A DNA stretch of 36,670 bases from a virus (IMGVR_UViG_3300020045_001519:1-36670); one strand, 5' to 3'. Positions 1-36,670 are shown, counted from the first letter of the stretch. Notes: generated by a model from the sequence alone, not told the origin. Program-made: numbers and translations.

Positions 1-1
1 T

Positions 2-196
2 TTAGATAAATATTCAATAGGGCAATCGGTAAAAGTTGCAATTAACATTCGAGGCAATTCTTATAATGAAAAATGGTATTGCTCATTAAATGGATGGAAA
101 ATTGAATTAAGTGGCGAAGCTACTGATCCAAATAATATTCAAGTTGTAGAAGCTGAGGTTGTCAATTTAGAACAACCAGACGATTTACCATTCTAA
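2..196 (+). CDS. 3' part of a DUF3127-like (SSB-like OB-fold) protein, truncated at the window start
   Basis: Hand translation LDKYSIGQSVKVAINIRGNSYNEKWYCSLNGWKIE...QPDDLPF*. It has the acidic DDLPF SSB-type tail and the DUF3127-like V-x-I-x-I-RG...W...L-x-GWKI pattern. Confidence 0.7.
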   Translation, partial: LDKYSIGQSVKVAINIRGNSYNEKWYCSLNGWKIELSGEATDPNNIQVVEAEVVNLEQPDDLPF

Positions 197-205
197 AACA
201 AAAAC

Positions 206-236
206 GCCCTAATTAATTTTAGGGCTAATGTTTTTT
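206..236 (+). terminator. Probable intrinsic terminator
   Basis: GCCCTAA/TTAGGGC stem (206-225) followed by a T-rich tract. Confidence 0.5.
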
Positions 237-252
237 ATATTTAAATTTTTTT

Positions 253-260
253 TATATTTG
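253..260 (+). promoter_or_regulatory. Bacteroidota sigma-A -7 promoter element (TAnnTTTG)
   Basis: TATATTTG upstream of the structured leader and initiator gene. Confidence 0.65.
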
Positions 261-264
261 TAAA

Positions 265-358
265 GTCGAAGCACTACCGACAGGAAAATATTTAGTCTAA
301 CGACTAATCGAGAAACCCTGAATGATAGTAGTGCATCATATCAGGGTTTTCTCATTTT
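265..358 (+). ncRNA. Structured leader RNA, copy 1 (three hairpins, 7-bp loop-loop pairing)
   Basis: H1 GTCG/CGAC with loop GCACTAC (271-277); H2 TTAGTC/GACTAA; H3 310-353 with loop GTAGTGC (328-334); T-tract follows. Confidence 0.6.
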
Positions 359-366
359 TAAAAGTT

Positions 367-951
367 ATGAAGCCAACAAAAAGAAAAGCGTTTAATTTCT
401 TAAGAAGTTATTTTGATGTATTTAATGAATTAAAAGATGACAAGGATAAATTGGATTTTTTAACTTCTATTATTAATAAACAATTTTTAAATGAGGATCC
501 AAAAGATTTATCATTTATTGTAAAACTATGTTATGAAAGTCAAAGACATAGTATAGAGTCTAGTGTAAAAGGTTGGTTAAGAGTTAATAACACTGATATT
601 TTAGGAGACCCTATGACTAACCCCCCGACTAACCCCTCGACCAACCATACAACTAACCCCAAAGAAGAAGAAGTAAAAGAGAAAGTAAAAGAGAAAGTAA
701 AAGAGAAAGTAAAAGAGAAAGTAAAAGAGAAAGTAAAAGATATACCCGCTTTTAATGATTTTTTAGAATACGCAAAAACAAAAAAGAAAAATGTTTGTGA
801 GGTAGCTTTAAAATTAAAATACGATTCTTGGATTGAAAATGATTGGAAAGATGGTAATGATAAAAAAATTACTAATTGGAAAACAAAAATTTTAAATACA
901 TTGCAATACATTCAAGAAAAAAAATCAACTAATAACGGAATGGTTTATTAA
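367..951 (+). CDS. Phage replication initiator-like protein (DUF6291-like N-terminus, repetitive linker, small C-terminal domain)
   Basis: Lies directly upstream of the primase-helicase. N-terminus KAFNFLRSYFD, internal iteron-like repeats, C-terminal WKDGNDKKITNWK. Start moved to ATG 367 because 322-366 lies in the hairpin leader. Confidence 0.65.
   Translation: MKPTKRKAFNFLRSYFDVFNELKDDKDKLDFLTSIINKQFLNEDPKDLSFIVKLCYESQRHSIESSVKGWLRVNNTDILGDPMTNPPTNPSTNHTTNPKEEEVKEKVKEKVKEKVKEKVKEKVKDIPAFNDFLEYAKTKKKNVCEVALKLKYDSWIENDWKDGNDKKITNWKTKILNTLQYIQEKKSTNNGMVY
615..660 (+). repeat. Four 12-bp-period iteron-like repeats (candidate origin inside the initiator gene)
   Basis: GACTAACCCCCC, GACTAACCCCTC, GACCAACCATAC, AACTAACCCC. 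Confidence 0.6.
671..740 (+). repeat. Perfect 12-bp tandem repeat AAGTAAAAGAGA, about 5.8 copies (encodes VKEK repeats)
   Basis: Read directly from the sequence. Confidence 0.95.
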
Positions 952-953
952 TT

Positions 954-2720
954 ATGGATTATAGAGATTTTAATATAGATATTCGTAGCAGCAAAACAAC
1001 TGGAGAAATACAATGTATTTGTCCTGAATGTAGTCATACGAGAAAAAAGAAAAACGACAAATGTTTGTCTGTTAATTTAGATAAGCAAACTTGGTTTTGT
1101 CATCATTGCCAATGGAAAGGAAATCTAAAAAATACTATTGAAAAAATAGAATACATTAAACCAGAATGGAAAAACAAAACTGATTTAGATAAAACTACCG
1201 TTCAATACTTTGAGGATAAAAGAAAAATTAATCAAAATACTTTAATTGATTTAAAAGTTACTGATAGTATTGAATTTATGCCTCAACTTAATACAGAATG
1301 TTTAAGTATTAATTTTAATTATTTTAGAAATTCCGAATTAGTAAATATTAAATATAGAGGCAAAAACAAATCTTTTAAATTGCACAAAGGATCTGAATTG
1401 ATATTTTATAACTTGGATGCAATAGCAAATCAAAAAGAAGTTATTATTTGTGAGGGCGAAATTGATGCGATGACTTTTCACCAATGCGGGTTTAAAAATG
1501 TAGTTTCAGTTCCAAACGGTGCAAATGCAGCTAATAACAATTTAATTTATTTAGACAATTGTATTGATAGCTTTGATACAATAGAAACTTTTTATTTAGC
1601 AACAGATAACGATATAAATGGCAGAAAATTACGAATTGATTTAGCTGAAAGATTTGGTATTGAAAAATGTAAATATATCGAATTTGACGAGTTTAAGGAT
1701 GCAAACGATTTATATATTCATAAAGGAGCTGCTGCAATAAAAGACGCTTTCATAAATGCAAAATTATTTCCTTTGGAGGGTGTTTTTACCATTGAGGATA
1801 TAGATTTTGAAATAAATGATATGTATCAAAACGGCTTGGATAATGGAGTTGGAATTGGTGACAAAGAATTTGATAAACATTTAAGATTTGCAAAAGGATA
1901 TATTACAACTATAACTGGAGTTCCTGGACACGGTAAGTCAGATTTTTTAGATCAAATTGCAATCAAATTAAATTTAGAACATAATTGGAAATTTGCTTTT
2001 TATAGTCCAGAGAATAAACCAACGCGTTTGCACTTTTCAAAATTAGCTAGAAAAATAGTTGGTAAAAAATGGTTTGGTGATGGTAGGCTCTCAATAAATG
2101 AAATGAATGATGTAAAAAATCATTTGAACGGAAAGTTTTGGTTTATTAAACCCGAAAAGGATTTTACGCTTGAATCAATTTTGAGTCACGTTAAAAAGTT
2201 AAAAGCTACTAACGGAGTTGATGCTTTTGTAATTGATGCTTGGAATAAATTAGAGCATAAATACGGACAAAGTGAAACTAAATATATTGGCGAAAGTTTG
2301 GATAAACTAGGAACGTTTTGCGAGGAAAATAATGTACACTGTTTTTTAGTTGCTCACCCAACAAAGATTTTAAAAAATAAAGATACCCAAATGTATGAAA
2401 TACCAAATCTTTATAATATTTCTGGATCTGCAAACTTTTACAACAAAACAGATAATGGTATTACAGTTTATAGAAACTTTCAAGAAGAAAAAACTGAGGT
2501 TTATATCCAAAAGGTAAAATTTTCACATTGGGGCGAAATTGGAAAAGTTGAGTTTAAGTACCATTTAGATAGTGGGAGGTATGTTCACGAATATGAAACT
2601 AAAATAAATAATTGGATTAGTAAGAATATTGAAACAAAAGAAGAACCTATAAAAGTATTAGGTAGTTTAACCGATGCTTTTGGAGATATGTATAATGAAA
2701 ACGATGACGTTTTATTTTAA
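954..2720 (+). CDS. Bifunctional primase-helicase (Twinkle / T7 gp4-like)
   Basis: Zn-binding CPEC...CHHC; TOPRIM CEGEID and ATDND; Walker A GVPGHGKS; Walker B FVID; LVAHP motif. Confidence 0.92.
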   Translation: MDYRDFNIDIRSSKTTGEIQCICPECSHTRKKKNDKCLSVNLDKQTWFCHHCQWKGNLKNTIEKIEYIKPEWKNKTDLDKTTVQYFEDKRKINQNTLIDLKVTDSIEFMPQLNTECLSINFNYFRNSELVNIKYRGKNKSFKLHKGSELIFYNLDAIANQKEVIICEGEIDAMTFHQCGFKNVVSVPNGANAANNNLIYLDNCIDSFDTIETFYLATDNDINGRKLRIDLAERFGIEKCKYIEFDEFKDANDLYIHKGAAAIKDAFINAKLFPLEGVFTIEDIDFEINDMYQNGLDNGVGIGDKEFDKHLRFAKGYITTITGVPGHGKSDFLDQIAIKLNLEHNWKFAFYSPENKPTRLHFSKLARKIVGKKWFGDGRLSINEMNDVKNHLNGKFWFIKPEKDFTLESILSHVKKLKATNGVDAFVIDAWNKLEHKYGQSETKYIGESLDKLGTFCEENNVHCFLVAHPTKILKNKDTQMYEIPNLYNISGSANFYNKTDNGITVYRNFQEEKTEVYIQKVKFSHWGEIGKVEFKYHLDSGRYVHEYETKINNWISKNIETKEEPIKVLGSLTDAFGDMYNENDDVLF

Positions 2721-2730
2721 ATTAAAAATT

Positions 2731-2892
2731 ATGACAAGACAACAAGCAGAAAACATTTTATATGAAATGTGGGAAAACGGAGAAATACCTAGCAATTTTA
2801 CAGAGGATCATTCAGAATATGAAACAGTTGTAAAATTTGTAATGGCTAATGGATATATTGACGCAGACGATATTTGGTATTCAAACCTATGA
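2731..2892 (+). CDS. Hypothetical protein
   Basis: ATG 2731 after an A-rich leader; ATGA overlap with the next gene. Confidence 0.6.
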   Translation: MTRQQAENILYEMWENGEIPSNFTEDHSEYETVVKFVMANGYIDADDIWYSNL

Positions 2893-3323
2893 AAATACAA
2901 ATCAGAACCAACGTAATTAACGGCAAGTTAAACCGAAATAGAAATCTTTTGATTGATGCAATACAATCGTTTGAAAACAAAGAAATAACGATTACAATTG
3001 AAAAAGCTAAAAAACAACGCTCAAATCAACAAAATCGTTTTTACTATGGTTGTATATTGCCAATCGTAAAAAACGCCTTAAAAGAAGCGGGACATATCTT
3101 AAACGATGAATCAGTACACGATTTAATAAAACTAAAATTCTTAAAAGAAACTTTGTTTATAAATGAGGCTACTGGCGAAGTTGTAGAGCGTATAAAATCA
3201 ACTACTGAATTAAGCACATCGCAGTTTATGGATTTTCTAGCTGAAATAAATAATTTTACGCAGGAATATTTTAACGTTACCTTGCCAAGCCCAAACGATG
3301 ATATTAAATTAAATTTTGATTGA
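2889..3323 (+). CDS. NinB/Orf-like recombination accessory protein
   Basis: RSNQQNRFYYG and KSTTELSTSQFMDFLAEI resemble NinB-like motifs; start moved to ATG 2889. Confidence 0.55.
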   Translation: MKIQIRTNVINGKLNRNRNLLIDAIQSFENKEITITIEKAKKQRSNQQNRFYYGCILPIVKNALKEAGHILNDESVHDLIKLKFLKETLFINEATGEVVERIKSTTELSTSQFMDFLAEINNFTQEYFNVTLPSPNDDIKLNFD

Positions 3324-3341
3324 TAATTATAATTTATTTTA

Positions 3342-3447
3342 TATATTTGTAAAAGCAATCTACTACTTGCGTTTAAGAAATTTAGTCTAACGACTAACGA
3401 CAAAGCCTTAAAGATGTGTAGTAGCTCTTTAGGGCTTTTGTCATTTT
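3342..3447 (+). ncRNA. Promoter (TATATTTG 3342-3349) plus structured leader RNA, copy 2
   Basis: H1 GCAA/TTGC with loop CTACTAC (3360-3366); H2 identical to copy 1; H3 3399-3442 with loop GTAGTAG (3418-3424). Confidence 0.6.
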
Positions 3448-3455
3448 AATTTATT

Positions 3456-3944
3456 ATGGAAATAGAAATTTGGAAAGATGTTCCTGAATATGAAGGTTTA
3501 TATCAGGTAAGTAATTTTGGAAACGTTAAGAGTTATAAATCAGGATTAGAAAAGATATTAAGTCCTTCTAAAGATTCTTGGGGTTATTTACAATTAGGTT
3601 TAATAAAAAATTTAACTAGAAAAACATTTAAGGTTCATAAATTAGTAGCTATGGCTTTTTTAAATCATAAACCATGTGGTTTAAAATTACAAGTTGATCA
3701 TATAAATAAAAATATATTAGATAATAATGTAAAAAATTTACAAATTTTAACAGCTAGAGAACATAAACATAAAGATTGTAAAAAAGGATCAAGTAAATAC
3801 ATTGGTGTTTCATTTGATAAATCAAGAAATAAATGGCATTCTCAAATTACTATAAATGGTAAAAATAATAATTTAGGTAGATTTAAAAATGAATATGATG
3901 CACATTTAGCATATCAAAATAAATTAAAAGAAATAGAAAAATGA
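3456..3944 (+). CDS. NUMOD4-HNH-AP2 homing endonuclease
   Basis: EIWKDVPEYEGLYQVSNFGNVKS (NUMOD4); VHKLVA...VDHINKNILDNNVKNL (HNH); SKYIGVSF...W...LGRF (AP2-like). Confidence 0.88.
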   Translation: MEIEIWKDVPEYEGLYQVSNFGNVKSYKSGLEKILSPSKDSWGYLQLGLIKNLTRKTFKVHKLVAMAFLNHKPCGLKLQVDHINKNILDNNVKNLQILTAREHKHKDCKKGSSKYIGVSFDKSRNKWHSQITINGKNNNLGRFKNEYDAHLAYQNKLKEIEK

Positions 3945-4366
3945 ATAGATTGTATATAGGTATTGATTGTGATGTACATAAAAATGGCGTCGGGTTTTGG
4001 TACAAGGAAAGCAAAAAACTAGAACTTGAAAACCTTACTTTTTTTGAGTTATTCGATGCAATAAAACAATTAAAAATACGTTATAATATTAGTGTTATTA
4101 TTGATGCGGGTTGGTTAAACAAATCAAACTTTCACGTTGTAGGAACTAACAAAAACGTTAACGGTAAAATTGGCGAGCGTGTTGGAGCAAATCACGAAAC
4201 AGGAAAGAAAATAGTTGAAATGTGCGAATATTTAGGAATTGAATATCAATTGCACCGCCCGACAAAATCAAAGGTTAATAAAGAAGTATTTGAGAAAATA
4301 ACAGGGTATAAAGGTAGAACCAACCAGGAAACACGTGACGCTGGTTTATTAGTATTTGGATTATGA
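3941..4366 (+). CDS. RNase H-fold nuclease, RuvC-like Holliday junction resolvase candidate
   Basis: N-terminal YIGIDCD and C-terminal ETRDA acidic motifs. Confidence 0.55.
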   Translation: MNRLYIGIDCDVHKNGVGFWYKESKKLELENLTFFELFDAIKQLKIRYNISVIIDAGWLNKSNFHVVGTNKNVNGKIGERVGANHETGKKIVEMCEYLGIEYQLHRPTKSKVNKEVFEKITGYKGRTNQETRDAGLLVFGL

Positions 4367-4599
4367 AAAACTATATCAAAATAAAAGACGTTAAAATATA
4401 CCTAGACGATCGTATTCAAACATCGCCTCTAGGACGTGATTTTAGACTAAGTTCAATACAAAAGGATTTACAATCTCCGAGTAAATGGTTAGGAGGTATT
4501 GAGTGCTGGTGCTGGATTTATCGTTTTAGATACTTAGATACTGACGGTTTTTTCTCCTTTTACTTCGATTATAATAACAAATTTTTATATAAATTATGA
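4363..4599 (+). CDS. Hypothetical protein
   Basis: ORF coupled by ATGA overlaps on both sides. Confidence 0.6.
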   Translation: MKNYIKIKDVKIYLDDRIQTSPLGRDFRLSSIQKDLQSPSKWLGGIECWCWIYRFRYLDTDGFFSFYFDYNNKFLYKL

Positions 4600-5126
4600 A
4601 AAATAATATTTTATTCTCAAGAGTTTGGGAAATGCCAAATTCAAATACTTTTAAAATAAAATGTATTAATAAATTAATTCATAAATATTTAAAAGACGGA
4701 ATGATTAGTATTGATCCATTTGCAAACACTTCAAAGCTAGCAAAAATCACAAACGATTTAAATTCAGAATATAAAACTGATTATAATTTAGATGCTGTTG
4801 ATTTCTTAAAACAATTTGAAAATAATTCTGTTGATTTTGTTTTTTACGACCCACCTTATTCACTTAGACAAGTTAGCGAATGTTACAAAAATGTAGGTGT
4901 TGAGGTTACAATGGAAACGACTCAAAGCAGCTGGAGATCAAAACATATAAATGAAATATCTAGAATATTAAAACCAAACGGTATAGTTATGTGTTTTGGA
5001 TGGAATAGCTCAGGAGTAGGAAAAAAAAGAGATACAGAATTAATTGAAATATTAATGGTTGCACACGGTGGTAGCCATAATGATACAATTTGCACCGTAG
5101 AAAAGAAAATATTAACTTTATTTTAA
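4596..5126 (+). CDS. Small adenine-specific DNA methyltransferase
   Basis: IDPFAN (motif I-like) and catalytic DPPY; SRILKPNG. Confidence 0.8.
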   Translation: MKNNILFSRVWEMPNSNTFKIKCINKLIHKYLKDGMISIDPFANTSKLAKITNDLNSEYKTDYNLDAVDFLKQFENNSVDFVFYDPPYSLRQVSECYKNVGVEVTMETTQSSWRSKHINEISRILKPNGIVMCFGWNSSGVGKKRDTELIEILMVAHGGSHNDTICTVEKKILTLF

Positions 5127-5150
5127 TAAAATAATTAAATTATACTAAAA

Positions 5151-5858
5151 ATGAAAAACATACACGTATTACCAACAGAGAAACCAAGTAATTTATTTAA
5201 AGACATAAAAAATAAATTAATGTTCAAAAAAGATTGGATAGAAATACCTATTGGTAGAGTTAACCAAAACATATACATCAATTCTGATAAAGAAATTAAA
5301 GGAGGAGATTACTATTATGATTATTTTATAAAACAAATAGGTATAGCTAACAATAAACCTATTGGAAATGATTGTAAAAAAATCATCCTAACAACAGACC
5401 AAGACTTAATAAAAGATGGTGTACAAGCTATTAATGATGAGTTACTTGAATGGTTTGTTAAGAATCCGAGTTGTGAGTTTGTTGAAGTGAGAGAAGAAGA
5501 AGTTTTTGTAGGTTTTATAGATGGAAATGGAAAGAAACCAATTTATGATGACGAATACAAAATCATCATTCCAAAAGAAGAACCTATTAGAAAAATAGAT
5601 ACTTGTTATAATTTTTGTAAAGAAATTGGTTGTGTACAAGATATTTGTAGATGCGAAGAAGAAGAATATAATAAACAATTACAAAAAAAACAATCTAAAA
5701 TAATATACTCTGAACAAGAAGTTAAAAATATGCTTTTTGACTTTGCAGATATAATTTATAATAATTTTCAAAATAGGAGTATTTATGATTTTGAATTAAG
5801 ATATTTAGAAAAAGATATTTTAAGAGAATATAGAGAAATGAGAGACTTTGATTTATAA
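5151..5858 (+). CDS. Hypothetical modular phage protein
   Basis: Long ORF; carries a YSEQEV module related to the YSEEDM module of the early ORFs. Confidence 0.7.
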   Translation: MKNIHVLPTEKPSNLFKDIKNKLMFKKDWIEIPIGRVNQNIYINSDKEIKGGDYYYDYFIKQIGIANNKPIGNDCKKIILTTDQDLIKDGVQAINDELLEWFVKNPSCEFVEVREEEVFVGFIDGNGKKPIYDDEYKIIIPKEEPIRKIDTCYNFCKEIGCVQDICRCEEEEYNKQLQKKQSKIIYSEQEVKNMLFDFADIIYNNFQNRSIYDFELRYLEKDILREYREMRDFDL

Positions 5859-5885
5859 AAATAAATAATATTAAAATTATATAAA

Positions 5886-6287
5886 ATGGAAGCAAAACAA
5901 ACAGCAGTTGAATGGTTAATAGAACAATTCAGTTCAAAAGAATTTATGTATAAAGATAGAACAAATATTATTGAACAAGCTAAAGAAATAGAAAAAAATA
6001 ATAAAACAAAATTTAAAATAAAAGTATTTAAAAATGATGAAATTGATGCTTTTGGAGCTTATGCTAGTCCATCAATTAAAAAAAATGATTTTGGAATAGT
6101 TTTATTTAATGTTGAAGCAAACTTAATAACTAGTTTAGAAGAAGATATAACTTTTAAAGAAATGTTTATAGAAACAATAATGCATGAGGTTGGTCATGCT
6201 TTAGAGGAATTTTATGATTTAGAATTTAATGAAGAAAGAATAGATAATATAATAGATAGTTATAGAAATAAATATATAAAACAATGA
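5886..6287 (+). CDS. Protein with HExxH zincin-like motif fused to a KQTAVEWL N-terminal module
   Basis: TIMHEVGHALEE. Confidence 0.55.
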   Translation: MEAKQTAVEWLIEQFSSKEFMYKDRTNIIEQAKEIEKNNKTKFKIKVFKNDEIDAFGAYASPSIKKNDFGIVLFNVEANLITSLEEDITFKEMFIETIMHEVGHALEEFYDLEFNEERIDNIIDSYRNKYIKQ

Positions 6288-6472
6288 AACAACAACTTGA
6301 AAACCAACTCCAGGCGCTATTAGACAAAAGAGAAAAACTTTATAGAAAAGCCTTAAATGATGAGATTTTGAATGATAAAATTAGAGAAGTACAACTATTA
6401 ATTAAAATACAGAAAGATGACACTAATACAAAAATTAAGAACGGTAGTAGTAATGCAATTAAGAAGTGGTAG
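6284..6472 (+). CDS. Hypothetical coiled-coil protein
   Basis: ATGA overlap with the upstream gene. Confidence 0.5.
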   Translation: MKQQLENQLQALLDKREKLYRKALNDEILNDKIREVQLLIKIQKDDTNTKIKNGSSNAIKKW

Positions 6473-6653
6473 AGACGAATCAAGAGATTTAGAAAAAATA
6501 GCAGACGATTACGCTATTGAGTTTGCAGAGTGGTTATCAATGTTTACTCAAGAATTTGAAGACGGAGATTTAAGGTTTTGGAATAAGGATAAATGGGAAC
6601 TAAAATCAATGAAAGAACTATTAGAAATATACAAAAAAGAAAAAATGTTATAA
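6417..6653 (+). CDS. Hypothetical protein
   Basis: ORF track; TAATG coupling to the next gene. Confidence 0.6.
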   Translation: MTLIQKLRTVVVMQLRSGRDESRDLEKIADDYAIEFAEWLSMFTQEFEDGDLRFWNKDKWELKSMKELLEIYKKEKML

Positions 6654-7033
6654 TGAAAAAAATATCAAATCTATACGTTGCTGAGGTACTTCGCAATAAA
6701 AAGCTATTTAATCACCATTTAAACTTTAAGAAGTTAAAAGATTGGAGTAAGGGGGATTTTTTAGAGTTTGATGAGATAGTAAACGGAGAACGTCCTAAAA
6801 GAGTATTTGATAGGATTACATCGCCAAAAAAACATTATCCTTACAAGCCAGTAGATCCAGCAATTAAAAAAGTACCCAATCAAAAAAATGTTATACGCTT
6901 TGAAGATGGGAAAATATATCGAACTTTAAAAGAGTGCGCTATTGAAAACGGGCTATCTCAATGGACTTTGTCTCGAGCTTTATGTGGAAAATCCACGTAT
7001 GAAAATATGCATATTCGATTTAGTTTTATTTAG
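6653..7033 (+). CDS. Protein with C-terminal NUMOD1/HTH-like DNA-binding domain
   Basis: VIRFEDGKIYRTLKECAIENGLSQWTLSRAL; start moved to ATG 6653. Confidence 0.55.
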   Translation: MKKISNLYVAEVLRNKKLFNHHLNFKKLKDWSKGDFLEFDEIVNGERPKRVFDRITSPKKHYPYKPVDPAIKKVPNQKNVIRFEDGKIYRTLKECAIENGLSQWTLSRALCGKSTYENMHIRFSFI

Positions 7034-7088
7034 AATTAATATAAATAACGAAAACATTTGCGTATTTAAAAAAGTCAATATATATTTG
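7028..7088 (+). promoter_or_regulatory. Fur-box-like palindrome plus full Bacteroidota promoter (-33 TTTG 7057-7060, -7 TATATTTG 7081-7088)
   Basis: ATTTAGAATTAATATAAAT (7028-7046); near-identical block at 32050-32093. Confidence 0.6.
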
Positions 7089-7232
7089 TCAAATAAAACG
7101 ATGGGGGTCGTTCAAAGATTAAAACGTTCTTATAATAAAAAATTTACTTAAACAATTTTTTGGGAATACTTTTTAAACTTGGGTTTCTGTTAATCTTTAC
7201 CAAGTTATTTTTAAACTTTAAATTAAATGTTG

Positions 7233-7327
7233 TATATTTGTATTAGTAGAGTCGTCGCTACAAATAAAAATTTTATACAAATTCCAGCATTGATAAAGAC
7301 GACGACCTTTTGATATGCTGGTTTTTT
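7233..7327 (+). ncRNA. Promoter (TATATTTG 7233-7240) plus structured leader RNA, copy 3
   Basis: H1 GTAG/CTAC with loop GTCGTCG (7251-7257); 3' hairpin CCAGCAT/ATGCTGG with loop CGACGAC (7300-7306), then T6. Confidence 0.6.
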
Positions 7328-7331
7328 ATTT

Positions 7332-7835
7332 ATGGAATGGAAAGCAGTTTTATTTAATGGTTTAGAAACTAATGTTGAAGTTACTAAATGTGGTCGAGTT
7401 AGAAAAGTAAAAGTTAATTGGATTAATTGCAAAACAAACATAGGAGAGTTTGATTTTAATAAATTAAAATTACATAAAAATGGATATAAACAAATTAATG
7501 CAAAAATTAAAAATTATAAACATAAAAGTTTTTTTGTTCACCAATTAGTAGCAGCTGCATTTTTAGATTATAAATTTCAAGGTCATAAAATGGTTGTTGA
7601 TCATATAGACTCAAATAAATTAAATAATCATATTGATAATTTAAGAGTTATTACACATAGAGAAAATACATCTAAAGAAAGAAGTATTAAAAAAGGACTA
7701 CCTGTTGGCGTTAGTTTTGATAGAAATAAATATAAATCAAGAATTATTATAAATAATAAACTAATTCATTTGGGTTTATTTAAAACAATAGAAGAGGCAT
7801 CTTATGCATATCAAGAAAAATTAAAAACAATTTAA
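7332..7835 (+). CDS. HNH homing endonuclease (NUMOD4-like, HNH, AP2-like)
   Basis: VHQLVAAAFL...VVDHIDSNKLNNHIDNLRVITHREN; GVSF...IHLGLFKTIEEASYAY. Confidence 0.85.
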   Translation: MEWKAVLFNGLETNVEVTKCGRVRKVKVNWINCKTNIGEFDFNKLKLHKNGYKQINAKIKNYKHKSFFVHQLVAAAFLDYKFQGHKMVVDHIDSNKLNNHIDNLRVITHRENTSKERSIKKGLPVGVSFDRNKYKSRIIINNKLIHLGLFKTIEEASYAYQEKLKTI

Positions 7836-7844
7836 ATTAAAATT

Positions 7845-7934
7845 ATGAAACTATTTATTAAATTTTATGACTTTATGTCAAACGTACTTTACGGAGGAAA
7901 ATCAGTTTGTGATCCATCTTTTAAAATGTTCTAG
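7845..7934 (+). CDS. 29-aa micro-peptide MKLFIKFYDFMSNVLYGGKSVCDPSFKMF
   Basis: Hand translation; clear paralogue of 32661-32744. Confidence 0.65.
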   Translation: MKLFIKFYDFMSNVLYGGKSVCDPSFKMF

Positions 7935-7935
7935 T

Positions 7936-8085
7936 ATGAAACGAGTTTACGACCTATCATTTACAAAAGATAATCGCTTTGTAATTTACCAAGGTTATAG
8001 TATCTTTGGCATCTTATTTAACAAAAAACGTATTGCCACATTTAGCAATATTGATGACGCAGTAAAATATTTAAAACAATTATAA
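7936..8085 (+). CDS. Hypothetical protein (49 aa)
   Basis: 3' part of track ORF 7867-8085; ATG 7936 follows the micro-peptide stop. Confidence 0.55.
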   Translation: MKRVYDLSFTKDNRFVIYQGYSIFGILFNKKRIATFSNIDDAVKYLKQL

Positions 8086-8099
8086 AAACCCAAATCAAA

Positions 8100-9059
8100 A
8101 TGAAAAAATTATTATTTATCGCTTTATTAGCAACAATTTCAGTAACAGCTCAAAAACAACACGCCTCAGGAGATGGCGCAACAGCATCAGCTTATTATTC
8201 AACCGCAGTTGGTGACGATGCAAAAGCAACCCAAGACCATACAACCGCAATTGGTAGAGCAGCACAAGCTACCGCATACAAAGCTACTGCTTTAGGAGAT
8301 AACACAAGAGCAATCGCACAAGGTTCAACCGCAATTGGTCGTGATGCACTTACACAAGGTCAATGGTCAACAGCAGTCGGTGAAAGTGCTAAAACTGGAG
8401 CAAATGCAACTGGAGCTATTCAACTTGGAGGAGGTGAGAATTTTGAAGCCTATACCGTTCAATTAGGAAACGGAAGCGGTATGCGTTTAAAAGGAGTTGC
8501 AAATGGTGTAAACGATAAAGACGCAGTTAATGTAAGTCAATTAAACGCTACTAAATTACAAACCGCTCAGGATATTGCAACGGCTAAAACACAAGCTATT
8601 CAATCAGCTAAAACGTACACCGATAGCAAAATTAGAGAGGTAAACGATAAAATAGACCTCAACGCTGAAACTGCTAAACTATACACCGATAAAGAAACAG
8701 AAAGAGCCACAAACGAGGAATTGAAAATAAACAAGCGTATTGATGCTTTAGAGCTTAAAATAGACAATAGATTTAATGCGGTGATGTCATACGTTGGAAA
8801 CGAATTTCAAGCCGTTAATAATCGTATTGAAGGATTAGGAGCGTCAATAGTAGCTTTATCCGCAGCGGCTACTTCAAGCGTGTATAATGCTAACAAACCA
8901 ACTAACTTAAATATTGCAACAGGGGTTTATGGTAAGGCTTCAGCTATTGCAGTAGGTATGTCGCACTTCTTTAATAGTTCAACTAAGGTTTCTGTTAACT
9001 GGTCGCAAGGTAGCAATACTAAAAACGCAGTTGGCTTAGGATTTGGAGTTGCTTTTTAG
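8100..9059 (+). CDS. YadA-like trimeric autotransporter adhesin
   Basis: Signal peptide; about 14-residue STAVG/TTAIG/ATALG head repeats; neck GVANGVNDKDAVNVSQL; coiled-coil stalk; beta-strand anchor ending in Phe. Confidence 0.88.
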   Translation: MKKLLFIALLATISVTAQKQHASGDGATASAYYSTAVGDDAKATQDHTTAIGRAAQATAYKATALGDNTRAIAQGSTAIGRDALTQGQWSTAVGESAKTGANATGAIQLGGGENFEAYTVQLGNGSGMRLKGVANGVNDKDAVNVSQLNATKLQTAQDIATAKTQAIQSAKTYTDSKIREVNDKIDLNAETAKLYTDKETERATNEELKINKRIDALELKIDNRFNAVMSYVGNEFQAVNNRIEGLGASIVALSAAATSSVYNANKPTNLNIATGVYGKASAIAVGMSHFFNSSTKVSVNWSQGSNTKNAVGLGFGVAF

Positions 9060-9174
9060 ATAATATAAACCTATCTCGTGTAACTCGAAACCTGGCAATA
9101 TAATTCAATGCATACGAGGGGGGGTTTTAAAATGGTATAGGCGCAACAACTTCCAATTTCAATAGAACGCAAAT

Positions 9175-9369
9175 GACCGAGTGGCGGAATGGTATACGCA
9201 GTAAAAGAAAGTCACCGAAATAAGGGAGCAGAGAATAATCTTGACAAGTTATTAAACTTACCGCGTGCGTAAGAGTTGAACTTATAGTAGCTGAACTTTA
9301 ATTACAAAAAACAATAGAAATGTTATGTCAAAACAAATTTATTGACAGGTTCGAATCCTGTCTCGGTCA
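9175..9369 (+). ncRNA. tRNA-like RNA with Leu-type D arm, perfect acceptor and T arms, and about 140 nt in place of the anticodon/variable arms
   Basis: GACCGAG (9175-81) pairs with CTCGGTC (9362-68), then discriminator A; D arm TGGCGGAATGGTATACGC; T arm ACAGG-TTCGAAT-CCTGT (9345-61); no encoded CCA. Confidence 0.7.
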
Positions 9370-9374
9370 CTTTT

Positions 9375-9757
9375 AAATGTTCCCTAAATTAAACCCTATG
9401 CAATTTGTATAGTGTTATAATATTAAAACTGAATATCCGACAACAGTAAAAAAAGGTAGGTAAATTAAATTTATAAATAGATGTATACATTAAGAACAAT
9501 TTTTCAAACAGAAATCGAAAGAAATAATTATTTAGGTAATAATTATGAAATTATTAAAAAAGAAAATATTCAAGAGTTTGAACATCATTTTAATGATGTA
9601 TTTAAATGCGTAGAAGAATTAAACGACAAAGAAAATGTTTATGCTTTTATTATTACTCCAAAAATAGGAATACCTCTTTATAAAACAAATAGTTATTATA
9701 TAGTTAATGCAAATGGTAAAACTTATCAAAAATTATAAATATTAAAATGTTCCCTAA
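9375..9757 (+). repeat. 13-bp direct repeats AAATGTTCCCTAA (9375-9387 and 9745-9757) flanking one ORF
   Basis: Read directly; 370 bp apart. Confidence 0.75.
9481..9738 (+). CDS. Hypothetical protein
   Basis: ORF track. Confidence 0.65.
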   Translation: MYTLRTIFQTEIERNNYLGNNYEIIKKENIQEFEHHFNDVFKCVEELNDKENVYAFIITPKIGIPLYKTNSYYIVNANGKTYQKL

Positions 9758-9760
9758 TTT

Positions 9761-9798
9761 AACCGCTTATTAATTTAAGCGGTTTTTTTGTATATTTG
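9761..9798 (+). terminator. Intrinsic terminator followed by the terS promoter (TATATTTG 9791-9798)
   Basis: AACCGCTTA/TAAGCGGTT stem plus T-run. Confidence 0.75.
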
Positions 9799-9815
9799 TA
9801 ATAAATTATAATACA

Positions 9816-10253
9816 ATGGCTTATAAACAAAACGAAATAGACGAAATATTTAATTACGTTTGTAAAGAGATTGAAACAGGTAAGGCTTTGAGAAATGTAT
9901 TAAAGGAGGAACAAATGCCAAGTACCTCAACTTTTTTTCAATGGTTAGAATTATACCCAGACAAAGCGAAACAATACGCGCGCGCGACAGAAGTTCGCTC
10001 AGAGGTAATCTTTGACGATATACTTTCAATTGCAGACCAAAACGCTGGAGATACTTACATAAACGAGTTTGGAGTTGAGGTTATTAATAGCGATGTAATA
10101 CAAAGATCACGTTTAAGAATAGACGCACGAAAGTGGGTACTTTCAAAATTAAACCCTAAAAAGTTTGGAGATAAAGTACAAACTGAACATTCTGGAGAGG
10201 TAACTACAACTGTTATAAACTTAGGAAACGGAATTAAACCAAATGAAAAATAA
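9816..10253 (+). CDS. terS: Terminase small subunit (Sf6 gp1-like)
   Basis: N-terminal HTH (LRNVLKEEQMPSTSTFFQWL), RLRIDARKWVLSKLNPKKFGDK; position before terL. Confidence 0.88.
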   Translation: MAYKQNEIDEIFNYVCKEIETGKALRNVLKEEQMPSTSTFFQWLELYPDKAKQYARATEVRSEVIFDDILSIADQNAGDTYINEFGVEVINSDVIQRSRLRIDARKWVLSKLNPKKFGDKVQTEHSGEVTTTVINLGNGIKPNEK

Positions 10254-10255
10254 AT

Positions 10256-10296
10256 GTAGATAGTGTTTATACCTATCTACTTTTTTAGTATATTTG
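10256..10296 (+). terminator. Terminator-like hairpin plus promoter for the HNH gene
   Basis: GTAGATAG/CTATCTAC plus T6; TATATTTG 10289-10296. Confidence 0.6.
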
Positions 10297-10299
10297 CTT

Positions 10300-10773
10300 A
10301 TGGAAAAGAAAATTTGCAAATACTATTCAGTAGATACATTGGGAAATGTAATTACAGATAATTGGAGAAACACTGGTAAAACAGCTATTTTAAAACACGC
10401 TATAGACAATAAAGGTTATTGTAGAGTTGGTTTGTCAATAGATGGTAAATTAGTCACTAAAAAGGTTCACAGGCTTATTGCAATAGCATTTATACCTAAC
10501 CCAGAAAACAAACCGCAAGTTAATCACATTAACGGAATTAAAACCGATAATAGAGTTGAGAATTTAGAATGGGTTACTCCAAAAGAAAATACTCGTCACG
10601 CAATTAATAATAAAATGTGCGGTTATATAAAATTAGACGAGCAAAAGGTTTTAGAAATAAGAAATTTATATAAAGATGGAAATTATACTCATAAACAACT
10701 TGCTTTAAAGTATGGAGTTATAAGACAAACTATTGGTGATATAATCAATAAAAAAAGGTGGAAACACATATAA
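10300..10773 (+). CDS. Free-standing HNH homing endonuclease with C-terminal HTH, between terS and terL
   Basis: VHRLIAIAFIPNPENKPQVNHINGIKTDNRVENLEWVTPKENTRH; HKQLALKYGVIRQTIGDI; ATG 10300 preferred over TTG 10294. Confidence 0.9.
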   Translation: MEKKICKYYSVDTLGNVITDNWRNTGKTAILKHAIDNKGYCRVGLSIDGKLVTKKVHRLIAIAFIPNPENKPQVNHINGIKTDNRVENLEWVTPKENTRHAINNKMCGYIKLDEQKVLEIRNLYKDGNYTHKQLALKYGVIRQTIGDIINKKRWKHI

Positions 10774-12112
10774 ATGAAATTAATAACTAAACAAGAAAAT
10801 GCAGTCTACTACCTAAAAGATAGCCATACAAAAGAGCTTATCTATGGTGGGGCTGCTCGATAGCCCCCTTGCTTAATTGTGAGGGGGCGAAATTGCAGGA
10901 GGTGGCAAATCGGCACTCGGGGTACTTTGGTTAATTGAACAATGCCAATCTTATCCTGGTACTCGTTGGCTTATGGGTAGGTCAAAGCTAAAATCACTTA
11001 AAGAAACAACTTTAAATACTTTCTTTGAGCAAACTACTGCTTTGGGTATAGCGAGCCAATTTAACTACAACGCACAAGCTGGTGTAATCTATTGGAATAA
11101 TGGGAGCGAAATACTATTAAAGGATTTATATGCGTACCCAGCAGACCCAAACTTTGATAGCTTAGGGTCGTTAGAAATAACAGGAGCGTTTATTGATGAG
11201 TGTAACCAAATTACTTATAAGGCATGGCAAATAGTTAAGTCCCGTATTCGATACAAAATAAAAGAATTAGGAATAATGCCTAAGATGTTAGGAACGTGCA
11301 ACCCTGCTAAAAATTGGGTTTATGCTAACTTTTACCTAAAACAAAAAAACGGTACAATTGAAAGCGACAAACGTTTTATTCAAGCCCTACCAAAAGACAA
11401 CCCGCATTTACCAGCTTCTTATTTAGAGTCGCTTTTAACCTTAGACGAAAATAGCAAACAACGTTTGTACTATGGTAATTGGGAATACGACAACGATCCA
11501 GCTAAATTAATCGATTTTGAAAAGATACAAAACGTTTTTACCAATACCTTTGTAGAAGGTGGCGAAATGTATATTAGTGCGGATATTGCTCGTTTTGGCT
11601 CGGATAAAATGGTTATTTGCGTTTGGAGTGGGTTTAGGGTTGTAGAACTTTATACAATGAATAAATCCAGCATTACAGAAATAGCACAAATTATTCGTGA
11701 CTTTGCTTTTAAATATAAAATACCGATGGCAAATGTTATAGCAGATGAGGATGGAGTAGGAGGTGGTGTTGTCGATATTCTAGGGTGCAAAGGGTTTGTT
11801 AATAATAGTAAGCCTATGTTAGTTGATAATCAAATCGTACAATACCAAAACTTAAAGTCTCAATGTTATTTTAAATTAGCTGAGGTTATCCAAGCCGATC
11901 AAATGTATATCAATTGCAACGATGGAGCTGTAATTGACGAAATAACAAAAGAGCTGGAGCAAGTAAAAAGAGATAAAATTGACAGCGATGGTAAGCTCAC
12001 AATCGTATCAAAAGAAACGGTAAAACAATTTATCGGTAGGTCACCCGATTATAGCGATGCATTAATGATGAGGATGTACTTTTGCTTTAAAATAAGTTTT
12101 TTCACATTTTAA
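10774..12112 (+). CDS. terL: Terminase large subunit, split by a 40-nt insert; joining 10774-10857 to 10898-12112 gives 432 aa
   Basis: 5' ORF MKLITKQENAVYYLKDSHTKELIYGGAA(R*) and 3' frame GGGKSALGVLWL...MGRSK together give Walker A GGAAGGGKS; Walker B AFIDE; TCNP; nuclease SADIARFGSD and RSPDYSDAL. Confidence 0.9.
10858..10897 (+). other. 40-nt non-coding gap in the terL Walker A (candidate translational bypass element)
   Basis: CGA TAG, then 10-bp hairpin GCCCCCTTGC-TTAATT-GTGAGGGGGC, then GAAATT GCA; stops in both relevant frames. Confidence 0.7.
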
Positions 12113-12136
12113 TAAAATATTTAGTAATTTTGTCGT

Positions 12137-13522
12137 ATGAAATACACTTTTGGGAATATACTAGCTAATATGACTAACCGCTTGATGGGTAGTAATAATA
12201 AATTTAATGAGGCTTTTTATCGCTTCTTAGGTAGTGGTTACACCCACTACGATATTAATAATCAAACCTATATCGATAAGGGTTACAACTTAAACCCTGA
12301 TGTATATGCGTGTATTTCACAAATGACTCAAAAAACTTTGGCTGTGCCTTACGAGGTTAAAATGATCAAAGACAAAAAGCAATACAGAAAGCTCCAACAA
12401 CTACAACACGCTACAAAAGGAAATATAAACTACATTCAACAAGTTAAAAAGGTTTTATTAGAATCTAAATCATACGATGAGGTCGATATGCCTTTTCCTT
12501 TAGAGCAACCCAACCCAACGCAAACATGGTCCGATATATGGGCGCTTTATAAAATCTATATGAAAACAACGGGTAACTGTTATTTTTATATTGTAGCTCC
12601 AGAGGATGGAATGAAAAGCGGAGAGCCTGTTTTATTATATGTTTTACCAGCGCATTTAATTCAAATTGTGTTAAAAGGCAATAGTAATATGTTAAGTATT
12701 GAAAGCCCTATTGATTACTATATGTTAATTGAGGGATACCAATACGCAAGATTTGAGGCAAAAGACGTGATCCACGTAAAATATTCAAATCCTAACTTTG
12801 ATTTAGCAGGTTCACATTTATACGGAATGTCGCCTTTGCGTTCGGCATTAAGAAATATCAACTCACAAAATAGCGCAATTGACTTGAATATTAAAACGCT
12901 TCAAAATGGAGGTGCTTTTGGATTTATTCACGGTAAAAGTACACCTTTAGACCCTCAACAAGCTCAATCATTAAAAGATCGTTTAGTTGAAATGGATCGA
13001 AGCCCAGAGCGTTTGAGTCGTATTGCGGGGTCAAGTGGAGATATTGCATTTACTAGAATATCTTTGACAACAGACGAATTAAAACCTTTTGACTATTTAA
13101 AATACGATCAAAAAGCGATTTGCAACGTTTTAAACTGGCCTGATGAGTTATTAAACAACGATGGCAAAACAACGCTAGGAAATACAGATACAACACAAGC
13201 GCGCAAACAAGCGATTACAGACAATATTATACCAGACTTAATACTATTGCAAGATAGTTTAAATAAGCACTTTATACCACGTTTTAAAGGGTACGAAAAA
13301 GCGTGTTTAGAGTTTGATTACGATGACTTGCCTGAAATGCAGGAAGATTTAAACCAAAAGATTGAATGGTTAAGTAAATCACCACTAACACCAAACGAAA
13401 TAAGAACTGCTTTAAAATACGATGTATTAACCGATGATGGTATGGATGTTGTTTGGGTTGATAGTGGCAAACAAAGAATTACAGATGTTTCAATGACGGC
13501 TTTTGATAATGCGAATTTATGA
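12137..13522 (+). CDS. Portal protein (HK97-family)
   Basis: GNCYF, VIHVKYSNP...LYGMSPL, TPNEIRTAL motifs; position after terL. Confidence 0.9.
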   Translation: MKYTFGNILANMTNRLMGSNNKFNEAFYRFLGSGYTHYDINNQTYIDKGYNLNPDVYACISQMTQKTLAVPYEVKMIKDKKQYRKLQQLQHATKGNINYIQQVKKVLLESKSYDEVDMPFPLEQPNPTQTWSDIWALYKIYMKTTGNCYFYIVAPEDGMKSGEPVLLYVLPAHLIQIVLKGNSNMLSIESPIDYYMLIEGYQYARFEAKDVIHVKYSNPNFDLAGSHLYGMSPLRSALRNINSQNSAIDLNIKTLQNGGAFGFIHGKSTPLDPQQAQSLKDRLVEMDRSPERLSRIAGSSGDIAFTRISLTTDELKPFDYLKYDQKAICNVLNWPDELLNNDGKTTLGNTDTTQARKQAITDNIIPDLILLQDSLNKHFIPRFKGYEKACLEFDYDDLPEMQEDLNQKIEWLSKSPLTPNEIRTALKYDVLTDDGMDVVWVDSGKQRITDVSMTAFDNANL

Positions 13523-14283
13523 TAAACTGGGAGCGTTTGCAATATATGTACGAACGAAAAGCGTACCGAATTGTACAAAGGCACATTAAAAAGATATTGA
13601 GCGAAATACCTTTGAATAATGTTTCTTTGAATACGTATAAAATATTGATAGCTTCTAACATTACAGAGGAAAAGATAAAAGAAATGTTTGTTGAGCTTTA
13701 TACCACAATCGGAGCTGATTACGGTAAAAGAATTAAAAGGGAAATTGACAGAGAGGGAAAACAAAAGAATATCTTATTTAGTGAATCGTTTTTACAGGAT
13801 ATACTTTTATTTTTATCAACTGAGGGAGGGGCTAAAATAACCAGCGTACAGGGAACACTTGTTGAGGATATTATAAAAGCAATACAAGAAAAGTTAAAAG
13901 GTAACGAAAGTTTAGTAACTTTGCAAAATGTTATTTATGAATTGGTAAGCAAATCATATACTTTTTATAAGTGGCAAGCGTTGAGAATTGCAAGGACAGA
14001 AACAACAAGCGCATCGAATTTCGCATCATACATAGAGGCTTCAAAAGCACCTTATAAAATGACAAAGGTTTGGATTGCAGCGTTAGACGATAGGACTAGA
14101 CACGATCATAAAATCGAAAACGGTCAAATGGTAGATTTTGAACAACCTTTTACAATGGCAGACGGTAGCTTATTAATGTATCCAGGCGATGTACAAGCTA
14201 AGCCATCACAGGTAATAAATTGCAGATGTACATTAGGTTACAAAGCAAAGAGAGATAAAAACGGAATGATTATTTTTAAATAA
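13519..14283 (+). CDS. Minor head / head morphogenesis protein (Mu gpF / SPP1 gp7-like)
   Basis: RIARTET, KVWIAALDDRTRHDH, INCRC. Confidence 0.85.
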   Translation: MINWERLQYMYERKAYRIVQRHIKKILSEIPLNNVSLNTYKILIASNITEEKIKEMFVELYTTIGADYGKRIKREIDREGKQKNILFSESFLQDILLFLSTEGGAKITSVQGTLVEDIIKAIQEKLKGNESLVTLQNVIYELVSKSYTFYKWQALRIARTETTSASNFASYIEASKAPYKMTKVWIAALDDRTRHDHKIENGQMVDFEQPFTMADGSLLMYPGDVQAKPSQVINCRCTLGYKAKRDKNGMIIFK

Positions 14284-14290
14284 TAATAAT

Positions 14291-14935
14291 ATGGAATTTA
14301 AACAACTATCGTACGATTTAAAGGAATTAGACGAACAAAAGGGAGTTGTAACGGCTTACGCAAATGCTTACAACTTTAAAGATAGTGACGGGGATATTTC
14401 GGCTTATGGTAGCTTTGATAAAACTGTTAGCGAAAACTTTAAACGTATTCGTGTATTAAAAGACCACAATCCAACAATGATGATCGGAGTTCCTTTGGCT
14501 ATTGATACAAAAGATACTTATGGATTGCTTACAACAAGCCAATTTAATATGAATAAGCCTTTAGGTAAGGATATGTTCACCGATGTTAAGTTGATGCACG
14601 AAAGCGGTTTAAATGCTGAGCTTTCTATTGGTTATAAAGTTATGCAACGTGACCAAAAGAACAAATCAATTATCAATGAATATAAATTGATGGAATATTC
14701 ATTTTTGTCTAGTTGGGGCGCAAATGAATTATCAACGGTACAAGGTATTAAAAGCATCAAATCCCATTACGGTATTATGGAGTTAATCGAAAAGGCGTAT
14801 AATTTAGATTATAGCGATGAGCGATTAAGAAATATCGAACAATTATTAAAATCACTTTCAGATGAGCCGTCAGAAACTGACACTTTGAACGAAAAGCCGA
14901 TTATATTAGAAACATTAAAAAACTTTAAATTTTAA
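14291..14935 (+). CDS. HK97-family prohead protease
   Basis: DSDGDI, LKDHN (His), LSIGY (Ser), LMEYS. Confidence 0.88.
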   Translation: MEFKQLSYDLKELDEQKGVVTAYANAYNFKDSDGDISAYGSFDKTVSENFKRIRVLKDHNPTMMIGVPLAIDTKDTYGLLTTSQFNMNKPLGKDMFTDVKLMHESGLNAELSIGYKVMQRDQKNKSIINEYKLMEYSFLSSWGANELSTVQGIKSIKSHYGIMELIEKAYNLDYSDERLRNIEQLLKSLSDEPSETDTLNEKPIILETLKNFKF

Positions 14936-14940
14936 ACAAA

Positions 14941-16089
14941 ATGGAAGCAAACGAAATCAAATCGGCTTTAGAGGGTATCAAAGCTCAAGTCGAAACAAAA
15001 TCAGCTGAGCAATCAGTAGAAGTAAAAGGATTAATTGAGGCTTTAGAGGCTAAAATGGAATCTAAAACAAATGAATCAATCGAGGCATTGAAAGCTGACT
15101 TACAAGCTATTCAAGACCACGCAAACAAATTAGACGTGAAATTACAAGAGAAAAACGTAGAAACTAAATCAGTAGGTTTCTTTGATGCAATGACTAAATC
15201 ATTGACTGACAACTTTGAGCAAATCAAAGAAGTAAGAGCTGGAAAATCAGTACAAGTGAAAGCTGTAGGAGATATGGCTTTAACTACTAACTTAACAGGA
15301 GCGCAACCAAAAGACTACAACTTTGATACTGTAATGGTACCAGGCCAAATGGTTAACGTTGCTGATTTGATTGGTTCTGTAACTATCTATGGAGGTACTT
15401 ATACATTCCCAAGAGAAACAGGTGCTGGTGAGGGTTCTATTGGAGCGCAAACTGAGGGAGCTACTAAAAACCAACGTGACTACGATTTCACAATGGTAGA
15501 CGTGAATACAGACTTTATTGCTGGTTTCACTCGTTACTCTAAGAAAATGGCTAACAACTTACCTTTCTTAACTTCTTTCATTCCTAAGGCTTTAAGAAGA
15601 GATTATTTCATCGCTGAAAATAGTGCATTTAATACTGTTTTAGCTGCTGGAGCAACTGCTTCAACTGAAATCATTACAGGGAAAAACAGAGTTGAAATGT
15701 TGATTAACGAAATCGCTCGTTTGGAAAATGCTAACTATGCACCAAACGGAATCGTTATCCGTCCTTCTGATTTCTACGAAATCATGAAAACTGAAAAATC
15801 AACAGGAGCTGGATACGGATTGCCAGGGATTGTATCTTACGATGGTGGGGTATTGAGAATCAATGGTATTGCTGTTTACAAAGCTACTTGGTTAGCAACA
15901 GGTCGTTACTTTGTTGGTGACTGGTCAAGAGTAAACAAAGTTGTAACTGAAGGTTTATCTTTGGATTTCTCTGAGCAAGAGGGTACAAACTTTGTGAAAA
16001 ACAACATTACTGCAAGAATTGAATCACAAGTTGCTTTGGCAATTGAAGATCCAAACGCTGTAATTTATGGTAACTTCGCTGCTGTATAG
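14941..16089 (+). CDS. Major capsid protein (HK97 fold with N-terminal coiled-coil delta domain)
   Basis: Coiled-coil N-terminus; EGATKN, GDWS, NFVKNNITARIE; position and high-expression codon bias. Confidence 0.92.
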   Translation: MEANEIKSALEGIKAQVETKSAEQSVEVKGLIEALEAKMESKTNESIEALKADLQAIQDHANKLDVKLQEKNVETKSVGFFDAMTKSLTDNFEQIKEVRAGKSVQVKAVGDMALTTNLTGAQPKDYNFDTVMVPGQMVNVADLIGSVTIYGGTYTFPRETGAGEGSIGAQTEGATKNQRDYDFTMVDVNTDFIAGFTRYSKKMANNLPFLTSFIPKALRRDYFIAENSAFNTVLAAGATASTEIITGKNRVEMLINEIARLENANYAPNGIVIRPSDFYEIMKTEKSTGAGYGLPGIVSYDGGVLRINGIAVYKATWLATGRYFVGDWSRVNKVVTEGLSLDFSEQEGTNFVKNNITARIESQVALAIEDPNAVIYGNFAAV

Positions 16090-16110
16090 TAGTGAATTGA
16101 ATTAGTAAAT

Positions 16111-16143
16111 AAAAACCGATGCATTATTGTATCGGTTTTTTTT
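16111..16143 (+). terminator. Intrinsic terminator after the capsid gene (followed by TAACTTTG promoter 16145-16152)
   Basis: AAAAACCGATGC/GTATCGGTTTTT stem and T-run. Confidence 0.8.
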
Positions 16144-16173
16144 ATAACTTTGTCAAAACAAAATACTTAAAAG

Positions 16174-16329
16174 ATGGAAAATTATAAAGTAATAAAATTT
16201 TTGCATAAACTTTCAGAGGGTAAAGACTATGCTATTGGTGATACTATTAAGCTATCAAAAGAAGATGCGGAAGTATTATTGAAAGAGAAATTTGTAGAGG
16301 CTACAAAAGAACCTAAAACCAAAAAATAA
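16174..16329 (+). CDS. Small head-associated hypothetical protein (51 aa)
   Basis: Hand translation MENYKVIKFLHKLSEGKDYAIGDTIKLSKEDAEVLLKEKFVEATKEPKTKK; TAATG coupling. Confidence 0.65.
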   Translation: MENYKVIKFLHKLSEGKDYAIGDTIKLSKEDAEVLLKEKFVEATKEPKTKK

Positions 16330-16772
16330 TGAGTTATTTAGACGTTATAACACTAGAACGAGCAAAGAACTACCTAAGAGTAGACGATTGCTTAATTGAT
16401 GACGATAATGAAATCGTTTCAATGATAAATGCAGCGTGTCGATTTGTGGAAAAACGTACTAACCATATTTTTTACCCACAGGACAAAACGTATAAACAAG
16501 GTTGTCAAGTTAAAGTGTATGACTATCCTATTAACTCAGCTGTTGGCGATCCATTTGTTTGTTATTTTAGCACATTTGTAGTTTATCCAAATGATACAGA
16601 GGTAACATTAAACGTAGGATATGAAAACCCTGAAGATGTGCCAGATGAATTAGTACAGGCGTGTTTACAAATGATTAAAGTATGGTACTACGAAAGCGAA
16701 AAGCAAGTTAATACAACTTTAATCCCTGAATCAGTTTTACAAGCAATTGACGTTAATAGACGATTTATTTAA
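16329..16772 (+). CDS. Head-tail connector (HK97 gp6-like)
   Basis: ITLERAKNYLRVD...DD; VPDELVQACLQMIKVWY. Confidence 0.85.
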   Translation: MSYLDVITLERAKNYLRVDDCLIDDDNEIVSMINAACRFVEKRTNHIFYPQDKTYKQGCQVKVYDYPINSAVGDPFVCYFSTFVVYPNDTEVTLNVGYENPEDVPDELVQACLQMIKVWYYESEKQVNTTLIPESVLQAIDVNRRFI

Positions 16773-17104
16773 TGGTAAGCAGACAATACAGCCGAAAGGT
16801 ATCGATTTATAAAACAAAAACCGTTGCTGATGGCTTTGGGGGTAATACTGTTACCGATGTTTTAATTGGGTGCTATTGGGCTGAAGTGAAACAAATTAGT
16901 TCATTTAGAAATACATCGATTGGCGAAACGGTTATTAAAAATAACTATTCGTTTAAGATTAGAGCAAATGCACATATTACACCCGATGTAAACAATTTGT
17001 CAATAGTATATCGAAATCAAAAGTATGTAGTTAATAATATCGAATATGATGACGAGCTATTTAGATTTGTAAATATTACTGCAAATGGCCAAGGAATCAA
17101 TTAA
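16772..17104 (+). CDS. Head closure protein (SPP1 gp16-like)
   Basis: DGFGG...WAEV...FKIR; synteny. Confidence 0.8.
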   Translation: MVSRQYSRKVSIYKTKTVADGFGGNTVTDVLIGCYWAEVKQISSFRNTSIGETVIKNNYSFKIRANAHITPDVNNLSIVYRNQKYVVNNIEYDDELFRFVNITANGQGIN

Positions 17105-17609
17105 GGGAATATCTGAAACGATTAAGGAGCTTCGAGCGTTTGGCAAAGATGTGGAAAAGCTAATTGATGCTGAGACAAACGATATTGCAAATCAAATTGA
17201 AAGCGATGCAAAAACAAAAGCACCTAAAAACTTTGGTAAATTAGCGCAGTCAATAAGTAGTAGCAAAGTTAAAACGAGCAACTATAAAATAACCGTCAAC
17301 GAAATTTACGGTGCTTATATGGAGTTTGGAACGGGGACAAAAGTAAATGTTCCTGCAGAAATGCAAACCATTGCAGCGCAATTTAAAGGCGGAGGCAAAA
17401 AGGGTAGTTATAAAGAGGGTTTAGAAGCTATAAAAAACTGGTGTAGAGCCAAAGGTATTGATGAAAAGTTTGCTTATATAATCTTTGCTAAAATATTAGG
17501 AGCGGGAGTTAATCCTCAACCTTTTTTATATCCAGCTTGGGTAAAAGGCAGAAAAGATTATTTAAACAACTTAACTAAATTATTAAAAGCCTACAAAAAG
17601 AAAATTTAA
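17085..17609 (+). CDS. HK97 gp10-family neck protein
   Basis: APKNFGKLAQSI, YGAYMEFGT, PQPFLYPA. Confidence 0.82.
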   Translation: MAKESIKGISETIKELRAFGKDVEKLIDAETNDIANQIESDAKTKAPKNFGKLAQSISSSKVKTSNYKITVNEIYGAYMEFGTGTKVNVPAEMQTIAAQFKGGGKKGSYKEGLEAIKNWCRAKGIDEKFAYIIFAKILGAGVNPQPFLYPAWVKGRKDYLNNLTKLLKAYKKKI

Positions 17610-17622
17610 TTACCTTTGTAGT

Positions 17623-18051
17623 ATGATAACAAAAAATCCAGATAAGCACATAAGAAAAGCGATTTATACTTTGCTTAATGGAATAGTTGTATCGGGTAAA
17701 ACAATAAACTGTTATGATGTTAGGGTAACTGGTAACACAAGCCCACAGAATTACATTTTAATGACTACTCAAACAAAGGATATTGACAAAGCGACTAAAT
17801 GCGGTTATCGTTGGGACACATCGATATTGATTGAAATATACACTAAAACAAGCGCACAAGGTAACAGCGGTTCTAGAGTATTATTAAACGATATTGAGGA
17901 AAGAGTACACGAATTATTAACACCATATTTAACAATAACGGATTTTGTAGTATTGAATCAAATAATGACTTATGAGGCACAACTTGAATCAGTTACAGAA
18001 ACAGAGAATATAATGAGATCATTTTTAAGACTTAACATAACACTAATATAA
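17623..18051 (+). CDS. Tail terminator / tail completion protein
   Basis: Size and position immediately before the tail tube gene. Confidence 0.65.
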   Translation: MITKNPDKHIRKAIYTLLNGIVVSGKTINCYDVRVTGNTSPQNYILMTTQTKDIDKATKCGYRWDTSILIEIYTKTSAQGNSGSRVLLNDIEERVHELLTPYLTITDFVVLNQIMTYEAQLESVTETENIMRSFLRLNITLI

Positions 18052-18058
18052 TAAAACT

Positions 18059-18502
18059 ATGGCAGCAACACCAATTAAAGGAGAGGTTGGAATTCTTTAC
18101 GTACACGATGGATCTATTTACAGACCAGTAGCGTGTTTAACTTCAAACAGTTTATCAACTGCGGTTTCAGTAATTGAATCCAATACTAAATGTTTCCCTG
18201 GAGTAACAAAAAAACAAGGCGGAATGTTTAGCTATACATTAGAAGCTGAGGGCGAATATATCGACACTACATCAGTAGGTGGCGAGGTAACAAAAGCATC
18301 TCACGACTTTTTATTAGACAAACAAAAACTTAAAGGACTAATCACTTGGAAATTAGTAACAGGAGTTACAGGAGCGACTTACTACGGTGAGGCTTTAATT
18401 TCTGATTTATCTTTAGACCAAGGAGCAGGCGATGAGCTTTCAACTTTTAGTTTAACACTAGATGGAGATGGTGAAATCGTTGAAACTGATCCAGAAGCGT
18501 AA
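18059..18502 (+). CDS. Major tail tube protein
   Basis: IKGEVGILY...ACLTSNSLS...YYGEALISDL...TFSLTLDGDG; synteny. Confidence 0.82.
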   Translation: MAATPIKGEVGILYVHDGSIYRPVACLTSNSLSTAVSVIESNTKCFPGVTKKQGGMFSYTLEAEGEYIDTTSVGGEVTKASHDFLLDKQKLKGLITWKLVTGVTGATYYGEALISDLSLDQGAGDELSTFSLTLDGDGEIVETDPEA

Positions 18503-18525
18503 TAGCGTAATCAATTAACCAATAT

Positions 18526-18849
18526 ATGATATTACTAGGCAAAGAATTCCATTTTGGAATAGGATTTTTAAATGAGTTGTTAGACGGAACAGGTTTAAGA
18601 CTTGACGAATTAAGCACACAAGCTGACGTGGTGTTAATTCCTAAAATGATGTATCATTCTTTAGCGTATTCTTACAAAAGAAAAGGCAAAGAGTTAGATT
18701 TTACAATCTATGATATAAATGAATGGATTGACGAAAACGGAGGCATTGGAGGCTCGTTTTGGACTGAATTTCAAAAGGGTTTTAATGACTCTATGAATAA
18801 AGACGTACCAACGGACAACACTAAAAAAAAAGTGAGCAGAAAGCAATAG
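18526..18849 (+). CDS. Tail assembly chaperone (gpG-like)
   Basis: Between tail tube and tape measure genes; A9 slippery run at 18823-18831. Confidence 0.75.
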   Translation: MILLGKEFHFGIGFLNELLDGTGLRLDELSTQADVVLIPKMMYHSLAYSYKRKGKELDFTIYDINEWIDENGGIGGSFWTEFQKGFNDSMNKDVPTDNTKKKVSRKQ

Positions 18850-19166
18850 ACTTCAAAGCGGATGTAATTGCATTTGCGTGCGGCGAGCTTGGAATTCAGC
18901 GGTTGAGTGATGTTTATGATATGACTTTCGCAGAGTTCCAAATTCGCCTTTTTGCTTTTCAAAGAATGGAGTTAAGAGCGTGGGAAAAGGTAAGACAAAT
19001 CGCTTGGAGTGCCTTTATAGGCTCGCACCAAGACCCTAAAAAGATGCCTAAATCAATAGATAAATTTATGAGTTTAGGCGGTGACAAACCAAAGCAAGGA
19101 GTAAGCGAGGAGCAAAAAGAAAACTTCTTAAAAGCGTACAAAGAATATTTAAACCATAGAAAATAA
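18831..19166 (+). CDS. -1 frameshift extension of the tail chaperone (gpGT-like)
   Basis: The -1 frame is open from the A-run (SEQKAIDFKADVIAFACGELGIQRLSDVYDMTFAEF...) to 19166. Confidence 0.75.
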   Translation, partial: SEQKAIDFKADVIAFACGELGIQRLSDVYDMTFAEFQIRLFAFQRMELRAWEKVRQIAWSAFIGSHQDPKKMPKSIDKFMSLGGDKPKQGVSEEQKENFLKAYKEYLNHRK

Positions 19167-21046
19167 TGGCATTAGAGGTACAAATAGGGGCGGACAGTTC
19201 CAATTTCGACAAAGAGATTGCAAAAGTTGAGAAACAGCTAAGCGATTTAAGAAAACAGGAATCGGCTAATATAAAATTAGGCTTAGATACTGCATCCTTA
19301 AAAACTCAAATAAGCGATGCAACAACAAAGTTAAACGGATTAAAAAGTTCTGTTAATAATTCAGCAAGCGCATTTCAAAGTCATTCTAAGGCAACGGCAA
19401 ACGGTGGGAATACTTTAATGCAGTTTTCACGTATTGCTCAGGATGCTCCATTTGGACTTATTGGTATTGGGAACAACTTAACCGCTACTGCTGAAAGTTT
19501 TGCCAACCTTTCTAAAAGTGCTGGAGGTACAGGAAACGCTTTGAAATCAGTCGCTAGTTCATTAATGGGAACAGGGGGTATTTTATTAGCACTTTCTTTG
19601 GTTACTTCTGGACTTACTTATATGTCTCAAAAAGGAATAACAGTTGGCGATGTATTTGCTAAATTAACAGGAGATTTTGACGAATACGCAGACGCTTTAA
19701 AAAAGGCAAATTTAGCGGCTTATAGCGATGAGGGAGTTGTAAAAGCGGTTGCAGACGTAAACCAATTACGAACTGAGGTACAACTTGCAAAAGATGGTTT
19801 TATTGATAAAACTAAGGTTATAGAGCATTATAACGAAACTATGGGTAAAACCACAGGAATAGTTAAAACACTTGACGGAGTTGAACAACAACTTGTTAAA
19901 AATGGAGAGGCATTTATTAAAATGCAACTTTATAAAGCGACTGCAACTTTGGCACAAGCGGAAGCTGCAAAAGAATTACTTAATCGTGAAAAAATATCAA
20001 AACAATCAATTGACGAACATACTGGAGCTTTAGAATATTTAAAAGGTGCTTTTATAGCTGCTGCATCAGGTCAAGGAATTATGTCTACTGGAGCATTTGC
20101 AGCAACTGAGGGATTAAAAGCTCAAGCTAGTGCATTTGATGCTAGCGGTAAGAAAATGCAAGCCAATTTAAGTATTGCCGAAAAGTACAATAAGAAAGCT
20201 GGTGAAATTGCAAAGGATAATAATTTTAATTTCTTTGAAAGCAATAAGGTTGCAAATAATAAAAATGCGGCAGAAAATGAAAGGGCAAGAAAAAAAGAAT
20301 TAGAGGAACAAAAGAAATTCCAAGAGGAAAAGCTAAAATTTGAAAGAGATTTTTTTGCTATTCGATTTGAGGGAATAAAATCACATAACGCAAAAGTATT
20401 AAAAGAGCAACAAATTGCAAATATTACTCCAGCTGATCAATTAGGTTTACCAGAAGATAGCGCGACAGCTTTGCCTGATTTTGGTTATGAAAAAAATTTA
20501 CAAGCATTAAGAGATTTTAATAGTGCAGCAAGTGAAATTATAAACGGAAGTATATCAGACACTTTTGCCGCATTAGGAGCTAATATAGGGAATGCATTAG
20601 CAACAGGCGGAAATGTTTTACAAGCCGCTGGAAATGCCTTACTTTCTGGATTAGGTGGAATTTTAACAGAAATGGGGAAAATGGCAATTGAGGTTGGAGT
20701 TGGATTGTTAGGAATTAAAGCAGCATTAAAAACATTAAATCCTTATGCGGCAATTGCTGCGGGTGTTGCGTTAGTTGCCTTAGGTTCTGTTTTTAGTTCA
20801 AAATCAAAAGCATTAGGTAGTTCAATGGGTGGTGGAGCTTCAAGTGGAGGAGGTGGAGCAACTACAAACATTCAAACAGGAGCAAATATTTCAAGCCCAC
20901 AAAGCTCAGTTTCAAACGGTGGCACATTTAACAATAGTAGCGGAACGGTTGTATTTGAAATAGCAGGTCAAAAATTAATTGGAGTTTTAAATAATACACT
21001 TGGAGCAAATCAACGTTTAGGAGGTTCTTTATCATTAGGAAATTAA
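19166..21046 (+). CDS. Tape measure protein
   Basis: Ala/Gly-rich helical protein with hydrophobic segments, following the chaperone genes. Confidence 0.85.
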   Translation: MALEVQIGADSSNFDKEIAKVEKQLSDLRKQESANIKLGLDTASLKTQISDATTKLNGLKSSVNNSASAFQSHSKATANGGNTLMQFSRIAQDAPFGLIGIGNNLTATAESFANLSKSAGGTGNALKSVASSLMGTGGILLALSLVTSGLTYMSQKGITVGDVFAKLTGDFDEYADALKKANLAAYSDEGVVKAVADVNQLRTEVQLAKDGFIDKTKVIEHYNETMGKTTGIVKTLDGVEQQLVKNGEAFIKMQLYKATATLAQAEAAKELLNREKISKQSIDEHTGALEYLKGAFIAAASGQGIMSTGAFAATEGLKAQASAFDASGKKMQANLSIAEKYNKKAGEIAKDNNFNFFESNKVANNKNAAENERARKKELEEQKKFQEEKLKFERDFFAIRFEGIKSHNAKVLKEQQIANITPADQLGLPEDSATALPDFGYEKNLQALRDFNSAASEIINGSISDTFAALGANIGNALATGGNVLQAAGNALLSGLGGILTEMGKMAIEVGVGLLGIKAALKTLNPYAAIAAGVALVALGSVFSSKSKALGSSMGGGASSGGGGATTNIQTGANISSPQSSVSNGGTFNNSSGTVVFEIAGQKLIGVLNNTLGANQRLGGSLSLGN

Positions 21047-21047
21047 T

Positions 21048-23267
21048 ATGGCTACACGAAAAATAACAATAGAGTTTACAGGAAATCCAACGGTAGGAAA
21101 TGCGTTTAGTTATAACATACTAATTGGTGGGGTAAATTTAGTTTATCCGAATACATTAGATACTTTAAACTTAGACTATGTTAGCGGCGCAAATGTGGCT
21201 TATACTTCAATTGGTATAAAAAGCACAATGACGTTAACAATCGATGCAACTTTAAACTTTTTACAAACGTATTTCACACACCCAAACATTACATATTCAC
21301 GTGTTGATGACAATATTGAGGTTTTAATAAATATTGAAAGTGTTACAATAACATACCCAGACGATGCAAATGATGAGGTTTTAATTTCTGACGCTGCATA
21401 CGATCCAAACTTAGATTTAAAACTAAAATACTTTATTGAGTGGAAAGATCCTGAATGTATCGACTATTTAGTACGAATTTATAAAAAAGGCTATACAGGA
21501 ACTGCAACGCAAGTTTTTGGATATGGTACGCTTCAATATGGCTCAGTTGACGACAACTTAACACCTATTAGAGGGAATGGTTTAAACCTAAATTTAGAAG
21601 CCGATACTACATTAACTTTAGAGGATTTATATACAGAAGAAGAAAACCAATTTACGGTTAAAATGTATCGTAAAAACAAACTATTGTTTGATGGATTTTT
21701 AAAACCTGACGGAGTGTATCAATCCTTTGTTTATGATCGTTGGATTTTGAGTATGACGTGTATCGATGGGCTTGGAATATTAAAGGATTTAGCCTTTGTA
21801 CAATCGACAGGTTTTCATTGGACTGGCAAACAAAAAGTAATTGATATTATTTACAATTGTTTGAATAGAACTAATTTATCAATGAATATCAACACATCAG
21901 TTAATATTTATTACAACGGATTGACTGCGAGTGATACATTAGACCCTTTTACGCAAGTGTATTTATCTGTGGATCGATTTGTAAAAAACGACAACGATAC
22001 TATAATGGATTGCCAAGACGTATTGAAATCCGTTTTAAATTTATTCAATGCTAATATTTGCCAAGTTGACGGCCAATGGTATATTTATCGAGCGAATGAA
22101 TTGTACGACAACCCTATTGTAAAATTTAGACAATATTCAAAAACTAACAATAGTTACATTCAATTGAATAGTAAAAATTTATCATTTTCATTAGGTAGCC
22201 AAATAAACAATTATTATCCACATCATTGCGGAGGGAATCAACAAATACAAATTAAAGGTTCAGTTTCAGCGGCAAGAATAAATTATAAATATGGTTTCTT
22301 AAAATCATTAAATACCAACCCTAATTTAAACCATACAGGGACAACGTATCCTGGTTGGACTGTTATAAATGCGCCATACATTATAATTGACCCTTTAAAA
22401 ACACAAGGATTGATTTCGGCTTTAGTCCCTCAAAGCGGATTAAGTACGCCAATTTATCCTATAATGTATAGCGATGACGTGGCTTTGAATACAGGTGACA
22501 CTTTAAAAATAGTATTAAGAGGTCGTTTGACTAACCCTGGACCAAAATCAAAAGCAAAGTTTTTAGTAACATTAACAAATAGCAGTAGCCAAATAACGTA
22601 TTTAAAATCGGATGGAACTTGGACGGCAACCTTAAGTTATATTTATTTAGAAATAAACCCAAGTTTTGATGTAACAATTCAATCTTTGGCTTTGCCAGAT
22701 ACTGGTAACGTTAGTATGACTATTTACCAAGCCGAACAATTATTGTCGGGTTCGTCAAATTATGAATTAACGTATGCTGATATTCAAAACAGCGCAACGG
22801 CAGCGAGTACGGGTGCAATTGGTGAATTCCATACGGTACAAAGACAAAATCGTCCTAGCTCAATATCAACAGATACAACAGAGATTTATAATGGTGATAG
22901 TGCCTCTTTGATTTACGAGGGTGCGGTTTGGAAAGCAGACCAAACAACACCTACATCGCTATGGTTTAGACGTGGAAAAACTGAAAGTAAGCCTATTTTA
23001 AGAATAGCTGGTGAGGATAATTTAAGAATGGCACAGAAACCAGCAAAGGTATTTAGCGGTGATATTTATGGCTATATGCCTTATTTAAGTGTTATTTCGA
23101 TTAATAATGTAAGCGGTTTATTTATGCCTATTGAGTGGATTTTTGACGCAAAATCAAATGTAACAAGCGTTAAGCTATTAGAGGCTTTTAACGATGAGTT
23201 AAATGATATTGACTACAAATATACACTAGACTACGGAAGTACTGTTAAACCGACAATTACATCGTAA
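21048..23267 (+). CDS. Tail tip / baseplate hub-like structural protein
   Basis: 739-aa beta-rich ORF immediately after the tape measure gene. Confidence 0.6.
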   Translation: MATRKITIEFTGNPTVGNAFSYNILIGGVNLVYPNTLDTLNLDYVSGANVAYTSIGIKSTMTLTIDATLNFLQTYFTHPNITYSRVDDNIEVLINIESVTITYPDDANDEVLISDAAYDPNLDLKLKYFIEWKDPECIDYLVRIYKKGYTGTATQVFGYGTLQYGSVDDNLTPIRGNGLNLNLEADTTLTLEDLYTEEENQFTVKMYRKNKLLFDGFLKPDGVYQSFVYDRWILSMTCIDGLGILKDLAFVQSTGFHWTGKQKVIDIIYNCLNRTNLSMNINTSVNIYYNGLTASDTLDPFTQVYLSVDRFVKNDNDTIMDCQDVLKSVLNLFNANICQVDGQWYIYRANELYDNPIVKFRQYSKTNNSYIQLNSKNLSFSLGSQINNYYPHHCGGNQQIQIKGSVSAARINYKYGFLKSLNTNPNLNHTGTTYPGWTVINAPYIIIDPLKTQGLISALVPQSGLSTPIYPIMYSDDVALNTGDTLKIVLRGRLTNPGPKSKAKFLVTLTNSSSQITYLKSDGTWTATLSYIYLEINPSFDVTIQSLALPDTGNVSMTIYQAEQLLSGSSNYELTYADIQNSATAASTGAIGEFHTVQRQNRPSSISTDTTEIYNGDSASLIYEGAVWKADQTTPTSLWFRRGKTESKPILRIAGEDNLRMAQKPAKVFSGDIYGYMPYLSVISINNVSGLFMPIEWIFDAKSNVTSVKLLEAFNDELNDIDYKYTLDYGSTVKPTITS

Positions 23268-23287
23268 AAATTTTATATCTTTGAACT

Positions 23288-23791
23288 ATGGAATATTACA
23301 AAGGAGAGGAACGAATTTTGTACATCAAACTATTAGGCGAATATGTGCCAATAGGTTGTATTTCAGACAATTCGTTTTCAGAAAGTGTTGAAACAATTGA
23401 CACAACTACAAGAGATAATAACGGATGGGCAACGGCAAAACCTACGATGCAAAACTATTCTATTACTTTTAACGGAATACAAGTTAATAGTACAATAGCA
23501 GGAGGGAGTTTGAATGTAGCAAGTTACGACCGATTGAAAGAATTAAAAAGAGGGCGTCAATTGTTAGAATGGAAATTGCAAGGGGCAACGTTCCCAATAG
23601 TAGACTATGGAAAAGCCTATTTGACTGACGTTTCAGAAAATGCAGTTGTAAATGAATTAATAACCTTTTCGGGGACTTTATTAGGATTTGGACAGCCTTT
23701 AATGGCTGCAACTACATTGGTATTGCTTAATAATGGTGATCCAAGCGTAATAGTACAAGACGGAAATAGTAATTTAATACAAGTAGAATAA
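23288..23791 (+). CDS. Second tail-tube-fold protein
   Basis: YKGEERILY...IGCISDNSFS...YGKAYLTD...TFSGTLLGFG parallels 18059-18502. Confidence 0.7.
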   Translation: MEYYKGEERILYIKLLGEYVPIGCISDNSFSESVETIDTTTRDNNGWATAKPTMQNYSITFNGIQVNSTIAGGSLNVASYDRLKELKRGRQLLEWKLQGATFPIVDYGKAYLTDVSENAVVNELITFSGTLLGFGQPLMAATTLVLLNNGDPSVIVQDGNSNLIQVE

Positions 23792-25731
23792 TGGCAATAG
23801 ATCCAACAACAACAACGACCGTAAAAGTTGGCGAATTAGCCTCAGCGGGTTTTAATGCAAGCGACTTAGTACCTCACGAAGTTGGGGGCATATTAAAAAA
23901 AGGAACTTTAGGGGATTTGGCTACTTTTATAGGTGGGCAAATTTCAGCAACTAGCGGGGTAGGATTTAGAGCCGTTCAAGTTACAGACGGACAAACTTTG
24001 CCAGCTACAACCGAACAAGAGTTTATTTTAGTGGGACCAGGAACTTATCCAAATGTGGGAGGCGGTGCGACTATAACTTTGACAGAGGAATTAAACGCTT
24101 TGGTGTCAAATGGAACGTATTGGTTTGTGGGTGTTGAAATACCGATACAATCGCCAGACGGAGCATTTGAGCCAGCTATTTCAACAGGTACAACTTCGCA
24201 ATATTGGCGAGGAGATAAAACTTGGCAAGACTTAAATAAGTCAGTGGTTGGGCTTGCAAACGTAGATAATACAAGCGATGCGAATAAGCCTATAAGCACT
24301 GCAACGCAAACGGCATTGGATAATACTGTTAAATTAACAGGCGTTCAAAACATTACAGGAAGTAAAACCTTTACAACTGTATCTGGCAATGCTATTACTG
24401 TAACCAATCCTACGGTTGGCTGGGGTCAAGTCATTAATAATACAAGTACTGGAGTTGGATTGTTAATAAATAATGACTCAACAGGAAAAGCATTGACTTT
24501 TTTATCAACTGGAACATCAACAGGTGATATTATTTCACACCAGGGTATTGATGGGTTAATCAAATTTAAATTAACATCTGTTGGAGATGTAACTGCTAAT
24601 TCATTTATCAAATCAGGAGGGACAAGCGGTCAGTTTTTAATGGCTGATGGTTCTGTTAGTAGTGGAAGTGCAGGTTCTTTAGAATTTGATGCCACTGATT
24701 TAACGGTTTGGAATAATGGAAAAGGTAATGTTACATCAAATACATCTTTTGGAGAGTATGCATTAATCAGCAATTCAACGGGTGCATTTAATACTGCCTT
24801 TGGTAAGTATGCCTTATCTTCTAACATAACAGGAGTTCAAAATACCTCTTTTGGATTTAATGCGTTACCAAATAGCCAAAATGGTTCGCAAAACACAGCA
24901 ATAGGCGAGAGTGCATTATTTGGAATAACTTCGGGTATTAAAAACATTGCAATTGGTAGAGCGGCAGGAGCTGTTATTTCTGGAGGTGCTAATAATCAAA
25001 CCAGTAACAACAGTATTTATATTGGTTGCGACACAAGAGCTTCGGCAAATGGCAATACAAACGAGATAATTATAGGTCACGAGGTTATCGGTAATGGTTC
25101 TAACAGTGTAACAATAGGTAATAGTAGTATTACTAAAACTATACTAAATGGAAATGTAGGAATAGGTACTACAAGTACTGCCTATAAATTAGATGTTCAA
25201 AATCAAGCAAATGCATTTTTATTTAGATTAAAAGGAGGTGCTTCTTTAGCAACTGAAATTAGAGCTTTTGTATCAGATACGGCAGCATCTTTTGGAACTG
25301 AAACAAATCACCCTTTTAGTTTTTTTACAAATGGTTCGGATAAAATGACTATCACTTCGGGTGGAAATGTAGTAGTTGCAAATTTAGGAACTGGTTTAGT
25401 GTATTCAAATGGAGGGGCTTTAACAAGTACAAATCCATCAGATGAGCGTTTAAAAGATGACATTACAGATATTGAATACGGATTAACTGAAATATTACAA
25501 TTACGACCTGTAAGTTATACTTGGAAAAATGATACTATTAACCAAGGAAAACAATTCGGTTTTATTGCTCAAGAAGTTCAAGAAGTAATGCCTGAATTAA
25601 TAAAAGAATTTGATACTATTGACGAAGATGAGGATGTTGTAAGATTAGGACTTGACAAAGAGGGAATTTATGCAGCTTTAATAAATGCCATCAAAGAATT
25701 AAAAGTAGAAATTGACTTACTAAAACAATAA
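23791..25731 (+). CDS. Tail fibre with C-terminal intramolecular chaperone (peptidase S74-like)
   Basis: VGLANVDNTSDANKPIS; N-T-A-F-G repeats; NVGIGTT; SDERLKDDI...GFIAQEV; C-terminal coiled coil. Confidence 0.88.
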   Translation: MAIDPTTTTTVKVGELASAGFNASDLVPHEVGGILKKGTLGDLATFIGGQISATSGVGFRAVQVTDGQTLPATTEQEFILVGPGTYPNVGGGATITLTEELNALVSNGTYWFVGVEIPIQSPDGAFEPAISTGTTSQYWRGDKTWQDLNKSVVGLANVDNTSDANKPISTATQTALDNTVKLTGVQNITGSKTFTTVSGNAITVTNPTVGWGQVINNTSTGVGLLINNDSTGKALTFLSTGTSTGDIISHQGIDGLIKFKLTSVGDVTANSFIKSGGTSGQFLMADGSVSSGSAGSLEFDATDLTVWNNGKGNVTSNTSFGEYALISNSTGAFNTAFGKYALSSNITGVQNTSFGFNALPNSQNGSQNTAIGESALFGITSGIKNIAIGRAAGAVISGGANNQTSNNSIYIGCDTRASANGNTNEIIIGHEVIGNGSNSVTIGNSSITKTILNGNVGIGTTSTAYKLDVQNQANAFLFRLKGGASLATEIRAFVSDTAASFGTETNHPFSFFTNGSDKMTITSGGNVVVANLGTGLVYSNGGALTSTNPSDERLKDDITDIEYGLTEILQLRPVSYTWKNDTINQGKQFGFIAQEVQEVMPELIKEFDTIDEDEDVVRLGLDKEGIYAALINAIKELKVEIDLLKQ

Positions 25732-25759
25732 TTTACTAACTTTGTTAAAAATTTAACCA

Positions 25760-25909
25760 ATGGAAAATCAAAAAGCAATCGAAGTATTAATTCAATGCGC
25801 ACAATTAGCACAAAAAGGCGGTTTATTATCTTTGCAAGATGCCGTTATTGTAGCCCAAGCTATTGAAACTTTAACACCAAAAAAAGATGAGTTGTCAAAC
25901 GAGCAGTAA
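25760..25909 (+). CDS. Small hypothetical protein (49 aa)
   Basis: Hand translation MENQKAIEVLIQCAQLAQKGGLLSLQDAVIVAQAIETLTPKKDELSNEQ; TAACTTTG promoter at 25737-25744. Confidence 0.6.
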   Translation: MENQKAIEVLIQCAQLAQKGGLLSLQDAVIVAQAIETLTPKKDELSNEQ

Positions 25910-26234
25910 TTACTTTAAAGACATAAAAAAAGGCGATACCTTTACAGGGTTAAAAATGTCTTTTTTTGACGGTGTTGGAGATGCTAAAACACAAATGGAC
26001 TTAACAGGTGCTAGCGTTGTCATTACATTTCGTAAAAGCTCAACTACTAATATGGTATTCGAGTTTAAAACGAGTGACGGTACTATTACTATTCCAGACC
26101 CGACAATTGGCGAAATCTTTTTGCAACCACGTGTTATGAATTACGCACCGTTTAATTATATCTTTGATGTAGTTGTAACAACGCAATCTGGAACCGTACA
26201 TACTTATTTTACTAACTATTGGAGAATATTATAA
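25887..26234 (+). CDS. BppU-N-like tail accessory protein
   Basis: IKKGDTF...MDLTGA...YIFDVVVT pattern; tail region. Confidence 0.55.
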   Translation: MSCQTSSNYFKDIKKGDTFTGLKMSFFDGVGDAKTQMDLTGASVVITFRKSSTTNMVFEFKTSDGTITIPDPTIGEIFLQPRVMNYAPFNYIFDVVVTTQSGTVHTYFTNYWRIL

Positions 26235-26235
26235 T

Positions 26236-27147
26236 ATGTGCTTAGACGATGCTACAATAGTAATAACAGAAACATTAGAGCCTACAACCGTTATAATTAG
26301 TGACGATTGTAGCGATGTTACGGTTGTTATAAATGAAACTATCGAAAATGTTACTATTGAAGTATGTGCGTTAGGCGAACAGGGTTTAAGTGCTTATCAA
26401 ATTGCGGTTGCAAATGGCTTTGTAGGAACAGAGCAGGAGTGGTTGGATAGTTTAACACCTGAAACAATAAAACACAAGGTAAAACTAGACGAAGCTATTG
26501 CAAAAGGACAAGCAGTTTATATTAGCGGCGCAAACGGGGCTAATATCTTAGTTAAGAAAGCATCCAACACAAGCGAGGCAACAAGTTCTAAAACTTTAGG
26601 ATTGTTAGAAACTGGCGGAGCTTTAAACGCTCAGGTTAATGTAGTTACAGAGGGGTTACTTGAGGGATTAGATACAAGTTCAGCAACTATTGGCGACGCT
26701 GTTTGGTTGGGAGTTAGCGGTAATTTAATCTTTGGACTAACAAACAAACCACACGCACCGGCACATTTAGTTTATTTAGGAGTTGTTGCAAGGGTAAATG
26801 CTAATAATGGAAGTATCTTTGTACACCCTCAAAACGGTTTTGAATTAGAGGAACTGCACAATGTTTTAATTGAAAACAAAGCCAATAAACAAACCATAAT
26901 TTATGACGCTACTACTAGCTTATGGAAAAATGGTTACACTTGGGAATATTTAGCAATAAATGCTAAAACAGACGGAGCCGAAAATACAATTACAAACGGT
27001 TACTATTTGAATTACGACTTACAAGGAGTTTCTATATATAGATACATTACAACGGCAACCGATGCGAATGGTTATCCAAACGAGGACTCTTTTTATGCTA
27101 CCAATACGGCAGGTGTATTGACTAATTTAATAGTAACTAGAGGGTAA
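26236..27147 (+). CDS. Tail fibre / virion accessory protein
   Basis: GLSAYQIAVANGFVGTEQEWLDSL motif; KGQAVYISGA; LEELHNV. Confidence 0.65.
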   Translation: MCLDDATIVITETLEPTTVIISDDCSDVTVVINETIENVTIEVCALGEQGLSAYQIAVANGFVGTEQEWLDSLTPETIKHKVKLDEAIAKGQAVYISGANGANILVKKASNTSEATSSKTLGLLETGGALNAQVNVVTEGLLEGLDTSSATIGDAVWLGVSGNLIFGLTNKPHAPAHLVYLGVVARVNANNGSIFVHPQNGFELEELHNVLIENKANKQTIIYDATTSLWKNGYTWEYLAINAKTDGAENTITNGYYLNYDLQGVSIYRYITTATDANGYPNEDSFYATNTAGVLTNLIVTRG

Positions 27148-27236
27148 TGAAAAAAGGTGGCTACGGTGGCGGAATTATTCGTAAAATAATAAGTAAACTT
27201 TTGCTAGTAATAGCATTTATTTTAAATAGAAAATAA
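27147..27236 (+). CDS. 29-aa basic/hydrophobic peptide MKKGGYGGGIIRKIISKLLLVIAFILNRK
   Basis: TAATG overlaps at both ends. Confidence 0.5.
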   Translation: MKKGGYGGGIIRKIISKLLLVIAFILNRK

Positions 27237-30118
27237 TGGCAATAAGTATTGTAATGACGGGAACGGCTCGAAGCTGTACACTAACAAGCGGAAGTAACTC
27301 TATGGTTGTGTCAAGTGCCACAGGTTTAATCGTTGGTGCTACTATTCAAGGTACTGGAGTTCCTACTGGTTCTCGTATTGGTACTATTAGTGGAACTACT
27401 GTTACAATGGTAACCGCTGCTGGTTTAGCTTCAAATGCTACGGTAGGAGGTGCTCAAAACTTATTGTTTAGTTCTGTTTATGGTACGACTTTGACAGTTT
27501 CAATGTCGGGAGCAACTGATTACGCAACACCTCAAAATATATATGCTGCTGGTTTTGGAGTAATGTCGGACAACGTGGCAATTCGTGAGATATATTTTCC
27601 AGGAGGTTTAAAAATACTTTGGAGTAATATTGTTGCGGGTGCGGTTTTTGACTTTTTAAACTGGTCTTTAGAGTTTGGATTGGGTGGGTTGTGGCAATTT
27701 GAAGGAGCTACAATTTTAGGCGAATTGAGAGGCGGTTATTTAGTTAACGGAACTCAATTTATGAAAACTGCTGGACCAACTTTTTATTCTAACTATTGGA
27801 ATAATGGTGGTGCGGGAGGTTCTAATATGTGGACTGGAACGGCAACGGGTACAATGACAGGAAAATTCCGTATGCACAATCCAAGATTTATTGAGAGTGC
27901 TGGAAACAATACCTCTTTTTATTTTGCTGCGGGTCGTATGGAAATGATTGTCGAAAATATGATACTCGACCACCAAAATGATTTAGCGGGTGCAAATGCT
28001 TCAATTGGAGCGGCTTACGGTACATTAAAAAATACATTTATTGTAAAAGCGAATTCTGGTATTAGTTCAACAAATGGAACTAACTACGCTACATTTGACG
28101 GACTTTATTACGTTGGGAATTATCAAAGTACACCACAACACAAATTCGCACTACCTAATAACTTCACAATTGATGGATATGCTCCACAAGTAAACTCGAC
28201 TCAATTTGTTGGAGGGTTTTCTTCTAATACAACAGAAACATATTCAAATATTGACTTAAGTACTGCTGGATGGGGTTTATCTGATTTGATTACAAAGTAT
28301 CAAAGATATGGCGGTCCAAATACGTTAAATTTCCCTAGAACGGTATCTTTTGAGTTTAATGACTCAACTGCTGCTAATTTAACAGGAGTTACTTTATACA
28401 TAAAAAGCGGTTCGACTTCTTTAATAAATGCAGTACAAGCTGGTGACTATTCAGCAAACACGCAAGGAGTTGTTTTAACTTGGACTACTACAACAGGAAT
28501 TTATCGAGTTTGTGATAGTTCAGTAAATACAACCTCACAAGTTGCACAAGTTAGAAAATACGGGTATTTAGAACAAAGCGTTGCTTATAACATTAATTTG
28601 GCTAAATATTCTCAACCTTTCTTTATTTTGGCGGACGCCTCTTTAAGTGGAATTTCTGAAGCTACGGCAGCGGCAATTACAACAGAGGGAATAAACTGGA
28701 CTACTAAAACTATAACTCCAACAAGCGATTTAAATTACGACCAATTAAACGCTCGTATAGCTTACGAATTAGCTCAAACGGCAAATTCAGCACAAGCCGA
28801 TCCACGAACAATAAACGGTAATAAAATAAGTTTAGCAACAGGATGGACTTTGATAGTTAATAATGGCATAACTATTTCAGCGGGTACAAATATAACAGAA
28901 TGGTACACTCCAACTATTACACTCAACGGAACGGGTAAAATAACAGCGGTTTATCAAACAACAGCAGGAACTTCAACCGTATTGGAATTAAACACTCCAA
29001 GCGATGGTTATTCACTTTGTATATTCAAAGCTGATGGAACAACTAAATACTTTGCGAGTAATGTAACAACAGGAGCGTATTATGTTTACTTTGCACCAAG
29101 TGAAGCAGGTACTTATTATTTAGGTGCTGAAAACTACGGACAAAAACGTACAGCTGATACTTTGGTGTTAAGCGGTGGTAACGTTTGGTATAATATTACA
29201 GATCAAGAAGATGTAGGTATTACAGATACAAAAACAAATGTAGCAGCTTACACAACAACTTCGACAACGTCTCAAATTTATGATGCTACGGCTTATTTTA
29301 GATTAAGTGAAACAGGTATTAAGTTAGGACAACTTTGTACGCGTGACGGTCTTTATTTGGATTTTGGAACGTACAATGTAAAAATAAAAGACGATGCTTC
29401 AACTATTGTAGGCGTGGCGAGTGGAACAATTACTTACAAATCTATTGTAATTAACGAAACCACAAAATACACCGCAATGAAAGCAACACCTCCAGCGACT
29501 ATTACACCAACCGATACTGAAATCATAAATGTATTGATTGAAGATGCAAACGGGGATAGTAAATTGTCTATTCTTGGTGGCGATGACTTGGGGTATGAAC
29601 TATGGAAAATAACAACTGCAACAGCTACTGATGACTATGCGACTGGTACTTTATTAGATACACTAGCAACAAATACAGAAGTATTTAGATTTATTGGTAT
29701 TTCAGGATATGATATTGTTGGGCGAGATATTAGTTCAGGAGTAAGACGTAGAAGCTCGATGTTAAAAGGTAGTTATACACAAGCGTTTTATGTAGGTAAT
29801 CAAATCCAGCTTGCTACTGACGCACCACAATTACAAGAAAATAACGACAAATTAAGCGAGGTTATTTTGAAACTAGACACTAAATTAGACGTGGCAATTT
29901 CAACACGTTTGGCTGATGCTGATTATATCGAAGCACCAACAGAACAGGAAATATGGGAGTACACAACTAGAACTTTGACAAGTGCTGGCGAAAGCGGTGC
30001 AACGTTAGAAGAAATAGAAGCGAGTACTATATTAGCTAAAAAAGCAGACTTAACAATAATCAATAACGGGGTTAAAAAAGCATCGCTTATAATCCCACAT
30101 AAAACAGACTTAACTTAA
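27236..30118 (+). CDS. Large beta-rich virion protein (putative tail spike or receptor-binding protein)
   Basis: 960 aa, Thr/Gly-rich; C-terminal LDVAISTRLA...EIWEYTTRTLT; tail module position. Confidence 0.55.
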   Translation: MAISIVMTGTARSCTLTSGSNSMVVSSATGLIVGATIQGTGVPTGSRIGTISGTTVTMVTAAGLASNATVGGAQNLLFSSVYGTTLTVSMSGATDYATPQNIYAAGFGVMSDNVAIREIYFPGGLKILWSNIVAGAVFDFLNWSLEFGLGGLWQFEGATILGELRGGYLVNGTQFMKTAGPTFYSNYWNNGGAGGSNMWTGTATGTMTGKFRMHNPRFIESAGNNTSFYFAAGRMEMIVENMILDHQNDLAGANASIGAAYGTLKNTFIVKANSGISSTNGTNYATFDGLYYVGNYQSTPQHKFALPNNFTIDGYAPQVNSTQFVGGFSSNTTETYSNIDLSTAGWGLSDLITKYQRYGGPNTLNFPRTVSFEFNDSTAANLTGVTLYIKSGSTSLINAVQAGDYSANTQGVVLTWTTTTGIYRVCDSSVNTTSQVAQVRKYGYLEQSVAYNINLAKYSQPFFILADASLSGISEATAAAITTEGINWTTKTITPTSDLNYDQLNARIAYELAQTANSAQADPRTINGNKISLATGWTLIVNNGITISAGTNITEWYTPTITLNGTGKITAVYQTTAGTSTVLELNTPSDGYSLCIFKADGTTKYFASNVTTGAYYVYFAPSEAGTYYLGAENYGQKRTADTLVLSGGNVWYNITDQEDVGITDTKTNVAAYTTTSTTSQIYDATAYFRLSETGIKLGQLCTRDGLYLDFGTYNVKIKDDASTIVGVASGTITYKSIVINETTKYTAMKATPPATITPTDTEIINVLIEDANGDSKLSILGGDDLGYELWKITTATATDDYATGTLLDTLATNTEVFRFIGISGYDIVGRDISSGVRRRSSMLKGSYTQAFYVGNQIQLATDAPQLQENNDKLSEVILKLDTKLDVAISTRLADADYIEAPTEQEIWEYTTRTLTSAGESGATLEEIEASTILAKKADLTIINNGVKKASLIIPHKTDLT

Positions 30119-30130
30119 AACCCAAATCAA

Positions 30131-30415
30131 ATGCAAAGTTCATTATTTCGCCTTAATTGGCACGATTTATTAAAAGGATTAGTAATTGCTATTTTAACAC
30201 CTATATTGGTATTAATTCAGGCTTATTTTGCAACTGGTAAACTAGATATCGAATTGGATTCTATTTTAGCAGTTGGATTATCAGGATTGATTGCCTATTT
30301 GATTAAAAACTTCTTTACGGATAATGTAGAGTTGCCGAAAGTGAGTGCTAGTATTGGGGAAGATGAAGATAGTTTTGTAGGTGGCAGACCAAATGAAAGA
30401 GGCAGAAAAAAATAA
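30131..30415 (+). CDS. Two-TM membrane protein, holin candidate
   Basis: Two hydrophobic segments; start of the lysis cassette. Confidence 0.55.
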   Translation: MQSSLFRLNWHDLLKGLVIAILTPILVLIQAYFATGKLDIELDSILAVGLSGLIAYLIKNFFTDNVELPKVSASIGEDEDSFVGGRPNERGRKK

Positions 30416-30722
30416 AATATTATATTTCGCAATATTTGTAAGTTTAATAACTTATAATTTTTGGAAGCCGATATTAGAATATTTTGATTTTGAAATATTT
30501 TATATCGGCATTGCTTTAACTTGTTTTCTTTTAGCCTTATACATTCGACAAGTCACAAAAAAAAGTTTTCTTACATTCTTTCTTTTTTGTGTAACTTTGA
30601 ATAATTTATTGGATGAGTTACTTTTTGACCCTCAAAAAATAGGTTTAAACGAGTATTTAGCGACTGTAATTATTATTATAGTTTATTTTATTAAAGACAA
30701 AGATCCCAAATCCGATGCCTGA
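30393..30722 (+). CDS. Multi-TM membrane protein (lysis region)
   Basis: 3-4 hydrophobic segments; ATG 30393 preferred. Confidence 0.55.
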   Translation: MKEAEKNKILYFAIFVSLITYNFWKPILEYFDFEIFYIGIALTCFLLALYIRQVTKKSFLTFFLFCVTLNNLLDELLFDPQKIGLNEYLATVIIIIVYFIKDKDPKSDA

Positions 30723-31059
30723 CAGAATTCTTAACACCGATATATACCAATTTGTAACCAAAGTATTAATTCCAGCTTTTGTTGGTATTTCTTTAAAATT
30801 AGCCGTACAAATGAAAAGAACCAAACTATCATTTTTAAATGTATCGCTGTCCTTTGTAACAGGAATTTCAGCAGCTTGGATGTTTAACAGTTTAATTAAA
30901 TTGTACGTTCCAGGCGATTACCAAGCCGTTAGTATTGCAATTATTGCTATTTCTGGCGAAAAGATTGGAGAGTTTTTAGTTTATAAATTTAGAGTCGATG
31001 ACTTTTTAGGGGCTATTTTAGACGCTTTTAAGCAAGTTATTTTAAAAATGATAAAATGA
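30715..31059 (+). CDS. Holin candidate (about 3 TM)
   Basis: Hydrophobic segments; overlaps the endolysin start. Confidence 0.6.
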   Translation: MPDRILNTDIYQFVTKVLIPAFVGISLKLAVQMKRTKLSFLNVSLSFVTGISAAWMFNSLIKLYVPGDYQAVSIAIIAISGEKIGEFLVYKFRVDDFLGAILDAFKQVILKMIK

Positions 31060-31505
31060 AACCATCAAAAAACTGCATCAATATAATAAAAGAGTTCGAA
31101 GGGTTCTCAGACCGCCCATATTTATGCCCAGCTAAAAAGTGGACTATCGGATACGGTGCAACTTTTTACCCAAACGGGGTAATTGTAAAAGGTACAGACC
31201 CACAAATTACAAGGGACAAAGCAATTGAAATGCTAACTGCTATGGTTGGTAAATTTGCCGAGCAAGTTAGTAAATTGATAAAAGTTGAAATTAGCCAAAA
31301 CAAATTCGATGCTTTGGTTTCACTTGCTTATAATATAGGAATAGGCAATTTTAGAAATAGCACACTTTTAAGAAAACTAAACCTAAAAGAAAACAACGCT
31401 GTTCTATGTGGTGAAATCAACAAATGGAATAGAGCTAACGGTCATATAATGGCTGGACTTACAAGACGCAGAAAAGCAGAAGCGGAACTATTTAATAAAT
31501 TATAA
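31056..31505 (+). CDS. Endolysin, GH24 lysozyme
   Basis: IKEFEG...YLCPA..WTIGYG; QNKFDALVSLAYNIG; GLTRRRKAEAELF. Confidence 0.93.
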   Translation: MKPSKNCINIIKEFEGFSDRPYLCPAKKWTIGYGATFYPNGVIVKGTDPQITRDKAIEMLTAMVGKFAEQVSKLIKVEISQNKFDALVSLAYNIGIGNFRNSTLLRKLNLKENNAVLCGEINKWNRANGHIMAGLTRRRKAEAELFNKL

Positions 31506-31508
31506 CCA

Positions 31509-31988
31509 ATGAAAAAAATATTAATCGTTTTATTAATTGTTTTATCCAGTTGCGGTGCAAGAAAAGTCGCTATTGTAAAAAACGATACTAAAATTACAAT
31601 AGACTCAACCGCTATTGTAAAAACCGACAGTGTATCTACAATACAAAACAATATTGTTGTCGACACTCAAACGCAAGAAATTGAAGTAACTCCAATTGAT
31701 ACTTGCAAAGAGGTTGTTATAAATAACATACCTTATAAAAACGCTCGTATAACGATTAGAAATATAAAAGCTAAACAAATAGACACAAGCATTAAAAAAG
31801 TGGCTAAAACAAGCCAAAAAGAGGTTAAAAAGGCTATTGTAAAGAAAATCGAAGTAAAACAAAAAGAAATAGATCGAAAAGAAAGCTATTCTTATTTATG
31901 GGTTTTAGTTATTGCATTTGTTTTATGGTTACTTTGGAAATATAAATTTGAAATACTTTTTTACTTAAAGGAAAAGTTAGAGATATAA
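31509..31988 (+). CDS. Lipoprotein with C-terminal TM, unimolecular spanin candidate
   Basis: MKKILIVLLIVLSS-C lipobox; C-terminal YLWVLVIAFVLWLLW; directly after the endolysin. Confidence 0.65.
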   Translation: MKKILIVLLIVLSSCGARKVAIVKNDTKITIDSTAIVKTDSVSTIQNNIVVDTQTQEIEVTPIDTCKEVVINNIPYKNARITIRNIKAKQIDTSIKKVAKTSQKEVKKAIVKKIEVKQKEIDRKESYSYLWVLVIAFVLWLLWKYKFEILFYLKEKLEI

Positions 31989-32018
31989 AGTAACTTTCTT
32001 TGTTGGTTAGGGAAGTTC

Positions 32019-32049
32019 GCCCGTTACATTGATTTGTAACGGGTTTTTT
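32019..32049 (+). terminator. Intrinsic terminator ending the late operon
   Basis: GCCCGTTACA/TGTAACGGGT plus T-run. Confidence 0.85.
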
Positions 32050-32110
32050 ATTTAGAATGAATATAAATTACGAAAATATTTGCGTATATAAAAGTTATTA
32101 TATAATTTAG
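32050..32110 (+). promoter_or_regulatory. Fur-box-like palindrome plus early promoter (-33 TTTG 32079-32082; -7 variant TAATTTAG 32103-32110)
   Basis: ATTTAGAATGAATATAAAT; near-identical to 7028-7071, same 20-nt spacer. Confidence 0.6.
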
Positions 32111-32138
32111 CCTCGTTAAACAATAAAAAATAGAAACT

Positions 32139-32312
32139 ATGTTATACGTAAAAATCACAAAAGAAGAAGCTTTAAAATTAAAATCAAAAGAATATGGTTT
32201 AGCATCTGGAAAAAGAGATAAAGAAACAGGTAAAAGAGAAACTATCCATTTTTGTAGTCATCTTACATTTATAAAAAACTTTGACAGAGAAAAAGAATTT
32301 ATTGAAATATAA
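32139..32312 (+). CDS. Hypothetical protein (57 aa)
   Basis: Hand translation MLYVKITKEEALKLKSKEYG...; first ORF after the promoter. Confidence 0.55.
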   Translation: MLYVKITKEEALKLKSKEYGLASGKRDKETGKRETIHFCSHLTFIKNFDREKEFIEI

Positions 32313-32367
32313 AAATAAAACAGGGGTGCGACTGTAACGCACAATTAACCAATAAAAAATAAACAAA

Positions 32368-32655
32368 ATGAAAACATTTAAAGATTTAGATTTTAAAAAA
32401 CATTCAATGGCGGAATCAGGAATTGAAAGATACCAAAATTCAAAACAAGCTAAAAAAACATTTGATAATAATTACGGAGTATCTGTAATTTTTGGAGAAT
32501 GCTTTTATTCAAATGGGATAGATACTTATGAATTAGCAGTTTTATTTGATGGAGATATTACTTATAATACAGAAATTACAGATGATGTTTTAGGGCATTT
32601 ATCAGAAGATGAAGTTTCTGCAATAATGATTAAAGTTCAATCAATTAAAAAATAA
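32368..32655 (+). CDS. Hypothetical phage protein
   Basis: ORF track; FDNNYGVSV...YELAVL...DDVLGHL. Confidence 0.7.
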   Translation: MKTFKDLDFKKHSMAESGIERYQNSKQAKKTFDNNYGVSVIFGECFYSNGIDTYELAVLFDGDITYNTEITDDVLGHLSEDEVSAIMIKVQSIKK

Positions 32656-32660
32656 ACAAA

Positions 32661-32744
32661 ATGAAAACACTTATCAAATTTATCGATGTAGTATCAAACG
32701 TATTGTTTGGAGATAGTAAAAATGTAACTTCTAAAATGTTTTAA
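32661..32744 (+). CDS. 27-aa micro-peptide MKTLIKFIDVVSNVLFGDSKNVTSKMF
   Basis: Hand translation; paralogue of 7845-7934. Confidence 0.65.
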   Translation: MKTLIKFIDVVSNVLFGDSKNVTSKMF

Positions 32745-32746
32745 TT

Positions 32747-32839
32747 ATGAAAAACTTTCTAAGCAAAAAGAATCCACAAATTATTTTCGCTCAAATTGCA
32801 GCGTTGTATTTTTTAACTCAAATACTTTTTAGATTATGA
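32747..32839 (+). CDS. 30-aa single-TM peptide MKNFLSKKNPQIIFAQIAALYFLTQILFRL
   Basis: Hand translation; ATGA overlap with the next gene. Confidence 0.5.
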   Translation: MKNFLSKKNPQIIFAQIAALYFLTQILFRL

Positions 32840-33024
32840 AACCAGGGTATAAATTAGATATAAATATTCCAGATAGTAAATTCATAAAATATTTAGCTAT
32901 TTTTAATTATGAATCGTTAAATACTATTGCTCAGTTATGTTTAGTTGAAAATAGTAGTATTTTAAAATATAAAAAAGATAATGATTTCCTTGGAATTTGG
33001 AAACTTAAAAACTTAAAAAAATGA
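32836..33024 (+). CDS. Hypothetical protein
   Basis: ORF track; coupled overlaps. Confidence 0.55.
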   Translation: MKPGYKLDINIPDSKFIKYLAIFNYESLNTIAQLCLVENSSILKYKKDNDFLGIWKLKNLKK

Positions 33025-33284
33025 TAGACACTCACGACGAATGGAATCCATTTAATCCAATAAATCAAAAAGAGGTTGAGATGTATTCAGAAGAACAATT
33101 ACTCCAGGAGCAAATAGACACGCTAGAAACACGTTTAAACGAGGCTATACGATCAAACCTTTGGCTTATAGACCAACTTAAAACATTAGCAGCGTTATAT
33201 AGAATGGAAGCTACTTTCGGAGGATTAACAATTGACGAACAAAAACAAAGAATAGAAATTTTAAATAGATACGAAAATGAGTAA
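33021..33284 (+). CDS. Hypothetical coiled-coil protein
   Basis: ORF track. Confidence 0.6.
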   Translation: MIDTHDEWNPFNPINQKEVEMYSEEQLLQEQIDTLETRLNEAIRSNLWLIDQLKTLAALYRMEATFGGLTIDEQKQRIEILNRYENE

Positions 33285-33528
33285 TAAAGAAACACTTGAA
33301 GAAGTAGCTGAAAAACAATACAATTACGATTCTTATGAAGCTTTCATTAGAGGTGCTAAATGGCAACAAGAACAAGACAAGAATAATTATAGCGAGGAAG
33401 ATATGAAGCAATTTGCTTTAAAATGTGTAATAACTTATATTTTTAACAAAGGATTTGTTTCAGATAATATTAGAATACCTATTGAAAGAAACAACAATAA
33501 TCAGTTTGAACAATTTAAAAAGAAATAA
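33277..33528 (+). CDS. Hypothetical modular protein (KETLEE / WQQEQ / YSEEDM)
   Basis: Shares modules with 33532-34029. Confidence 0.65.
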   Translation: MSNKETLEEVAEKQYNYDSYEAFIRGAKWQQEQDKNNYSEEDMKQFALKCVITYIFNKGFVSDNIRIPIERNNNNQFEQFKKK

Positions 33529-33531
33529 GAT

Positions 33532-34029
33532 ATGAAAAAAATAACATTTAAAGATTTAGCAATTGCTTTTGCTACTAATCAAAAAGTAAATTACTACGAT
33601 GATGAAATAGAATTAAATCAAACTTGTAGAATATTCTCGCTAACAGAAGAAACTGTCTCAATAGTTAGTGAAGAATATCAATATGATGATTTATCTTTTG
33701 ATAAAATTATTAATATAATTCCAAGAACAACTCAACAAATCATTAACGAAGATTATGCAGGAGGTTTAGATATGGGACAAATACCTACTAATAAAGAAAC
33801 AATTGAAGAAGCAAAAAAATATCTTTCAAACAATGGATATGGAAAAGGAAGCAATTTCACATTAAATAATGTAGCTAATTTAATGATAGAATGGCAACAA
33901 GAACAATACAAAAATAAGTTTAGTGAGGAAGATATGATTGAGTTTGGTAAATTTTGTCATAGCGATGCACATTCTATAAATAGAGTTAAAACATTTAAAG
34001 AATTATTTGAACATTTTAAAAACAAATAA
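33532..34029 (+). CDS. Hypothetical modular protein (KETIEE / WQQEQ / FSEEDM)
   Basis: Shares modules with 33277-33528. Confidence 0.65.
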   Translation: MKKITFKDLAIAFATNQKVNYYDDEIELNQTCRIFSLTEETVSIVSEEYQYDDLSFDKIINIIPRTTQQIINEDYAGGLDMGQIPTNKETIEEAKKYLSNNGYGKGSNFTLNNVANLMIEWQQEQYKNKFSEEDMIEFGKFCHSDAHSINRVKTFKELFEHFKNK

Positions 34030-34032
34030 GAT

Positions 34033-34221
34033 ATGGAATTTATTACACATACAGAAGCGCAAAAAAACGAAGAAAGAAAATCTAACAATAAATTATTATC
34101 TAATTTTTATAATCAAAATAAAATTAAATATACTTTTGAAGATTTAGAATTAGTAAGGAAAAAGGCTCAATTAGGGCAGTCTTATGATGATTTCGAAAAA
34201 CAATTTAAAAAAGAACAATAA
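34033..34221 (+). CDS. Hypothetical protein
   Basis: ORF track; ends FEKQFKKEQ like its neighbours. Confidence 0.55.
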   Translation: MEFITHTEAQKNEERKSNNKLLSNFYNQNKIKYTFEDLELVRKKAQLGQSYDDFEKQFKKEQ

Positions 34222-34418
34222 TGACACAATTAGTAAACCCACCAATTAATACAATCCAAGAGGAACGTATTAGCCACGAAATTAAATTAGTTTTAGTAAA
34301 TGGTAGAGTAACGTTAAACGGTAAAACTTTTAACGAATTAAACCCTTTTGAAATAATTATTTTTAATACTCTTATAATCCAGGAACGTGAAAATATTAAT
34401 GAACTTTTAAATGATTAG
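34221..34418 (+). CDS. Hypothetical protein
   Basis: ORF track. Confidence 0.55.
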   Translation: MTQLVNPPINTIQEERISHEIKLVLVNGRVTLNGKTFNELNPFEIIIFNTLIIQERENINELLND

Positions 34419-34420
34419 TT

Positions 34421-34687
34421 ATGACACCAAAAGAAAAAGCAAAAGAGTTAGTTGAAAAGTTTATGAGTTATTCATATTTTTCAGATGGTAATAACTCTAT
34501 GAACAGACAATATCAGCAAGAAGATAATGCAAAACAATGTGCATTAATAGCAGTTGAAAACGAATACAACGCCAAGATACAAGCGTATAATGAAATGTCA
34601 GAATTTTGTCTTGATGTAGCAAGTCAAGCTGCAATTTATGCCGAAAAAGAAAAAGAAAAAGTTAAACAAGAAATCGAAAAGCTATGA
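34421..34687 (+). CDS. Hypothetical protein (MTPKEKAKEL...AKQCALIAV)
   Basis: ORF track. Confidence 0.65.
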   Translation: MTPKEKAKELVEKFMSYSYFSDGNNSMNRQYQQEDNAKQCALIAVENEYNAKIQAYNEMSEFCLDVASQAAIYAEKEKEKVKQEIEKL

Positions 34688-34911
34688 CAAGCGAACTATA
34701 TTCAATAGTGCAAATAGCTGAAATATCAAATCTAAGCTATTCCGCAATAAAGGAAAGGATAAAACGACTATCTATATTCCCAGACGCTGTAAAAGGAAAA
34801 GCAAGGCTTTTTAGCGAGGAAAAAACGCAGTGTATAATTTCACAAATAAAATATCATAAACCAACGTACTGGGCTATTTACGAATCAAAAATGAACTATG
34901 AAAACAACTAA
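34684..34911 (+). CDS. Putative HTH DNA-binding protein
   Basis: YSIVQIAEISNLSYSAIKERIKRL. Confidence 0.55.
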   Translation: MTSELYSIVQIAEISNLSYSAIKERIKRLSIFPDAVKGKARLFSEEKTQCIISQIKYHKPTYWAIYESKMNYENN

Positions 34912-35128
34912 AAAACAAACAGCAGTAGAATGGTTAATATCAGCAATATCATTCGATAATGATGGTAAAAAAGAATTTGTTTACAATGATAGCTATGACT
35001 TGTCTAAATTATTTAATAAAGCCAAAGAAATGGAAAAGCAACATATTATTGATGCTTATAGAAAAGGTTTTATTTCAGATGATATTAAATTAGCCTCAGA
35101 TTATTACAACGAAACATATGAAATTTAA
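34898..35128 (+). CDS. Hypothetical modular protein (KQTAVEWL...AKEMEK)
   Basis: Shares its N-terminal module with 5886-6287. Confidence 0.65.
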   Translation: MKTTKKQTAVEWLISAISFDNDGKKEFVYNDSYDLSKLFNKAKEMEKQHIIDAYRKGFISDDIKLASDYYNETYEI

Positions 35129-35252
35129 AGGACATATTCCACAACGCTTCGAAACAATTTTCGAGGAGGAGCAAAGACTAAAAGAGGAGGCTAAAAAGCT
35201 GGCTGAACTAAACAAAAACAAAAAAGTAATTAAATACGATTTGAAACGATGA
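35118..35252 (+). CDS. Hypothetical protein (44 aa)
   Basis: Hand translation MKFKGHIPQRFETIFEEEQRLKEEAKK... Confidence 0.5.
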   Translation: MKFKGHIPQRFETIFEEEQRLKEEAKKLAELNKNKKVIKYDLKR

Positions 35253-35416
35253 AAGATTTAATAAAAAAATGGTGGAATAGAGAATGGTCAAATTGGGAAT
35301 TAGACCACGAAAGTCAAAACTATTATACTCTTTCAAATAAAGAATATTACATAGTTTTAAAAAGGACATCTAACGATGGATTAATTCAATTTAAAAAAAT
35401 ATACAAAGCAAAATGA
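35249..35416 (+). CDS. Hypothetical protein (55 aa)
   Basis: Hand translation MKDLIKKWWNREWSNWELD...; ATGA overlaps on both sides. Confidence 0.55.
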   Translation: MKDLIKKWWNREWSNWELDHESQNYYTLSNKEYYIVLKRTSNDGLIQFKKIYKAK

Positions 35417-35616
35417 AAATCAAAATAAATAAAATTTGCAAAGATCACGAAATTACTCAATCCAATTTAGCTCGTGAGTTAAAAGTAAGCACTAGGACAA
35501 TCCAAAACTTACAATATGGTAAGTTTCAAGTCAAAGCCTTAACTTTAGTTAGATTAATGACTTTTACAGGTGAGAATATAGGAAGTTTTTTTGAGCAATA
35601 TGTTGAAAATGAATAA
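35413..35616 (+). CDS. XRE/Cro-like HTH regulator
   Basis: ITQSNLARELKVSTRTIQNLQYGK. Confidence 0.78.
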   Translation: MKIKINKICKDHEITQSNLARELKVSTRTIQNLQYGKFQVKALTLVRLMTFTGENIGSFFEQYVENE

Positions 35617-35626
35617 AAAATAAAAT

Positions 35627-35938
35627 ATGAAAGGAAAATATTTAATAACTTGTGATAATTGGTTTTTTGCACCAGATGGTAGACAATATAGAAATGTTTG
35701 GGGCGAAGTAGAAATTTTAAACGATTCTATTTTAGGAATAAAAACAAATATAAGAAGTTCAAATTGGTTTTGTAAAATAGGGTCAAATGAGAATCATGTT
35801 ATAATAGCTGGATGTCAAATACATTATGCTGTGAAATGTGAAAAGCCAAATAATTCCGATTTAATCAATGATTTTTCGGCTGAAAATGGAGAAGTAAAAT
35901 ACTATACTAGACCTTCATTAATTTATATTATAGAATAA
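35627..35938 (+). CDS. Hypothetical protein
   Basis: ORF track. Confidence 0.65.
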   Translation: MKGKYLITCDNWFFAPDGRQYRNVWGEVEILNDSILGIKTNIRSSNWFCKIGSNENHVIIAGCQIHYAVKCEKPNNSDLINDFSAENGEVKYYTRPSLIYIIE

Positions 35939-35951
35939 TTAAACGTAAATA

Positions 35952-35982
35952 TTTGCGTATATTAAAATAAAGTTTAACTTTG
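35952..35982 (+). promoter_or_regulatory. Bacteroidota promoter for the recombination/replication genes
   Basis: TTTG(CGTAT) 35952-35955, 19-nt spacer, TAACTTTG 35975-35982. Confidence 0.7.
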
Positions 35983-36009
35983 CACTATTAACCAATAAAA
36001 AATATAATA

Positions 36010-36441
36010 ATGTCAAAACAACTTTTCGAACTAATGCAACAACAGCAAATCGCTGAGGCATTTCCAACTAAAAAGCAAGTGCAATCTAATGCACAACAAT
36101 TCGCAAATGAATTGATTGAAAACGGTGAACAGGACAAATTAGAAATGTTTGCTCAGGCTATTAGAATTAACGAGGCTTTGTCAATCGTTACCGATACGCT
36201 AAAAAAGTCTTTGCCAGTTGAAAATCAAACAGCTTACGGAATTGAAATTGTACCTGTAAATGGCCGCACAATGATTCAATACAACGAGGATCCAATCTGG
36301 CAACAATTAAATGCTGATTTGAAAGCTCGTGAAGAACTTTTAAAACTTGCACTTAAACAGGATGTTATTGACGCTTATGGAAACGATGTGCCAAAAGTTT
36401 CTGTAAAATATAGTTCTGATTCATTAACAGTAAAATACTAG
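36010..36441 (+). CDS. Hypothetical protein next to the annealase
   Basis: ORF track. Confidence 0.7.
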   Translation: MSKQLFELMQQQQIAEAFPTKKQVQSNAQQFANELIENGEQDKLEMFAQAIRINEALSIVTDTLKKSLPVENQTAYGIEIVPVNGRTMIQYNEDPIWQQLNADLKAREELLKLALKQDVIDAYGNDVPKVSVKYSSDSLTVKY

Positions 36442-36444
36442 AAT

Positions 36445-36670
36445 ATGCAATTAAATACACCATTAACAATAACTGAAATAGATTTTAGAGTTCAATCAGT
36501 TAATAAAGGAGGTTACGCTACTATTTTAGCGTATAAAGATGCTAGGGTTGATATGAATAGACTTGATGAAGTTTATGGAGTTGAGGGATGGCAGAAAAAA
36601 TATGAATTAATTGACAATCATTTATTTTGTTCCGTTGGAATATGGTCGGATAAATTAAGTCAATGGATTT
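36445..36670 (+). CDS. Sak/Rad52-like single-strand annealing protein, 3'-truncated
   Basis: Hand translation MQLNTPLTITEIDFRVQS...LAYKDARVDMNRLDEVYGVEGWQ...LFCSVGIW. Confidence 0.75.
   Translation, partial: MQLNTPLTITEIDFRVQSVNKGGYATILAYKDARVDMNRLDEVYGVEGWQKKYELIDNHLFCSVGIWSDKLSQWI

Follow-up and report, generated by a model that had tools for sequence, protein, structure and literature searches.

The gene for the large terminase subunit (terL) of an uncultured virus is cut in two by a 40-nt gap, which ribosomes probably cross by programmed bypassing, driven by two refolding hairpins and spread by HNH homing. Sequence comparison establishes that the gene is split and that such splits recur, that both protein pieces and both hairpins are under selection, that a codon is repeated at the two ends of the gap, and that the gap is linked to an HNH endonuclease gene. 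The stretch of DNA analysed (IMGVR_UViG_3300020045_001519, a linear contig of 36,670 nt, 96% complete; henceforth the window) has a siphovirus-like gene content according to profile matches, and its TerL shares 80.8% identity with the TerL of Flavobacterium phage 11b; this likeness, and it alone, supports a Bacteroidota host. Profile searches of the window (again, a record 96% complete) gave a single match to terminase large subunits, and the 40-nt gap divides the Walker A motif (ATP-binding loop) of this only detected terL. The motif aligns with the P-loop of Sf6 gp2, the overall match being weak. Neither a tRNA gene nor, on either strand, a terminator-like site was found in the window, which also carries, at 8100-9059, a phage gene with YadA-like trimeric autotransporter domains (head, stalk and anchor).

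The locus lies on the plus strand and consists, in order, of the small terminase subunit gene (terS), an HNH_3 gene, a 28-codon piece of terL, the gap and 404 further terL codons. The terS gene (9816..10253; phrog_1482, E 2e-39; PF20901, E 1e-35) contains in its 3' end the left copy (10241..10248) of an 8-nt direct repeat, AAATGAAA, which is a leftover terL start; the right copy (10772..10779) contains the terL start codon. Between the copies lies a gene for a free-standing, I-HmuI-like HNH endonuclease of 157 aa (10300..10773; PF13392, E 2e-12; 1U3E, E 8e-12) with an alternative TTG start at 10294. The terL frame opened by the ATG at 10774 reads ...ELIYGGAAR and stops; its 28 codons up to YGGAA (10774..10857) encode the same peptide as in 70 intact relatives, and GGGKS picks up in the +1 frame at the start of the 3' piece (10898..12112; phrog_2, E 6e-35). 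Deleting 40 nt restores a 432-aa TerL with YGGAAGGGKS, and five equivalent deletion registers, from 10854-10893 to 10858-10897, yield the identical peptide. In the register used here the proposed take-off codon is GCT (Ala28; 10855..10857), and the gap (10858..10897) comprises CGA, TAG, a 10-bp hairpin including two G-U pairs, with a C-run in its 5' arm and a G-run in its 3' arm (10863..10888), an AU-rich spacer (10889..10894) and the proposed landing codon GCA (10895..10897). A first-pass annotation, made from the window sequence, had proposed ribosomal bypass of this gap, and all of its positions held when we rechecked them; the HNH gene and its flanking repeat were absent from it.

That annotation had left it to be confirmed that the 40 nt are no assembly slip. 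We compared DNA contigs from four runs (four studies), which are close relatives of the window phage rather than reads of the window itself: three of them (X1, X2 and X6) run through the gap free of indels and extend 31 nt or more to either side of it, and the fourth (X3) covers the gap and stops 11 nt past it. The 40 nt, bridged in contigs of close relatives, are thus no assembly slip.

To place the gap among related terminases, we kept the best 80 of 574 IMG/VR matches, of which 77 were readable (70 intact and 7 with an insert), and widened this set by pattern scans to 54 insert alleles distinct by flank (window included), carrying 49 distinct inserts. The patterns fixed YGG on the 5' side and two or three Gly plus Lys on the 3' side, and some also demanded CCCC; the landing codon was left free for take-off at four positions of the motif (G2, A1, A2 and R) and was fixed by the three-Gly patterns for the fifth (G3). 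The two-Gly scan gave two terminase inserts (L207 and L246), each landing on a Gly codon. Overall, 82 of 268 motif pairs passed the terminase profile, 14 loci were dropped by eye as chance pairs ahead of an intact motif, 10 were added by eye, and all 12 distant alleles tested for identity were terminases. A subset of 44 "core" inserts excludes L330, L331, L332, L205 and L207, which stay in the sets of 49 and 54. Because the alleles share ancestry and were gathered via motif patterns, nominal P values are overstated throughout. Insert length was 37-45 nt in 45 of the 49, covering all three frames, and 26-54 nt overall apart from one 5-nt case.

Several inserts depart from the common form. The 5-nt insert (GGT-TAG-GA; L331, minus strand, match 1501-1560, and L328) lies in the Walker A of a terminase, identified by PHROG, with a downstream ORF of 437 aa, and judging from its sequence is a possible minimal stop-hop. 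An AU-rich, in-frame 39-nt insert (L330:1501-1566) contains a stop, runs from GGA to GGA and lacks the C/G hairpin (-2.2 kcal/mol). The 26-nt insert of L207 (minus strand, 1501-1555) is the most T4-like, having a stop right after take-off, GGT at both ends, a short stem with a UUUG loop and a strong 5' stem as well. Inserts of 54 nt and 51 nt (L332 and L205) have long near-perfect hairpins, HNH genes upstream and no significant 5' stem. Four terminase-like genes (L324-L326 and L337) carry an in-frame, stop-free 42-nt stretch repeating YGG, and were excluded from all counts.

A pattern scan of GTDB gave 9 loci, of which one was a genuine insert, on a 4.8-kb MAG contig already in the collection; only 2 of 401 sampled genomes of one phylum had a close terL, with the motif intact in one and the pattern unmatched in the other. 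The cultured relatives 11b, phi10:1, Versailles, BS-TP3 and P12002L have terL annotated as continuous, no phage record matched the insert region by blastn, and we found no cultured phage with an insert. In a motif scan that ignored the hairpin, helicase and RecA-like genes dominated among the matches listed. A pattern for the hairpin only hit 25 viral loci, i.e., two known terL inserts, 17 unrelated repeat copies and six others in which no clear split gene was seen, so that this one pattern gave no sign of the element beyond terL; a covariance model found no second copy in the window. The 17 repeat copies (L369 and 16 similar loci) form a recurrent cluster of C-rich/G-rich repeats and hairpins in viral contigs, unrelated to terL.

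Sequence evolution indicates that insert-bearing terL is alive, with both protein pieces under purifying selection. The ORF after GGGK is at least 400 aa long in all 41 insert alleles sequenced over 380 codons or more, and the remaining 13, on short contigs, have no early stop. Values of dN/dS ranged from 0.011 to 0.147 in the 22 computable of 25 insert-insert pairs and from 0.011 to 0.077 in the 7 pairs more than 90% identical; in the closer pairs the terL 5' piece, too, varies mainly at synonymous sites. A dead terL, which the first-pass annotation had named as fatal to its proposal, is thus not what these full-length ORFs and low dN/dS values describe.

Comparison of alleles also bore out the earlier argument that the gap has to be skipped exactly, because the motif never has an indel in intact alleles (70/70 read [YF]GGAAGGGKS), because inserts occur in all three frames (frame 0 in 16, +1 in 25 and +2 in 8 of 49), and because readthrough, one frameshift or restart cannot rebuild the loop. 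In the window, readthrough or one frameshift is blocked, as first noted, by downstream-frame stops at 10874 and 10880. Of the 33 out-of-frame inserts, 24 block a frameshift and 9 leave a single one open, and any of these routes would put extra residues into the P-loop. As for restart, 38 of the 49 inserts have no ATG, GTG or TTG in the open stretch before GGGK, the first ATG in the window's downstream piece (10973) lies 3' of the Walker A lysine, and in several inserts a stop immediately precedes the landing codon.

If the gap is skipped by a ribosome, its two ends should be readable by one tRNA. The codon before the gap and the codon at its end had the same base 1 in 48/49 inserts and the same base 2 in 46/49, and agreed at base 3 in just 12/49; that both copies keep bases 1-2 and vary base 3 is as expected if one tRNA reads both. 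The claim of matched take-off and landing codons (GCT/GCA in the window) therefore extends to the family in the sense that the two were synonymous in 44/49 inserts, at five motif positions (G2, A1, A2, R and G3) and for three amino acids (Gly, Ala and Arg). It is no strict match, however: five inserts have unmatched ends, namely GCT to GTA (3), AGG to AGC, and GGT to AGC (L332). GTA is the landing codon in the X1, X3 and X6 contigs (3 of 4 runs), i.e., in the closest relatives, with no change listed for X2. A change from C to T at landing base 2 would leave a G-U pair with the anticodon, and no Ala insert alters base 1 of the landing codon. The GG and AG repeats at Gly and Arg ends are identical rather than complementary, which again fits a single tRNA reading both. 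Among 39 Ala inserts the take-off codon was never GCA and the landing codon was GCA in 25, with GCA found in 20 of 59 intact alleles; this bias would suit a tRNA that pairs weakly when released and strongly when captured, although shared ancestry inflates it. Codon-aligned, matched ends point to re-pairing of a peptidyl-tRNA, given that a cut in DNA or RNA has no cause to hold codon register.

What follows the take-off codon is less uniform. The first-pass annotation had stressed the CGA and the stop after GCT and an echo of the T4 gene 60 take-off sequence (GATAGCC), none of which generalises: the 49 inserts start with 20 different triplets, among the 44 core inserts the stop is the codon next to take-off in 13, the second codon in 19 and a later one in 12, and GATAGCC appears to be a chance likeness. 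In the window, CGA makes up 33 of 8942 codons in 31 ORFs. Across the inserts neither a stop nor a rare codon is conserved after take-off, and nothing conserved accounts for slow A-site decoding, which weighs against bypassing.

The gap hairpin, by contrast with these codons, recurs as a signal. The 10-bp stem described earlier was confirmed and is much stabler than shuffled sequence (-20.3 kcal/mol, z -5.0, 0/200 shuffles equally stable). As the first-pass annotation had anticipated, alignment recovered both uninterrupted alleles (70) and insert alleles with hairpin covariation. In the 16 inserts of 40 nt, 95.6% of cells are paired, with two-sided changes at 6 of 10 pairs; across 44 inserts the corresponding values are 84.5% and 8 of 10. 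Paired cells and covariation score exceeded all 500 shuffles and the slid controls (the shuffles ignore relatedness). By this comparative evidence the gap hairpin is under selection and covaries. In the core set its span is 22-28 nt, the first stem C lies 7 nt past take-off in 36/44 and the last stem G lies 6-10 nt from the landing codon in 44/44; loops are variable, and linkers and gap ends have no invariant base among the inserts. An alternative hairpin over the take-off codon and stop does exist, as had been proposed, but is weak (-12.1 kcal/mol, z -1.7, 16/200 shuffles equally stable) and does not behave as a conserved signal, an allele's own flank beating intact flanks in just 17 of 33 cases. 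In E. coli, hairpins block the A site at 11-12 nt (PMC7282821, from the portion of the report available); the base of the gap stem lies 9 nt from the first P-site base, which counts against the gap hairpin blocking the A site.

The 3' arm of the gap hairpin contains an SD-like run (GAGGGGG, 10881..10887), 7 nt 5' of the GCA at 10895. The run thus stands where the proposal of a mini-SD had put it, but its role is doubtful because, according to the accessible part of one report, Bacteroidia ribosomes sequester their anti-SD, even during prfB frameshifting (PMC10798248). The duplex of the G-run and AU spacer with the anti-SD motif is predicted at -12.6 kcal/mol, 3 of 30 start codons in the window reach -4 kcal/mol with such a motif, and most start codons of the phage have no SD strength. 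The G-run may pair with the anti-SD, or the refolded gap hairpin alone may set the landing distance.

A second structure, absent from the first-pass annotation, is hidden in the coding sequence upstream of the gap. This predicted 56-nt stem-loop (10801..10856; -19.4 kcal/mol, z -2.95) has outer 11 bp (10801-10813 with 10846-10856) that end at base 2 of the take-off codon. Over the 69 coding nt up to take-off, mean folding energy was -21.5 kcal/mol in insert alleles versus -8.9 kcal/mol in intact ones, the peptide being nearly the same, and z was -2 or lower against synonymous recoding in 40/54 insert and 2/59 intact alleles. Past the landing codon, a stretch of equal length did not set 52 insert alleles apart from 59 intact ones (69 nt, P 0.8; window z 0.62). 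Nor is there an insert-specific nascent-peptide motif: the 28-aa consensus of 28 insert alleles barely differs from that of 59 intact ones, though a peptide effect common to both may exist.

The long form of the 5' stem, which the window has, has its outer helix 98.6% paired in 13 insert alleles (L316 was excluded from this alignment). Three of its pairs at third codon positions hold in 13, 11 and 13 of these 13, compared with 20, 20 and 15 of 56 intact alleles; two-sided changes occur at these same pairs, which are mostly unpaired in intact alleles, and intact alleles show no covariation on the long-stem structure. A shorter form in 19 alleles (17 distinct) has weaker support, and both groups were picked by predicted fold before pairs were counted. 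Other registers occur (L019, L234, L118, L207, L289 and L293), 14 of 54 insert alleles have no significant 5' stem (among them L205, L246, L288, L332, L265 and L309), and intact alleles, too, often have a paired base near take-off. From predicted folds and compensatory synonymous changes, we conclude that the 5' stem is selected in insert alleles. Two alleles (L046 and L061) have an intact terL with an insert-type 5' stem in the 69 nt before GGGK, and may be scars of precise insert loss.

The gap is further associated with the endonuclease gene. Of 51 insert alleles, 16 are immediately preceded by an HNH ORF (15 by Pfam and one by PHROG; 12 of 35 within the 11b-like group), as opposed to none of 59 intact alleles; the other 35 insert alleles have none directly upstream. 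When the window HNH was aligned with 10 other insert-linked HNHs of the 11b-like group, nine were 49-61% identical to it and one 30%; it is related to I-HmuI (PDB 1U3E) and keeps the His and Asn positions of the HNH_3 domain. Two more HNH genes in the window (3456-3944 and 7332-7835, one of them NUMOD4-HNH-AP2) are just 26-30% identical to it. In the X6 contig position 10240 is joined to 10772, with 8 letters fitting either side, so that the gap is kept and HNH is precisely absent between the copies of AAATGAAA. Insert status has changed by at least 13 gains or losses on a quick TerL tree, 9 of them forced by strong branches. One allele (L024) matches the window in 30/30 nt before the gap and is only 77% identical downstream, where it is sister to 11b; another (L006) is 96% identical downstream to an intact allele, whereas its last 30 nt before the gap are 90% identical to the window and 80% to that intact allele. 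Two alleles (L251 and L297) retain a leftover terL start before HNH. Since the 5' flank travels with the gap and leftover terL starts persist, the mobile unit is likely to comprise HNH, a replacement 5' end for terL, and the gap. On these comparisons the insert was likely spread by the adjacent endonuclease, and the gene at 10300..10773 is predicted to mobilise the cassette. At the terS-terL junction of two other contigs we observed GIY-YIG endonuclease genes (L047:2274-2909 and L055:2253-2909), each followed by an intact terL with a different N-terminus.

We propose the following course of events. The ribosome would translate 28 codons, with the 5' stem-loop refolding behind it; the last pairs of this stem need bases up to the take-off codon, and their zipping would strip the mRNA from peptidyl-tRNA-Ala at GCU; meanwhile the gap hairpin in front of the ribosome would slow decoding of the next codon. 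The ribosome would then slide, and the melted gap hairpin, refolding on exit, would give a second push that leaves the P site about 6 nt past the stem. The tRNA would re-pair at GCA (or at GUA via a G-U pair) and translation resume at GGA, giving the 432-aa TerL, which would contain a tryptic peptide spanning ELIYGGAAGGGK; a ribosome that decodes CGA instead would terminate at the UAG, yielding a 29-aa peptide. Hairpins formed at the ribosome exit have been proposed as forward drivers for T4, at least in the available portion of that work (10.1101/2024.12.09.627546). In mixed infections, the 5' ends of intact terL would be nicked by HNH and repaired by copying HNH together with the new 5' piece and the gap; the gap would then shield its own allele from HNH, which would often be lost afterwards.

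An unlikely alternative to such bypassing is a mini-intron, i.e., removal of the gap from the mRNA by a host or phage nuclease and a ligase, with the two hairpins joining the ends. A cut after base 2 of the repeated codon would restore Ala in GCA and GTA alleles alike, so that GTA alleles require no mismatch; the frame independence of the inserts, the G-U-rich stems (a mark of selection on RNA) and a 5' stem that in the window stops exactly after the GC of the take-off codon would all suit it. Its ends, however, would have to change with the codon (GC, GG or AG) and yet hold codon register at five motif positions, and no RNA ligase match was found in 35 window proteins scanned. The fold, judged by eye, is unlike a bulge-helix-bulge with cuts 40 nt apart. 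To our knowledge, known self-splicing introns are all far longer than 26-54 nt, and the linkers offer no invariant base; an Rfam search of the window gave no intron or ribozyme match at gathering score and just weak chance matches near the locus. Group I and group II introns were rejected, there being no conserved catalytic core in that search and no conserved terminal nucleotides in the insert linkers.

We consider it highly improbable that the gap is skipped in DNA or during transcription, by hairpin-promoted deletion or a polymerase jump between the 2-nt repeats, with TerL supplied in trans. Short repeats flanking a palindrome promote deletion, such repeats are present here, L046 and L061 could be precise losses, and run X1 additionally contains an insert-free terL allele. 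That X1 contig, however, is divergent and lacks HNH, and so belongs to another phage; the repeat is just 2 nt and codon-aligned, the stems retain many G-U pairs, typical of RNA, and a precise deletion would be heritable and should displace the insert. Equally little probability attaches to the pieces never being joined, be it as a split TerL, through downstream restart, or through readthrough or frameshifting that leaves extra residues: the G-run and AU-rich spacer do resemble a translation start region in their predicted anti-SD pairing, and the 9 inserts open to a single frameshift would allow it, but this would have to accommodate the lack of start codons before GGGK, a first ATG past the Walker A lysine, stops just before landing codons, and inserts in three frames at a motif with no indel in 70 intact alleles. 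That terL is dead and the phage defective, or that the gap is an assembly artefact, as might be suspected of an uncultured linear contig with no cultured insert-bearing phage, is largely refuted and has next to no probability, given independent contigs that bridge the gap, 41/41 full ORFs, low dN/dS in insert clades and compensatory changes in both hairpins.

With bypassing as the preferred reading, the nearest known systems are T4 gene 60 (a 50-nt bypass) and MobA, and by analogy the terL gap likely works like their cassette. As far as the accessible parts of the reports go, they have in common an essential phage gene with a non-coding insert at an invariant motif (10.1101/2022.08.31.505936), take-off and landing codons readable by one tRNA (here in 44/49), two stem-loops, the first of them 5', that are proposed to drive the ribosome forward (10.1101/2024.12.09.627546; here predicted structures), an SD-like run and AU-rich stretch before landing (10.1101/2022.08.31.505936; here in sequence, the role of the run being doubtful), and an adjacent HNH endonuclease, often lost while the insert persists (here a putative nuclease). 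The differences, within the same limits of those sources, are that the gene is terL rather than that of the topoisomerase large subunit; that sequence likeness to gene 60 is limited to the chance GATAGCC; that the take-off codon closes the 5' stem here and lies in the 5' arm of a tetraloop take-off stem in T4/MobA, whereas our gap hairpin begins 6 nt after take-off and the inserts have no tetraloop consensus; that T4-type cassettes have a stop or hungry codon right after take-off and the terL inserts no conserved one; that the terL inserts lack a nascent-peptide extension and a forward barrier; and that take-off occurs at five positions and three amino acids, in likely Bacteroidia hosts with a sequestered anti-SD. 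Because several defining features fail, the terL inserts are not members of the T4 gene 60/MobA cassette.

Natural programmed bypassing is documented, in the portions of the literature available, in very few cases, namely T4 gene 60 and its homologues, yeast mitochondrial byps and a candidate in Streptomyces phage Hau3. The accessible part of the Hau3 report (PMC10732093) describes 10-nt or 7-nt gaps in the terminase opened by a UUA hungry codon (3 of 100 genes) and proposed as a host-state sensor. Both cases present a bypass candidate in the large terminase with a junction intolerant of extra residues and a proposed 5' stem-loop; here, however, the gap is 40 nt and there is no TTA among the 20 first triplets, and neither a gap hairpin nor an endonuclease is described in that part of the report (PMC10732093). 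The Magnusiomyces mitochondrial byps, as far as the available text describes them, are mobile inserts of 27-55 nt in many genes with an undecodable codon after take-off (10.1101/2022.08.31.505936). Length is similar (47/49 inserts fit that range), whereas our inserts involve bacterial ribosomes, one gene (a single copy in the window) and an HNH link, and their first triplets are ordinary codons or stops.

I-HmuI (PDB 1U3E), which has in common with the window HNH the HNH_3 domain with its His and Asn positions, is encoded within an intron, whereas the HNH here stands as a gene of its own between terS and terL and accompanies a coding gap. In the literature searched, chiefly open-access papers and the main texts of preprints, we found no report of hairpin gaps in a terminase Walker A.

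We tentatively suggest, as a possibility that goes beyond bypassing of this one gap, that the terL inserts may constitute a self-contained class of bypass elements, in which two mRNA hairpins, one written in synonymous codons and one in the gap, ratchet the ribosome over about 40 nt and need neither a stop nor a nascent-peptide signal nor anti-SD pairing, the 5' stem re-evolves for each take-off position, and homing endonucleases carry the module between terminases. Events at the mRNA exit have been named the main unsolved problem of forward drive in T4 bypassing (10.1101/2024.12.09.627546, in its accessible part). With dozens of natural variants carrying two covarying hairpins, intact sister alleles as controls and the entire signal within the first 125 nt of the gene, the exit-pairing model becomes directly testable, and testable, too, in a ribosome with a hidden anti-SD. 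In practical terms, insert-bearing terL genes get annotated without their Walker A. For phage biology, the terL locus would be a second case, independent of the first, in which a free-standing homing endonuclease accompanies a coding gap.
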